This document shows, in pieces, positions 1 to 53,643 of a DNA stretch of 53,643 nt. Numbering within the stretch: position 1 is the stretch's first letter; the number at the start of each line of letters is the position of its first letter. The stretch comes from a virus (lineage: Duplodnaviria > Caudoviricetes), in the IMG/VR virus record IMGVR_UViG_3300034268_000054, positions 1 to 53,643 of that record; one strand, written 5' to 3'. Both the position numbers and the translations under genes were made by a program. The notes beneath the pieces were generated by a model that did no database searches, had not been told where the DNA came from, and saw only the letters and a program-made list of their open reading frames with translations.

Positions 1-483
1 TCAAGGCGTGCAGTTTGCCTGCGACTGCGTAAGCAAGTAGTCCAACATCGTCCGGTGCTGCCCGGCTACGACCCTGGGATAGCCCCAAGCCTTGACACAC
101 ATCCCCTTGCCCGAGCTGCAAGCCTCGCTCCGGAAGAGCTTGCAGATGCCCGTCACCGGATCAGGAAAGCAGGTAGAGGTCGCGACCTGGGTAGGGCAGT
201 AGAGGAGCAGCGTCGAGGCGTCGAGACAGAGGTTGCGGAGGGCCTGCGACGGCGAGTCGGTGGGGCAGTCCACGGTAATCGTGTGGTCCTCGCCGCGGTA
301 CCGGACCCGAACGGACACCGTGACCTCCTTGTAAGTCGTGACACCCGTGCGCGTGTTGTACTCAACCACGTTGGACAGGCCGACCACCTTCCCGAGCAGC
401 TCGGTGTAGGAGTAATCCTGAGCGGATGCCGCGCCACAAATGATGAGCGCCAGGAAAGCTGCGAGCTTGAGACTCAACTTCAT
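1..483 (-). CDS. Secreted cysteine-rich hypothetical protein
   Basis: Signal peptide MKLSLKLAAFLALIICGAASA; 8 Cys in the mature part; GGAGG RBS upstream. Confidence 0.7.
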   Translation of the reverse strand: MKLSLKLAAFLALIICGAASAQDYSYTELLGKVVGLSNVVEYNTRTGVTTYKEVTVSVRVRYRGEDHTITVDCPTDSPSQALRNLCLDASTLLLYCPTQVATSTCFPDPVTGICKLFRSEACSSGKGMCVKAWGYPRVVAGQHRTMLDYLLTQSQANCTP

Positions 484-856
484 AGGGTAACTACCTCCAA
501 TCCCCTCAGTGCCGAAGCATGGCGGAATACCAGCGTCGCCGAGGGTTCGGTACGAAGGGGCGGGTTATACCGGCGCTGCCCGACTTCAGTCAAGAGCCGA
601 TAACGGTTAGCTCGAAGTCTGTCAGCCTCAGAACTTGAATAGCGTAGTGAAACGCCATATTCGTTGCAGATTGATGATCGAAGGCCATAACCGGCCACTC
701 TTCCGCTGCCCTCTTTCCGTCCTTTTTTACGAAGGAAACGCACGCTCTGTACTGAATTACTCTTCGATGCTTTCGGGCTTGCATAGTGGAATGCATTGTG
801 AAACTTTCCTGTTTGTTGTTCGTAGTTTCCGACTCACCCAGAAGGAGGTACCGCAG

Positions 857-1156
857 GTGTCGCACCCCGCAGTTGCCCGACCAGCATTCCCCGACGTTCG
901 CACAGAATTGGAAAGAGCAATCGAGGCCAGGGGGTGGAGCCTGGAGCGGGCCTCACGGAGATTGCGAACCAACAAGCCCAAGCTCTTCCGCGTCATTCGC
1001 GGGCAAGAGCCAGACCTAAGACTAGCAGTAGCGATTGAGGAAACCCTGGGCATAGAGGTTCGCCGCTGGCTTCTGGTGATCCTTACCTACTTAGCTGCCA
1101 CGGGAGGCATCGACATTCCGGAAGGTCTAGACCTCTTTCTCGGCAGTCTCTGCTGA
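857..1156 (+). CDS. Cro/XRE-like HTH regulator (paralog of 46243..46500)
   Basis: EARGWSLERASRRLRTNKPKLFRVIRGQEPDLRLAVAIE; GTG at 857 with AAGGAGG RBS preferred over the ORF-track start at 635. Confidence 0.75.
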   Translation: MSHPAVARPAFPDVRTELERAIEARGWSLERASRRLRTNKPKLFRVIRGQEPDLRLAVAIEETLGIEVRRWLLVILTYLAATGGIDIPEGLDLFLGSLC

Positions 1157-1167
1157 AGCAAAGGAAG

Positions 1168-1220
1168 CGTGTCAAAAACGAGACAAACGCCTTGCCGGAC
1201 GGGGTTTCCTGCCCTACTCT
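1168..1220 (+). promoter_or_regulatory. Promoter with upstream dyad (site 1)
   Basis: CGTGTCA-AAAA-CGAGA, 8 nt, TTGCCG-17-TACTCT. Confidence 0.65.
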
Positions 1221-1330
1221 TCACCCACACGAAAAGCGCCGAGGGATGCAGCTCTCGGCGGGAACAGATGGGACCGGCGGGCCATGGTGGTTTGCCGGCA
1301 AAATGAAGAGCAAGGGAGACTATACAGACA

Positions 1331-1714
1331 ATGGAACAGACCGGCAACGTCACGACCGCCGCCCCCGCCCCCGTCACCTTCACTCGCGGCGCCACCCTGG
1401 CCGCTCCCGTCACTAAGACGCGGAGCAGCAAGTATGACGGGCTCCTGGAGGAGATCCTCGTCGTGGCGATGGACTCCCCGTTCGGCGAGTGGAAGTCCTG
1501 GACGCTCCCCAGCCTCAAGGCCGCGGAGCGCGCCGTGATCCCCGTCCGGACCATGGGCAAGGAAGAGGGCGGCGCCGAGTACCATCTCCGCGCGCGGGCT
1601 CAGCAGGACCCCGAGAGCGAGAGCGGCATCCTCTTCGTCCAGAAGATGCCGGGCGCGGCCCCCAAGCGCGCCAAGAAGGCCGACACCGCCGCGGCCGAGC
1701 CCCAGGCCAACTAA
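1331..1714 (+). CDS. Hypothetical protein
   Basis: AAGGGAG RBS; strong GC3 codon bias; first gene after promoter site 1. Confidence 0.75.
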   Translation: MEQTGNVTTAAPAPVTFTRGATLAAPVTKTRSSKYDGLLEEILVVAMDSPFGEWKSWTLPSLKAAERAVIPVRTMGKEEGGAEYHLRARAQQDPESESGILFVQKMPGAAPKRAKKADTAAAEPQAN

Positions 1715-1747
1715 GGGCCACCCCACAAGCAAGAGGACGAGAGAGGG

Positions 1748-2266
1748 TTGCCGCTCCGCGGGGAGCGGCCCCACTCCAACCCGGTGAATGGACTCAGCGG
1801 AGTCCCTGCGTTAGCCCTGTTCGTCAAAGGCGTACCGGCACCGCAGGGCTCAAAGACAGCGGTAACTATCGGCGGAGCTGCCAGGGTCATCGAAGGCGGC
1901 TCAAGCACGGGACGGAAGAAACACAAGGTGTGGAGGGCGACGGTAACCCAGGCGGCAAAGGAAGCCTGGAATGGCAGAGCTGCGCTCGACTGCCCCGTAG
2001 GTGTCGAGCTGGTGTTCCTGATGCCGCGCCCAACAAGCGCCCCGAAGAAGAGGGTCTGGGCTGACACGAAGCCGGACATCGACAAACTCGAACGATCGAT
2101 TCTCGACAGCCTCAAGGTTGCCGGAGTTCTTATCGAGGATTCGAGAGTCGTCAAGGTCGCGAAGGAGAAAGAGCTGACGACCGGTGATACCGGAGTGCAG
2201 ATCACAATCTTCGACCTGACGAATGTCATGCCCTCCTCTTACAACGACTACGCTGCGCTCTTCTAG
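1748..2266 (+). CDS. rusA: RusA-family Holliday junction resolvase
   Basis: GVPAPQGSK; KPDIDKLERSILDSL and DSRVV catalytic Asp/Lys pattern; start uncertain. Confidence 0.88.
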   Translation: MPLRGERPHSNPVNGLSGVPALALFVKGVPAPQGSKTAVTIGGAARVIEGGSSTGRKKHKVWRATVTQAAKEAWNGRAALDCPVGVELVFLMPRPTSAPKKRVWADTKPDIDKLERSILDSLKVAGVLIEDSRVVKVAKEKELTTGDTGVQITIFDLTNVMPSSYNDYAALF

Positions 2267-2282
2267 GAAAGGAGGCGTTGCT

Positions 2283-2576
2283 GTGACCGGATGCCCGGCA
2301 TGCAATGGAAAGGTCTGCACTTTAACTAGGTCCCTATTTGATGACTCGGAGGTAGTGATCCCTTTTCCGAGCCACGCCGGGGCCCGGTACGCGGACTGGA
2401 CCGAGGTGCATGCCGGGCATTTTGTTTATGCGCTCGATTCAATCTATCGAGTCGTGCATCGGGATGCAGGCGAAGGATACTGCATCGTATCAGTCAACCA
2501 TAACCCGTTAACGGTTTATGACATCTCGGCCCTGAGACCGTGGGCCGGAGACAGGGAGGAAGATGGATCTGTCTGA
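2283..2576 (+). CDS. Hypothetical protein with N-terminal CxxC
   Basis: GTG start 7 nt after AGGAGG; CPACNG. Confidence 0.6.
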   Translation: MTGCPACNGKVCTLTRSLFDDSEVVIPFPSHAGARYADWTEVHAGHFVYALDSIYRVVHRDAGEGYCIVSVNHNPLTVYDISALRPWAGDREEDGSV

Positions 2577-2904
2577 ATACCAGAAGCTCGCTCGGCGATT
2601 CGCAAGGTATCCCGGCCTTGGCACCTTGAGCGGGCTCGGCTACTTGATGCTCGGTCTCACTTCCGAAGCTGGCGAGACGGCCGGCGAAGTAAAGAATGCA
2701 ATGCGCGATGACGGGGGCGACATCACTCCGGAGAGGCGATCCAAGATCCTCGAAGAGGCCGGAGACGCCCTCTGGTACCTTGCGATGATCGCGGCCGAGC
2801 TGGGGGCGGATCTCGCAGGCGTAGCGCAATACAACGTCAACAAGCTTGAGATTCGACGCCTCGGCCTGGAGGGCGTTGACCAGAAGAAAGAGGAGGTGAA
2901 CTAG
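2563..2904 (+). CDS. MazG-like nucleoside triphosphate pyrophosphohydrolase
   Basis: LGLTSEAGETAGEVK and EEAGDALWYLAMIA (ExxE...ExxD pattern). Confidence 0.88.
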   Translation: MDLSEYQKLARRFARYPGLGTLSGLGYLMLGLTSEAGETAGEVKNAMRDDGGDITPERRSKILEEAGDALWYLAMIAAELGADLAGVAQYNVNKLEIRRLGLEGVDQKKEEVN

Positions 2905-3804
2905 TTGAACGGTGGACTTGAGCTAATTCAACGGCTCGCTCCTCTTGCCGCGGGAGAATTGATCGATCCGCCGGCCGAGCCGAGCCTCCTGCTTGACTGC
3001 AAGGAATTCGGAGGAACATCTACCGTCCCCGTAAGCTTCCGCGCGGCGGCGTGGGCAGCGGAGTACGTGAGATCCCACAGGGGCGGGGCAAGTCCAGCAT
3101 GGCTTCACCTGGGGCATCCCAAGCTCACCGACTGGTCGATGGAAAAGGTGCTCTACTTCTTTCGCGACCAAAAGAAAAACGGCTTCATGTCTCTGGCCGG
3201 AAGGAATGAGCAGTTGTGCCCAGACCCCCATATCAACCTCTGGGTGTCGGCCGTGCTTTCGATCCAAAAGGGAGCTAAGGAATTCGGCCACAAGGAAGTT
3301 TACGACCTCGCCTCCTGGTGGCTGAGAAAGGTCGCGGCGACCTGGAAGGCCGGTATGACGCCCGAGGGGGACGTATTCATGGTGGGGGCCATGTCAGGCA
3401 AGACCCCCCATACGGTTGTCGGCTCGCTAATTCTCCGCGAGCTGCTGGGAATCGAGCAGCCCGTGGGAATCTTGTGGGATGACGTGCGGTACACAGCCGC
3501 GAGGCTGGCCCGAGAGATGATTCAGGCCGGAGACGATCTCGGCGGCGCGGCGCGAGAAATCGATCTCCCCTTCATGCGGGTGCCCGTGGCCGTCTTCCGC
3601 TACGACGGAGGACACCTCGCCCAGGCGGACGACCCTGGGCAAAGGCTCGATCTGCACGAGCAGTGGTGCTCATGGGTACAGGTCGAATATCACCGGCTCC
3701 GGAGACACGACGTGACATTCGAGCGGGCATGGAGGACTGATCCGCCGCTTCCTCCTCCGGCCATCAAAGCCTTCTTTCAGTCACCGCTTTTGCGAGACGT
3801 ATAG
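2905..3804 (+). CDS. Hypothetical protein, cytoplasmic paralog of secreted 6080..7093
   Basis: GAGGAGG RBS with TTG start; shares EYVR..RGG, LCxDPH, AGDDLGGAA and LHEQ blocks with 6080..7093. Confidence 0.8.
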   Translation: MNGGLELIQRLAPLAAGELIDPPAEPSLLLDCKEFGGTSTVPVSFRAAAWAAEYVRSHRGGASPAWLHLGHPKLTDWSMEKVLYFFRDQKKNGFMSLAGRNEQLCPDPHINLWVSAVLSIQKGAKEFGHKEVYDLASWWLRKVAATWKAGMTPEGDVFMVGAMSGKTPHTVVGSLILRELLGIEQPVGILWDDVRYTAARLAREMIQAGDDLGGAAREIDLPFMRVPVAVFRYDGGHLAQADDPGQRLDLHEQWCSWVQVEYHRLRRHDVTFERAWRTDPPLPPPAIKAFFQSPLLRDV

Positions 3805-3837
3805 CACATCGAACAAGGGCCTCTCAGGCTCGTACTC

Positions 3838-3892
3838 GGAAAAACCCGGCCACCCTCGCCCGCAGTACGCGGCACAGGGGTCGGGTTTTTCC
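3838..3892 (+). terminator. Hairpin / probable terminator
   Basis: GGAAAAACCCG...CGGGTTTTTCC inverted repeat after the 3804 stop. Confidence 0.55.
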
Positions 3893-3943
3893 GTTTCAGT
3901 TCTGAGAAATACCCGAGACGCAGCCAGGGGTGATCCGTAGAAT
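3892..3943 (+). promoter_or_regulatory. Promoter with upstream dyad (site 2)
   Basis: CGTTTCA-GTTC-TGAGA, 7 nt, GAGACG-17-TAGAAT. Confidence 0.65.
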
Positions 3944-3980
3944 TCAGGGTGTCGAGACCATATAGGAGGGCAAAGACAAA

Positions 3981-4157
3981 ATGCCTGACGGGCTTTACCG
4001 GTTCCCTTCGGGAAGTGAGCGCGAAGCCGCCTTGAAGGTGGCGAGGGAACGGAGAGAAGGAAACCTCTCCTATTTCGAGCGCTACAGAAAGACTATGCCG
4101 GTTGTCGCCGCAATGAAGGGAACCCCGCGGCGACCTCCGTCCGGCGGGGCGGCATGA
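3981..4157 (+). CDS. Small basic hypothetical protein (58 aa, not in ORF track)
   Basis: AGGAGG RBS; MPDGLYRFPSGSEREAALKVARERREGNLSYFERYRKT...; directly after promoter site 2. Confidence 0.6.
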   Translation: MPDGLYRFPSGSEREAALKVARERREGNLSYFERYRKTMPVVAAMKGTPRRPPSGGAA

Positions 4158-4258
4158 ATAACCACTTAACCACAGGAGGGCGTTTGGTCAAGAAATGGAT
4201 TGTAAGCGCGATGGAGATGATCGCCGATCATCTCCGCTTTAACCCGGTGCTCGTCTAA
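4154..4258 (+). CDS. Possible tiny ORF (34 aa)
   Basis: ATGA overlap upstream and TAATG overlap downstream, suggesting translational coupling. Confidence 0.35.
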   Translation: MNNHLTTGGRLVKKWIVSAMEMIADHLRFNPVLV

Positions 4259-4755
4259 TGAGCGAGATCCCGGGCGAGAGGATTCAGGAGGTGGAGTTCT
4301 CGGGGGTGATCTTCGAGCACTTCTTCGCAACGGGGGCGGCTACCAGGGCTCGGATCGTAGAGGCTGGCCTGCCCGAGGGAAGCCGACTGGTCGATGCCAG
4401 CGTCGAGGACTTCGGCCACACGGTGGTGTTCCGCTTCCTCCTGCCGGAAGGCCATGTCGCCGCCAAAGGGCGGATTCCAATCGTCTACACCACCAGAGAG
4501 GCCGAGGTCTACGCCGGCAGAGAGAAGGTCTACAAGATCCAGCGCGCGGACGGTCTCTACTCGCAGGGGGGTTCATACGCCGTGTGCTCCTTCCGCTGGT
4601 CGCGGCTGGGCAAGCTCTGGGCCTCGCTGCGGAACCTCATGGCTCACCTCGCCCTGTTCCGGCCCGAGGAGGTCCCGGAGGACTGGCAGGCCGTGGAATA
4701 CGCCCTGGTCGAAATCAGTCGCAAGCCGGCCATCGACCTGAAGCTGAAACGATAA
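4258..4755 (+). CDS. Hypothetical protein
   Basis: Coding-like ORF in the rightward operon. Confidence 0.7.
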   Translation: MSEIPGERIQEVEFSGVIFEHFFATGAATRARIVEAGLPEGSRLVDASVEDFGHTVVFRFLLPEGHVAAKGRIPIVYTTREAEVYAGREKVYKIQRADGLYSQGGSYAVCSFRWSRLGKLWASLRNLMAHLALFRPEEVPEDWQAVEYALVEISRKPAIDLKLKR

Positions 4756-4790
4756 CCGATTAACAAGAGACAAGGAGGTTGAAGACAGCA

Positions 4791-5048
4791 ATGCACGAGT
4801 TTTACTTCGATGACTTCGACAGCGTGACCTGGGATTACGTGGAGGATCTTCTCGACTCCGGCGAGTACGGCGACTTCGAGGATGACGATCCGGAGTCCTA
4901 CCTCGAATTCGACATGACCTACAATCCGTTCGATATAGGCGAGGACGAGCATCACTCCTTCGGTGCCGTCCGCCGCTTCCTTCTGGAGTCGGGCGTCGAT
5001 GAGGATGATGAGGCCGCCAAGATCTTCCTCACCGACCGCGACGACTAA
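4791..5048 (+). CDS. Highly acidic small protein
   Basis: AAGGAGG RBS; about 30 D/E versus 4 K/R in 85 aa. Confidence 0.75.
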   Translation: MHEFYFDDFDSVTWDYVEDLLDSGEYGDFEDDDPESYLEFDMTYNPFDIGEDEHHSFGAVRRFLLESGVDEDDEAAKIFLTDRDD

Positions 5049-5068
5049 GCGACAGATCGAGCGATAAC

Positions 5069-5114
5069 AAAAAAGGCCGGTATCCAGGGTAACTCCCGGA
5101 TACCGGCCTTTTTT
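5069..5114. terminator. Bidirectional intrinsic terminator between convergent blocks
   Basis: AAAAAAGGCCGGTATCC...GGATACCGGCCTTTTTT. Confidence 0.9.
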
Positions 5115-5122
5115 GCGTTTGC

Positions 5123-5716
5123 CTACGTTGCCGTCACAAGCCAGTCGTCAACAGTGGATGCGATGCCGCCGAATCCGTTCACGATGATGCCGACTTGAGG
5201 GTTCGTCAAGAGAGCGCTGCTTACCTCGGTGTGCTGGTGTCCCAGCGGTCCCGTCGCAGTGATGACGTTGCCCTTTGCTTCGAGCGTCACGGTCCCCGTG
5301 CTGCCGGGAAGCAGAGGTCCCTTGAACGTATCGGGACCGCCGTTTACTAAGGACATTTGCCAGCCGCTGTTCGCGAAGTCGTAAAAGACTTCCCAATAAT
5401 GACTGTTGTCCGACCTGCGGATCAGAAGCCCGATTAGATTCTCGACGTGAGTGACGTTGACGCTCAATTTCACGTCGGCCGAGCCGACATCCATGAAGGC
5501 GTGACGGATCACCGGATCAGTCCGGCTGAGGCTGTAGCTTTGAATCGTAAAACCCGCAGTTCCTCCCGAGCTTTGCGACCACGCCGGCCCCTTATCCGGC
5601 GAGTGACTGAGCAGCGCGGTTCCGTTCGCGCTGGTGAACGTGTCCCGAGACAATATCCGAATGGTTGGGCCGTCGTCAGCCTGACTTGAGATGAAGGGGG
5701 AGAGGCTGAGCCTCAC
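5123..5716 (-). CDS. Beta-rich hypothetical protein, possibly virion/receptor-binding
   Basis: DTFTSANGTALLSHSPDKG..W start followed by a beta-sandwich-like pattern; coupled to the upstream ORF. Confidence 0.55.
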   Translation of the reverse strand: MRLSLSPFISSQADDGPTIRILSRDTFTSANGTALLSHSPDKGPAWSQSSGGTAGFTIQSYSLSRTDPVIRHAFMDVGSADVKLSVNVTHVENLIGLLIRRSDNSHYWEVFYDFANSGWQMSLVNGGPDTFKGPLLPGSTGTVTLEAKGNVITATGPLGHQHTEVSSALLTNPQVGIIVNGFGGIASTVDDWLVTAT

Positions 5717-6057
5717 TCAAACCACTCCGCGACGAGAAGCGTGGAGTCGCCGGTGGCGGAGAGGTCCCGGTCCACGCTGAGGACTCGGGTGGCCCCCTTC
5801 GGCAGGCCGATCTGACCGATCTCCCCGTTGCCGTCCGGCGAGAAGTCCTCCTCGGGAACAGTGGCGGCGCCGACCGAAGCGTTGCGCACCCAGGCGTCGG
5901 CGACCATGGCGGTCAGGATCACGGTCCTGCATCCGTTCGGGCGGACGATGGTGCGAGCTGCCCCCAGGCTGAGGATGTAGTTTTGAACATTGTCCGACAA
6001 GGGAGTGATCGGGACTCCGCCCTTCACTTCCCCGCTAATACCGGCATTCATTCTCAA
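5713..6057 (-). CDS. Hypothetical protein
   Basis: AAGGAG RBS; GTGA overlap with the next gene. Confidence 0.65.
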   Translation of the reverse strand: MRMNAGISGEVKGGVPITPLSDNVQNYILSLGAARTIVRPNGCRTVILTAMVADAWVRNASVGAATVPEEDFSPDGNGEIGQIGLPKGATRVLSVDRDLSATGDSTLLVAEWFE

Positions 6058-6079
6058 GACACTCTTCTCCTTTTGCGAT

Positions 6080-7093
6080 TTACTTCGACGTAATGACAGA
6101 CAACGGACGCTCCGGGCCTTCGCCCGGTTCGGGGAACTGGAAGCCGCGAATGAACGTCAGGCCACCCGAGTTGAAGATCCTGCCGACGTTCCACTCAGTG
6201 GTGAACTTGAGACTGGTGTACGTCGCAAACTGTTCATGCAGGTAGAAAGTGAAGGTTTCGGGATTCGCGATGATCTCCGTCTCCACCCGGTCGCTGTATC
6301 GCTTCACTCGAAGGGGGTAGGCGAGCTTCACCTTCGCGAGGTCCGCGGGCTTCATCTTGGCTGCGCCGCCGAGGTCGTCGCCCGCGCGCAAAAGCATCTG
6401 GGCGCCGCGAGCTGCGGCGTAAAAGTTATCCCCCCAGATACCCGGCTTCGCGGCCGGACCTAGCTGCGGCAGCCGCTTCACGAGGCGGTAGACCATCGTC
6501 CCCACCTCCGTGCAGGGAAGCCCCTGTACGCGAGCGCCAGCGCTACAGATCTGTCCGTTCGGCGTTGCGACCGCGGAGTAGACGGCGAACAGGTCGCGGA
6601 AATACTGACTCGTGGCGTCGATCACGTCCTGGTGCTTGAACTCCAATGCTCCAATCCGAATCAGCATCACAGAAGCGAGGTGGAAGTTGTGATGAGGATC
6701 GGCGCAGAGCATTTCGCCCCGCATGATTCCGTTCGTTCTCTCCCACACGAGATAGGAAAGCACCTTGCGCCGCCAGAACATCTGATAGGCATTGCGGCGA
6801 TCCGCGGGAATCCAGGCCGGCAGCGCTCCGCCGCGCCATACGCGGACATATTCGGTGGACCACGCCATGGCCTGATAGTTGGCCGTCCCGGGCTTGTCCC
6901 GCCCGACCAACGGGCCTCCGGGCCAAAGGTAGCTATCCTCGTTCAACATCAAGAGATAGTCGTTATCGAGGACCGGAGTCGTCTCGCCGTCGAGCACTTG
7001 AGTCAACCGCTCGACTAGCGGCTTGTGAGTAGCAGCGGTGACTGGCAGTGAGCAAATCGCGGCCAGGGCGACCGCGAGGTACGTCTTCTTCAT
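6080..7093 (-). CDS. Secreted hypothetical protein (paralog of 2905..3804)
   Basis: Signal peptide MKKTYLAVALAAICSLPVTA; GGAG RBS. Confidence 0.8.
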   Translation of the reverse strand: MKKTYLAVALAAICSLPVTAATHKPLVERLTQVLDGETTPVLDNDYLLMLNEDSYLWPGGPLVGRDKPGTANYQAMAWSTEYVRVWRGGALPAWIPADRRNAYQMFWRRKVLSYLVWERTNGIMRGEMLCADPHHNFHLASVMLIRIGALEFKHQDVIDATSQYFRDLFAVYSAVATPNGQICSAGARVQGLPCTEVGTMVYRLVKRLPQLGPAAKPGIWGDNFYAAARGAQMLLRAGDDLGGAAKMKPADLAKVKLAYPLRVKRYSDRVETEIIANPETFTFYLHEQFATYTSLKFTTEWNVGRIFNSGGLTFIRGFQFPEPGEGPERPLSVITSK

Positions 7094-7189
7094 TGTGACT
7101 TGTGGTCTCCACTTGAGGGGAAATAGAAATGCCGGGGAGGCTCGCGGCCAACCCCGGCATTCCGTGTCTACTGAGAACTGGTTACTGGC

Positions 7190-8020
7190 TTACTGACCGA
7201 CCTTGACGGCCGGCAGGCTGGCGTCGTAGATCCCCGAGCGCAGGATGCCCACGACGTAGCAGGGAATCTCCCGGCAGTCGAGCTGCAACCGGCCGAAGTC
7301 CGCGTTGACGCCGATGGAGGCGTCGAGATCGATCCGGTTCGTCGCCCGCGGTTTGAACTGGCCCACGAGGTTCACCGAGAGCGGGACCGGATTGCCGGCC
7401 TCGCTCCAGGCCAGGATCGGAAGGGGCTTCGTGCCGTTCGCCGAGGGCGCGAAGATCACCAGCTCGGTGCCGTCCACGACCTTGCCCTTGGAGCCGAACC
7501 GCACCTCGAAGAGGCCGGTGGCAGGCTTGACCAGCTCGCCGCCCTGGGCGAATTCGGAGGTCGTGTCCACGAGCAGCCAGTCACCCCAGATGCCCGCGCC
7601 GTCGCGCAGGAGGCCGTCGTAGCCCGTCTCACCGGGAGTGAGGGTGGTGCAACCGGAGACCTCCTCGAAGGCGATGTAGCCCCGGGCCATCCCGTCCTCG
7701 CCCACGAGCCCCTTCAGGTTGGCGACCAGGAAGTGCCCCTTGCAGATCGGCGTCTCGCCGTTGAGCGTGTCCCGCAGGTTGACGGAGACCGTGCCCCGCG
7801 GCGGCAGCTCGACGTTGAAGATCGCGGAGAGCTGGCCGGTCTTGCTGTAGACGTTGGCGCGCACGAGGCGGGCGGTGTCGCTGGCATTCGACAGGCTGAA
7901 GAGGGTGGTTGGCAGACTCGGGTCGCTCGCGGTGACGAAGTTGGGCAGATAGGTCGGCTCGGCGACCGCGGTTGCGGCGAGCCCGAGGAACAGAGCGGCG
8001 GCGAGGAGTAGCTTCTTCAT
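7190..8020 (-). CDS. Secreted/surface protein (moron)
   Basis: Start at 8020 (MKKLLLAAALFLGLAATAVA) with GGGAGG RBS; TTLFSLSNAS, VNLRD, ARGYI, IWGDW, FAQG motifs. Confidence 0.8.
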   Translation of the reverse strand: MKKLLLAAALFLGLAATAVAEPTYLPNFVTASDPSLPTTLFSLSNASDTARLVRANVYSKTGQLSAIFNVELPPRGTVSVNLRDTLNGETPICKGHFLVANLKGLVGEDGMARGYIAFEEVSGCTTLTPGETGYDGLLRDGAGIWGDWLLVDTTSEFAQGGELVKPATGLFEVRFGSKGKVVDGTELVIFAPSANGTKPLPILAWSEAGNPVPLSVNLVGQFKPRATNRIDLDASIGVNADFGRLQLDCREIPCYVVGILRSGIYDASLPAVKVGQ

Positions 8021-8049
8021 TCTGATTGTTACCTCCCTTGGTAAACGGT

Positions 8050-9228
8050 TTATAGAACCTTCCCGGCGTGCGAAACTGAGACCGAGATGTGCCCGGCGTA
8101 TCCGGACTTCAACTCCCAGAGGTAGGCTTCGGCCGCACGTACCGTGCTGTTGTAGCCCATCTTTGTGATCCAGGATGACGGAGCAGCGAGCGAAGGAAGC
8201 CAGCGAAGGCGCACCCCTGTTTGTTCCATCATCATCATTCGGTGTTCGTGGCCGAGGTGAATCTCTCGGTGCGTCGTCTTCGGCCAATCCTTCGGATTCT
8301 CGCTGGCGATCAGCGCCACCAGCTCTTGGGGTTTTTCGTATCGACCATGCGTCCAGCCGATCAGGTTCGTTCCCCACCGCCTGTACTTTCGCATCATCGG
8401 CCCGCAATCCACGGTGACGTTCTCATCTCTCCGGAACCACGCGCCGAGAACCTGCGCGACGTGGAAGGTAAGAGCTTCGTCGTGATTGCCGGGGATGGAA
8501 ATCACCTCGACAGGCGCACGCTCCTTCAACCGGTTAATGGCTTCGATCAGTACGGCCTGCCCTTCGGAGACGATCTCGTAGTAGCTGCTCGCTACATCCT
8601 GCGGCGTGCCGTTAGTCGTCGCCTTCGCGAGCGTGTCAATGTGAAGGAAGTCATTCCCGACGGGGAAGATGATCTTGTCCACCTGATAAACCCGCGCCCT
8701 CTCCAGCAGCTCATCAATCACGTCCAAGAACATGCGGCTCGCCATCTTCAGGTTGTACTTCGCTCCCGTCTCGACCGCACGGGAGTAAAGACCGAGGTGA
8801 AGGTCAGGAACGCCGATCTCCAAGAGGTGTGACCGCTCCGGATAGAGCCTGGAGGACCGATACTCCCTTGCCTTCGCCCGTGGCCCGGACGCCGCGAGCT
8901 TTTCGAGCAGAGATTCCACGATGGCCGGCGATGGATTCGGCCGGAATGTACCCTTTGCCTGATAAGCTACGAAAGGTCCCCTCTTGTCCTGCTGCACCCA
9001 GGCGTTCGGCTTGAATGCCACCGTCTCATAGTCATCGGGAATCTGAGCAGCGTCGCGGAGATCCTGCTCAGTAATGAGCCCGATATGCCGGGTTCCGTTC
9101 TTTACCTCCATGGTCGTCTCGTCAACCGGAACCGACGTTACCTCTGTCGATCCGTCTTCGAGGCGTTTCGTTGAAACCTTGATCTTCTTGCTCGTCCCCT
9201 TCTTAACCTGGGGACCCTTGGATTTCAA
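8050..9228 (-). CDS. Calcineurin-like metallophosphoesterase
   Basis: DLHLG, GNDFLH, GNHD, THG and GHEH motifs in order. Confidence 0.85.
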   Translation of the reverse strand: MKSKGPQVKKGTSKKIKVSTKRLEDGSTEVTSVPVDETTMEVKNGTRHIGLITEQDLRDAAQIPDDYETVAFKPNAWVQQDKRGPFVAYQAKGTFRPNPSPAIVESLLEKLAASGPRAKAREYRSSRLYPERSHLLEIGVPDLHLGLYSRAVETGAKYNLKMASRMFLDVIDELLERARVYQVDKIIFPVGNDFLHIDTLAKATTNGTPQDVASSYYEIVSEGQAVLIEAINRLKERAPVEVISIPGNHDEALTFHVAQVLGAWFRRDENVTVDCGPMMRKYRRWGTNLIGWTHGRYEKPQELVALIASENPKDWPKTTHREIHLGHEHRMMMMEQTGVRLRWLPSLAAPSSWITKMGYNSTVRAAEAYLWELKSGYAGHISVSVSHAGKVL

Positions 9229-9692
9229 ACAGGGCTCTCCTTTTTCCTTCGCCGTGCCGAGCGCATCTTCTCGGACTTCCTTCGCTTGATGATCGTGCTC
9301 AGCTCGTCAAGGACTTCGCCGAGAAATCCATCGCCTCCGGGGCGGTCATCGATCAGATTGCCGGTAGCTTCTGCGTCCAGGATGATCGCGCAGCAGGCTA
9401 TGGCGTGCCCAAGGTGATGGACCTCGCTATCCTTCGCCTGTCGCTGGCCCTCGAACCACGAGTCGAGATGCCTTTTTGCCGCGTCGATATAGATGCTCGC
9501 GACTACCGCCTTATCTCTCCAGTTGTACGCTCCGTACTTCTCGGCTCCGTCCATCATCGCGTGCGCCCCGTGGGCAACTGCAACGGCAGGAAGCTTGGAC
9601 AGAGAAACCTTGATGTTGCCATACAGGTCTTTCGGGTTTGGGCCGGGCGCCTTCGACCTCGGCTTTACCGTCGCGCCTTTCCCTTCGGTCAT
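9225..9692 (-). CDS. DUF5664-like dATP/dGTP diphosphohydrolase
   Basis: GAEKYGAYNWR, DAAKRHL, DSEVHHLGHAIAC. Confidence 0.8.
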   Translation of the reverse strand: MTEGKGATVKPRSKAPGPNPKDLYGNIKVSLSKLPAVAVAHGAHAMMDGAEKYGAYNWRDKAVVASIYIDAAKRHLDSWFEGQRQAKDSEVHHLGHAIACCAIILDAEATGNLIDDRPGGDGFLGEVLDELSTIIKRRKSEKMRSARRRKKESPV

Positions 9693-10303
9693 TCCTTCCG
9701 CTTGCCCTCCTCGACGGCCACCGCGAACTCCTCGAAGGACGCCACCCGGCTTGCGCCATCAACGTCCCGTTCGCGGTTGTAGGGCCGGTCAACGAGATAG
9801 ACCCTGGTGTCCGGAGAATGCCTGACAGCCCACTGACAGTTCTCGGGACGATCGTCAACGAAAAAGTCGAGCTTGAGCGCTCCGCACAGGCTTCCCTTCG
9901 CCTCGGGATTGTCGGCGATCAAGACGGTCGGAAACGGAATCTGGGCTCTCTCCGTGAGCCACGTCTCGCTCTGACGTTTAGCCGTCTTGCCACCACGCGT
10001 CGTGATGAAGTAAAGGTCGTGAACCGAACGACTCAACCGAAACAGTGGCCGCAAGCTGCCAGGAACCGGATGGAGATTCCGCCAAAAATCGCGCGCGGAA
10101 CTCTCGACCTGTTCCCACATGAACGATTCCTCGCTCGGCTTAACATAGGCGCGGAAGTAGTTCCACTCCGCAGGGAAGTTGTCTGACTGGTCGGGGATGC
10201 CATTGTTGAGGTTCTCGCGGATGAAATCGATCAGCGATCGATTGAAGTCACAGAGAACGCCATCCATATCGATTCCGATTCTCAAGTAGCCTGATCCTCC
10301 CAC
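9689..10303 (-). CDS. HAD-family 5'(3')-deoxyribonucleotidase (NT5C-like)
   Basis: IGIDMDGVLCDF motif I; ITTR; VDDRPEN; RPYN. Confidence 0.85.
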   Translation of the reverse strand: MGGSGYLRIGIDMDGVLCDFNRSLIDFIRENLNNGIPDQSDNFPAEWNYFRAYVKPSEESFMWEQVESSARDFWRNLHPVPGSLRPLFRLSRSVHDLYFITTRGGKTAKRQSETWLTERAQIPFPTVLIADNPEAKGSLCGALKLDFFVDDRPENCQWAVRHSPDTRVYLVDRPYNRERDVDGASRVASFEEFAVAVEEGKRKE

Positions 10304-10312
10304 GGAATGTTT

Positions 10313-10912
10313 TTAGAAACGAATGACGCCGAGAATAGCGCCGCTACCGCTGGCCCTGCCCCCGTAGATATCGAGGTCGGCCTCGATCTTCAGGGTTACT
10401 TTCCAGACGCGCCCCAAGTCCTTGGCGCCGTGAATCCGGGCGCCCTGGCCGAGCGCCGAGTGATAGACGACTCCGAGCCCTACCTCCGTGTCCCCGCCCA
10501 GCTCAGCGAACGGGGCTCGCTTCGGCGCGATCTTGACCTCGGTCACGCCCTTCTCGTTCACGGTCACCAGGGCTGTCCCGCCGTGGGCGAGCTTGCCGGT
10601 ATCGACCTCAGTCAGGATCTCGCGACCGACCTCATCAAGCTTCAAGTCGTACTTCTCTTCGATCGCTTCCTGCTGCTTCGGCGAGGGCTTGTAGACCACC
10701 ACCTCTTTCATGACCACCTGCGGCACCATCTTCGTGATGATCTTGGTTTTCGGCGCCACCCGCGGTAGCGGCCGGTCGTAGCTCTCGGGCGCGGCGATCC
10801 ATCGCAAGTCGGGCCAGTAGTGCTGTCCAACGATTCCGGCGACGAGCAGCAACCCGAGAAGTAGCGCGCCGTACGCCACGGGCCGGCTAAGCCCCGGGAT
10901 TCTCTTTAGCAT
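10313..10912 (-). CDS. Membrane-anchored protein in lysis cassette (possible spanin-like)
   Basis: N-terminal TM helix, beta-rich C-terminus; follows the holin candidate. Confidence 0.5.
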   Translation of the reverse strand: MLKRIPGLSRPVAYGALLLGLLLVAGIVGQHYWPDLRWIAAPESYDRPLPRVAPKTKIITKMVPQVVMKEVVVYKPSPKQQEAIEEKYDLKLDEVGREILTEVDTGKLAHGGTALVTVNEKGVTEVKIAPKRAPFAELGGDTEVGLGVVYHSALGQGARIHGAKDLGRVWKVTLKIEADLDIYGGRASGSGAILGVIRF

Positions 10913-11156
10913 CGACACCCCCTTTCTTCTGCATCGCGTCAGAGACTTTTCCAACGCCCTTGTAGGCCAGCCAGCTCCCGAGCACCAGGGTCACGAAGGT
11001 CGTAGTCGTGCCTGCGTTTCCATTCCACCAGCTCGCGGCCGAGTCCAATCCTCCCGCGCCGAAGAGCCAGATCAGCACGACGGCGTACGTCATGAGGTGC
11101 GCCGGGAGGGCGCTCACTCCAGTGAGCCGCGTCAGGAAGTCGGTTAAGCGATTCAC
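10887..11156 (-). CDS. Putative holin
   Basis: GTG start overlapping the lysozyme stop; two hydrophobic segments and a charged tail. Confidence 0.6.
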   Translation of the reverse strand: MNRLTDFLTRLTGVSALPAHLMTYAVVLIWLFGAGGLDSAASWWNGNAGTTTTFVTLVLGSWLAYKGVGKVSDAMQKKGGVDAKENPGA

Positions 11157-11689
11157 GCCGTCACCTTCGCCGACTCGGCGGGAACCACCGGAATGAAAGC
11201 GGTGTCCGTCAGCCACAGCTTCCGCTCTGCCCACCTACGGCGGGTGAGCCCCGCACTTTCCACCTTGTGACCCTGAATGGTCGTCTTGTTCCAACGGAGC
11301 AACTGCGCCGGAACCGCGTCATAGCTGCCCTGATTCAGCAGGCGAAGCAGCGTGCAGGTGTCTTCGGAGAAGATCTCGCCACCGACGTTGAAGACGAAGC
11401 AGACGAGAGCGCTAAACTGGTTATCGTTAAGCTTCACCTTCACCTTAGCGTTGACCGCCCGCTCCGCCTCTGCTACATCGCCAGCCTGAATCTTGTCCGC
11501 CATCTCTCGCGTGATCGGCTTCCGGAGATGCTTCTCGGAAGGCCGAATCTTGTGACCCCACCCAACCGTCGCGTAGCCTTTCACCTTGCTCCAGTCCGTG
11601 ATGTCCTTGCCGGTTGCATCATCATACGGAACCAAGCGCAGCTTCTCGAAGCCCTTCAGCACGCCGATGCCCTGTTCGTTGATCCTCAA
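11153..11689 (-). CDS. Endolysin, GH24 lysozyme
   Basis: FEKLRLVPYDD, TVGWGH, QFSALVCFVFNVG, GLTRRRWAE. Confidence 0.92.
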   Translation of the reverse strand: MRINEQGIGVLKGFEKLRLVPYDDATGKDITDWSKVKGYATVGWGHKIRPSEKHLRKPITREMADKIQAGDVAEAERAVNAKVKVKLNDNQFSALVCFVFNVGGEIFSEDTCTLLRLLNQGSYDAVPAQLLRWNKTTIQGHKVESAGLTRRRWAERKLWLTDTAFIPVVPAESAKVTA

Positions 11690-11731
11690 GTTACCTCCTA
11701 ATGGCTTGAGGGGGTCACCAGCACGGGATGC

Positions 11732-11784
11732 AGAATACCCGGTCGGTGATGCCCCCTCAAGCGGTTTGTGTCACGAGTGAAACG
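11732..11784 (-). promoter_or_regulatory. Lysis promoter with upstream dyad (site 3)
   Basis: CGTTTCA-CTCG-TGACA-CAAACCGC-TTGAGG-17-TATTCT; overlapped by an inverted repeat at 11704-11762. Confidence 0.7.
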
Positions 11785-11790
11785 GAATCT

Positions 11791-12054
11791 CTACGGCGTC
11801 GCGTTGCGCTCGATCTTGTCCAGCAACCTCTCGATCAGGCGCTTCACGTCCTGCATCTCCCGGAGGATGTTCTGGTAGTTTGCCTCGGAAACACTCTGGG
11901 CCGAGGACAGTCTCGCCAGCTCCGAAGTGAAGTGTTCCTGTCTGTTTTCAAGCTTCTCGATTCGATCTGCGTAGGACTTCCAAAAGTAGCGCACGATCGG
12001 AAGAACAACCGTGCTTACCGCGAAGCTTGCGATACTGAATACCAACTCGGTCAC
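11791..12054 (-). CDS. Small TM plus coiled-coil protein
   Basis: Hydrophobic N-terminus then a heptad pattern; lies between ejection and lysis genes. Confidence 0.65.
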   Translation of the reverse strand: MTELVFSIASFAVSTVVLPIVRYFWKSYADRIEKLENRQEHFTSELARLSSAQSVSEANYQNILREMQDVKRLIERLLDKIERNATP

Positions 12055-12084
12055 GCGTGCCCGCCCCCTAGACAGGCTTACTGG

Positions 12085-15000
12085 TTACTGGTCGTTCTCC
12101 GCCGCCTGGAGGAAGTCGCGAACGGCCAAATTGGTTGTGCCGGCCACCTGAGTAGCCATGGTGTCGATGTCGAGCAGAAGGTGCGCTCGATCCTGGGGGG
12201 TCAACCCTTCGGAAGCCATTATCTGACGCCGCGCGGTTCTCAGCTTGGCGAGCTTCTTCTTCGTCTCCGAAAGGATTGAGCTTGCCACGATACCCGGGTT
12301 CTTCTTCATCACGTCCAGGTAGGCTTCAGCGTTCCCCTTCTTCTTGAGGTCCGACATGGTTGTCTTGGCGATCCCAACCTCTTTCTCAAGCTTGTAGAAC
12401 TCAGCCACCGGCCTAGATCCAAAGCCGATGGGCCTTGCGCTCCGGAACCCGAGAAACGTTGCAACGCCAAGAGGATCGCTCGCGACTTTCTGGTCCTGCC
12501 CCATGGCTTTGTCCGCCAGGGTCATACCCTGCTTTCCCAGGGTGGCGAAGGTTCCCTCGACCATGTGCTTCGCGATGTACGGCGAAGTCCCGGTCATCTT
12601 CCCGAGCGCCAGCGCCGAAGGCCCGAGCGTGTCCTCCCCCTGGTACTCCGGGAGAATGTCCTGCTCGCCCTCGGGAATCACCGGAGCGTCGCGGAAGGTG
12701 TCGTAGTTGAAAGCCGACTCGGCCATCGGCTCGAAGGCGGTCGGGATGAGGTCGATATAGTTCTTCGGATTGAACGGCGTGTAACCATCAACGCCAGCAC
12801 CAGCAAGGTAATGCAAGGGAGTCGCCTCAACAACCTGATTAAGGAACGCCTTGCCGGCCTCCGGGTCCTTGCCGTTGACGTGCTGCAACATCTTCTCCGC
12901 GCCATACCCGAACAGAACGTTCATCAAACCGATCGGCCGCGGAATACGCAGGTAGCTTCCGTCAGAGAACTTGTGGGGGTGATAGAACATCGCCTTGTCC
13001 CACTCCTGAAGCTTCTGGTAGTCCTCGTCATCCTTGTTGATGGCGTAGTTAATCATGGCCGGGAGAGTCACATAAGCGAGCAGCTTCAGTCCGGTTGCGA
13101 CAGGACGCTCCGTCATCCTCTTGCGGAAGATGTCGATATCCTGAAGCTCAGCGTTAGCGAACGCTTCGATCATGTTCCACTTCTGGGCCGAGTTTCCGTA
13201 CCTCCTGAAATCGATCGTGATGTCTCTTGCCTCGACGCCGGCTTCCATCTGCGTCGCCCCGCCCTCGCGGGCTCGGATGTACGATCCAACGCGAGTGCCT
13301 AGCTCAAGCTGCTTCGACAAGATCGAAAGCGGGAACAGCGCACCCTCTCTCCGAATGAAGCCGCGGAAATCCTTGTAGATCTGCCCCGGCCCCTTATCCT
13401 TCGTCAAGTCTTGCAGCTCGTACGCGGCCCCCTTCATGTCCACTGACACCTTGTCGCCCTGCAATGCGCCGACCGAATGCATCTCATCGTAGAAATCCGC
13501 AAGGTGCGGAGCGAGTCGCTTGGCGAAGGGGCTCGCGGCGACCATTCCCTTCACGAGGTCGTAGTAGGGAACGTAACCATACTTCGAGTTGACAGCCGCG
13601 GTCTGCTGGTCGCGAAGGGGGTTGCGGAGAATGAACCCGAGCCCCAGGGTCGCGCCGGCTCGACGCATCGAAGCGAAGAACGACAGGCCCTTCATGATGA
13701 GATCAGCCTGCCCAGGATTCAGAGACTCCAGCGCAGACATGACTTCGTTCGACGCGCGGTATGCGTACCGCTCGCCATTCCGGAACACAGCGAATGTGTC
13801 CTTCTTTTCGAGCACCATCGGGGCGTTTTTGAGAGGCTTGCCGTTCTGCGTCACCTGCTCAACTTCGTTCACGTTTCCGTTGGCATCCGCGAGGTCGGCC
13901 AGATAGTTCCGAATCCTCTGGCGGTCTACCCACTTCTGAATCTGCTGCGCCTTGAGCACCATAGACTCCAGGGGATTGACGATCCCGGCGTCGATGTCGC
14001 TGTGAATCTTTCCAACCGGATTCTTTTTGCCTGTCGTGTTGACCGGCTTCAAGTCCCCGTTCAGCTCCTCCATCAACCGGAAGAATGGCGCGTACTTCTC
14101 GTTCTGATCCAGAATTGCCTGATACTTCTCCTTCGAGAGGAATCCGACCTCGCGAAGGGGATCAAGAACCGCACGCTTCGACCAGTCGCGCACGTCGTCA
14201 GCAAGACCGGTCAACTCGTTAATACGCGTTCCCCACCGGCTCTCGATCATCTGCTTCGTCTCCCTGGCGCGCTGCACTGCGTCAGGATTCACGTCAATCG
14301 CTCCGGCCAAGCTCGGGCGCTTCGGGATAGCGGCCTTCGCGTTCTCATACGCCTGCATCCGAGCGACCCGGGTTGCACGGTCGGGCGACTTGGTTTGCAG
14401 GTCCAGCTTCGCCTGCCTCGCGACATTCAGGGCATTCCGGTAAGCGCCCTTCTCGGCGGCGTACTGCGCCTCCGAAGCCTGACGCCTGTCGTGAAGCTCG
14501 ATCTGCCGCTCCGCCGCCATGTAACGCGAGAGGTCTTTCATCGTTTCGGAATCAACGCCGCCGATGATCTGCTTCAGCCCTCGCCCGGTGTACCGATAGC
14601 CCCCGATATTCGGATCGTAGATCCTGGTACCGCGAGTGATCGGGTATCGAGCGATGTCAGCGACGCCTCTGCTGAGGGAGACCAGCCTGGGAAGCGTCTC
14701 GTCTCCGACCTTCTTCGCCACCCTTACGAGAGGCGCCTCCCGATCAAACCACTGGTCATAGAGATGACGGCCGAAGTTCTGAATTGCTTCCGAGAACGTC
14801 TTGCCGTTATTGACGCTGCTGTAATCCGTGATGTCCTGGTCGTTCGGGTAGACCACTTTGGCAGGTGTCGGATTCTTTTTCCAGTTTGCCGGGTTGAACA
14901 TCGCCGTGTTAATGGCACCGGCCTGTCCGCTCATCTCCGGAGAAGCCCCGGGCGCCTGTACTCGCGGAGCCTGAAGGTTGTTCCTGGCATACGATCCGCC

Positions 15001-17679
15001 AAGAAGGGCTGCAAGCTCGTCATCGATCTCAGGAGCATCGATCGCATGGGTGTCCGGCGTCAGCTCGGCCCGATCTGTCATCGGATGAACCGGAACGTGT
15101 TCGTCCGCGCCCATCGCCATCAAGGCTCTCGTCTGTGTCGCGTTCGGCCTCCCGCCCTCCACTCGTACCCTACCGTCCGCGCCGATCACCGCCTTTACTT
15201 CTCCAGGGTTGACCCTCACGTCAACCGCTGACACATCGTTAATGATCGGAACGATCTGGCCGCCCGGGGTGATGCGCAGGTACTGCTCTTTCTTTGCTAC
15301 CCGGTTAATAGCTTCCGGCGACACGTCCGATCCGCCGTGATCCATGGCGTCGGCAATGGTCGGGTCCTCTTCGCGCGTCACCTGTTCGATCCGCTGGACA
15401 AGCTCCTCAGGCAGCAAACCCATCTCTTCTGGAAGCAGGCCGGCTTTCTGTTCGGCATACGGCCGAGCTTGAGCCGGAACGAAGTCGGCATCGCCCGCGA
15501 CCGGCATCGACCCGTCCGGGCGCCGAAGCTGAGGTCCGAAGTTCACCCAGGAGTTCTGACCGCGCGTCTCCGTCGTTAGCGCTCGACGCGCACCCTCGGA
15601 ATACATCTTGGCGTGCGTCTGATAGGCGTTCTCCTCGCCGCGGGGACCGAACTGATATCCCTCCTTGGCGTGGCCGAAGTAATCATGGACGGCGCGAAAG
15701 ACATCGTTGTAAGTGAGTGGTACTCCGCCAGCTTCCACACCAACCCTCTCGGCCAGTGGATGATCCGCCGGCATATCGCCACCAGTGAAAAAGAACAGGT
15801 GGTTGTTGTCGCGGACATCTGCGATCATCTGATCCGAGCTGCCGTAGGGTTGGCCCTCGTTAACCCACGGCTCAAACTTGACGCCGCGACCGGTCAGGAA
15901 TTGCCACTGGTCAAGAGTTTCGTTCTTGAAGTCCTGGTATGCCCTGGCAACCTCGGGATTGTTAGGATCGTGCCGCAGAGAATCGTAGGCGTCGGCCACC
16001 CTCTTCCCGAGTTCCTGATCCAGTGACGAATACTTGCCCTCGAAGTCCAGCGGAGGAGCGCCATTGCGAGAGACGTATTCTCTCGCGATTTGGCGAACCT
16101 GTTCGTTCGGAGCCGTGGGCGGCTTGCGGGACGGGCCTACGATCTGAGGCGTTGCGGCCTCGGCCGTGGCGTCCGCCATGTCGGCCGGCAAAGTTGCTCC
16201 GGTTTCCCTGGCAATCTTCTCAAACGTCTTGTTCCACTTCGCCTGGACTCGGCGCTGAGCCTCCTGAGTTACGGCCTGCCGAACCTCTTCCAGTCGGCTC
16301 GCCTTTGAATCGAGCCCGTCCGGTAGAAACGCTTCCGAACGCAGGCGCTCGCGAGCCCTGGCATCGGAGATGACCGCCGGCTGCGCCTTGCTCAGCTCGT
16401 CGGGAAGGAATGCATCACCAGCGCTTTGCTGCTCGATCAGCCAGTCCGCATCCTTAATTTGGGAGCCGAGTTTGGACAGCGCCTTTTTCGTCTCAACATC
16501 CAGCTCGACCGAGTACGCGTCCATCGCGGCTCGCCACGTCGAGTCGTAGTCAGCAACCCGGCGCGCTGCTACATCCGCATCGCTCGATACTCCGCTCTCT
16601 CGATTGGAGGCAACTTTCTCCGTGACCTCGGTGCTCGCGTGGAAGCGAGCCGACACACCGTGAAGAGCGCCGCCCGTAAAGCCGCCGACGATGCCGGAAT
16701 TCATCATGCGGTCAGCAAGGTTTCCAGCCTCTCGCCCCTGAAGGCGCTGCCACGCGTATGAGTTGGCTTCCTGAAGACTTTCGGTCAGCCCCTCCTTCAG
16801 GGCAGCATTCCGAATGTCTCTCCACAGCGCGTAGCTGGCTGCGTGAGGGAGCTTCGTTCCGATCACTCCCTCGATGCCGACGCGCTCCAGAATGCCGCCG
16901 ACGACGCCTTGACCGATCGCACCGAGAAGCGCGGTTCTCTTGTCCGTTCCGTCCTCTTTGGCTTGGCTGTACTCAGGAAGGCCGGCGATGGCGCCGCCGA
17001 GCATCACTGCCCCGGTTCCGCCGCCCGTCGCGAGAATGGCAAGGGTTGAGGGAAGGCCGCGAGTAACGGCCTCAGTCACGGCACTTGCCTTGCCGAAGAA
17101 ACCCTTGCGGTTCTTTAGATCATTGATGACGCCCTCGCTCTCGGGAGCGAGTTCGTCGGCGCCCGACTTCATGTCGGCTCGAATGCTCGCGGCGCCGCTT
17201 CCGTAGGCCCTGACGCCCTGGAGGTACTTATCCTTTACACCTTCAAGCGCGTCGATCCCGAGCGTAGGAATATGAGATACGATGCCGGCATTGATGTCGG
17301 CGCCCAGCTCGGCCGCGGCAGGCACGATAGCCGCCAAGTCCACGATTCCCGCGCCGAGCGAACGAGCGTGACGCTTGAAGCCGCCAGACTCGTCCTTTCC
17401 GTACATTTGCTCTTGCTGCGCACGGGGATCAACGTCGATGGTGGGCAAGGCGCCACCGGCTCGCAGCTCTTCGCCGTACCGGGACATTTCGCGGTGCTGA
17501 CGGCCCGGCTTGAATCGCTGAAGTGGGACGGTCTGCTGTCCGCCGGCCGCAGCGATGTCCGCGCCGAGTAGCGAAAGATCACGGCGCGGACGGCTTGGCA
17601 GAAAGCTGTCCCACAGATTTTCAGGCTCTTCGTCGGCAGCTCCGCCATTGGACAGAAAACTGTCCCACAGATTGCTCAT
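12085..17679 (-). CDS. Large polyvalent internal virion/ejection protein with LPD38-like C-terminus
   Basis: 1864 aa; last gene of the ejection cluster; YLRIPRPIG and NYDTFRDAPVIPE C-terminal motifs; internal HDYFGH domain. Confidence 0.8.
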   Translation of the reverse strand: MSNLWDSFLSNGGAADEEPENLWDSFLPSRPRRDLSLLGADIAAAGGQQTVPLQRFKPGRQHREMSRYGEELRAGGALPTIDVDPRAQQEQMYGKDESGGFKRHARSLGAGIVDLAAIVPAAAELGADINAGIVSHIPTLGIDALEGVKDKYLQGVRAYGSGAASIRADMKSGADELAPESEGVINDLKNRKGFFGKASAVTEAVTRGLPSTLAILATGGGTGAVMLGGAIAGLPEYSQAKEDGTDKRTALLGAIGQGVVGGILERVGIEGVIGTKLPHAASYALWRDIRNAALKEGLTESLQEANSYAWQRLQGREAGNLADRMMNSGIVGGFTGGALHGVSARFHASTEVTEKVASNRESGVSSDADVAARRVADYDSTWRAAMDAYSVELDVETKKALSKLGSQIKDADWLIEQQSAGDAFLPDELSKAQPAVISDARARERLRSEAFLPDGLDSKASRLEEVRQAVTQEAQRRVQAKWNKTFEKIARETGATLPADMADATAEAATPQIVGPSRKPPTAPNEQVRQIAREYVSRNGAPPLDFEGKYSSLDQELGKRVADAYDSLRHDPNNPEVARAYQDFKNETLDQWQFLTGRGVKFEPWVNEGQPYGSSDQMIADVRDNNHLFFFTGGDMPADHPLAERVGVEAGGVPLTYNDVFRAVHDYFGHAKEGYQFGPRGEENAYQTHAKMYSEGARRALTTETRGQNSWVNFGPQLRRPDGSMPVAGDADFVPAQARPYAEQKAGLLPEEMGLLPEELVQRIEQVTREEDPTIADAMDHGGSDVSPEAINRVAKKEQYLRITPGGQIVPIINDVSAVDVRVNPGEVKAVIGADGRVRVEGGRPNATQTRALMAMGADEHVPVHPMTDRAELTPDTHAIDAPEIDDELAALLGGSYARNNLQAPRVQAPGASPEMSGQAGAINTAMFNPANWKKNPTPAKVVYPNDQDITDYSSVNNGKTFSEAIQNFGRHLYDQWFDREAPLVRVAKKVGDETLPRLVSLSRGVADIARYPITRGTRIYDPNIGGYRYTGRGLKQIIGGVDSETMKDLSRYMAAERQIELHDRRQASEAQYAAEKGAYRNALNVARQAKLDLQTKSPDRATRVARMQAYENAKAAIPKRPSLAGAIDVNPDAVQRARETKQMIESRWGTRINELTGLADDVRDWSKRAVLDPLREVGFLSKEKYQAILDQNEKYAPFFRLMEELNGDLKPVNTTGKKNPVGKIHSDIDAGIVNPLESMVLKAQQIQKWVDRQRIRNYLADLADANGNVNEVEQVTQNGKPLKNAPMVLEKKDTFAVFRNGERYAYRASNEVMSALESLNPGQADLIMKGLSFFASMRRAGATLGLGFILRNPLRDQQTAAVNSKYGYVPYYDLVKGMVAASPFAKRLAPHLADFYDEMHSVGALQGDKVSVDMKGAAYELQDLTKDKGPGQIYKDFRGFIRREGALFPLSILSKQLELGTRVGSYIRAREGGATQMEAGVEARDITIDFRRYGNSAQKWNMIEAFANAELQDIDIFRKRMTERPVATGLKLLAYVTLPAMINYAINKDDEDYQKLQEWDKAMFYHPHKFSDGSYLRIPRPIGLMNVLFGYGAEKMLQHVNGKDPEAGKAFLNQVVEATPLHYLAGAGVDGYTPFNPKNYIDLIPTAFEPMAESAFNYDTFRDAPVIPEGEQDILPEYQGEDTLGPSALALGKMTGTSPYIAKHMVEGTFATLGKQGMTLADKAMGQDQKVASDPLGVATFLGFRSARPIGFGSRPVAEFYKLEKEVGIAKTTMSDLKKKGNAEAYLDVMKKNPGIVASSILSETKKKLAKLRTARRQIMASEGLTPQDRAHLLLDIDTMATQVAGTTNLAVRDFLQAAENDQ

Positions 17680-17694
17680 GACCCTCCGATTGAT

Positions 17695-18936
17695 TTATTT
17701 GAAGTGAGTCCGCCGCCTGAGATCCTGCTCGATCCGGTCCCAGGAATACCCCGCGGCGTTAAGACTCATTGCGTGTTCGTAGGCGGGGCCACTTCCGCCA
17801 AGCATCTGCTTCAGTCCGCTCGGCATTGGAGTCGAGCGATTCACGTTGTCTCGCCGCCCGTCGCTCGCATTGTCCTCGGGAGCCTGAATACCGAGCTGCC
17901 GATAAACGTTGCGAGTCGCATCCTCGGCGGCTCGCCGATCTGCATCCGAGTAGTCCGGCTTCGTGAAAGTCGTCTTGCCGTCCTTGTCCTTCGTAATCAG
18001 CTTGAAGGGGTTCTTCTCGTACTCGTCATCGACTTCCTTCCGGTAAAGAGACCGAAGACTCCTTTCCTCGGTTGCGATGTCGTCGCGAACCTTCTCTCGA
18101 TTTCCGAAGGAGTTAAGGTTTCCACCGTTGGCCTTCTCGTTCGCCTGACGCTCCATGATGCCCGTGCGACGCTCCTCGTTCTTGACGCCGCGCTCCTGGA
18201 GCCCGATCCTTCTGTCTTCCTGGTTGGACTGCTTGTTCTGGTCGGGAATCACGCCGGCCTTCATCGCCTCGATCTTCGCCCTCAAGTCCCTCGCCTGCTC
18301 TTCGGGGATATTCGCCCGATCGATAGCCTTGTCGAGCGCCGTCATGGCCTTGTCGTAAGTGCCAGGCGAGACGGCCCAGAGCTTGATGTTGACGAGATCC
18401 TTCTTATCGAGGCCCATTCCTTCGGCCTGCCCTACGATGTCGGAGAGCCCCGCCTTTCTGGCGTTCCACTCTTCGTCTTCGCGATTGTCAGCCTTGTCGC
18501 CTCGCTTGACAGTCGCATCCGAGGCGCGAATCTGAGCGTTAGTCGCATTGATCGACGCCTCAGCCTGACGCTCGGCGAGCTTGTCTTTCGAGCGCTCCCG
18601 TTTCTTTTGATCGAACAGCTCCATCTCGCCGCGGTAGGCTTGCAGAGCTGCCGGCCCGCCCTCGCCGAGCGCGCCCGCAAAATCCCCCTTGCTTGCACCC
18701 TTCAGGAGCGCCGAGCCCAGCATGATCGCCGCGTCCGCCCGAGCCCTCTTTCGAGCCGCGATCTCGTCGGGATCTCCGGCGCCCGGCATCACCGTGGCGT
18801 CCTGAGTTCCCCCGCTACTGAGAAAGTCCAGCAGGCCGCGCTTCTTCTGCGGCTGCTGGACTGGTCCGGCAAAACCGGGGGTCGCGGAAGTGTCACTCCC
18901 GAGGCCCCCGGTCAGAAACATGAACGGATTGAACAC
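17695..18936 (-). CDS. Putative ejection (DNA injection) protein
   Basis: Gly/Ala amphipathic segment plus coiled coil; position. Confidence 0.7.
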   Translation of the reverse strand: MFNPFMFLTGGLGSDTSATPGFAGPVQQPQKKRGLLDFLSSGGTQDATVMPGAGDPDEIAARKRARADAAIMLGSALLKGASKGDFAGALGEGGPAALQAYRGEMELFDQKKRERSKDKLAERQAEASINATNAQIRASDATVKRGDKADNREDEEWNARKAGLSDIVGQAEGMGLDKKDLVNIKLWAVSPGTYDKAMTALDKAIDRANIPEEQARDLRAKIEAMKAGVIPDQNKQSNQEDRRIGLQERGVKNEERRTGIMERQANEKANGGNLNSFGNREKVRDDIATEERSLRSLYRKEVDDEYEKNPFKLITKDKDGKTTFTKPDYSDADRRAAEDATRNVYRQLGIQAPEDNASDGRRDNVNRSTPMPSGLKQMLGGSGPAYEHAMSLNAAGYSWDRIEQDLRRRTHFK

Positions 18937-18942
18937 CGTCGA

Positions 18943-20682
18943 TTACCTCCCGCTCTGGTAACCGTAAGCCGTCAGCGCGCCGCCAGCTCCGCCCATGAGG
19001 GCTGCCGCGGTAGCATTGACATACGGAACGTTTGCGCCCGGATTGACGCCGGTTTGTGTTCCACCCATGCCGCCGATCAGTCCGATCGTCCGCAGGTAGT
19101 CATTGATCTGCTGCTGCGGCAGGTAGTCCTGGTACTTCTGCTTCTCGAAGTTCAAAGCGTTGTTAGCGATCGACCGCTGCGCATTCGAGCTTGCGAGGCT
19201 GCCCTGAAGGCCGGCCATCGCCGAGCCCGCGTTGCCTGCGATGTTGAGACCGTTAAGGCCGATCCCGCTGATATCGCTCACGGAACCCAGCGCCTTGAAT
19301 TGATCGTCGCTGAGCTGCGAGCCCAGGCTCCCCAGGGTGGAGATCCCGAACTCCTGATGCTTCATTAACGCGTTAATGGCATCCAAGTCCTGCCCTCGCC
19401 GAGCGAGGTCCATCTGAGCCGATAGCCCGGCGGAGCTTGCCGCCGAGGACGCCGCGATCCCCTCGCGCTGCGTCGCGTCGTTCATGGAGGCCATGTCCCG
19501 GTTGTTCACCAGCCCGAGCGCGGCCATGGCGCGGTCCAGGGCGCTCTGCCTCTGGCCGACGTAGACGCTGGCGATCTGGCCCTGCAACCCCTCGTCGTAC
19601 TGCTCGTTCGCCAAAGACCGGGCGTCCGCCCAGGCGCCTCCGCCGAAGCGCCCAGAAGCCTCAGAGCGCGCGTCGAGGTCGGCGACCGACCGCTGATGCC
19701 CCTGAAGCGATTCCCGCTTCAGACTCTCGATCATGGCCTGCACGTTGGGATCATCGGCCGGGTTCTTCTTGGCGTTCTCGAAGACTTGCCGGATCTCGGT
19801 CCCGAAGGTTCCGTACCCGGTCGCGTCCGGAACCGCGGAGCCCGCGGCGCCACCCGCGAAGCCGTAGGCGCTCCCTGCCGGCGAGGAGTAGCCTCCGCCC
19901 CCGCCTCCCGAGTACCCGCCGCCAGAAGACCCGCCGGAGCCCGAGGAGCCCCCGTTCTTTTGCCCCGCGCCTCCGCCGTCGTAGTTGCCGCCGAGGAAGC
20001 CCTTCAAGAGGTCGGTGGGCGAATCGAAGCTTGCATTACCCAGCCGATCGGTGAGATCGGCCAGGATGTCGTTCCGGCCGGTGAAGTTGGTGGAGTTGAG
20101 CGTGTCGCGGGTGAACTTAGTGGCGTCGTCAATCATCGGCGACTTGCCGGCATTCAGGCCCTGCTTCGCGACCTCGCTGAGGATTCCGTTCGCACTATTA
20201 AGATTGGGGGCCGGAGTCGCCGGAGCGCCACCGCCACCAGGGTTGCTTCCGCTGTACTGTCGGTACGCCTGCCTCGCGTTCACGCCGAGCTTCATCACCA
20301 GCGATGGATCTGCGGCGAGCTGGGCCGGCGTGTATCCGCCGAACGTCTTGCCGCCAGGGGCCGGAGCAGGCGTGTTTGCTACGGGTTTCGCCGGAACCGG
20401 AGCGGCAGGCTTCGGCTTCGGCGTCACGTTGTTGTTAGCCATATCTCCACTCGAAGGGGTCGGCGCGGGAGGTGGCGCAGCGTTGTTGAACAGCGCCGCC
20501 TGTCGCGCAAGGATTTCTTGGATCGGCCCCTGTAGGGCGTCATTCATGTACGGCAGGTTCGTTCGCGAGAACTCCTGCGGCTGATTTGCCGCCTTCGCCG
20601 CCTTGTTCGAGGCATCGGCCTGTTTCTTCGCCGAATAAGCCGCGGCAGCCGCCGAGACGACAAGGGCTGTAGTTGCAGCCAC
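18943..20682 (-). CDS. Putative ejection/pilot protein
   Basis: Ala-rich N-terminus, Pro- and Gly-rich tracts, SGRFGG motif, Gly/Ala C-terminus. Confidence 0.72.
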   Translation of the reverse strand: MAATTALVVSAAAAAYSAKKQADASNKAAKAANQPQEFSRTNLPYMNDALQGPIQEILARQAALFNNAAPPPAPTPSSGDMANNNVTPKPKPAAPVPAKPVANTPAPAPGGKTFGGYTPAQLAADPSLVMKLGVNARQAYRQYSGSNPGGGGAPATPAPNLNSANGILSEVAKQGLNAGKSPMIDDATKFTRDTLNSTNFTGRNDILADLTDRLGNASFDSPTDLLKGFLGGNYDGGGAGQKNGGSSGSGGSSGGGYSGGGGGGYSSPAGSAYGFAGGAAGSAVPDATGYGTFGTEIRQVFENAKKNPADDPNVQAMIESLKRESLQGHQRSVADLDARSEASGRFGGGAWADARSLANEQYDEGLQGQIASVYVGQRQSALDRAMAALGLVNNRDMASMNDATQREGIAASSAASSAGLSAQMDLARRGQDLDAINALMKHQEFGISTLGSLGSQLSDDQFKALGSVSDISGIGLNGLNIAGNAGSAMAGLQGSLASSNAQRSIANNALNFEKQKYQDYLPQQQINDYLRTIGLIGGMGGTQTGVNPGANVPYVNATAAALMGGAGGALTAYGYQSGR

Positions 20683-20685
20683 GTT

Positions 20686-21315
20686 TTAACTCTCCAATTC
20701 TCCCGATGACCTATCCCGGTCGAAGAAGCACACCCAGGTCAGGCGCCCCTCGCTCTTTTCCTTTCCCCAGGTCTCACGAGGAAAGCGGGAGTGAAATAGA
20801 TTGGTCGGGTAAGCAACGAATCTGTTGGACCTCATGGAAACGAAGCCATTCATGAACCACGCGTCTTCGGTTTGTCCGTCAGCGTTCAAGCTGTCGAAAA
20901 ACGCATCGTCGGCCTCGGCGCCGGTCTGACTCTCGATTACGTGACTCGGCGGCAGGCGGTCCCAACCGTACGAGTTGTGCCGCCAGAAAGCCGTTCCGCT
21001 GAAGGCAGTACAATCGGGGGCCGGTAGATAAAGCACTCCGGCCCAGGCGGCGCCGTCAACCGCCGTATCAGCGTGGATGTAGGTGGTCGTGGTGTCGCCC
21101 GCAAGGCCGAGCCTGAAAAAACTAATCGCCGGACGTACCTTGAATCCGACAGCCTTTTCCACAAGGTTCCAGGGCGCGAAGGCATAGTCCGTTGTGATGC
21201 CGTTGTACTCATGCCCCTTGTATCCTCTCGGGGAAAAGTCGCAGGCCAGGGCGCGCCGCCGCACCGCTTCAGGGTTCTTGAGGAAATTGTCAACGACCAG
21301 GAGGCTAGTTTTCAA
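20686..21315 (-). CDS. 2OG-Fe(II) oxygenase (DUF6445-like)
   Basis: VVDNFLKNPE, IHAD, AGVLYL, GTAFWRH, NRFVAY, FHS, RLTWVCFF. Confidence 0.8.
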   Translation of the reverse strand: MKTSLLVVDNFLKNPEAVRRRALACDFSPRGYKGHEYNGITTDYAFAPWNLVEKAVGFKVRPAISFFRLGLAGDTTTTYIHADTAVDGAAWAGVLYLPAPDCTAFSGTAFWRHNSYGWDRLPPSHVIESQTGAEADDAFFDSLNADGQTEDAWFMNGFVSMRSNRFVAYPTNLFHSRFPRETWGKEKSEGRLTWVCFFDRDRSSGELES

Positions 21316-21763
21316 CGTCGCCTCCTAGATCTTTCCAGTAGTAGGTTTCCAGCGGAACGTATCCCCTCTTCTCGTAGTACCGCTCAAGGCGCTCTGCATT
21401 GATTGACTTGAGATGAACCATGCAAACCCTCTTCGCTCCCGCCGCCGCCGCCCACTCCTCGAATCGACGCAGGAGTCGAAGGTTTTCTATCGAGCGGTCA
21501 GCCGGGTCCGCAAACCAAAACATCTCCATTGCAACCGGGTCCCCTGTGTTGAAGTCGGTGATGCAGACTCCCCCGAAGGCGGCGGTCACGCGATCGTCTT
21601 TGCGAACGATGTGAACTGAGCCTACGCCGGAACCTATCAAGCCATTCCACGCGGCGATGAACGATTGACGATCAAACTTGCCGGGCGCGGAAGCCTCTCG
21701 GAAGAAAGGCTCCCCAAGCTCGGCGACGGCAGGGATATCTGTCAGCGACGCTAACTCGATCAC
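21305..21763 (-). CDS. GNAT-family acetyltransferase-like protein
   Basis: EMFWFADPADRS, LLRRFEEWA, LERYYEKRGY; position before the ejection genes. Confidence 0.8.
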   Translation of the reverse strand: MIELASLTDIPAVAELGEPFFREASAPGKFDRQSFIAAWNGLIGSGVGSVHIVRKDDRVTAAFGGVCITDFNTGDPVAMEMFWFADPADRSIENLRLLRRFEEWAAAAGAKRVCMVHLKSINAERLERYYEKRGYVPLETYYWKDLGGDVEN

Positions 21764-21822
21764 TCAATCCTCCCCTCGAAGCTCGGAAATCTGGGACTTA
21801 CGGTATTGGCCGGAAGGGATCG

Positions 21823-21874
21823 ATTATACCGCTCCGTACCACCGATGTCCTGAATATCTCTCAGCTTTGAAACG
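21823..21874 (-). promoter_or_regulatory. Promoter with upstream dyad (site 4)
   Basis: CGTTTCA-AAGC-TGAGA, 7 nt, AGGACA-17-TATAAT. Confidence 0.65.
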
Positions 21875-21882
21875 CTTTTTTT

Positions 21883-22449
21883 CTACCACTCCCTGGTAGT
21901 CGGGTTGAATCTCAGAATCACCCGGAGGAGGCGCATGGTCTGCGCGTTCGGATCAGCCAAGCCGTCCCGTCCAAGCCGGAAGCTGAGGTAGAGCGTTTGG
22001 GGACGAACGATCATTCTGGGAACGAAGAAGCCTTGCCTTATGGTGTAGGCCGGACTGCACCCGGGGAAATCCTGAGTCGTCGTGGCCGTTGTATTGGTTG
22101 ACACGGAGTCGCCTGCGAAAGTTTGCAGTGTCAGCCTGATATTCGAGCTATCGCCCGTGGCCTGGGTGTACATCACCCAAGTGGTCACGAGTCCGTCAGT
22201 CCAATGGGCGGGCTTATTGACCGCGAACCTACAACGATTTGTCGTGTTGTCGGTTCCGTTCGGAAAGTCAAGGACGGGGCAGTTAATCGTGCCGTCGTCC
22301 GTCAACACAACGTCGCCCTTCGGGAGGATGCCGGTCGCTTCAACCGGAATAGTGTCTAGGTTGGAATCGATTATGTCCCGGAGAGCCCTGGCATTTTGAG
22401 CGTGATGCCTCTCATCCCAGGGTCCCTCGGTTCGATAGTTTGCAGGCAT
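21883..22449 (-). CDS. Putative virion/tail protein
   Basis: Coupled to the nozzle gene; beta-rich. Confidence 0.6.
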   Translation of the reverse strand: MPANYRTEGPWDERHHAQNARALRDIIDSNLDTIPVEATGILPKGDVVLTDDGTINCPVLDFPNGTDNTTNRCRFAVNKPAHWTDGLVTTWVMYTQATGDSSNIRLTLQTFAGDSVSTNTTATTTQDFPGCSPAYTIRQGFFVPRMIVRPQTLYLSFRLGRDGLADPNAQTMRLLRVILRFNPTTREW

Positions 22450-24050
22450 TAGTTCAAGCCCTGCTCGGCGTAGTCGATCTCGAAGCCGTCAAGCTCTACA
22501 GCCTCCGAAGGAAGTTGCTTTCCGTCTATGAAGTCGATGCGGAACTGGTGGAAATTGCCAGAGAAGGATTTAGGGAGGTAGATCCATCCCGCGCCATCGG
22601 TTGCGAACGAAGAGTCTGTCAGCGACGCTCCGAACGGCTCGTTCCGAGTATTCACTGTGACCGTGACCTTGATTCCGCTCGTCCCACTGGCCATCGAATA
22701 AATCGGACGAACTCTCACAATCCGACTCGACTTTCCGGCTATCAGCTCGTAGAAGGCCGTTGTGAAGCGCGGCTTACTAGCGCTGCTGAGCGTCAGCTTC
22801 GCAACGTACTCAGAAACTTCGAGGAAGTTATTCTGATTTACTACCACGATCCCGCGGCCGGGCGTCCACTGTGCGCCGGTATCGGGAACCTGGATAAGCA
22901 TGCGAGCGCCTTCAAGAGGACCGGAGCCCGTATCTGTAATGAAGCTGAATCGACCCTCGGCGAAGTTGTAGATGAGAGTCACTCGGCGCCCGGTGTTCTG
23001 CGTTCTGTAGCACCACCACACCAGGGAGTTGGCTACGTCCGCCGCGCCGTACAGCTCCGCTCTTTCAAGGCCGATCTGAATCGAGACATCCGAGAAGCCT
23101 GTTCCGTTGTCGATCAGCGTGCGAACCATTCCGCTCGCCCCCAGCACCAGCGGGGGGCCTTCCCCTCCGCGCAATACAGTGGGACCGGCCTCTCCCCAAT
23201 AGTACGTATCGTCTCCGACCTGCACGATTGAATTGGGATACCGACAACCGGTTCCGCGAACGACAGTCCGAAATGCGAAGGGCGGACCCTCCATCCGGAC
23301 AACCGCGCGCTCCTTGAAAATCACGGCCCAATCTCCGCCAGAGCTGAGGCCCGTTACGTGACCGAAGCCGTCCTCGATTGGCTGGCGATCGGAATTAGTT
23401 AGCCAGGGCGTAGTTCCCGGCGTTCCAAAGAATCTCGGCGTGTCCGTCCCGGACCACCACACTCCGGTGGGCGTCGTGACTCCGCCTACCGAATAATGTC
23501 CAAGGAGAAGATGATTTCTGATGGAGGAGATGTAACGAGCCTTCGGGTCTGCGGCGCTCGGCGCACCAGTACCCGCGCTAACGGGAGGTGTGGTTAGGTT
23601 CGCCTTGCTGAATTTCGCATCGCCCTCCGTAAAGATCTGAATGTCATCCGCGAAGTTAGTCGCGTAGACACTAGTGCCATAGCTAGTGAACTGCCATCCG
23701 CTGATAGAGTCTGACGGAAATAGGTACGGACCTCCGGCTGCGCGCGTCCTATCCGTTTCCGTGAGCGCGTCGAGATCGACTTCGATCAACTGGTGGGGAG
23801 TCGCCCCCGCCCTGGCGAAGTAGAGCTTGTATTTATCGCCCCCAATCGAATGGGCGTGGCGCCCGCTCTGAAGTAGAGCAATCATTCCGCCCACTCCCAG
23901 GCGCGCAGTAGAAGAGGCAGCAGGAGCGGCGATGTAGTGGTTGAAGATCGGAACGACGTTACTGCATTCGATCAAGGCGCCATTGGCATTGTTGTTGAAC
24001 AGCTTTTGGTCCGGACTCAGCTCGCCGAACGGGATGAAAGTAACCGGCAT
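22449..24050 (-). CDS. Putative tail nozzle / packaged-DNA stabilization protein
   Basis: IPFGELSPD start, beta-propeller-like repeats (VWWS, GCRYPNSIVQVG); follows the adaptor. Confidence 0.72.
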   Translation of the reverse strand: MPVTFIPFGELSPDQKLFNNNANGALIECSNVVPIFNHYIAAPAASSTARLGVGGMIALLQSGRHAHSIGGDKYKLYFARAGATPHQLIEVDLDALTETDRTRAAGGPYLFPSDSISGWQFTSYGTSVYATNFADDIQIFTEGDAKFSKANLTTPPVSAGTGAPSAADPKARYISSIRNHLLLGHYSVGGVTTPTGVWWSGTDTPRFFGTPGTTPWLTNSDRQPIEDGFGHVTGLSSGGDWAVIFKERAVVRMEGPPFAFRTVVRGTGCRYPNSIVQVGDDTYYWGEAGPTVLRGGEGPPLVLGASGMVRTLIDNGTGFSDVSIQIGLERAELYGAADVANSLVWWCYRTQNTGRRVTLIYNFAEGRFSFITDTGSGPLEGARMLIQVPDTGAQWTPGRGIVVVNQNNFLEVSEYVAKLTLSSASKPRFTTAFYELIAGKSSRIVRVRPIYSMASGTSGIKVTVTVNTRNEPFGASLTDSSFATDGAGWIYLPKSFSGNFHQFRIDFIDGKQLPSEAVELDGFEIDYAEQGLN

Positions 24051-24051
24051 C

Positions 24052-24762
24052 TTACAGGTGGCCTCTCAGTCTCCGAGGCGGTCCCTTCTTCTTCGTAGTC
24101 AGTCTCGTCAGCCGATTCTTTTCCTCAAGCCAGTTCCCGAGGGCGGCCTGCGCGTTGGCGGCTGCCCTATCCTCGCCCTGGTAGACTCGCGTCCAGAGGT
24201 AGTAAAGAGCCCGATGGATCGTTAGATCTTTCCCGTCCGTGAACCATTCGTTCGTGAATGCGTCCGTCATGGCGGTGCCATTGGGTTGCTTGAACGACCA
24301 CGTTGTACTGAATGAACTGATCGGAACGCCGAGATCCTTTACGTACCGGAACTTAATCTTGTCCCCGGTGTTAGTTGGGATTGGGAAGAGAAGCAGCTCG
24401 GAGCGGTAGAGAGAATAGAGTTTCGGTCCCGACCTGTCGCCCGCGCCCTCAACTCCTCCAACCCACGCCTCGATCTCGTCCGTAGAGGAGTAGTCGAGAG
24501 GCTGACCCGGGCCAGTTGCCCCAGCGGGCAAGAAGGACGGCCGGCCGATCAATTCAACGAAGTCGGCTGGCAAGGGATAGTTGTAAATTCCGGAAAGCAG
24601 ACCCACTTCGTTCCGACTTTCGTTGAAATAGAAGTGCGAAGTCGAGTTGAACTTGATCGACTCCACCATCGCTCTCATAGCTCGGTCCAACTCAGCCTGC
24701 ACCGAGTTGGGCTTCCGAACCTCATCGATGATTTGCTCCCGGACGGTGCCCCAATTGCTCAC
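24052..24762 (-). CDS. Putative head-tail adaptor
   Basis: YNYPLPADF, PKLYSLY, LLLFPIP; position. Confidence 0.7.
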   Translation of the reverse strand: MSNWGTVREQIIDEVRKPNSVQAELDRAMRAMVESIKFNSTSHFYFNESRNEVGLLSGIYNYPLPADFVELIGRPSFLPAGATGPGQPLDYSSTDEIEAWVGGVEGAGDRSGPKLYSLYRSELLLFPIPTNTGDKIKFRYVKDLGVPISSFSTTWSFKQPNGTAMTDAFTNEWFTDGKDLTIHRALYYLWTRVYQGEDRAAANAQAALGNWLEEKNRLTRLTTKKKGPPRRLRGHL

Positions 24763-24870
24763 GAAAAAGTCTCCAGATACAAAAACGCGCCACGAGCGCC
24801 AGGGTCCGGGAGGAAAACCGAAGCACTCGCAGCGCGATCTTGTTCGTTCTGCGTTTAACTGGTTTACAGC

Positions 24871-25356
24871 TTACGGCCGACGCTTCAGCTCCCCGGCCTC
24901 GGTGTCGCAGGTGTACTCCAGGAACGCCTGGATGCTGCCGGCGGCGGGGGTGGCCGCGACGGCGTTGACGCGGACTTCGATCACCCAGCCTTCGCCCTTC
25001 AGGGCGCCGACCTTCAGATAGTCGCGCCACCCGGTGGTGTTCGCGATCCAGGCATTCGTCACGCCGCCGGCCCGGCCGATCTGCGTGGCGGTGATGAGCG
25101 TGTACTCGGTGCCGCCGTCGTTCTTGGTCAGAACCACGTCCAGAGTCAGCGTCTTCGATGCGTTGGAGTCGAGACTGTCGGTGATGACACCGACGTTCAG
25201 GACCTTGAAGCCCTTCGCGGGGAGTCGGTGAAACTGCACCTTGTCGCCGGTCAGGGTGAGAGTGAAGGTCTGAGTGCGCGAGATTCGCGAAATTACGCCG
25301 TCATGGTCATGAACCGGAACGTCGGCGTAGCTCTGTGCGGTATACGTCGAAGGCAT
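24871..25356 (-). CDS. Putative capsid decoration protein (paralog of 33696..34196)
   Basis: Immediately after the capsid gene, strong codon bias; LDSNASKTLT. Confidence 0.65.
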   Translation of the reverse strand: MPSTYTAQSYADVPVHDHDGVISRISRTQTFTLTLTGDKVQFHRLPAKGFKVLNVGVITDSLDSNASKTLTLDVVLTKNDGGTEYTLITATQIGRAGGVTNAWIANTTGWRDYLKVGALKGEGWVIEVRVNAVAATPAAGSIQAFLEYTCDTEAGELKRRP

Positions 25357-25368
25357 GTCGTCGTCTCC

Positions 25369-26535
25369 TTAGATCGTCGCCCCGGCGTCGATCCACGGCG
25401 CATAGGTCTGCTCCGCCGTGATCTGCCCACCGAAGTCAGCGTAGGTCTGAATGGCGACGACACCGTTTTCACGTTCCGTGGGCTCGCCGGGCTTCTTGTA
25501 CCGCGGCCGGGCCATGCCAACGATCGTGGTGGCGGCGATCTGGCCGATCGCGCCGAAGTCCTCGGTCTCCTTGTCCCACCGATAGCGGTTCAAGCCGTAG
25601 CCCTGCGGGGCAGAGCCGCGACCGTACGCCATGAAGAGGGACTGAGCGCCGCCAACCCAGGCGCAGCGAGTGCCGGCCGCGATCTTGCCGTTGTCGGTGC
25701 GGAGGCACGGAGGAATCCAGTCGCTCTCGAAGAACACGAAGTTGGACCACTCACCGAGGGCGTTAGTGAAGAGGGGGTTGTCGTCGATCCGCCCGCCCTT
25801 CAGCGCGTTCTGCATGGTGGTGAACCAGATCGAGTCGCTCTGCCGGAGGCTGTACACCTGCTCCGGGGACAGGAAGACGCAGAACCGATCACCGCGAGGA
25901 GTCTTCACGGGACGGATGCGCGGACGCATCAGCTTCACGAGGCGACTCGCCTGATTGAGGAGATCCACGTCGAAGTCGTCGGCCGCAGTAAGATCCTCGG
26001 CCTTCGTCTTCCTGTTCGGCCGGATGATGTACGCTGGGTTGAGCGCCTGAATGGTGTTGTGGAAATTGAACACCGGATCGTTCACCGCGGTGAAGCCGGT
26101 GGCGTGCGCATGGGCGACGAAGGCGTGCCGGTTGGCGAACCAATCGGCGAGGCCGTCAGCGCCCTCTTGAAGGGAATCCTCGTGAACGTACTGAGCGACC
26201 ATCTGCGAAGAGGTTTCGACCATGTGTCTCACCACATCAATGAAGATGGTGAACGTACTGGTCTTGTATCCCTCGCCATGCCCCTTCAGAGTCTCGTCGC
26301 CTGCACGGCCCTTGCCCTCAAGCTGGTAGCGCATCTTGGTCTGGATGCTGGCGCCGGGTCCCTTCGCCAAGTCATCCTTGATCTGAATCAGGGACGTGTC
26401 TTCCTTCCCGGTCAGACCACAATCTGGATCAAACAGCGGCTCCCGCGCACGAACCTCACGGCCCAGCGTCCGTTCCCAGACGCTAATTACCTGTGGGTCG
26501 TCAAACGGCAGCCAGTTACCGCCACTCGCGGACAT
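25369..26535 (-). CDS. Major capsid protein (N4-gp56/DUF4043-like)
   Basis: DDLAKGPG, GDETLKGHGE, IDVVRHMV, LSPEQVYSLR, NPLFTNALG; start MSASGG with AGAGG RBS. Confidence 0.85.
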   Translation of the reverse strand: MSASGGNWLPFDDPQVISVWERTLGREVRAREPLFDPDCGLTGKEDTSLIQIKDDLAKGPGASIQTKMRYQLEGKGRAGDETLKGHGEGYKTSTFTIFIDVVRHMVETSSQMVAQYVHEDSLQEGADGLADWFANRHAFVAHAHATGFTAVNDPVFNFHNTIQALNPAYIIRPNRKTKAEDLTAADDFDVDLLNQASRLVKLMRPRIRPVKTPRGDRFCVFLSPEQVYSLRQSDSIWFTTMQNALKGGRIDDNPLFTNALGEWSNFVFFESDWIPPCLRTDNGKIAAGTRCAWVGGAQSLFMAYGRGSAPQGYGLNRYRWDKETEDFGAIGQIAATTIVGMARPRYKKPGEPTERENGVVAIQTYADFGGQITAEQTYAPWIDAGATI

Positions 26536-26844
26536 TAAGGCTTCCTCTTTGAAATAGGTTGAAACTTCACCGAGCAAATCGCTCGAATTAAACGACTAGT
26601 TGATCGATTCGAGTAATGCCCCAGGACGGGACGAACTTTTGATCGGCACTCGAAGCCGCTCTCTTCGCAATGGAAGAGGTTTGGTTACTTCCGGGAATCT
26701 CTGTTGTCGTACAGGTGAACGGCCGCAGGACGGCGAAGTAAAACGCGATGCGCCCGGCCCCTAGCGGCGTTGCTGCCAGAGGGCCGGGCGCTCTCCCGAT
26801 CTCATCGGGGTGGGGTGTAAGAGCCTTGCTCGATTACAGGAGTG

Positions 26845-26897
26845 TTTATAACATAATCGGCCGGATCGATCAAGCGGTTTGTGTCAAACGTGATACG
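26845..26897 (-). promoter_or_regulatory. Capsid promoter with upstream dyad (site 5)
   Basis: CGTATCA-CGTT-TGACA-CAAACCGC-TTGATC-17-TATAAA with extended TG; 17 nt identical to site 3. Confidence 0.75.
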
Positions 26898-26898
26898 T

Positions 26899-27834
26899 TT
26901 ACTTCCGCTTGACCCCCGTCATCTTCAGGATGTCCGTCACCTTCATTCCCTTCATCTCCTTCTCCCACTCGTCCTCCGGGAGCTGAAGCAAGCGACGGGG
27001 GTCCTGCCGGGTGGCGCGAGCCGAGGCCCCCGGCACCGCCGCCAACGTCCGACCACGGCGCTGTTGATCCTTGGCGTCGGCGATCTCTTCCCTTGGGTCG
27101 CGACGCTTGCCGCCTCCCTTGCCGGCGCCTTTGCCGCCGCCCTTGGCTGCCGGCTGCTGCACGCCCTGGCCGGTGAAGCCCCGGCGCAGCGCCATCCGCA
27201 TCACCTGCTCACCAGGGTTCAACCCCTGCTGGTGCCACCGGAGAACCCAGGCCGCGGTTTCCTTGGCGACCGCCCTGTGAATCTCCTCCTCGGTCAGGTC
27301 CGGCCGGAAGTCCCGCAGCTCCTCGATCGAAGAAGCCAGGAGGTGATGAGCCGCAGCGTCGTACAGCTCGGGCGCCTGCTCGCGGTAGGAAGCGATGGAG
27401 CCCTGTGCGGCATGAAACTGCTGGACCACAGTCTGATCCCGTTCACGCTGCGCCCGATCCTCCTCCTCCTTCTGAAGCCGCTTTTCGATCGCCGTCATCT
27501 TCCCGACGAGATGCCCGCCGAGATTCTCGTCAGGGTCCGGGATTTCCTCGTCCTCTCCCTCCGGCACATCCTGCGACCTCTGCTGCCGGCTTAGGATCTC
27601 AACAACCTGCCCGAACCGCCTTTCCAGCACGTCGTAGTTGCGCTGAAGGATTCGATGCTGCGCGGCAATCGCGTTCGGGTTGGGAGCATTCTGCCGGCGT
27701 GCCGGCTGCTCCTCGGACTGCTCCTCGAAGCCCTCACCCTCTTCCTCGCCTTCCAGAAGATCGTCATCGAAGTTCTCTTCCGGCTGATCGAAATCCTCTT
27801 CGAGGCCCATCTCTTCGCCGTCAAACTCAGCCAT
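26899..27834 (-). CDS. Putative scaffolding protein
   Basis: Acidic N-terminus and coiled coils; between portal and capsid. Confidence 0.75.
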   Translation of the reverse strand: MAEFDGEEMGLEEDFDQPEENFDDDLLEGEEEGEGFEEQSEEQPARRQNAPNPNAIAAQHRILQRNYDVLERRFGQVVEILSRQQRSQDVPEGEDEEIPDPDENLGGHLVGKMTAIEKRLQKEEEDRAQRERDQTVVQQFHAAQGSIASYREQAPELYDAAAHHLLASSIEELRDFRPDLTEEEIHRAVAKETAAWVLRWHQQGLNPGEQVMRMALRRGFTGQGVQQPAAKGGGKGAGKGGGKRRDPREEIADAKDQQRRGRTLAAVPGASARATRQDPRRLLQLPEDEWEKEMKGMKVTDILKMTGVKRK

Positions 27835-27856
27835 GCTTACCTATCCTCCCCTTCGG

Positions 27857-29923
27857 TTATTGTGTCTGCTGAGGCTGTTCGCCGCCGCCTTGCGACTGAT
27901 CGCCGCCCTGCGACTGCTGATATTGGGCCAGTAGCTGCTGCCCCTCCTGAGACTGCTGGAGGAACGACATCAACTGTCCGAACTGTTCCTTCTTCTGCTG
28001 GTACTCTTTGATCTTCATGCGATCAGGCTCCGAGACGTACGGCAGCCAATCGAGCACCATGTCAAACGGAATTCGATCTTGATCGACCCACTTCTCGAGA
28101 GTCCCGGTCCGCGTCAGAAAGTCGAAGAACTCCATCCGCTCTGTCGGCGACGTGGGAGCCTCATCGATCTTGATGTCGAACCGTTCGATCTCCGGCCAGG
28201 ATGCTTTCTCGGGAACGAAGCTCGCTTTCTCTTCGCCCACAATTCGGGCCACCTGCTCGGGGGAGTAGAACTCGTACATGAATCGCATAGTCAAGTGGCC
28301 GTTGCGGCGGCGATACCTGCGTAGCGCATCGAAGAAGAGAGCGAGAATCGTATTCGACGCCTCCCTGACGGACTGCACGACCGTACCCGAGATACGCCTA
28401 AGATCCTGCTGGGCTCCAGTGTCGATGCCGGTAAGACCCGCCTGCTCCCCGACGCCGGCCTCGGCGATGCTCATCAACTCGCGCTCAAAGGGCGGAAACG
28501 ACGGAGGCTGCAATAGCATGTGCTTCTGACCGGCTATGAAGCCGTCCGGTACTACGGCGCCACCTCGCGGGTTTGAAAGCTGATCGAAGAACTCGTCTAC
28601 GTCCTCGACGGCGCTCTCCTCGATAATCATGACCTGCTTCGGGCTCGTCGCCAGCCTAGTAAGCGCCAGGGACATGAACGTGTTTCGCCAATCCTGGGGT
28701 CCCTTGGCGACGTCCACGAAACCAAAGAACGTGGTACCCTCACGCGTCGCTTTCGGAATTCCGGTCATGAACTCGTAGGTAAAGCCCATCGGTCGGTCGC
28801 CATACTCAAGGATGGTTTCCCCGCACATCACAGCGTACTTATGGGCGTACCGCTTGTATTTGGCCCAATCAGTAAAATCATCCCCGGTGATCTCCAGGTA
28901 TGTGTCCTGGAATTCCCGAAGAGACTCCCTGTCCTTGAAGATCTCCATCTTAGTCTCGGCGAGGAGAAGGTCCCTGATTCTCCGCTGACGACTAGGGCTC
29001 ATGCCGGCGTACTGCTCGCCGGTAACGGTGACAACTGGCGGCTCGACTCCAGGAGGCGCCGGTAGCGTCAGTTGAACAGAGGACTCCGCCTCCGAGACAA
29101 GACCCACCAACTCGTTAATACGAACGGGAATCGCAGCCTTGTATTCGAGCGAGACATCCTTCCATTCGACCTCCATCAAGAAAACTTCCTCTTCTGCGAC
29201 GGAGTACCACCGGCCCGTTGCGATTGAAAGCCACGGCCAACGTCCTCCCGCTCGGGACCCTGCCAAGTCGAGGATTGACTCACGTCCGAAGGTGTCGAAC
29301 ATAGAGCGAGCCCGAGGGCTCACATCGCCGTACTCCTCTTCTGCCTCTGCCAGGGCGACAAACTTCCCGCAGATATGCCACCTACGATCCACAAGGTTTT
29401 GCTTTCGAGATCTGGAGTCCCAGAGCATCCACCACACCGGGACCTCTTCATCAAGGATCAGACCGCGACCATCGTCTTCGAGCGGGTCCCAATACTTGTG
29501 AGCACAGGCGTATCCAGAGGAAACGCAGGACCGAAACACCATGCTCTCTTCATGCTCGGTTTCCGACATGTCACGCTGCCACCTCATGAACTCGTCGAAT
29601 ACTCCGGCCCATCCGCCGTCCGTTCGCGACCTTCCGTACGCCTTTGGAACGTACCGCTGCATGATCTCGCGGTTAGCGATGCTATTGAGAGCAGGTAGCA
29701 CCTTGTTCATCGGCATGTGCGGGCGATCCTTCGCCTTCTGTCGCTCGACATCACCTTCTCTCCACTGCGCGTCACCGGCTACGTAGGAATTGTTCTCCTC
29801 GCACCTATCGTGGATCGACACACAGTTGTCTGCGCCCTCCGAAACCCATCGCTGAATCTTCTTCACAAGCGCGGCCTCTTCATCCTCGCTAGGCTCGCGC
29901 TTGAGAGTAGTGAACGTTCTCAT
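27857..29923 (-). CDS. Portal protein (P22-like)
   Basis: GDAQW..RPHMPMNKV, ISGTVVQS, FDIKIDEAPTSPTER; start reassigned to ATG 29923. Confidence 0.85.
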   Translation of the reverse strand: MRTFTTLKREPSEDEEAALVKKIQRWVSEGADNCVSIHDRCEENNSYVAGDAQWREGDVERQKAKDRPHMPMNKVLPALNSIANREIMQRYVPKAYGRSRTDGGWAGVFDEFMRWQRDMSETEHEESMVFRSCVSSGYACAHKYWDPLEDDGRGLILDEEVPVWWMLWDSRSRKQNLVDRRWHICGKFVALAEAEEEYGDVSPRARSMFDTFGRESILDLAGSRAGGRWPWLSIATGRWYSVAEEEVFLMEVEWKDVSLEYKAAIPVRINELVGLVSEAESSVQLTLPAPPGVEPPVVTVTGEQYAGMSPSRQRRIRDLLLAETKMEIFKDRESLREFQDTYLEITGDDFTDWAKYKRYAHKYAVMCGETILEYGDRPMGFTYEFMTGIPKATREGTTFFGFVDVAKGPQDWRNTFMSLALTRLATSPKQVMIIEESAVEDVDEFFDQLSNPRGGAVVPDGFIAGQKHMLLQPPSFPPFERELMSIAEAGVGEQAGLTGIDTGAQQDLRRISGTVVQSVREASNTILALFFDALRRYRRRNGHLTMRFMYEFYSPEQVARIVGEEKASFVPEKASWPEIERFDIKIDEAPTSPTERMEFFDFLTRTGTLEKWVDQDRIPFDMVLDWLPYVSEPDRMKIKEYQQKKEQFGQLMSFLQQSQEGQQLLAQYQQSQGGDQSQGGGEQPQQTQ

Positions 29924-29925
29924 TC

Positions 29926-31626
29926 TTATCCGGCACTCATGGCGCCGTAGCTCCTTCCGAATCGATTCCTGATCTTCTTCTTCAAGGATAGAGTGGGGTA
30001 GGAAAGAGGCCCGACCTTGGCCTCCGGCTCCCACAGCAGTGACCCGGCGTCAAGCATGTTGTCCGTGAGCGGATGTGGAAACTTACTCCATTCCTCGTCA
30101 ACGAAGTAAGAAACCAGATCGGTCAGCACGCCCTTCTCGTCAGGTCGCACAAGTCCTGGACCGCCATCCTTGACGGACACCGGAATTAGAACGTCCCCGA
30201 TCGCGGCGGGACCAGCCCACCTTTCGAATTCGCGGTCTCGCTTGCCAGAGGTGAACTTACCCGTTCGCATATTGTCCGCGCAGGCCACTACCTTGACGTA
30301 GAAGCCGCTGGCATTGAGCGCCTTTTGGATGTTCACGTCGTACGTTGACTGCCCGAAGTTCTCTACTCTGATTTCTACGACCCTCTTCCCAAGGTTCGTC
30401 CACTTGGCGAGTATCTTGAGAATCTCGTCGCCAAACTCCGGAAGCGCGGGATCGAGACGCTTCATCGAACAATCGACCCAGGAGGCTTTCTTGTCCGCGC
30501 CCAAGGCCCACACCCAAATCACCATAGGGTCTTTAACCCCGCGGCTCGGGTCGATGCAGATGTAGATGTTCTTGTTCTTGCCCCAATCATCCGGTAGACC
30601 TGGATACTTTAGTAGCCAGTCGGGTTTCAGACTTCGATCTTCGCCAGCTCGAAACGAGCAGCAGATTTGGACAGCGTACTCTGACTTGTCCTTGATCTTT
30701 GTATAGAACATGAACAGCCGAGACGGAGTGAACGGGTAAACGGGAGTACCGCCCATCGGACCCTCTCCCGGGGTCTCCAGATCCTCTCCCGGCATAATGC
30801 GGACCCGATCGGGCTCATTCTTGCACCGCTCATATACCCGCTTGGCGAGACCGCTGTCTGAATAGAACGTGTTCGTGAACATCTCCACCGGGGTGGTGAT
30901 GGCTACTGGGGTAAGGAGGACAACGCTCGCATCGTAGGTAGCGTGAAGCACTCGAAGCATGTCCTCGTTCGACACGGACTTCTTGTCTTCGATGTCATCG
31001 AAATCGATCTGGTCGAAGCGGCCTCCCGTAGGAGTGCCGTTGAAGAAGGCGTTGTACTCTAGGCTGTTGTCCTTGCGCTGCTGCGACCGCTTAACCCGTA
31101 GACCATCTTCCAGTGACCAGACTGTTTCGTTGTTTTTGGCGGCCGAGACTGGATCCTCGAAAAGCACGTCGTCACACACCACCTTCAGCAGCGTGTTAGT
31201 CTCCAGCTCCTCCTTGATGCCTCGGAAATGCTTCTTGGCAAACTTTCTCTGGAAGGAAAAGATGCACCCGGTTGAATTCGGGTAGCGAATCATCCTCTGG
31301 ATATTTCCGCACTTCGTTCTTAGGGTACTCTTTCCGGAGCCTCTGGCAGAGCCGTCGAAGCCCCCTCCATTCTCAAGCTGCCATTCAATCTGCCTGCACC
31401 AGTCGATGTAGAACTGATTGAAGTAGAGAGGCGTTCCCGTCTCGGAGTTAATGACTCGGCCGTCCGAAACAACGTCATTGATGAGGAAGAAGATATCGTT
31501 CTCGATGTACCATCTGACAGCCGTCGCCCACTCGGAGATCCTGTTGGCTTGCTTAAGACCATTCAACCAACGGCGAAGCTCTGTATAGCCCTTGATGTCA
31601 GACGGCTTCAGCAGAGCGCTCATCAT
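29926..31626 (-). CDS. terL: Terminase large subunit
   Basis: Walker A ARGSGKST, Walker B IDFDDIE, nuclease ICIDPS and DNMLDA. Confidence 0.85.
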   Translation of the reverse strand: MMSALLKPSDIKGYTELRRWLNGLKQANRISEWATAVRWYIENDIFFLINDVVSDGRVINSETGTPLYFNQFYIDWCRQIEWQLENGGGFDGSARGSGKSTLRTKCGNIQRMIRYPNSTGCIFSFQRKFAKKHFRGIKEELETNTLLKVVCDDVLFEDPVSAAKNNETVWSLEDGLRVKRSQQRKDNSLEYNAFFNGTPTGGRFDQIDFDDIEDKKSVSNEDMLRVLHATYDASVVLLTPVAITTPVEMFTNTFYSDSGLAKRVYERCKNEPDRVRIMPGEDLETPGEGPMGGTPVYPFTPSRLFMFYTKIKDKSEYAVQICCSFRAGEDRSLKPDWLLKYPGLPDDWGKNKNIYICIDPSRGVKDPMVIWVWALGADKKASWVDCSMKRLDPALPEFGDEILKILAKWTNLGKRVVEIRVENFGQSTYDVNIQKALNASGFYVKVVACADNMRTGKFTSGKRDREFERWAGPAAIGDVLIPVSVKDGGPGLVRPDEKGVLTDLVSYFVDEEWSKFPHPLTDNMLDAGSLLWEPEAKVGPLSYPTLSLKKKIRNRFGRSYGAMSAG

Positions 31627-32416
31627 CCTCCTCTACGTACTCGGCGTCGATTACTTCAGGGTCGGCTCTACTCGAACCAAGATCAAGAACCCGACTCTCA
31701 TCAACGCCCGGCGGAAGCGCACGTTGCTCGACTCCTCCGAAGAAGGTCTGCTGCTCTTGCATTAGAAGCGCTAGGCGCTCCTCTCTCGGAAGCAGCTTGT
31801 GAGTGTGCTCGTGCTCGACTTTTCCGCTGTGTGTGATTTCCACCTGCTTTCCCCACCTGCGCGGATCACGCTTTGTCAACCACCTGTCCGCGATCCATGC
31901 TTTTTTGGCGGGGTCGGTACACTGTCGAAATGCCCAGACGAAACCTCCCTCCATCTCCGCGGCGATTTGCATCTCCACCATGTGGACCATTTCCGCGAAG
32001 TCCTTATCGAAGAAGGGGTAACCTTCCGTGAGCATCTGGTAAATGTGAGTGTACGAGTAAGGAGACTTGTTCGCTGCGTCGAGCCTGCTTCCTGATTCGG
32101 CAAGGTCGGTGCAGAACTTAAGTCTCCAGTCCGCGAAAGCCTCGGGGTCTTGATCTTCCTTCGAGGGTCCGCCGTTGTTTACTGTACCGGGGGACCTCAA
32201 ACTAAGAAGGGCGTCGTATCTGGCCCGAAAGTCAGCATCCGACGCCCTCCATCTTTCGACTTCTACTAGAAGTGACTTAGGCTTCGTCTCTCCGGCCGCA
32301 AACTTCCGGCACAACTCAGAAACGCTTACCTCCTCATCTGCTTCGAGTTCTTCCAGTAGCTTCTCTTTAGACCACCCCTCGGCCCTGGCGCCTCTCGGTC
32401 GTCCAGTTCCGGCCAT
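31598..32416 (-). CDS. terS: Putative terminase small subunit
   Basis: Directly upstream of TerL; WLTKRDPRRWGKQVEITHSGKVEHEH and VIDAEY tail. Confidence 0.7.
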   Translation of the reverse strand: MAGTGRPRGARAEGWSKEKLLEELEADEEVSVSELCRKFAAGETKPKSLLVEVERWRASDADFRARYDALLSLRSPGTVNNGGPSKEDQDPEAFADWRLKFCTDLAESGSRLDAANKSPYSYTHIYQMLTEGYPFFDKDFAEMVHMVEMQIAAEMEGGFVWAFRQCTDPAKKAWIADRWLTKRDPRRWGKQVEITHSGKVEHEHTHKLLPREERLALLMQEQQTFFGGVEQRALPPGVDESRVLDLGSSRADPEVIDAEYVEEDDERSAEAV

Positions 32417-32431
32417 GTTGTGGTCCCCTAC

Positions 32432-32635
32432 TTAGCCGTAGGTGGTGCCGTCCTTCAGCTTGGGGGCCTTGCCCACCTCCTGGCGCCCGGTGCTGTCCGG
32501 GTAGCCACCCTTGAGCGGGCTGCCGCCCTTGGTCTTGGCGCCGCCTGTGCCCTCGCCGCTGTTCGACCGCTGGCCGGTGTTGGGGCGCGTCTTCTCGTCG
32601 GATGCGGGGATTCCCTCGTAACCCATTCCGTTCAT
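32432..32635 (-). CDS. Small Gly/Lys-rich hypothetical protein
   Basis: GGAGG/GAGG RBS; GC3 bias. Confidence 0.6.
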   Translation of the reverse strand: MNGMGYEGIPASDEKTRPNTGQRSNSGEGTGGAKTKGGSPLKGGYPDSTGRQEVGKAPKLKDGTTYG

Positions 32636-32678
32636 GCTTCCTCGACCTCCCTGAAATCTTGCGTTAATCGGTTAGCAG

Positions 32679-33692
32679 CTAGTACCGCTCGGGGCCGCGC
32701 TGCATCGCTAGGGCCATCTTCTGAAGGATTGGCGACTGATTGATGATGTCGGGCGTCTGCGCGACGCCTCCGGTTGCCTGCGATCCCGGCTTCAGCTTCT
32801 TGGCGAGCTTGGCGGCGATCTCGGGCTTCACCTGCTCGGGCTGGCGAGCGATCGGCTGCGTCGGCTGCTTGAGCGGTTTGACTTGCATGCCGCCGCCCGC
32901 GGCCGGCATCGGCAGCGGCTTCACCAGCGGCTTGGCCTGCATGCCGCCCCCGTCGTCCTTCTGCCCTGGAACCGAATAGCTGTCGATCGCCATCGGCGGG
33001 TTGCCCATGCGCAGCGGCTTCTCCGCCATGATCGGCGGGCTCCCCGGGGCTGTGGGGTGGTAGACGTTCGGCGCCGGGGCCTCGGGGTGGAAGACGTTCG
33101 GCGCGAAGCTGTGGATCGTGTCGGTCGGCGAGCCCGCGGGCGAAGCACCGCCACCAGCTCCAATCGAAGAGAGAAGAGCGGAAGAGATCGGGCTCTGCGC
33201 AATGCTGATCGGCATGGAGGTCATCGGCATTCTTAGCGACTGCACCCCGCCGCCGCCGGCATTGCCGCCGGACGCCGCGCCGGGGTCAGCGCCACCGGCC
33301 TGCCCAGGCGAGGCCCCGCTGACCGCCGGGGAAACCTGCCGGCCGACTGCCGGGGGAACCTGCCGCCCAATCGCGGGCTTTGCCTGGAATGGCTGTCCGC
33401 CGGCATTTCCACCGGACTGGAGACCTCCGCCGTCGATGTTCTGCACGCCGCCACCGCCCTGAAGCCCGCCGCCGTCGAGGTGCTGCATTCCGCCGCCGTC
33501 GAGCTGCTGCTGAAGCTCGGGCGGGAACTTCCGAATCTGCGGCTTCGCGAAGCCCTGCGCGCCGAGAGTGCGATAGATGTTCATCAAGTCCGGGCTCATC
33601 CCGCCGCCGCCGCCCAGGCCGAGCCCGCCGCCGCCGAAGCCCATTCCCCCGCCGCCGCCGCCGTAGGGGAGCTGAAGAGTGTTGAAGTCCAC
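32679..33692 (-). CDS. Gly/Pro/Gln/Met-rich low-complexity protein
   Basis: 337 aa ORF with paired internal peptide repeats; in operon. Confidence 0.65.
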   Translation of the reverse strand: MDFNTLQLPYGGGGGGMGFGGGGLGLGGGGGMSPDLMNIYRTLGAQGFAKPQIRKFPPELQQQLDGGGMQHLDGGGLQGGGGVQNIDGGGLQSGGNAGGQPFQAKPAIGRQVPPAVGRQVSPAVSGASPGQAGGADPGAASGGNAGGGGVQSLRMPMTSMPISIAQSPISSALLSSIGAGGGASPAGSPTDTIHSFAPNVFHPEAPAPNVYHPTAPGSPPIMAEKPLRMGNPPMAIDSYSVPGQKDDGGGMQAKPLVKPLPMPAAGGGMQVKPLKQPTQPIARQPEQVKPEIAAKLAKKLKPGSQATGGVAQTPDIINQSPILQKMALAMQRGPERY

Positions 33693-33695
33693 TGA

Positions 33696-34196
33696 TTACC
33701 ACTCCGTGACGGTATCGAGAGAGACCAGGAGGAAGACGGTCACCGTGCCGGCGGCGGCGGTGGCTGCCGCGGTGCCCACCTTCGTGGTGAGCGTCTTGCC
33801 GCCCACGTCGTAGCCCAGCACCTCGGCCGTGGTGTCTGCCTCCACGTACCCGCCGGCCCGCGGAGTCTGGCTCGTCGCGAGAATCGTCTTCTCGACCGCG
33901 CCGGCCGGAGTGTTGATGTTGACGTTCACGGTCAGAGTCTTAGACGCGTTGGAATCGAGAGCGGTGAACTTGAACGCGGCCCGTACGAGAAAGACGCCAT
34001 CGGGAAAGACAAGGAGATCCAGCTCGTCATTCGCGGTATCCACGTCGGCGGCGGAGATGTTGATGGTTCTGCGGATCAGGTAGAGCCCGCCGTTCGCGGC
34101 GTACTCGGAACTGCGACGACGGCGAGCCTTCTTGTTGATCGCATTGGCGAGCGCATCCTTGTTGGCGCTAACCGCGATGTTGTGAGTCAACGGCAT
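33696..34196 (-). CDS. Second decoration-like protein (paralog of 24871..25356)
   Basis: LDSNASKTLT, RAGG, AATAAAGTV; AGGAG RBS. Confidence 0.7.
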   Translation of the reverse strand: MPLTHNIAVSANKDALANAINKKARRRRSSEYAANGGLYLIRRTINISAADVDTANDELDLLVFPDGVFLVRAAFKFTALDSNASKTLTVNVNINTPAGAVEKTILATSQTPRAGGYVEADTTAEVLGYDVGGKTLTTKVGTAAATAAAGTVTVFLLVSLDTVTEW

Positions 34197-34500
34197 TCTT
34201 TTCTGTTGCTCCTGGGGCTTGGCGCCACTCCCGACGCCGGGTGATTAGTTAACTGCATCAAGAGGGGTGCTCAGAACGAACATGAAATAAAAGCACACAG
34301 CGAACCCCGCGAGTGACCCTCGCTTTCCGCGCCAGCGGCGTAACGATTTGTCCTACCGCCGTCAGGCGCCGGCAAGGCTTTGTCGTTACCTATATGGGGC
34401 TCAACTGTGTGCTTCGAGGGGGGAGACTGCAAGATGTGCCCGGGGTCGCCAGTCTCACACCTCTCCGCCGACATGAGGAACTGCTATCGGCAAGTTTGTC

Positions 34501-34530
34501 TTTATACCACGAATGACCGGTGTCGGTCAA
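34501..34530 (-). promoter_or_regulatory. Sigma70-like promoter
   Basis: TTGACC-18-TATAAA with extended TG; no dyad upstream. Confidence 0.55.
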
Positions 34531-34736
34531 GGCATGGGAAGGGTTTTCTGTTTCACTTCTGATCCAGCCCTAGCCCTGGCGACAGCGCGAGCAAGGCTTG
34601 CGGCCGAGGAGGCATTTACCGACCTCGCGTCGGCCGGAATAGGTGGCGGCTCTGGCGCGCGCGAGAAACCATTTCCCTGTTGAGTCGCTGCGTAGTGTGA
34701 CGCCGCTGCCGAGATAACAGCCGCAGTAACCGCCAT
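34527..34736 (-). CDS. Small Ala-rich protein with ejection-protein-like N-terminus
   Basis: MAVTAAVISAAASHYAA resembles the start of 18943..20682. Confidence 0.5.
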   Translation of the reverse strand: MAVTAAVISAAASHYAATQQGNGFSRAPEPPPIPADARSVNASSAASLARAVARARAGSEVKQKTLPMP

Positions 34737-34752
34737 TTACTCGGCCCCTGCG

Positions 34753-35103
34753 CTAGACGCGCTCGCCATTCGGTCCGACAAGAGGCCCGGGGACAACGAT
34801 CAGGCTGGGGTTCGCCCAGGCGTCGGCCACGTCGCGAGGCACCCGCACCAGGAGATACACGTCCTGAAGGTTGGGCTTGCCGTTGATGTTCTTGACGACC
34901 GAGTCGGGTACCGCGATCTCTAGCTTGGCCGGGCGCTTGTCATTCTTACGGGCGCTGCCCATAAGAACGCTTTGGAGGTGGAGAGCGTTCACCGTGTTGG
35001 GGTGATTCTCTACCGCATGAAAGAGGAGGTTGGCGATTGCTCCGATTGTAGTGAGCTGAGAGTGAGGGACGACCTTACCCCCGGTGGCATCATCCGTAGT
35101 CAT
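34753..35103 (-). CDS. Hypothetical protein
   Basis: Coding-like ORF overlapping the upstream HTH stop. Confidence 0.65.
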   Translation of the reverse strand: MTTDDATGGKVVPHSQLTTIGAIANLLFHAVENHPNTVNALHLQSVLMGSARKNDKRPAKLEIAVPDSVVKNINGKPNLQDVYLLVRVPRDVADAWANPSLIVVPGPLVGPNGERV

Positions 35104-35422
35104 ATAGTTCTCTTGCAATCTCCTTTCCGAGCTTGAGGATTAGATCGTCGGGCAGTCCCTCGAAGGTGACCGCCAAGCGATAGCAGACTTCAAACAGGAT
35201 CAGTTTCGACGTTTGCTTCTTGCCAGCCCTGTTGAGTCGAGTCAAAAGGAACTTCTCGGCCTGCCTAGTCCTGGTAATGTCCAGCGGCGGCTTAGTCCCC
35301 AGCTCTATCTGACTCAAGTAAGACATGGTGACAGGCGGATGGACGGCGGCGCCCACTTCTTTGAGAAGGACGCCAGCCTCGTCCCTCATGCGCCGTAGTT
35401 CTTTTCCGTATTCAAATCTCAT
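35090..35422 (-). CDS. XRE-family HTH regulator
   Basis: YGKELRRMRDEAGVLLKEVG...SYLSQIELG; start reassigned to ATG 35422. Confidence 0.75.
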   Translation of the reverse strand: MRFEYGKELRRMRDEAGVLLKEVGAAVHPPVTMSYLSQIELGTKPPLDITRTRQAEKFLLTRLNRAGKKQTSKLILFEVCYRLAVTFEGLPDDLILKLGKEIARELYDYG

Positions 35423-35477
35423 AACCGCCGAGTGTACCGACTCGGCCGAATCGGTGTCAAGCCCTGCCCGTAACCGG

Positions 35478-35774
35478 TTAATCCTCGGCTGGGACCAGGA
35501 AGCTGGCCCTCCAATTCTCCCTCGGCGAGCCGTTGAAGCCCCGCCGGAACTCCGCCCTGCCCAGGAGGAAGCCCCGCTTCGTCGCCAGCTCGGCCTCGGC
35601 GTGGTCCCTGGTGAACCCCACCGGGTTCCGCGGGAATGCCCTGCGGTAGACGACTTTCCACCCGAAGTGCTTGCCCACGTCCACAAGGTGGGCCGGGCGA
35701 TACCTCTGGACCAGGAGGAGCAGGAGCTTCTGCACCCAACGGCGCAGGCTAAGCCGCTCGCCCTTCGGATTCAC
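35478..35774 (-). CDS. Possible hypothetical protein
   Basis: Fills an operon gap; its stop coincides with the TAACCGGTTA motif; start uncertain. Confidence 0.4.
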   Translation of the reverse strand: MNPKGERLSLRRWVQKLLLLLVQRYRPAHLVDVGKHFGWKVVYRRAFPRNPVGFTRDHAEAELATKRGFLLGRAEFRRGFNGSPRENWRASFLVPAED

Positions 35775-36126
35775 CGGCCTCCCAGGGATCTCCGGACAGG
35801 CGCCGAGCTTTCCGGATGGCACCTGCAAGCCGGGAACCGACAACGAACGCCGCCGCGTTCCTATCGCTGAAGCTGTTCTCTCTGTCAAGTCTCCACTCCC
35901 ACTTGAAGTAAGTGATATCTCCGTTCGGCTTCATGTCAGCCCTATGAGAGAAGATCTCATCCCCGTCTTCCCAGATCGACTCCATCCGGCGGTAGATCAG
36001 GAAGTCTGACCCCGAGTGGTCGTGGTACACGTCAGTGCCAGGCCCTCGCGGACACCCGAACACTGGACACGGTAGATCCCCTCTGTACTGGTGAAGTCCG
36101 CAGAACGCCTTCCTCGCCTGTCTCAC
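35749..36126 (-). CDS. Hypothetical protein with Cys/His cluster
   Basis: CGLH..CPVFGC; coupled to the upstream ORF. Confidence 0.6.
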   Translation of the reverse strand: MRQARKAFCGLHQYRGDLPCPVFGCPRGPGTDVYHDHSGSDFLIYRRMESIWEDGDEIFSHRADMKPNGDITYFKWEWRLDRENSFSDRNAAAFVVGSRLAGAIRKARRLSGDPWEAGESEGRAA

Positions 36127-36314
36127 TAGAACTCCGGATTAGTCAGGTACTCTTCTCCGACAGTCTCGCTATCCTCCGGAATCTCCGTGAAGTGGCACGA
36201 GCATGCGCCCTGGCACATACAGAAGTCCGGAATGTGCGAGTCGCAGGGATGAACCCAACCCTCTCGCTCTCTGTCTCGCTTGCGCAGCCAAGCTTCCTCA
36301 CTAATCTGCAACAT
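36126..36314 (-). CDS. Small Cys-rich protein
   Basis: HPCDSH..CMCQGACSCH; GAGAGGAG RBS; first gene after promoter site 6. Confidence 0.6.
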   Translation of the reverse strand: MLQISEEAWLRKRDREREGWVHPCDSHIPDFCMCQGACSCHFTEIPEDSETVGEEYLTNPEF

Positions 36315-36403
36315 GATCTCCTCTCAACTCAGATCTTGATATGGATGGTGTACAACATACCTGCCCTGTTTCCCAGGTCGGGATACTGTCTATTGCGGGT
36401 TGA

Positions 36404-36456
36404 AGTGTGCCATAGGGGGCATACCTACGTCTCGCGTTTGTGTCACGTATGACACA
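36404..36456 (-). promoter_or_regulatory. Promoter at head of late block with perfect-arm dyad (site 6)
   Basis: TGTGTCA-TACG-TGACACA then AACGC, GAGACG-18-CACACT with extended TG. Confidence 0.6.
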
Positions 36457-36903
36457 GAAGGCCGGCCGGCCTATTAGAAAAAATGCTTGTCAGGTCTACG
36501 GTGGTTAAGCGGGGACCGGGGCGATGGCGGATGGGCTCACCCCCCCCTGTGGAAAAGCTGCGGATATCCCGCACCAAACTACCGCGGCAGTGGGACGGCG
36601 CCGATGTATCTACTACCTCAGTCGTTGTGCGGGTGGCGGTGTGACGTGGCGTGTGCCATTCGTCCAGGCTAGCAGTCTAAGCCATTGCATTGCCTCCACT
36701 TACGTGCGCGCCGCAGTAGATAGGGAATCTGCTGGCGAAGGGGCTGGGGGGATCTTGCTCATTTCGGGGGATACCTTGCTTCCCCGCTACTCCTATCCCC
36801 TAAGCTGGGCGCCTTCCCTCTTTACCTTCCTTTGTGGAAGTACACTCACGCTAGGCGAAGAAGACACGCGGACCGAGCTTAGCTCCCCTCTCCCCTGGGA
36901 TGA

Positions 36904-36960
36904 CGGGGGATCGCTTGGGATGTCCGGTATCGCGTGGCACGGCGGGGGATCGCTTGGGAT
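36904..36960 (+). repeat. 18-nt direct repeat in non-coding region
   Basis: CGGGGGATCGCTTGGGAT at 36904-36921 and 36943-36960. Confidence 0.85.
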
Positions 36961-37309
36961 TCCAGCTTGCCCTATCGTCTGGTATCCCTCCTATTCCCTC
37001 CATGCTCTTCTCTTGGGTCCTGGTATAACCGGAATACCTGGGATAACTGGTATCTCCCTCTATTCTCTCTATGTTTCTCTATGTCTCTCTATCCTCTCTT
37101 ATCTCCCCTTATAGCTGGTAACACTTCACCCACTAATCAGGGTATCGCCTTGTTTCCCCTTATTCACAGGTAATACCCTAAGCCCCTTTATTCTAATAGG
37201 TTAAGTAGGGTATCTCCAGGTATACCCCTATATAGTCCTTATATAGGCATCCCCCGGCCCTGAAGCCGAGGGATTAGGCGCCTTGCTTAGGTGGGGAGGC
37301 TAGGGGAAA

Positions 37310-37657
37310 TCAGTATTCGACTACGGCGGCGGAACAGAAACGGCACTTCCCTTGCGGGGGATAGTCGTTGCCTTGCCAGTGTAGTCTAGGACACTGGTAG
37401 CGCTTGGGACGTTCGATAGCTATCACGCTTCCCCCGAATATCTCCAGAACTTGCTCGACAACCCCAGGAGGAGCGAACGGCGGCGCGGCTCCTGGTAGCG
37501 GCGGCGCGGGCGGCGCCACTCTCGCGAGTAGGTTACCCGCCTGCCGCGCTCCTGGCGCCGTGGGCGCGAGATCGAGCGGGAGGACGGGCGTTCCCTCCGG
37601 CCGTGGCGAGATCGAGCCCTGGCGGGGCTGTGGCGCCTGCTTTGTTTCTTCAGTCAA
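37310..37657 (-). CDS. Pro-rich protein with C-terminal Cys/His cluster
   Basis: AAAGGAGG RBS with TTG start; CPRLHW...CRFC. Confidence 0.6.
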   Translation of the reverse strand: MTEETKQAPQPRQGSISPRPEGTPVLPLDLAPTAPGARQAGNLLARVAPPAPPLPGAAPPFAPPGVVEQVLEIFGGSVIAIERPKRYQCPRLHWQGNDYPPQGKCRFCSAAVVEY

Positions 37658-38125
37658 TCCGGGTTCCCTCCTTTCGCTGGCGAGTGTACCACGAGACCCG
37701 CGTCCTGGTGCCGACTACCTGGGGCGTTGAAGGCCCGAATCCCCCGAGTCAACCCCCGAAACGAAGATTCTCACCACGTCGCAAACCCTTACGGGGCTTG
37801 CGTTCTGCACGCCACTGCCAACTTACTGCGCACCTTCGGCCTACTCGGCCTATTGCGCCGACTCGGCCGATTTGGTTTACTCTGCACCGTCAGCGGGGCG
37901 GCGAGGGAAAGCGAGCTGACAAAGCAAGCAAGCGGTTCTTTGAAATCCAGCGCTCGGTCCCCAGGTTGGGGGAGTCAGTAAGCCTTGCACCTGCTGCCGC
38001 AACGTCGAGAGACGGTTAACCGGTTAGCAGGAGGAAGCCGCAAACGGAAGACAAGGAATCGTGACCTAAACAAAAGCCCCCCGTAAAAAACCCCTGTTCT
38101 ACAGAGCGCGAGTGATCTTGACTTA

Positions 38126-38301
38126 GCAGTGAGATCACTTAAGGGGAGAGCATAAGGAGACTACTACCTTATGACCTACTCTAGCGCGGCGGCTCTGATC
38201 CTGAAGTCCCTCGCCTCAATTCCTCGCGAAGCAGCACCACCCGTGAAAGCAAGCAAGTAAGGACAAACGGCTAACGCTCTCCCCTTAAGCGGTTTCACTG
38301 C
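38126..38301 (+). other. 26-bp long-range RNA stem enclosing a small ORF
   Basis: 38126-38151 pairs with 38276-38301 (2 G-U pairs, 1 mismatch). Confidence 0.75.
38171..38260 (+). CDS. 29-aa small ORF (not in ORF track)
   Basis: AAGGAG RBS; MTYSSAAALILKSLASIPREAAPPVKASK. Confidence 0.45.
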   Translation: MTYSSAAALILKSLASIPREAAPPVKASK

Positions 38302-38320
38302 ACTTAACAAGGAGAGGCAA

Positions 38321-38749
38321 ATGATCCACCTTTCAGATGACGGAACGCTGGACACTGTTTTCCGCTGCGATCAATGCGGAGAAGAGATCCGCTACACGTT
38401 CGACGGTGAAGGATCTTACGACGACTTTGTAGCCTGGGCAATTCAGGACGCGGAGGAGGAGCACGCTTGTGAAGGCGAGGAGGACTCTAGCGTACCGAAT
38501 CTCGACGGGATGAGTCCCGATGAGTTAGGGAAGTTTTGGGCTCGCCATCAAAGGGGATGGAAGCGGAAAGAGTTATTTCCCGAGGGCGGGAGGGGTACCT
38601 CGAAAGCAACGGCGGCACTAGCAAACTACGCAATCAACAAAACGACCGCCATGTCCTGCCGCGCTCGGGGCGATATTCAAGCTGCCGAGATTTACGAAAA
38701 GGTTTGCGAGAACATCTACTCCGCTCTTCCCGAGTGGGCACGGTGGTAA
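38321..38749 (+). CDS. Early hypothetical protein
   Basis: AAGGAGAG RBS; CDQC; C-terminal LPEWARW. Confidence 0.75.
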   Translation: MIHLSDDGTLDTVFRCDQCGEEIRYTFDGEGSYDDFVAWAIQDAEEEHACEGEEDSSVPNLDGMSPDELGKFWARHQRGWKRKELFPEGGRGTSKATAALANYAINKTTAMSCRARGDIQAAEIYEKVCENIYSALPEWARW

Positions 38750-38750
38750 C

Positions 38751-38814
38751 GGCGAAACGGGGAGCGATCCCCGTCCGTTGCGGGTGACTCCCGCGACGCT
38801 GACGAGCCAAGTCA
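38751..38814 (+). ncRNA. Type II hammerhead ribozyme, copy 1
   Basis: GGC-GAAA, stem III with GCGA loop, GUC (38773-38775), 9-bp stem I, CUGACGA-GCC, tail AGUCA complementary to loop UGACU. Confidence 0.92.
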
Positions 38815-38843
38815 ATCAATCCAAAAACACAGCGGGAGGAAGT

Positions 38844-39233
38844 ATGCGGCGATTCCTGGCGAAGCGGGATGACTGGTGCATGATCTCGGGCGAGCTGTCC
38901 GGAATGACTCAAGATGAAAGAGAGACGGCCACGGCGAAGCTCCTCGCGGAGATCCTAGACGGTGGTTTCGCTCCCCTCGAATGCGAGGGAGTCTACAAGG
39001 GGGAGAGCGAGCGATCCTTCCTTGTGATCGGAATCTCTCGGGATGAGGCGCTTCGCCTCGGCCGGATGTTTCACCAGGAGTCGATCATGCTCCCCGCCGG
39101 TCTCACCTACTGCGATGACGGCCGAACGGTGCCGATTCAAAGCATCGAAGATGGGGCTTCAGGCGATTCCTACTCACGGGTGAACGTGGCCGGGCGGCGA
39201 CAGGATCTTACGATCACGCTGGCGGCGGCGTAG
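38844..39233 (+). CDS. Candidate SAM lyase (T3 SAMase / DUF3293-like fold)
   Basis: GVYKGESERSFLV...LGRMFHQESI matches the GxY..ExS..FxQES pattern; ATG 38844 with GGGAG RBS. Confidence 0.6.
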   Translation: MRRFLAKRDDWCMISGELSGMTQDERETATAKLLAEILDGGFAPLECEGVYKGESERSFLVIGISRDEALRLGRMFHQESIMLPAGLTYCDDGRTVPIQSIEDGASGDSYSRVNVAGRRQDLTITLAAA

Positions 39234-39236
39234 GGC

Positions 39237-39300
39237 GGCGAAACGGGGAGTGATCCCCGTCCGTTGCGGGTGACTCCCGCGACGCTGACGAGCCAAGTCA
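39237..39300 (+). ncRNA. Type II hammerhead ribozyme, copy 2
   Basis: Identical to copy 1 except a GUGA tetraloop; GUC at 39259-39261. Confidence 0.92.
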
Positions 39301-39327
39301 AAAACGCGTATAACCGGAGACAAGTCA

Positions 39328-39936
39328 ATGGACAAGCTAACGCCCGAGATGGTGCATGAGATCGCTTCCGCTTTCAGCAAGGTAACCGGCCAAAAGTGGA
39401 ACGCTAAGCCTCGGTCAGAGGATGAGCGGTTCGACAAGCGGGCGAGGATTGTCCGCGCCGATGGGGCATACATCATGCTCTGGACTGTCTGGAATGACGC
39501 GGGGAAGTTGTCGATCACGGGCGGACTTGAGGCGCCGATTCCCGAGGGTTACTCACCGCTGCATCGTAGTCAACCGCAGTCGATCGGCGTCTCTCTGGCG
39601 AAAGGATCGGAGAAGGTCGCCCGAGACATCTCCCGGAGGCTCCTTCCGGAAATCGAGTCGTACATCGTGGAGGAGCGCGAGCGCCGAGAGGATCACACGG
39701 CGAAGAGGGATCGGATGTTTTCGGTCGCGATTGCGGTCGCACGCGCCTTGAAAGACAAACGCCCGAGCGAACAGGGTAAGGATGTTTATTACCTCTCGGG
39801 ACGCGGAGAGGACGACTCCAGGATCGATGCAAAGGTGCATTACGGGGGGCGCGTCACTTTCGATTTCAGCGTAGAGGGGGAGAGCGCGCCGAAGGTGGCG
39901 GAGGCGATCCTGGCCGCGATTCACGGGAAGGGGTGA
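39328..39936 (+). CDS. Early hypothetical protein
   Basis: GGAG RBS; follows ribozyme 2. Confidence 0.75.
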   Translation: MDKLTPEMVHEIASAFSKVTGQKWNAKPRSEDERFDKRARIVRADGAYIMLWTVWNDAGKLSITGGLEAPIPEGYSPLHRSQPQSIGVSLAKGSEKVARDISRRLLPEIESYIVEERERREDHTAKRDRMFSVAIAVARALKDKRPSEQGKDVYYLSGRGEDDSRIDAKVHYGGRVTFDFSVEGESAPKVAEAILAAIHGKG

Positions 39937-39939
39937 CGC

Positions 39940-40155
39940 GTGAGCATTAAGCGAACGCCTCTTACGGGGGCTCCGCTTGAGCTTCCCGATCCGCCGGTCC
40001 CTCGGCGATTTGCGCTCTGCGATCGGGACCAGCCTTGCACCCATGAGCACACGCCATTCCGGGGTCCGATGCCTTGCACCGGCCCGCTTGTGTGCTCCGC
40101 CTGCGGATCGCTTTGGGATGCCGACTCGGGAAAGCTTCTCAAGAGAGGCGAATGA
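39940..40155 (+). CDS. Small Cys/His-rich protein
   Basis: C..C.H and CTGPLVCSACG; stop 1 nt before ribozyme 3. Confidence 0.65.
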   Translation: MSIKRTPLTGAPLELPDPPVPRRFALCDRDQPCTHEHTPFRGPMPCTGPLVCSACGSLWDADSGKLLKRGE

Positions 40156-40156
40156 C

Positions 40157-40220
40157 GGCGAAACGGGGAGCGATCCCCGTCCGGTACGGGTGACGCCCGT
40201 GCCGCTGACGAGCCAAGTCA
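40157..40220 (+). ncRNA. Type II hammerhead ribozyme, copy 3
   Basis: Intact core; GUC at 40179-40181; stem I CGGUACGGG/CCCGUGCCG shows compensatory changes. Confidence 0.92.
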
Positions 40221-40239
40221 ATAAAGAAAGGAAGGAGCT

Positions 40240-40785
40240 ATGGCACCCGTCTTTGACTCTGCGGAATTGGAAGATGGCCTAGTTTGCGTCCGATATCTGA
40301 CGCCGGGCGGTAGGGGGCGATTCAAGGTATCACCTGAAGTCTTTAGGTTGAAGGAAACAAAGAGAGGTTTTGACCTTGAAGTGATGGAGATGGAGTGGAA
40401 CCGGCGAAAGCAGGCGCATCTCCCCACGAAGGTGCGAACGGTTCTCCTGAAAATGGAGCGAACGGATGCCGAAGCGCTCGCGAGCCTCGGGGTGTCGATT
40501 GAACGTAAACGCGAGAAACCCGCGCCGAGCGGCTGGAAAAAGGGAATTGTCAGAATCATAGATCCCGAGGATCGGCGGCGGCGGCATGACGTTCTGGCGG
40601 AGATCTTTCAGGATTACGCGGTTGCTCGTGACGACTTCAGCGTAGTTCGCGTCTACCACATCCCCAACGGCGAGGGCGTTGCCGCGAAGAATCCGAACGG
40701 CGATCCCCGGCCCTGGTACAGCATCTCTGAGGCGAAGCGCGCAATTCAGGCTCATTACGAACACGACCACGCCCAGGCGGCGTAA
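40240..40785 (+). CDS. Early hypothetical protein
   Basis: AAGGAG RBS; follows ribozyme 3. Confidence 0.75.
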   Translation: MAPVFDSAELEDGLVCVRYLTPGGRGRFKVSPEVFRLKETKRGFDLEVMEMEWNRRKQAHLPTKVRTVLLKMERTDAEALASLGVSIERKREKPAPSGWKKGIVRIIDPEDRRRRHDVLAEIFQDYAVARDDFSVVRVYHIPNGEGVAAKNPNGDPRPWYSISEAKRAIQAHYEHDHAQAA

Positions 40786-40797
40786 GGAGATAAGGCA

Positions 40798-40998
40798 ATG
40801 GCACGGACAGAGACGGCCGGAGTTGAGGAGCGGACCGAGCGGCGACACGAGCGGACGGCGATCTGCGGGAACTGCGGGGGAACGTTCAAGCCCTCGGCGA
40901 AGGGGCAGCGATTCTGCGATGATGATTGCGAAAGGGGCTCGGCGCTCCACATTCCAACGCGGCCGGGCGTTCCTCTCGGCTCGGCGGCGTTGGGATGA
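40798..40998 (+). CDS. Small zinc-ribbon-like protein
   Basis: CGNCGGTF..QRFCDDDC; AAGGAG RBS. Confidence 0.65.
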   Translation: MARTETAGVEERTERRHERTAICGNCGGTFKPSAKGQRFCDDDCERGSALHIPTRPGVPLGSAALG

Positions 40999-41165
40999 TG
41001 ATGCAAAGGTTTTGGGAAAAGTCGGTCGTTGCAGCGCTCAAGGCCGGCATGACGGCTCACTGCGCCATCGCGTTCGCCGATGCCGCGGTCTTGGCCCTCG
41101 CCGAGCGAGCCGGAGGCGTCGGAAACGAAGACTCGCAATTCATCGCGTCAATTAGGGCGCTCTAG
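40995..41165 (+). CDS. Small hypothetical protein
   Basis: ATGA overlap with the previous gene. Confidence 0.5.
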   Translation: MMMQRFWEKSVVAALKAGMTAHCAIAFADAAVLALAERAGGVGNEDSQFIASIRAL

Positions 41166-41198
41166 GAGCGCAATCCTCTTCAACAGGAGGTGATGCAA

Positions 41199-41261
41199 GG
41201 CGAAACGGGGCTCTGCCCCGTCTGGCGCGGGTGACTCCTGCGCCACTGACGAGCCAAGTCA
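41199..41261 (+). ncRNA. Type II hammerhead ribozyme, copy 4
   Basis: Intact core; GUC at 41220-41222; stem I UGGCGCGGG/CCUGCGCCA; stem III closed by C-G with a UCU loop. Confidence 0.9.
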
Positions 41262-41295
41262 AAAACACTTACCAACGCAAAGGGAGGACGAAGGA

Positions 41296-41556
41296 ATGCC
41301 GCACTACAAGGTGGTGGGAAAGATCGAGGCACGCGTGACGAAGTACGTCGAGGCGGCGGACCCGGAAGCCGCGTTCGCTGCCGCGTGCGACGCCTGGGAA
41401 TTCGATGATCTCGACGCTTCCGAGGGATCGGTGATTTACGATCCGTCGATCACTGAGGTCCCCGAAACTACGAGCGAGACGCACTACGGCCCCACGGCTC
41501 CGGCCGCGTGGTTTGCTCCGGGAGGCGACGACCCTGCCGCTCCTCTCGCAAGCTGA
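41296..41556 (+). CDS. Small acidic early protein
   Basis: GGGAGG RBS; VEAADPEAA motif; follows ribozyme 4. Confidence 0.7.
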   Translation: MPHYKVVGKIEARVTKYVEAADPEAAFAAACDAWEFDDLDASEGSVIYDPSITEVPETTSETHYGPTAPAAWFAPGGDDPAAPLAS

Positions 41557-41660
41557 TCGAAACGACTTGAGGGGCGTGCCGCCTGGGGTGGCATGCCTCC
41601 TTCTTTTCTGGGTGTTCCTCGCGTTGACTTTCACAACCTGTGACACGAAGGAGAAACAGA

Positions 41661-41999
41661 ATGCTGACCTCGCTGGCGCACGAAGTGCCGACGCCTTTGT
41701 CCCTCCTCCTCAACCCTGGAGTAAGTGATCTCTTCCGCCCTATCGGCGCTCCCGATCCTGGCGCGCTGCTTCAGGCGCAAGTCGAAATCCTCGGCGCTCG
41801 TATCTTGATCTACCTGATCGAAGTGGACTCCACGGGCGCGGGATGGCAGACGTTCAACCCGGCGAGCACGTTCGATGACGAGGAGTATTCACACCTTCTC
41901 GAATTGCTCGGCGACGACGAAGACTTCGAGACGATCAATTTCAACGGACGCAACTACATCCTCCTGGCGGTTCCCGCGCAGGGTCAGGAAAGGAGCTAA
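41661..41999 (+). CDS. Acidic hypothetical protein
   Basis: AAGGAG RBS before ATG 41661. Confidence 0.65.
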   Translation: MLTSLAHEVPTPLSLLLNPGVSDLFRPIGAPDPGALLQAQVEILGARILIYLIEVDSTGAGWQTFNPASTFDDEEYSHLLELLGDDEDFETINFNGRNYILLAVPAQGQERS

Positions 42000-42004
42000 G
42001 CACC

Positions 42005-42289
42005 ATGGCAAAGCTGATCCCAAAAGTGTTCGGATTCACAGTCGAGGGAACGCCGTACGTTGTTGAGCCCTACCCGCACCTGCTGGTGATCGAAGGATGC
42101 CTCGCGATCGATCGCCTCGAATGGATCGCCTACGACCCGGAGCGCAACCCCCGGCACCGCTCTTCGATCCGATTCGACAGCCTGAGAGAGGCGGTCGAGT
42201 TTTGGGATAACTACCAGACTCCGGCCGAGCGCCAGCGGCGCGAGTCTTTGGCGCTCCCGAGTCTGGCGAAGCAGTTGAGAGCAGCCTAA
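42005..42289 (+). CDS. Hypothetical protein
   Basis: AAGGAG RBS. Confidence 0.7.
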   Translation: MAKLIPKVFGFTVEGTPYVVEPYPHLLVIEGCLAIDRLEWIAYDPERNPRHRSSIRFDSLREAVEFWDNYQTPAERQRRESLALPSLAKQLRAA

Positions 42290-42315
42290 CCGGTTACCAG
42301 GAGAAAGGGGAAGAC

Positions 42316-43344
42316 GTGAAGCCTTCAGATATTCGAAAACTACTCTCCGCCCTGGTGCCTCGGCGCCTGCCGGTTCTGATCCAAGGCCCCCCGGGTGTCG
42401 GGAAAACCATGCTGGTAGAGGGTCTCTCCAGTGAGATCGGCTACCGTCTGGTCGTTTCGCATCCGGTCATTTCGGAATCGATCGACTACAAGGGGATGCC
42501 GTCGATTTCCCGAGAGAACGGAGTCTCGCTGGCCGAGTGGATTCCCTACGGGGATATTCGGACTCTGATCGAAACGAAAGAGCCCACGATATGGCTCATC
42601 GATGACCTCGGTCAGGCTCCCTTGAGTGTGCAGGCGGCGCTCATGCAGTGGATTCACAAGGGGAGCCGAACGCTCAACGGTCAAAAGCTTTCCGATACCG
42701 TCAGCATCGTGGCCTGCACGAACCGGCGGCAAGACCGGGCCGGCGTCTCGGGATTCTTGGAGCCCGTGAAATCTCGATTCGTCACCATCGTGGAGCTTGA
42801 CGTGGACCATGATGAATGGGCGGAGTGGGCGATGGCAAGGGGGATCACTCAAACCCTTATCGCCTTCCTCCTCTACCGCCCCGAGCTGCTGTCAAAGCCC
42901 GATCCTAACCCCGATCTCCGGCAGAGCCCTTCCCCTCGCGGATGGGAGAGCGTGGCGGAGCTGCAAGCCGCTCTCGAAGACTTGCCGCGCCACATCCTTC
43001 TCGAAGCCATGACCGGCGCGGTAGGCGAGGGACCGGCGGCGGAGTATGACGGATTCCTGCGGGTGTTTCACAACCTGCCGGACTTCGATGAAATCCTTCG
43101 CAACCCGAAGCGCGCTCGCGTTCCGGAGGAGGCTCAAACGCTTTACGCCCTGTGCGGCATGCTCGCGATGGACGTACGCATCGACACCATGGACAAGGTT
43201 GTGACCTACGCGGAGCGGCTGGCCGTTGAGTTTCAGGTCGTGCTGGCAAAGTTCATGGAACGGCTCAACCCGGACGTGATCGAAACCCGAGCGTACGTGC
43301 GCTGGGCCACGTCGGACCTGGGCCTGCGGAGAGCCGCCGCGTGA
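42316..43344 (+). CDS. MoxR-like AAA+ ATPase
   Basis: GPPGVGKT; WLIDDLGQA; VACTNRRQD; PVKSRF; PSPRGWE. Confidence 0.88.
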   Translation: MKPSDIRKLLSALVPRRLPVLIQGPPGVGKTMLVEGLSSEIGYRLVVSHPVISESIDYKGMPSISRENGVSLAEWIPYGDIRTLIETKEPTIWLIDDLGQAPLSVQAALMQWIHKGSRTLNGQKLSDTVSIVACTNRRQDRAGVSGFLEPVKSRFVTIVELDVDHDEWAEWAMARGITQTLIAFLLYRPELLSKPDPNPDLRQSPSPRGWESVAELQAALEDLPRHILLEAMTGAVGEGPAAEYDGFLRVFHNLPDFDEILRNPKRARVPEEAQTLYALCGMLAMDVRIDTMDKVVTYAERLAVEFQVVLAKFMERLNPDVIETRAYVRWATSDLGLRRAAA

Positions 43345-43511
43345 AGGCGTTAGACAGAAGCGATCCGCGCTACCTGCGGATGTGCATTGACGTGGCCGCG
43401 AGGCTGGTAAAGCTCCACCTCGCGGCCGGTAGTTTCGAGGATGCCGCCTTTCATGCACGCTCGGTGGCGAGTCACGCTCAGCAACTAATCGACAAGGAAG
43501 AAAGGGTATAA
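43341..43511 (+). CDS. Small ORF (56 aa, not in ORF track)
   Basis: GTGA overlap; fills the gap before the next gene. Confidence 0.5.
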   Translation: MKALDRSDPRYLRMCIDVAARLVKLHLAAGSFEDAAFHARSVASHAQQLIDKEERV

Positions 43512-43515
43512 AACC

Positions 43516-44400
43516 ATGGCATCGCAGTCGCATCCATTAGCAGAGCGCGCCATGCTGGCGCGGTTGACTATCAAGAAGTGGAGCCCCGTCAAGGTTGATC
43601 GGGGTGTTACGGAAGAGATCGCTCTGAGAAAGGGTGCCGACCGCACCGCCGCGGGTGTGTACCAGAAGTGCTTGATCGCTCGCTCCGCTTTGAAGGAACT
43701 AACGAAGGTGGGGGGCGAGGCCCGGACGTATCACTATGAGCACACGCTTCCATGGCTCGACAACGGCCAGAGAATCTTGACAGCAAAGGCGCACCTCAAG
43801 TATGTCGCCGAGATGGACAAGTTTCGCACCGAGTTTCTGCGCCTCGCCGCTGATCTGTCTCGCAACTTTGACGGCTATGTTTCGCAGGCGAGAGTGACTC
43901 TCGGGACAATGTTCGATGCAAGCGAGTACCCATCGAAGGAGGACATTCTCGCGAAACATTCCTTTGACTACGGTATCGATCCGATTCCGGACGCTCCCGA
44001 TTTCAGGGTAAAGCTTCCGGAGGCAGAGCTTGCCCGGCTCCGCGAGGACATTCACCGCCGAGCGCAGGAGGCCATGGTCGAAGCCAACGTGGAGATGTGG
44101 CGACGCGTTCACGAAACGGTCGCTCACATGGCGAAGACGCTGGCAAACCCGGAGGGCAAGTTCAAGAACACGCTGGTGAGCAACGTCGCCGACCTCGCCG
44201 ACATCATGGACGAGATGAACGTGGCGGAGGACGGCGAGCTGTCTACTCTCGCGGAGGAGCTGAAGCGAAGCATCGCGGGGCTCGATCCCGAGACGCTGCG
44301 CAACGATGAAGGAGAGCGGAAGGCGGCGGCGACCGCGGCGCAGGATGTAGCTGCGCGGGCCTTGAAAAAGATGAGCGGCTACGGGAGGAGGCAACCTTGA
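43516..44400 (+). CDS. DUF3150-like helical protein
   Basis: YHYEHTLPWLDNGQRIL, LGTMFDASEYP; between the AAA and VWA genes. Confidence 0.6.
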   Translation: MASQSHPLAERAMLARLTIKKWSPVKVDRGVTEEIALRKGADRTAAGVYQKCLIARSALKELTKVGGEARTYHYEHTLPWLDNGQRILTAKAHLKYVAEMDKFRTEFLRLAADLSRNFDGYVSQARVTLGTMFDASEYPSKEDILAKHSFDYGIDPIPDAPDFRVKLPEAELARLREDIHRRAQEAMVEANVEMWRRVHETVAHMAKTLANPEGKFKNTLVSNVADLADIMDEMNVAEDGELSTLAEELKRSIAGLDPETLRNDEGERKAAATAAQDVAARALKKMSGYGRRQP

Positions 44401-45563
44401 GCAACCAGACTGCGGAGGACCGACTGCGGAAGGCCCGCACCTTCCTTGTGATGCATAAGCCGTTCTTTGCGACGCTCGCTCTCGGCTTGCGCTATGTCGA
44501 AGCCGAGAGTCTTCAATATGTCGCCGCGGTAGACGGCAAGAACATGTTCTACCAGCCTGACAAGTTTGCCGGGCTCCGCCAGGACGAAGCCAACGCCGTC
44601 CTCGCCCACGAGGTTCTTCACGTCGCGCTCGCCCACCACTTGCGCCGGGGGGAGCGCCACGGGCTTGCCTGGAACATCGCTTGCGACTATGTCATTAACC
44701 TGATGCTCAAGCGGGAGGGCTTCGCGCTTCCCGATGGGTGCCTGCTCGACAAGTCTTACGAGGGGATGTCCTCCGAGCAGGTTTACGAAAGGCTCATGAA
44801 GAGCGCCGTGCGGACGGCCGGCGGCGGGATCACGGGGCTCCCGAAGGAAGACCCGCTCGGCGCCGTGCTGGACGCCACAGACGAGGACGGAATGCCCCTT
44901 TCTGAGGCCGATCTCCGGGAGGCCGAGGCCGACCTACGGGTTCGCGTCCAGCAGGCCAAGGCGGTGGAGGACGCCAACGGCGCGGGCGAAGGGAGCGCGA
45001 CCGCCGATCGGGTTGTCGAGGCCCTGAAGCGTCAACGGGAGTGGCATCGCGAGCTGGCGGACCTCCTGGTTTCGAGCGCCCTGAAGACGGACCAGACTTG
45101 GCTCCGGCCGAGCCGCCGATTTCTTCCGGCCTTCTACCTGCCAACGATGCACGGTCAAAGCCTGGGGGACATTGGCGTAGGGTTCGACACCTCCGGATCA
45201 GTGACCAAAAAGACCTTGCAGGAATTCGCGGGAGTTTGCGAGGAGATCCTGGAGGCTTTCCCGGAGACCGTCATGCACGTCTTCTACTGCGACGCCGAGG
45301 TGAAATCCACCGAGGAGCTGACGGCGCACGACGTTCCCATCGTTCTAGGCCACGCCAAGGGAGGGGGCGGGACGCTCTTCTTTCCGGTGTTCAACTCTAT
45401 TGAGAAGCTAGGGCTCAACCCTACCGCCGTCATCTATCTCACCGATCTGTGGGGAGCGCCTGACGCCTTCCCCGAGCAGCCGGAGTATCCCGTCGTCTGG
45501 ATTACAAACGACAAAACGAGAACCGCACCCTTCGGTCGCGTCATTCGGGCGCTGGTCGATTAA
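44397..45563 (+). CDS. DUF2201-like metallopeptidase fused to VWA-like domain
   Basis: AHEVLH, WNIACDYVIN, FDTSGSV, GGGGT, YLTD. Confidence 0.85.
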   Translation: MSNQTAEDRLRKARTFLVMHKPFFATLALGLRYVEAESLQYVAAVDGKNMFYQPDKFAGLRQDEANAVLAHEVLHVALAHHLRRGERHGLAWNIACDYVINLMLKREGFALPDGCLLDKSYEGMSSEQVYERLMKSAVRTAGGGITGLPKEDPLGAVLDATDEDGMPLSEADLREAEADLRVRVQQAKAVEDANGAGEGSATADRVVEALKRQREWHRELADLLVSSALKTDQTWLRPSRRFLPAFYLPTMHGQSLGDIGVGFDTSGSVTKKTLQEFAGVCEEILEAFPETVMHVFYCDAEVKSTEELTAHDVPIVLGHAKGGGGTLFFPVFNSIEKLGLNPTAVIYLTDLWGAPDAFPEQPEYPVVWITNDKTRTAPFGRVIRALVD

Positions 45564-45581
45564 CAAAAGGAGATCCCGATA

Positions 45582-45959
45582 TTGAGAAAGACGCTTAGCA
45601 CCCTCGCCCTCGCCGCCCTTCTGATTCTCTCCGCCGCGCCGTCGCTCGCCTCCGGCTATTACCCCGGGGCGTGGGGATACGAGCCCGGCGGAAGGCAGGT
45701 GTTCTACGCCTACGCCTACGAGCTTCCGCAGGCGCTCACGAAGCTGGAGAGCCGCTTCCTGGTGGAGCACGTCATCCCCGCGGTTGCGAAGACGGACCGC
45801 ATCTTCCCGAACCTGGGCTGCTTCCCTTCGCCCGGCGGGCCGGTCATCTGCCAGGACGACTTCTCCTTCGAGATGACCTACTCAACCGACATCGTGATGA
45901 TCGTCGTCAAGGAACGGCCGGCACCGCTGCCTGTGTGCCAGCCCCGCGGCGCCGAGTAG
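45582..45959 (+). CDS. Secreted hypothetical protein
   Basis: Signal peptide MRKTLSTLALAALLILSAAPSLA; AAGGAG RBS. Confidence 0.72.
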   Translation: MRKTLSTLALAALLILSAAPSLASGYYPGAWGYEPGGRQVFYAYAYELPQALTKLESRFLVEHVIPAVAKTDRIFPNLGCFPSPGGPVICQDDFSFEMTYSTDIVMIVVKERPAPLPVCQPRGAE

Positions 45960-45974
45960 CTTCGTTAACTGGTT

Positions 45975-46008
45975 AAGGGGAGGAGCTCCTCCCCTTGCCT
46001 TGTCTTTC
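45975..46008 (+). terminator. Probable terminator of the early operon
   Basis: AAGGGGAGGAGCTCCTCCCCTT palindrome followed by a pyrimidine-rich tract. Confidence 0.55.
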
Positions 46009-46124
46009 CCCGCAGTCAAACCCGCTAATAAACCCGCCTTGAAGCTCCTCGTCTCGCAATCCCGTCACGGCAAAATCATCTCCTCCCGGCTACAAATTAT
46101 CCATCCCGCAGACCGCCCAAAAAC

Positions 46125-46177
46125 CGTTTCATTTCTGACCCATTCCCGTTGACCATGCTCCGCCTCCCGGGCACAAT
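46125..46177 (+). promoter_or_regulatory. Replication-operon promoter with upstream dyad (site 7)
   Basis: CGTTTCA-TTTC-TGACC, 8 nt, TTGACC-17-CACAAT. Confidence 0.7.
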
Positions 46178-46242
46178 ACGCCCATCGAACAACTTGTTCG
46201 GCCGACTCGGCGGATTCGGTGTAGTCACTATAGACACCAACC

Positions 46243-46500
46243 ATGGAGGAATGGTTAGCCTATATGAATGAAGTTGCCGTAGGAAGCATGGGGCCGCGGG
46301 AGCAAGTCGAGTATTGGATGGAGGCGCGCGGATGGAGCCTGGAGAGAGTTGCCCGGAAGATCAAAACAGACAAAAGCAAGTTGTTCCGGGTGTTGCGGAA
46401 GGGACAGGAGCCGGACCTTCCCATGGCCGTTGGTCTAGAGGATGCTTTCGGTGTGCCGATTAGATCATGGCTCGCCGAGCCCATGAAGGCGGCGGCCTAG
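46243..46500 (+). CDS. Cro/XRE-like HTH regulator
   Basis: EARGWSLERVARKIKTDKSKLFRVLRKGQEPDLPMAVGLE; true start may be a downstream ATG. Confidence 0.75.
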   Translation: MEEWLAYMNEVAVGSMGPREQVEYWMEARGWSLERVARKIKTDKSKLFRVLRKGQEPDLPMAVGLEDAFGVPIRSWLAEPMKAAA

Positions 46501-47534
46501 TGGCAACCCTTACCAACAAATACGGGATGCCTGGGCCGGTGGTGCAGGCTGTGGAGCGCGATCCGTACACACACGGGAAGGCGGACATCTCCACTACCAC
46601 GCTGATCGCTCCTCCCCGAATCCGTCAGCTTCGGAGGCGGTATGACGAGTTCATTACGGAAGACGTGACCGATCGCATCTGGTCGCTTGTGGGGCAAGTA
46701 GGACACGCCATTCTTGAGAGAGCGGCCGGCAAGCGCCACGCGGGCGAGGTGATCGAAAGAATAGCCGCCGTTCTGGGATCGAGCGAGGGCGGCCCGCGGA
46801 CGAAGCTGGCACAAATCGAGGGAGCCGTGAAGCGCTTTCTCGCGCCAGAGGACGGACTGATTATCGAGCGGCGCTTCTACATGGAGCGGCAAGGCTGGGT
46901 GATCTCGGGCCAGATGGACCTCCTGCGATCCGACGCGAGCGAGCGGTGGGGAATCAACGACTACAAATTCACCTCCGTTTGGTCTGTCATCCGCGGCGGC
47001 AAGGAGGAGTGGGCAAGCCAGTTGAACGTCTACGCACACCTCGCTCGGGAGAACGGGATCGACCCTCGGGATCTCACGATCATTCCGATCTTCCGAGATT
47101 GGAAGAAGGGCGACATGCGGAAGGCCCGACTCACTGGCGACAACTATCCGGACAAGCAGATCATCCGCTTTCCGATTGAGATGTGGAGCCCCGAGCGGAC
47201 GGAGGAATACATCCTCGAAAGACTCCAAATGCACCAGGATGCGGAGCGCCAGAGGACGGGAAGCCTTCCGTTCTGCACGGACAAGGATCGCTGGCTTTAC
47301 GGCACGACCTGGGCCATCAAGAAGAAGGGAGGCAAGCGCGCTCTGTCGGGGAGCGTGAGCGACACTTTCGAGGCGGCGAAGGAATTCCTCGAATCACTTG
47401 GCGACGAAAAGAAAGGAGACCATTACATCGAAAAGCGGGAGGGGACTCCCATTAGATGCATCGACTACTGCAATGCAGCGCCTTTCTGCACTCAGCACCA
47501 GGAGTGGGAAGCCGCAAATACCAGCAACAATTAA
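46500..47534 (+). CDS. PD-(D/E)XK (Cas4/RecB-like) exonuclease
   Basis: ISTTTL, GQVGHAILE, ISGQMDL, DYKFT, QLNVY, C-terminal RC..YC...FC; GTG start coupled to the upstream stop. Confidence 0.8.
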   Translation: MATLTNKYGMPGPVVQAVERDPYTHGKADISTTTLIAPPRIRQLRRRYDEFITEDVTDRIWSLVGQVGHAILERAAGKRHAGEVIERIAAVLGSSEGGPRTKLAQIEGAVKRFLAPEDGLIIERRFYMERQGWVISGQMDLLRSDASERWGINDYKFTSVWSVIRGGKEEWASQLNVYAHLARENGIDPRDLTIIPIFRDWKKGDMRKARLTGDNYPDKQIIRFPIEMWSPERTEEYILERLQMHQDAERQRTGSLPFCTDKDRWLYGTTWAIKKKGGKRALSGSVSDTFEAAKEFLESLGDEKKGDHYIEKREGTPIRCIDYCNAAPFCTQHQEWEAANTSNN

Positions 47535-47565
47535 CGCGATAAACCGCAAGGAGAGATCCTAGAGC

Positions 47566-48162
47566 ATGTACGAAGAGTTCGATGACGTTCCCTCAATGTC
47601 CGAATCCACTGGTGGCTACGAGCTGCCGAGCATCGATGTCCATGACGCCGTGATCGCCGAGCTGAAGTACGACGGCGAGAAGCCGAACATCTATAAGCCC
47701 GGCAAGATGCGTCGTCAGGGAATCCTGGTCTTCCAGTTGGACGAGCGGAACGAGGAGGAGGGTCAGTACAAGGGCAAGCGCAAAGAGATCCGGCTGTACT
47801 TCACCTGGGCGTGGGGCTCGAAGGAGAAGCCCTCGAAGATCCGCGAGCTGCTCGAAGCGTGGCGGGGCAAGCCCTTCACCGAGGACGAGCTGGCGAAGTA
47901 CGGCGCGCCGAAGGAGCTGGCGGCTCTCTTGGCCGGCAAGTCATGCCGCGTGAACGTGATCCACAAGAAGGGGCAGGACAACAACATGCGGGCGCGGGTG
48001 GCCGGCATCATCAAGGCCAAGAATCCGATGCAGCCCGAGGACTACGTTCCGATCGCCCAGCGCAAGAAGAAGGACGACCAGGGTACCGCGGCGACTCCCT
48101 CGGCGGCTCCGTCCGGCGGCGGCTTCGACCCGTTGCCCGACGATGACGACATTCCGTTCTAA
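47566..48162 (+). CDS. Single-stranded DNA-binding / replication organiser protein
   Basis: LLEAWRGKPFT, LAGKSCRVNV; acidic DDDDIPF tail. Confidence 0.75.
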   Translation: MYEEFDDVPSMSESTGGYELPSIDVHDAVIAELKYDGEKPNIYKPGKMRRQGILVFQLDERNEEEGQYKGKRKEIRLYFTWAWGSKEKPSKIRELLEAWRGKPFTEDELAKYGAPKELAALLAGKSCRVNVIHKKGQDNNMRARVAGIIKAKNPMQPEDYVPIAQRKKKDDQGTAATPSAAPSGGGFDPLPDDDDIPF

Positions 48163-48198
48163 GAATCAGCCCGGCTTCAGGAAAGGAGAGTGCAGGGA

Positions 48199-48330
48199 AT
48201 GAGAGTGAAGACAACGAAGTCGGGAGAGGTGGTCATCACGTTTCGCTACCGGCAGGGGCTCGGGTTTCGAGTCTTCGCTGATCGCCAGGAGTATCGCGCC
48301 TGGACGCGGCGCCGGAAGGTGAGCCGGTAG
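48199..48330 (+). CDS. Small basic ORF (43 aa, not in ORF track)
   Basis: AAAGGAG RBS; MRVKTTKSGEVVITFRYRQG... Confidence 0.55.
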   Translation: MRVKTTKSGEVVITFRYRQGLGFRVFADRQEYRAWTRRRKVSR

Positions 48331-48331
48331 A

Positions 48332-48862
48332 ATGAGTCAAGGTCTCTTCGACAGCATTGCGCTCCCGTCAAGCGAGAGCGGAGAACAAAAGATTCAGCCC
48401 GAGAGGCTGCTTCTTGCTGCGGCAGCAATGTCCGCCGGTCACCGAGGGCGCGATGCTGTCGTTGAGGCCGACCTTGTTCTTTCCATTCTTCGCGGCAAGC
48501 CCGAGAAGAGGAGGTCGGCTCAACAAGAAGCCGTGAGAACAATCGAGCTGATCTTTGCCGACTACCAGCAAGCCCCGCCTAAGCCCCAGGTGATTGCGCG
48601 CTGGATTAAAACGATGGGTGATTGCGATCGACTCGCAGTCTTGATTCGATCGCTCGGGGACTCGGGACATCTCGACAAGGGGCACGCCTATGTATTCGCC
48701 GCCGTCTCCCGCCAGGGTGGGGAGTCATCGAATGCGCCGAGGCCGCAGGCTTCGGCCGCGGGGCTCGCGCACGGGACCGAGCTACCAACGGGAATGATCT
48801 GGTCGGCTACCGCTGGGCGCGCCATGACCAGACAAGAATTCGAGTCGGAGGTAGCGGTTTGA
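48332..48862 (+). CDS. Hypothetical protein
   Basis: In the replication operon; overlaps the next start. Confidence 0.65.
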   Translation: MSQGLFDSIALPSSESGEQKIQPERLLLAAAAMSAGHRGRDAVVEADLVLSILRGKPEKRRSAQQEAVRTIELIFADYQQAPPKPQVIARWIKTMGDCDRLAVLIRSLGDSGHLDKGHAYVFAAVSRQGGESSNAPRPQASAAGLAHGTELPTGMIWSATAGRAMTRQEFESEVAV

Positions 48863-50511
48863 GTGAGGCGTTGCGATACGCGTTGTCCTATGCAACAAAG
48901 CTAGGCTGGCCCATCTTTCCGCTGGTGCCGCGGACTAAGCGCCCGCTGACGCACAACGGATTCAAGAGCGCGACCACTGACGAAGACAGGATTCGCCACT
49001 GGTGGACGCAAACTCCGGACGCCGGGATCGGCTGTCCGATTCCTCCGGGATATCTCGTTCTTGATCTCGACACCGAGGATGCTCTTCATCGCTTGCGGGC
49101 AATGGACTTCGACGTTCCCGCTACTGCGCACGCCCTGACGGCGAGAGGTCACCACTTCTGGTTTACTAATCCAGACGGAGACTTCTTCGGTGCGCAACGC
49201 CGGGTCTTTGAGGTCGGCGACGTTAAGGGCAAGAATGGTTATGTTGTTCTGCCGCCCTCAGTTCACCCCACCGGGGTGATTTACGAATGGGACACGCCGC
49301 CGCGAGACAAGGCGACGCAGAACCTCAACATTTGTGAGGCGCCGGAATGGTTACTCGCCGAGCTGCATCGCCAAGTAGAGGCCGGAGTCAGCGCTGAGGC
49401 GCCGAATCTCGCAGGCTCCGGCAACGCATCAAGCATCTTCGTCACGGGAGTGCAGGAGGGGGCGCGCAACCGGGAGGTCTTCCGGTATGCGAGCCGCCTT
49501 AGAGGAGTCGGCCTCAATTTCGAGGAGGCCAGGTCGCTGGTGCTGGACTTGGCGGCTAGATGCACTCCGCCGCTCGACAAGGGCGAGGCGATTGTCTGCC
49601 TCCAGTCAGCCTGGAGAAGGTACGACCCTAACCCGGAGAAGTCAGACGAGCAAGCGGCGGAGGTGGAGACCGAGATCGGCGGAATGATTTCCGACGAAGA
49701 CTTCGGAATCACGGATGTCTCCACGATCTTGGACGCAAACTATCCGGCCATTAACTGGTTAGTACCAGGATTGATCGCTGAAGGGCTTACGGTTTTGTAC
49801 TCCTCGCCGAAGATTGGAAAGAGCTGGGCATCATTCAATCTGTCGGCGGCAGTCGCTTGCGGAGGATCGGTGCTGGGGAAGTTTCGAGCGAGTCAGGCCG
49901 AGGTTCTTTACCTTGACCTGGAGCAGCCCGACAGAAAGACGCAATCGCGACTCAAGGCAATTCCGGGGATGCCGCGCCACGGTATTAAGTTTGCGCACGA
50001 GTGGGAGCGTCACGACAAGGGAGGCTTCGACAAGCTTGATCGCCTTCTCAAGTTGCGCCCAGCTATCAAGCTGGTAGTGATCGACGTTCTCAACAAGGTG
50101 ATCGGCAAGAAGCCGCAAGGCGGAAACGCCTATGAGGTGGAGTACGAGATCTATTCGTGGCTTCAGCAGATCTTCAGTGTCAACGGAGTTGCCGGTGTGG
50201 CGCTTCACCACGACAACAAAAGCCTGTCGAGTGATCCGTTCGACAAGATGTCGGGGAGTCGAGCGCTCTTCGGAGTTGCTGACACGGTGCTGCATCTCTC
50301 GCGCAAGCGGGGAACGCAAGACGGAGAGTTGAGCGCCACGGGCAGAGAGATCGAAGACCGCGTGATGAAGGTGCGGTTCGATCCTGTCGTTCGGTCTTGG
50401 GTTGTTATTGATGACCCTGCGGACGCTGCGCCGCACATGAGCGGCGGTTACGTGAGGACGCCGTACGCTGACGGACCAGACGATGATGACGAAGAAGAGG
50501 TCCCGGTTTAA
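48859..50511 (+). CDS. Bifunctional primase-polymerase fused to RepA-like (AAA_25) helicase
   Basis: WPIFPL, KRPL, GFKSAT, LDLD, GHH, YVVLPPSVH; EGARN PriCT-like; SSPKIGKS, LYLDLE, VVIDVL, LHHDNK; TTG start with GGAGG RBS. Confidence 0.88.
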   Translation: MSEALRYALSYATKLGWPIFPLVPRTKRPLTHNGFKSATTDEDRIRHWWTQTPDAGIGCPIPPGYLVLDLDTEDALHRLRAMDFDVPATAHALTARGHHFWFTNPDGDFFGAQRRVFEVGDVKGKNGYVVLPPSVHPTGVIYEWDTPPRDKATQNLNICEAPEWLLAELHRQVEAGVSAEAPNLAGSGNASSIFVTGVQEGARNREVFRYASRLRGVGLNFEEARSLVLDLAARCTPPLDKGEAIVCLQSAWRRYDPNPEKSDEQAAEVETEIGGMISDEDFGITDVSTILDANYPAINWLVPGLIAEGLTVLYSSPKIGKSWASFNLSAAVACGGSVLGKFRASQAEVLYLDLEQPDRKTQSRLKAIPGMPRHGIKFAHEWERHDKGGFDKLDRLLKLRPAIKLVVIDVLNKVIGKKPQGGNAYEVEYEIYSWLQQIFSVNGVAGVALHHDNKSLSSDPFDKMSGSRALFGVADTVLHLSRKRGTQDGELSATGREIEDRVMKVRFDPVVRSWVVIDDPADAAPHMSGGYVRTPYADGPDDDDEEEVPV

Positions 50512-51078
50512 GTGGAACACAAGCTGGCGAAGTGCGACCCTGAGTGCCTGGGGTGCGCGGCGTGTATCAACGGCGTCGAATTCTGCGAGACGTGCGGATC
50601 TCTCAGTAACGCGTTAGCGGCAGAGTGTCCGGGCGAGAGGCTCGACGGCGACCAGCTCGACGCCTTGTACTACGGGCTCGCGCAATACGTGAGCGGCCGA
50701 TGGCTGGTGAAGATCGACCTGACGTGCCCGGCGCGCTACACGAAGGACGAGCTGCAATCGGAGTGGCGCTCCTGGGATAAGGATGAACGAGCCTATTACA
50801 AGGAGTGGCTAGAGTTCGCCCGCTATTCAGAGAAGGAAGAGCTTGAGGCGGCGAGCTACGCGGCGCATATGGTCAGAGTCAAGAGAAGAAATTCAGCTTG
50901 GTTGCCGGACGTCACTGTGCCGTGCAAGGAACATAAACCTAGCATCGTCTACTGCGGACGGTGCGGATTCTTAAGGGAGGAGGCGGAGAATGAGGGGAAC
51001 CAGTCTCAGCGCGCGGCGGTCGATCTCGGCAGGGACCCTTCGGGACCGGGTGATGGAAACGATCACCCTCTTCCCTGA
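50512..51078 (+). CDS. Cys-rich hypothetical protein
   Basis: Several CxxC motifs; abuts the upstream stop. Confidence 0.6.
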   Translation: MEHKLAKCDPECLGCAACINGVEFCETCGSLSNALAAECPGERLDGDQLDALYYGLAQYVSGRWLVKIDLTCPARYTKDELQSEWRSWDKDERAYYKEWLEFARYSEKEELEAASYAAHMVRVKRRNSAWLPDVTVPCKEHKPSIVYCGRCGFLREEAENEGNQSQRAAVDLGRDPSGPGDGNDHPLP

Positions 51079-51262
51079 AGGTCTTACGTGCGATGAAGTC
51101 GAGGACTTGATGGGCGGTCGGCACCAGACCATCTCTCCTCGTATTAACGAGTTGTGGTCGGATGGGAAACTGGACGACTCTGGACATCGACGCCTTACCC
51201 GAAGTGGGCGGCAGGCGATCGTCTGGGTGGTCGCGAAGAAGGAGGAAGAGAAGGCGGCATGA
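50990..51262 (+). CDS. Winged-HTH DNA-binding protein
   Basis: GLTCDEVE..HQTISPRINEL..TRSGRQAIVW. Confidence 0.75.
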   Translation: MRGTSLSARRSISAGTLRDRVMETITLFPEGLTCDEVEDLMGGRHQTISPRINELWSDGKLDDSGHRRLTRSGRQAIVWVVAKKEEEKAA

Positions 51263-51501
51263 GAGAGACAGTGATTCATTCATGGGGAGATCGAACGCTG
51301 GTCGATCTCGGCGGCGGGAGAGGCGAGTATCGATCCGGCGAAAAGACGCAGCAGTTTGACCTCAGAGGGAAGTCGATCTTCGCCGAGCTTTGCCGCGCCG
51401 CCGAGTCCCTTTCAATCCTCCGCCAGGAGATGGGAAATCTTCGCGCGGTCTATCACGATGAGGGACTGGACATTGAGCCGGGATTCCTCGACGACCTCTG
51501 A
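51259..51501 (+). CDS. Hypothetical protein
   Basis: ATGA overlap with the previous gene. Confidence 0.55.
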   Translation: MRETVIHSWGDRTLVDLGGGRGEYRSGEKTQQFDLRGKSIFAELCRAAESLSILRQEMGNLRAVYHDEGLDIEPGFLDDL

Positions 51502-51514
51502 GCAGGAAACGATC

Positions 51515-51745
51515 ATGCTGACGGTTGACACCGTTAGCCAGCTTCACCCTGGCATCAAGCCAAAGACGCTCAGGAAGTGGATCTTCAACGCCAAGGACCG
51601 GAAGGCTTCGGTTCAAGGCAAGCTGGTCGTAGTCAAAGGAAACGGATTCGATACCGCAATCGTCCGCGTTGGGCGCAAGGTATTCATTGACAACGCTCGA
51701 CTCATTGCATGGATGAGAGAGCAAAACAAGAATCGGGAGGACTAG
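51515..51745 (+). CDS. Excisionase/AlpA-like small DNA-binding protein
   Basis: TLRKWIF..NGFDTAIVRVGRKVFID..LIAW. Confidence 0.6.
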   Translation: MLTVDTVSQLHPGIKPKTLRKWIFNAKDRKASVQGKLVVVKGNGFDTAIVRVGRKVFIDNARLIAWMREQNKNRED

Positions 51746-51750
51746 AACCT

Positions 51751-52254
51751 ATGTCGAGCTTCGCCATCGTCAGCACCGACCTCAAAGCCAATCGCAACTA
51801 CCTGGGCCACCTCACCTCGGTCGAGACCGCGGACGGCGCCAGCCTCGCCAGCGTCAACCTCGGCGCCGGGCGCCTGGGCGATGCGATCCTTACCGCCGCG
51901 ATCGACCGCTGGAACGGACAGCACGGCGAGCACATGACGCTGAAGGACTTCGAGGCCGCCATCGCGCACTACTCGGGCACGGATAGCGTCCTTGACCACG
52001 AGCCATCCCTCGGCTCGCTCGCCATCGCGCTCGTCGCGGGCGCCGGGAAGGCCGCCGGGACCTTGGCCGACGCCGCGAGTCAGGATCGGCCGCTCGGGAC
52101 CTTCGAGCGCCACCTGCTGGCCCAGGGGCTCGGCGACGTGCTGGTGACCCTGGCGCACCTCGCCGAAGCGCTGGAGGTTCCCATGCCGGCCATCGCCTGC
52201 GGCGCCCTGGTGGCGCGGTCGCCTATGGTCAACAACGCGGCGTTGCACCGCTAA
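51751..52254 (+). CDS. Degenerate MazG-like protein
   Basis: LGDVLVTLAHLAEALEV resembles MazG helices but lacks the ExxE acids; GGAGG RBS. Confidence 0.5.
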   Translation: MSSFAIVSTDLKANRNYLGHLTSVETADGASLASVNLGAGRLGDAILTAAIDRWNGQHGEHMTLKDFEAAIAHYSGTDSVLDHEPSLGSLAIALVAGAGKAAGTLADAASQDRPLGTFERHLLAQGLGDVLVTLAHLAEALEVPMPAIACGALVARSPMVNNAALHR

Positions 52255-52272
52255 AGAGCGGAGGGAGATAGC

Positions 52273-53643
52273 TCAGACAGCGGACTCTTTGGTCGCAAGA
52301 GGGTCCGCTGCCTGAGTCCGCCACTGGTTGCGAATAAAGCGCCGAGACCGGATAAGAAGCGCCTCGCCTACAACTTGCTCTCCTGCGCGACTTCTCAACC
52401 CCGTCCACAATTCACGCATTTGTCGCTCGGAAGAATCGTCCAGCTCCAGGTATTCAAGCTGAGACAAGGCTTCATCGCAAATTTGACACGCGCTGGCAAA
52501 GTCACCTCTACGAATGTATGAACCGAACACATATATCAGGTCGAGATAGAGAGCCTTGGCAGATCGCTGCTCCAAATCTACAGCAATCACCTCTCTGAAT
52601 ACCGCGTCCGCCTCCTCCAGCCGACCCTCGCCCTCCAGTAGTCGCCCCGCCATGAACCGCCGCCTCAACTGGAAGAATGGGTCTGAGAATTGATCCCAAA
52701 TCTCGCTCAACTCCATGTACAGACGCAGTGCTTCCGCAACCTGCCCAAGCGTAATAAGGCAATCTATTCTCGTGCTTCCGGCCAGTATTTGAAGCCGCTT
52801 CTCGTCTGGACCGATTAGGGGTTCGACGGCTCGAATGTAGGAAAGGCTCTTGCTTGGATCGGCATCCATCCAAATATAGCCGAGCTGAATCAGTGTCCGC
52901 GTTAAGAGGTACCGTTCGTCGGCTGCCTCGAAACAGGCTCTCGCCGATTGAAGCTTCTCGTCAGCTACCGCTAAATTCCCCAGGTCATCCTCAATCGCCC
53001 CTTCTACTGCCAGGAACATACCCTCGACCGCAGGAGAACCCGATCCGCTCGCCGCGAATCTCCTTCCCTCTGCTATCGCCTGCCCCGCCGCCTTCCATCT
53101 CGCCGACCTCCTCCTGGCGCTGGCGAGTTCAACGCAGCACTCCCCTTTCGCGTCAGCGCGGACCGTCTCGGCGTACTCATTGGGGCCGAGCTGCTCGGCG
53201 ACCAAAAGCGCAAGGCTGGACCACTCCTCAGCCTCAAGGGGGAGTGATCGACGTGCTTCAGCAAGAAGCTCGTCCACCAAGGCTCGCGTCTTTTCAACCC
53301 GTTGGCGGGAAAGAGCTTCTCTCCTAGCTTTTTGCTTGAGCGGCTTGATGTTGCCCAGCACCGCCTGCGCAACCAGGCGCTCCACAAGCGCCTTCCTTTC
53401 AATCCGAAAACGGGCTACAAGCGCCGACAACGATGGATCGCGCTCCACCTGTGCCGCCAGCGACCGATCCTCGAATCCGCGCGAGCACGCCCTCTCTAGG
53501 AGGAGGAGGGTTTGGGTGGCTTTGTTCCAGCAGCTTGGACATCCAAAGAGGTGTTCGGCCAAGCGCCTCGTCTCTGCTGAGGTCGCAGAGGGAGATGCGA
53601 GAGCCTCAAGCTCGCCCACGGAAGGGTGGCGAGACGTGTTCAT
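52273..53643 (-). CDS. TPR-like helical repeat protein with N-terminal HxxxCxxC motif
   Basis: EHLFGCPSC anti-sigma-type zinc motif; TPR-like helices; codon usage unlike the phage core. Confidence 0.7.
   Translation of the reverse strand: MNTSRHPSVGELEALASPSATSAETRRLAEHLFGCPSCWNKATQTLLLLERACSRGFEDRSLAAQVERDPSLSALVARFRIERKALVERLVAQAVLGNIKPLKQKARREALSRQRVEKTRALVDELLAEARRSLPLEAEEWSSLALLVAEQLGPNEYAETVRADAKGECCVELASARRRSARWKAAGQAIAEGRRFAASGSGSPAVEGMFLAVEGAIEDDLGNLAVADEKLQSARACFEAADERYLLTRTLIQLGYIWMDADPSKSLSYIRAVEPLIGPDEKRLQILAGSTRIDCLITLGQVAEALRLYMELSEIWDQFSDPFFQLRRRFMAGRLLEGEGRLEEADAVFREVIAVDLEQRSAKALYLDLIYVFGSYIRRGDFASACQICDEALSQLEYLELDDSSERQMRELWTGLRSRAGEQVVGEALLIRSRRFIRNQWRTQAADPLATKESAV

Follow-up and report, generated by a model that had tools for sequence, protein, structure and literature searches.

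Hammerhead ribozymes of prophages, several at a time, were described as flanking single genes or short gene blocks, with the proposal that long phage transcripts are processed to mRNAs of operon or gene length (Perreault et al., 2011, PLoS Comput Biol, PMC3088659). The examples given there include a triple around ardA in A. tumefaciens as well as tandems in C. scindens and A. caulinodans; three tandem arrangements are reported to cleave in vitro and one in vivo, in vivo cleavage in E. coli being described for the A. tumefaciens trio (Perreault et al., 2011, PMC3088659). In D. vulgaris, in vivo cleavage of three type II hammerheads located close to phage-like genes was evidenced by cyPhyRNA-seq, with which the 2',3'-cyclic phosphate and 5'-OH ends typical of hammerhead products were captured (PMC8782182). 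In the haloviruses HF1 and HF2, a 5' end was mapped at most 3 nt from the cut site of the ribozyme HHphage (in Perreault et al., 2011, PMC3088659). A 2019 review considered the biological function of hammerheads in bacteria and phages as still largely unknown, and a clean example consequently has some value.

The locus presented here belongs to the window, i.e. the whole stretch of 53,643 nucleotides that was analysed, which is the incomplete genome of an uncultured soil phage; the phage context is apparent from the IMG/VR virus record and from a P22-type portal, a phage capsid, a Prim-Pol/helicase (primase-helicase) and an LPD38 protein. As in the prophage arrays, as described, same-strand hammerheads, including type II forms with a pseudoknot between loop I and the 3' tail, lie in intergenic phage gaps on either side of single genes or short blocks, a gene of the anti-restriction type stands right behind one ribozyme, and the proposed role is the same (Perreault et al., 2011). 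The differences are the origin from an uncultured soil phage, a gene with the SAM-lyase fold where theirs is ardA, and four copies far more alike than in usual arrays. The D. vulgaris hammerheads share the type II topology and the phage-like neighbourhood, two of the three being about 300 nt apart, but they sit in a bacterial chromosome, only these two are clustered, and the paper, as presented, deals with detection rather than function (PMC8782182). The HHphage of HF1/HF2 similarly precedes, by a few nt, the gene that opens an early polycistronic transcript, but is described as a single variant-core ribozyme of an archaeal virus and not as an array. The initial annotation had implied that the arrangement was new, which is not supported, as array, processing role and cleavage were already in Perreault et al. 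(2011, PMC3088659). The window array is thus a good example of an arrangement described in 2011 and not a new kind; with arrangement, interpretation and cleavage in comparable arrays in print since then, the general picture is unchanged.

Two better-known systems are also instructive. In T7 and T3, the early polycistronic mRNA is cut by RNase III at intergenic structured sites, the resulting units keep a terminal hairpin, and the first early gene of T3 encodes a SAM-cleaving enzyme. RiboJ is a synthetic insulator in which a hammerhead placed before a coding sequence strips the upstream context and leaves a 5' hairpin. As in T7/T3, an early phage polycistron would here be cut between genes, and the gene after HH1 shares the fold of the T3 enzyme; there, however, double-stranded stems are the substrate of a host protein and the resulting ends are 5'-phosphate and 3'-OH, whereas here the RNA would cut itself and leave 5'-OH and 2',3'-cyclic phosphate. 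The intergenic elements of the window are hammerheads rather than long stems of the RNase III type, and the likeness is an analogy of function only, without homology. RiboJ, unlike the window array, was engineered from a plant satellite RNA and is not a natural phage element.

Layout of the ribozyme-bearing unit

The features of the unit are as follows, the spans of HH1 to HH4 including the pseudoknot tail.

38111-38139, + strand: perfect 8-bp inverted repeat AGTGATCT/AGATCACT around TTGACT, at the head of the unit
38321-38749, + strand: gene before HH1, 142 aa, Cys-rich N-terminus, no family, stop 1 nt before HH1
38751-38814, + strand: HH1, type II hammerhead by direct reading and alignment, RF02276 33.5 bits; stem II 38751-53/38806-08, stem III 38757-38774, GUC 38773-75 with the predicted cut after 38775, stem I 38776-38798, core CUGACGA 38799-38805, pseudoknot tail GUCA 38811-14
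38844-39233, + strand: sole gene of the HH1-HH2 segment, 129 aa, DUF3293 / S-AdoMet-lyase-like, T3 SAM lyase fold
39237-39300, + strand: HH2, type II hammerhead, predicted cut after 39261, RF02276 35.7 bits
39328-39936, + strand: first gene of the HH2-HH3 segment, 202 aa, no function match
39940-40155, + strand: second gene of the HH2-HH3 segment, 71 aa, Cys-rich, no function match
40157-40220, + strand: HH3, type II hammerhead, predicted cut after 40181, RF02276 29.8 bits
40240-40785, + strand: first gene of the HH3-HH4 segment, 181 aa, no function match
40798-40998, + strand: second gene of the HH3-HH4 segment, 66 aa, CxxC...CxxxC, no function match
40995-41165, + strand: third gene of the HH3-HH4 segment, 56 aa, start overlapping the preceding stop
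41199-41261, + strand: HH4, type II hammerhead, predicted cut after 41222, RF02276 40.9 bits
41296-41556, + strand: lone gene after HH4, 86 aa, no family
about 41571-41609, + strand: site resembling an intrinsic terminator, with a stem of 13 bp (9 G-C pairs) and a loop of 3 nt, followed by CTTCTTTTCT

HH1 to HH4 occupy every long intergenic gap of this + strand unit of about 3.5 kb; the four copies lie within 2.5 kb, all on the + strand, and the segments they enclose carry 1, 2 and 3 genes. Direct reading and alignment agree with the initial annotation on four sense-strand copies of 63-64 nt, all intergenic. The ribozyme begins 1-3 nt after the upstream stop for HH1 to HH3 and 33 nt after it for HH4, while the distance from the end of the GUCA tail to the next ATG, announced as 19-34 nt, measures 29, 27, 19 and 34 nt from HH1 to HH4, with a GGAG-type Shine-Dalgarno sequence before each of these ATGs. 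The division into units of 1-3 genes with a hairpin at every new RNA end, as initially proposed, follows from these positions.

The strong terminator-like site at 41571-41607/41609 is likely the 3' end of the ribozyme-bearing transcription unit, and the inverted repeat at 38111-38139 may be a candidate operator or promoter area; a consensus promoter scan upstream of the operon, 38111-38139 included, returned no site and the transcription start was not found. A helix across HH1, which a context fold draws between 38721-38732 and the Shine-Dalgarno/ATG region of the next gene, was judged to be due to chance, since flank duplexes are no different from mismatched-partner controls: for 270 hammerheads (266 from the survey below and 4 from the window), the mean upstream-downstream duplex energy is -17.6 vs. 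-17.0 kcal/mol in these controls (one-sided p = 0.12), and the value of HH1 is equalled by 8% of the controls.

For seven of the eight operon genes, Pfam, PHROGs, NCBIfam, PADLOC and the Atlas gave no function. The designation of a host-takeover operon, as first put forward, is weakly supported, as one of the eight genes has the T3 SAM lyase fold and the seven others have no informative match. Among the 150 best library matches of the 38844-39233 product, 91 have its domain embedded in a protein with a length of 600-4,638 aa; one such large protein additionally bears DUF7178.

Core, pairing and family assignment

Judged by their sequence, HH1 to HH4 are type II hammerhead ribozymes. The order of parts is the same in all four, i.e. 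GGC (5' strand of stem II), GAAA, stem III hairpin, GUC, stem I hairpin, CUGACGA, GCC (3' strand of stem II) and AAGUCA, with a stem I of 9 bp, a stem III of 7 bp and, as claimed at the outset, a stem II of 3 bp; loops close stems I and III while stem II is open, which is the type II permutation. According to Perreault et al. (2011, PMC3088659), the core comprises C3 U4 G5 A6 N7 G8 A9, G12 A13 A14, the pair A15.1-U16.1 and H17, and mispairs are excluded at the flanking pairs 10.1-11.1, 1.1-2.1 and 15.1-16.1. Each copy reads C3-U4-G5-A6-N7-G8-A9, G12-A13-A14, the A15.1-U16.1 pair and C17, so that each of the 13 core positions is intact in 4/4 copies, and the core-adjacent pairs are all Watson-Crick, namely G-C at 10.1-11.1, A-U at 15.1-16.1 and, at 1.1-2.1, C-G in HH1 to HH3 and U-A in HH4. 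The same letters thus bear out the invariant GAAA, GUC and CUGACGA that had been announced, and the GUC triplets end exactly at 38775, 39261, 40181 and 41222, after which cleavage had been predicted.

Counted over the four copies, all 91 pair cells of the named structure hold standard pairs without any mispair, compared with 35-43% when the partners are slid by 1-3 columns. Within stem I, three pairs are altered on both sides and two on one side in a compatible manner, and HH3 shows two compensatory pair changes relative to HH1/HH2, in line with the earlier statement that the differences between copies preserve pairing. HH2 differs from HH1 by a single base within the ribozyme, in loop III. 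As the four copies do not vary in stems II and III or in the pseudoknot, covariation support comes from stem I only. Stems I and III are retained in both MFE and centroid folds of 134-142-nt contexts, and no U-tract follows the ribozyme hairpins.

The proposed complementarity of loop I to the 3' tail is present in each copy, UGAC(U) facing (A)GUCA with five Watson-Crick pairs in HH1, HH2 and HH4 and four in HH3, and the annotation as pseudoknotted type II hammerheads stands accordingly. A pseudoknot in which loop I forms at least four pairs with nucleotides 3' of stem II is described for the majority of type II hammerheads, not all (Perreault et al., 2011, PMC3088659). While invariant within the window, this pseudoknot covaries in a metagenome locus of the same subtype (L134), with UGAC/GUCA vs. 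UGGC/GCCG. In their variable parts, the copies share an identity of 0.71-0.98 vs. a within-locus mean of 0.64 in other arrays; being so unusually alike, part of their intactness could reflect recent duplication rather than long selection.

The Rfam family Hammerhead_II (RF02276, gathering score 37 bits) matches all four copies with E-values of 8e-6 to 7e-3 in an 8-kb search. The check with this model, suggested at first, therefore gives a mixed outcome, as all four are matched but HH4 alone (40.9 bits) exceeds the gathering score, while HH2 (35.7 bits), HH1 (33.5 bits) and HH3 (29.8 bits) remain below it with E-values of 2e-4 to 7e-3 in 8 kb; their shortfall arises in the stem and tail alignment and leaves the core unaffected. 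An E-value scan over the whole window listed three of the four, HH3 being absent. The core-motif pattern gives four matches on both strands of the window vs. none in 100 dinucleotide-preserving shuffles, and a separate hammerhead descriptor picks out exactly HH1 to HH4. Rfam matches to Pxr, Moco riboswitch, mir-67, Cis90 and Thr_leader are far under the cut-offs and were treated as chance; the weak Pxr match overlies the terminator hairpin, which corresponds to its 3' part.

Relatives and other viral loci

Phage relatives were sought by single-protein scans of viral contigs with three genes, of metagenome contigs with the 181-aa gene product and of genome contigs with the portal, as well as by blastn of 38300-41600 against phage records, all of which gave no match. 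Contigs of two soil runs, however, fuse 39233 directly to 40203, whereby the HH2-HH3 block is missing and just the 3' third of one ribozyme is kept between two genes; cleavage at this junction is thus dispensable in at least one natural lineage. A search for RNA runs that cover 38300-41700 gave no hit. The hammerhead subtype of the window was found in two metagenome loci (L134 and L135), which share no genes with the window, and in none of the genome contigs scanned.

In a sample of 120 viral loci selected by pattern, 64 carry at least two same-strand hammerheads, and in 64/64 a single strand is common to the copies. Nine of the 15 zero-hit loci, L125-L133, owed their selection to a 17-base core-plus-tail string matching by chance inside a coding region and are not hammerheads. 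The geometry seen in the window is a general one: of the 268 hammerheads surveyed, 261 are followed within 120 nt by the start of an ORF of at least 40 aa, at a median distance of 25 nt, and an upstream open frame lies nearby in 254/268, its end being no more than 10 nt from the ribozyme for 190 of these 254. This survey shows that hammerhead arrays are common in viral contigs. Directly downstream in these other loci stand small genes, with a median of 102 aa, most of which belong to no family; the named families among 150 scanned are ArdA (1), ArdC-N (1), SprT-like (2), DUF932 (3) and DUF7178 (2), too few for an enrichment test.

Proposed self-cleavage, rival readings and wider meaning

The probable explanation, held with good confidence, is that four functional type II hammerheads self-cut the polycistron of one + strand phage operon, which begins near 38.1 kb and reaches the terminator at 41.6 kb. 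In each ribozyme, as it leaves the polymerase, the stem I and stem III hairpins and the 3-bp stem II would form, and base pairing between UGAC(U) of loop I and the 3' tail (A)GUCA would align stems I and II. Self-cleavage after the C of GUC would yield five RNAs, namely the leader with the gene 38321-38749, a 486-nt RNA (38776-39261) with one gene, of the SAM-lyase fold, a 920-nt RNA (39262-40181) with two genes, a 1041-nt RNA (40182-41222) with three genes and a last RNA from 41223 to the terminator with one gene. At their 3' ends, the upstream products would carry the stem III hairpin, rich in G+C, followed by UC and a 2',3'-cyclic phosphate. The downstream products would start with a 5'-OH right where the 9-bp hairpin of stem I begins, each having its own Shine-Dalgarno and ATG 19-34 nt beyond the ribozyme. 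Each excised segment would start with the 3' part of one hammerhead and finish with the 5' part of the next.

In vivo cleavage of HH1 to HH4 is what we infer from their belonging to a family whose members cleave, and the cutting of the mRNA into units of 1-3 genes is plausible as their function. More speculatively, the likely benefit would be defined, hairpin-protected ends and a 5' leader independent of upstream context for each gene block, so that stability and translation would be uncoupled between blocks. In B. subtilis, RNase J1 degrades the 5'-OH product of glmS; as bacteria differ in the fate of 5'-OH RNAs, a stabilising effect of cleavage is not assured.

The main value of cleaving hammerheads might instead be evolutionary, with the repeats marking the gain and loss of accessory or counter-defence cassettes, each of which, carrying its own ribozyme, would have the same 5' end wherever recombination puts it. 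The repeat unit indeed stops sharply at the ribozyme edges next to unrelated genes, flanked genes are not constant in the arrays described by Perreault et al. (2011, PMC3088659), the soil-run relatives lack the HH2-HH3 block, and the genes behind other viral hammerheads are small (median 102 aa) and mostly family-less, the few named ones belonging to typical accessory or anti-restriction families (ArdA, ArdC-N, SprT-like, DUF932, DUF7178). Yet the natural deletion does not extend from one ribozyme to another, as one of its edges lies directly behind a stop codon and the other within HH3, which is no clean ribozyme-by-ribozyme exchange; the scans of viral, metagenome and genome contigs found no related phage genomes for cassette comparison, and the family counts among the 150 genes scanned are far too small for an enrichment test. 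This module-boundary role seems rather unlikely as the main account, and it extends the best explanation rather than excluding it.

That the repeats are recent, hairpin-rich duplicates acting as RNA stabilisers, pause sites or recombination sites, with cores inactive or irrelevant in vivo, would suit copies so alike that HH1 and HH2 are one base apart, three of four scores under the Rfam gathering value and a ribozyme junction gone in natural relatives; it is nevertheless very unlikely in view of the 13 core positions intact in every copy, a stem I kept paired through three double and two single compatible changes with no mispair in 91 cells, a pseudoknot in each copy, hairpins without a following U-tract, and reported cleavage of family members in like contexts in vitro and in vivo (PMC3088659, PMC8782182). 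It is scarcely credible, too, that cleavage serves a subsequent ligation, in which segment ends re-form a nicked hammerhead and give circular or spliced mRNAs by the reverse reaction or an RtcB-type ligase. The identity of stem II, core and stem III among copies could allow such re-formation, any two halves being compatible, the required 5'-OH and 2',3'-cyclic phosphate ends are made by hammerheads (PMC8782182), and the possibility was raised by Perreault et al. (2011, PMC3088659); these authors, though, state as data not shown that spliced or circular products were not detected, the segments measure 486-1041 nt, and the 3-bp stem II, which alone holds type II products, should favour release over re-ligation.

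The ribozyme-bearing unit would make a compact test construct for the effects of self-cleavage on mRNA stability and translation, offering four near-identical ribozymes, a terminator-ended operon and an anti-restriction-type gene behind the first predicted cut site; the phage being uncultured, direct experiments are limited to heterologous systems. As a tentative view, more doubtful than not, hammerhead arrays may do at the level of RNA what giant 'polyvalent' proteins would do for phages and conjugative elements, both delivering a changeable set of small early counter-defence modules at once. This view draws on the gene with the T3 SAM-lyase fold after HH1, whose domain occurs in the proteins of 600-4,638 aa, on DUF7178, present in one large protein and downstream of hammerheads elsewhere, and on ArdA and ArdC-N/SprT downstream of hammerheads in the survey, in addition to ardA as described by Perreault et al. 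(2011, PMC3088659). If true, the ribozyme would give every cassette a context-free, immediately translatable mRNA, and ribozyme-bounded cassettes would be a practical signpost to new anti-defence genes.

Structure and likeness of the four hammerhead copies

Direct reading of 38600-41400, together with alignment, revealed one 64-nt element in four plus-strand copies (HH1 to HH4).

Hammerhead copies and their scores against the Rfam Hammerhead_II model (RF02276; gathering score 37 bits)
38751-38814, +: HH1, 33.5 bits
39237-39300, +: HH2, 35.7 bits
40157-40220, +: HH3, 29.8 bits
41199-41261, +: HH4, 40.9 bits

From its 5' end, the element consists of GGC, GAAA and a G+C-rich stem III hairpin of 7 bp, the loop of which is a GNRA tetraloop in three copies and a triloop in HH4, followed by U-C, a 9-bp stem I hairpin with the loop UGAC(U/G), and finally CUGACGA, GCC and AAGUCA. 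The circular permutation is that of type II, with stem II open and stems I and III closed. A core pattern with free stems, scanned over both strands of the 53.6-kb window, gave four matches, against none in 100 dinucleotide-preserving shuffles, and a stricter hammerhead descriptor returned the same four copies and nothing else in the window. Direct reading, alignment, and pattern and descriptor scans thus bear out the four hammerheads of the initial annotation, whose predicted cut sites (after 38775, 39261, 40181 and 41222) agree with the sequence. The comparison with hammerhead models that it called for gave a divided answer, as all four copies matched the Rfam model but only HH4 exceeded the gathering score, HH1, HH2 and HH3 remaining below it; an E-value scan over the whole window returned three of the four, and Rfam scans found no other ribozyme family there.

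Judged by the acceptance criteria set out in PMC3088659, all four copies have every core position and Watson-Crick pairs flanking the core, and standard pairs occupy 91 of 91 pair cells. The structure first proposed was correctly interpreted. When the 3' partners were shifted by 1-3 columns, pairing fell to 35-43%. In stem I, three pairs are changed on both sides (C-G/U-A, U-A/G-C, G-C/A-U), two pairs show a one-sided change among the four copies, and stems II and III as well as the pseudoknot are invariant across this sample of four sequences. When folded in their native 134-142-nt contexts, the copies retained stems I and III, and the pseudoknot between loop I and the tail comprises five Watson-Crick pairs in three copies and four in HH3. 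Two hammerheads that share the CUGACGAGCCAAG subtype of the window copies lie on the minus strand of one metagenome contig (L134:2406-2464 and L134:3507-3565), and their loop I and tail have changed together (UGAC/GUCA vs. UGGC/GCCG); this pair supplies the pseudoknot covariation that the invariant copies of the window cannot.

The variable parts, i.e. stems and loops, share 0.71-0.98 identity among the window copies, HH1 and HH2 differing by a single base within the ribozyme, whereas within other viral arrays mean identity is 0.64 over 374 within-locus pairs, 8% of which reach 0.8. Such likeness suggests that in this phage duplication or gene conversion has taken place recently, and the intactness of the copies may therefore partly reflect these processes rather than selection on structure, which the initial annotation had favoured.

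Operon layout and genomic setting

The hammerheads lie at the beginning of the plus-strand arm, in the following operon.

Genes and probable terminator of the ribozyme-bearing operon
38321-38749, +: gene before HH1
38844-39233, +: sole gene between HH1 and HH2 (129 aa)
39328-39936 and 39940-40155, +: genes from HH2 to HH3
40240-40785, 40798-40998 and 40995-41165, +: genes from HH3 to HH4
41296-41556, +: gene after HH4
41571-41609, +: strong 13-bp hairpin resembling an intrinsic terminator, with a T-run (CTTCTTTTCT follows the stem)

Every gap of more than 60 nt between operon genes of at least 56 aa contains a hammerhead, and the junctions devoid of one measure 3 nt, 12 nt or overlap. HH1 to HH3 start 1-3 nt beyond the stop codon of the preceding gene, and the ribozyme tails end 19-34 nt before the next ATG, each ATG being preceded by a GGAG-type ribosome-binding site. 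The hairpin at 41571-41609 probably closes the operon; in the soil metagenome DNA runs X2 and X5, it carries base differences at 41584, 41587 and 41602.

The 129-aa protein encoded after HH1 matches Pfam DUF3293 above the cut-off and S-AdoMet_lyase just below it, and a profile of 45 homologues retrieved the T3 SAM lyase chain 7OCK (E = 0.003). With its AlphaFold model (pLDDT 93.9), the only strong PDB matches by Foldseek were T3 SAM lyase (8BB1, E = 3e-4; 7OCK, TM 0.69), the next match standing at E = 0.08. As modelled, the protein has the T3 SAM lyase fold. Among the top 150 library matches, 91 are large proteins (600-4,638 aa) that contain the domain internally, and one of these also bears DUF7178.

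In X2 and X5, which belong to different studies, one contig each (depth 9.6 and 3.3, respectively) joins 39233 directly to 40203 with neither inserted letters nor shared microhomology. HH2, the two genes spanning 39328-40155 and all but the 3' third of HH3 are missing from these relatives; between two genes, only CGCUGACGAGCC plus the tail is left, a dead remnant that makes this a natural ribozyme-dead junction. The variant shows that a natural lineage can do without the two-gene block and without cleavage there, and also that the loss did not run neatly from one ribozyme to the next. Besides, runs X3 and X4 contain 151-nt contigs identical to the window.

The record is classed in IMG/VR as a provirus with an estimated completeness of 71%. 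Its minus strand (about 5-36 kb) encodes a P22-type portal, a capsid protein and an LPD38-domain protein, and its plus strand (about 38-52 kb) an AAA ATPase, a DUF2201 metallopeptidase/VWA protein and a Prim-Pol/helicase.

Other features of the window
12085-17679, -: 1864-aa protein of the structural arm, C-terminal LPD38 (large polyvalent protein associated) domain
36896-36960: tandem repeat, period 20
37058-37092: tandem repeat, period 10
37836-37868: tandem repeat, period 9
38004-38046 and 42274-42316: dispersed direct repeat pair, 43 nt
37857-37882 and 46201-46226: dispersed direct repeat pair, 26 nt
38171-38186 and 45873-45888: dispersed direct repeat pair, 16 nt

Between the divergent arms, some 2 kb (36330-38170) hold no convincing gene and are rich in GGTATC/GGGATA-like words; this stretch may serve as an origin or in regulation. 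Just upstream of the operon, TTGACT is enclosed by the two 8-bp arms of a perfect inverted repeat (38111-38139). The three dispersed pairs (74-88% identity) may be phage regulatory sites; the 43-nt repeat, directly before the AAA ATPase start, combines the palindrome TAACCGGTTA with an SD-like AGGAG. At 5046-5144, where plus- and minus-strand genes converge, both strands give a weak match to Thr_leader (about 30 bits vs. a cut-off of 55), most likely owing to a bidirectional terminator hairpin rather than a leader.

Hammerheads in other viral loci

A pattern scan of IMG/VR returned at least 120 loci, each chosen for at least one match and hence a non-random sample.

Hammerheads per locus by our own descriptor, among the 120 loci listed
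None: 6
One: 50
Two or more: 64
Four or more: 23
Maximum: nine within 7 kb

Among the loci listed, all copies share one strand in 64 of 64 multi-copy loci, with a median spacing of 711 nt, and shuffled survey loci gave no descriptor match. Of the 268 hammerheads in these loci, 261 are followed within 120 nt by the start of an ORF of 40 aa or more, the median distance from stem II being 25 nt (interquartile range 22-28), while 254 of 268 have an open frame nearby upstream, ending within 10 nt in 190 of the 254. A pseudoknot of at least four Watson-Crick pairs is present in 118 of the 268, vs. 14% with mismatched partners. The tight packing of four intergenic ribozymes into 2.5 kb thus represents the ordinary form of such elements in phage contigs.

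Most ORFs just downstream of hammerheads have no Pfam family (n = 150, i.e. 4 from the window and 146 sampled of 187 non-redundant ones from other loci); the named families, too few for statistics, include DUF932 (3), DUF7178 (2), DUF2786 (2), SprT-like (2), ArdA (1) and ArdC-N (1). A DUF2201 protein also stands directly downstream of one survey hammerhead. In the viral contig L064 (5670-9372), a type II hammerhead and a small ORF precede homologues of three window proteins, namely the AAA ATPase, a 294-aa protein and the DUF2201 metallopeptidase/VWA protein, in the window's order and with 29-34% identity.

Predicted mRNA processing and its precedents

The best-supported reading, a plausible one, is that the operon transcript would cleave itself co-transcriptionally at the four predicted GUC sites into five RNAs. 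Every upstream product would carry at its 3' end the stem III hairpin and UC, closed by a cyclic phosphate, and the first paired base of stem I would bear the 5'-OH of every downstream product, ahead of the pseudoknot and its own ribosome-binding site. In bacterial mRNA decay, such ends impede 3' exonucleases and the 5'-monophosphate-dependent entry of RNase E; in hosts with RNase J, a 5'-OH may on the contrary promote decay, the direction of the effect thus depending on the host. The initial annotation drew a parallel with T7 RNase III processing; the analogy with the way RNase III cuts early T7/T3 mRNA is apt in terms of function, without kinship.

The clustered arrangement is stated directly in Perreault et al. 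(2011; PMC3088659), where three tandem arrangements were cleaved during in vitro transcription of fragments of about 2 kb, the Agrobacterium tumefaciens trio flanking the anti-restriction gene ardA was cleaved in vivo in E. coli, and spliced or circular products were proposed and looked for but remained undetected. In D. vulgaris, three type II hammerheads close to phage-like genes were shown by cyPhyRNA-seq to be cleaved in vivo (PMC8782182). The polycistron-processing idea is repeated in a 2019 review, which describes the roles of bacterial self-cleaving ribozymes as largely elusive (PMC6765202). A literature search covering few subscription journals found neither a test of this role in phage nor a link between arrays and counter-defence beyond the ardA remark. 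The functional interpretation is plausible and agrees with a published hypothesis, for which the experimental support comes from other arrays. The mechanism itself is not new; the operon, in which an anti-restriction-type gene follows the first ribozyme and of which a deletion variant occurs naturally, is a tidy model construct.
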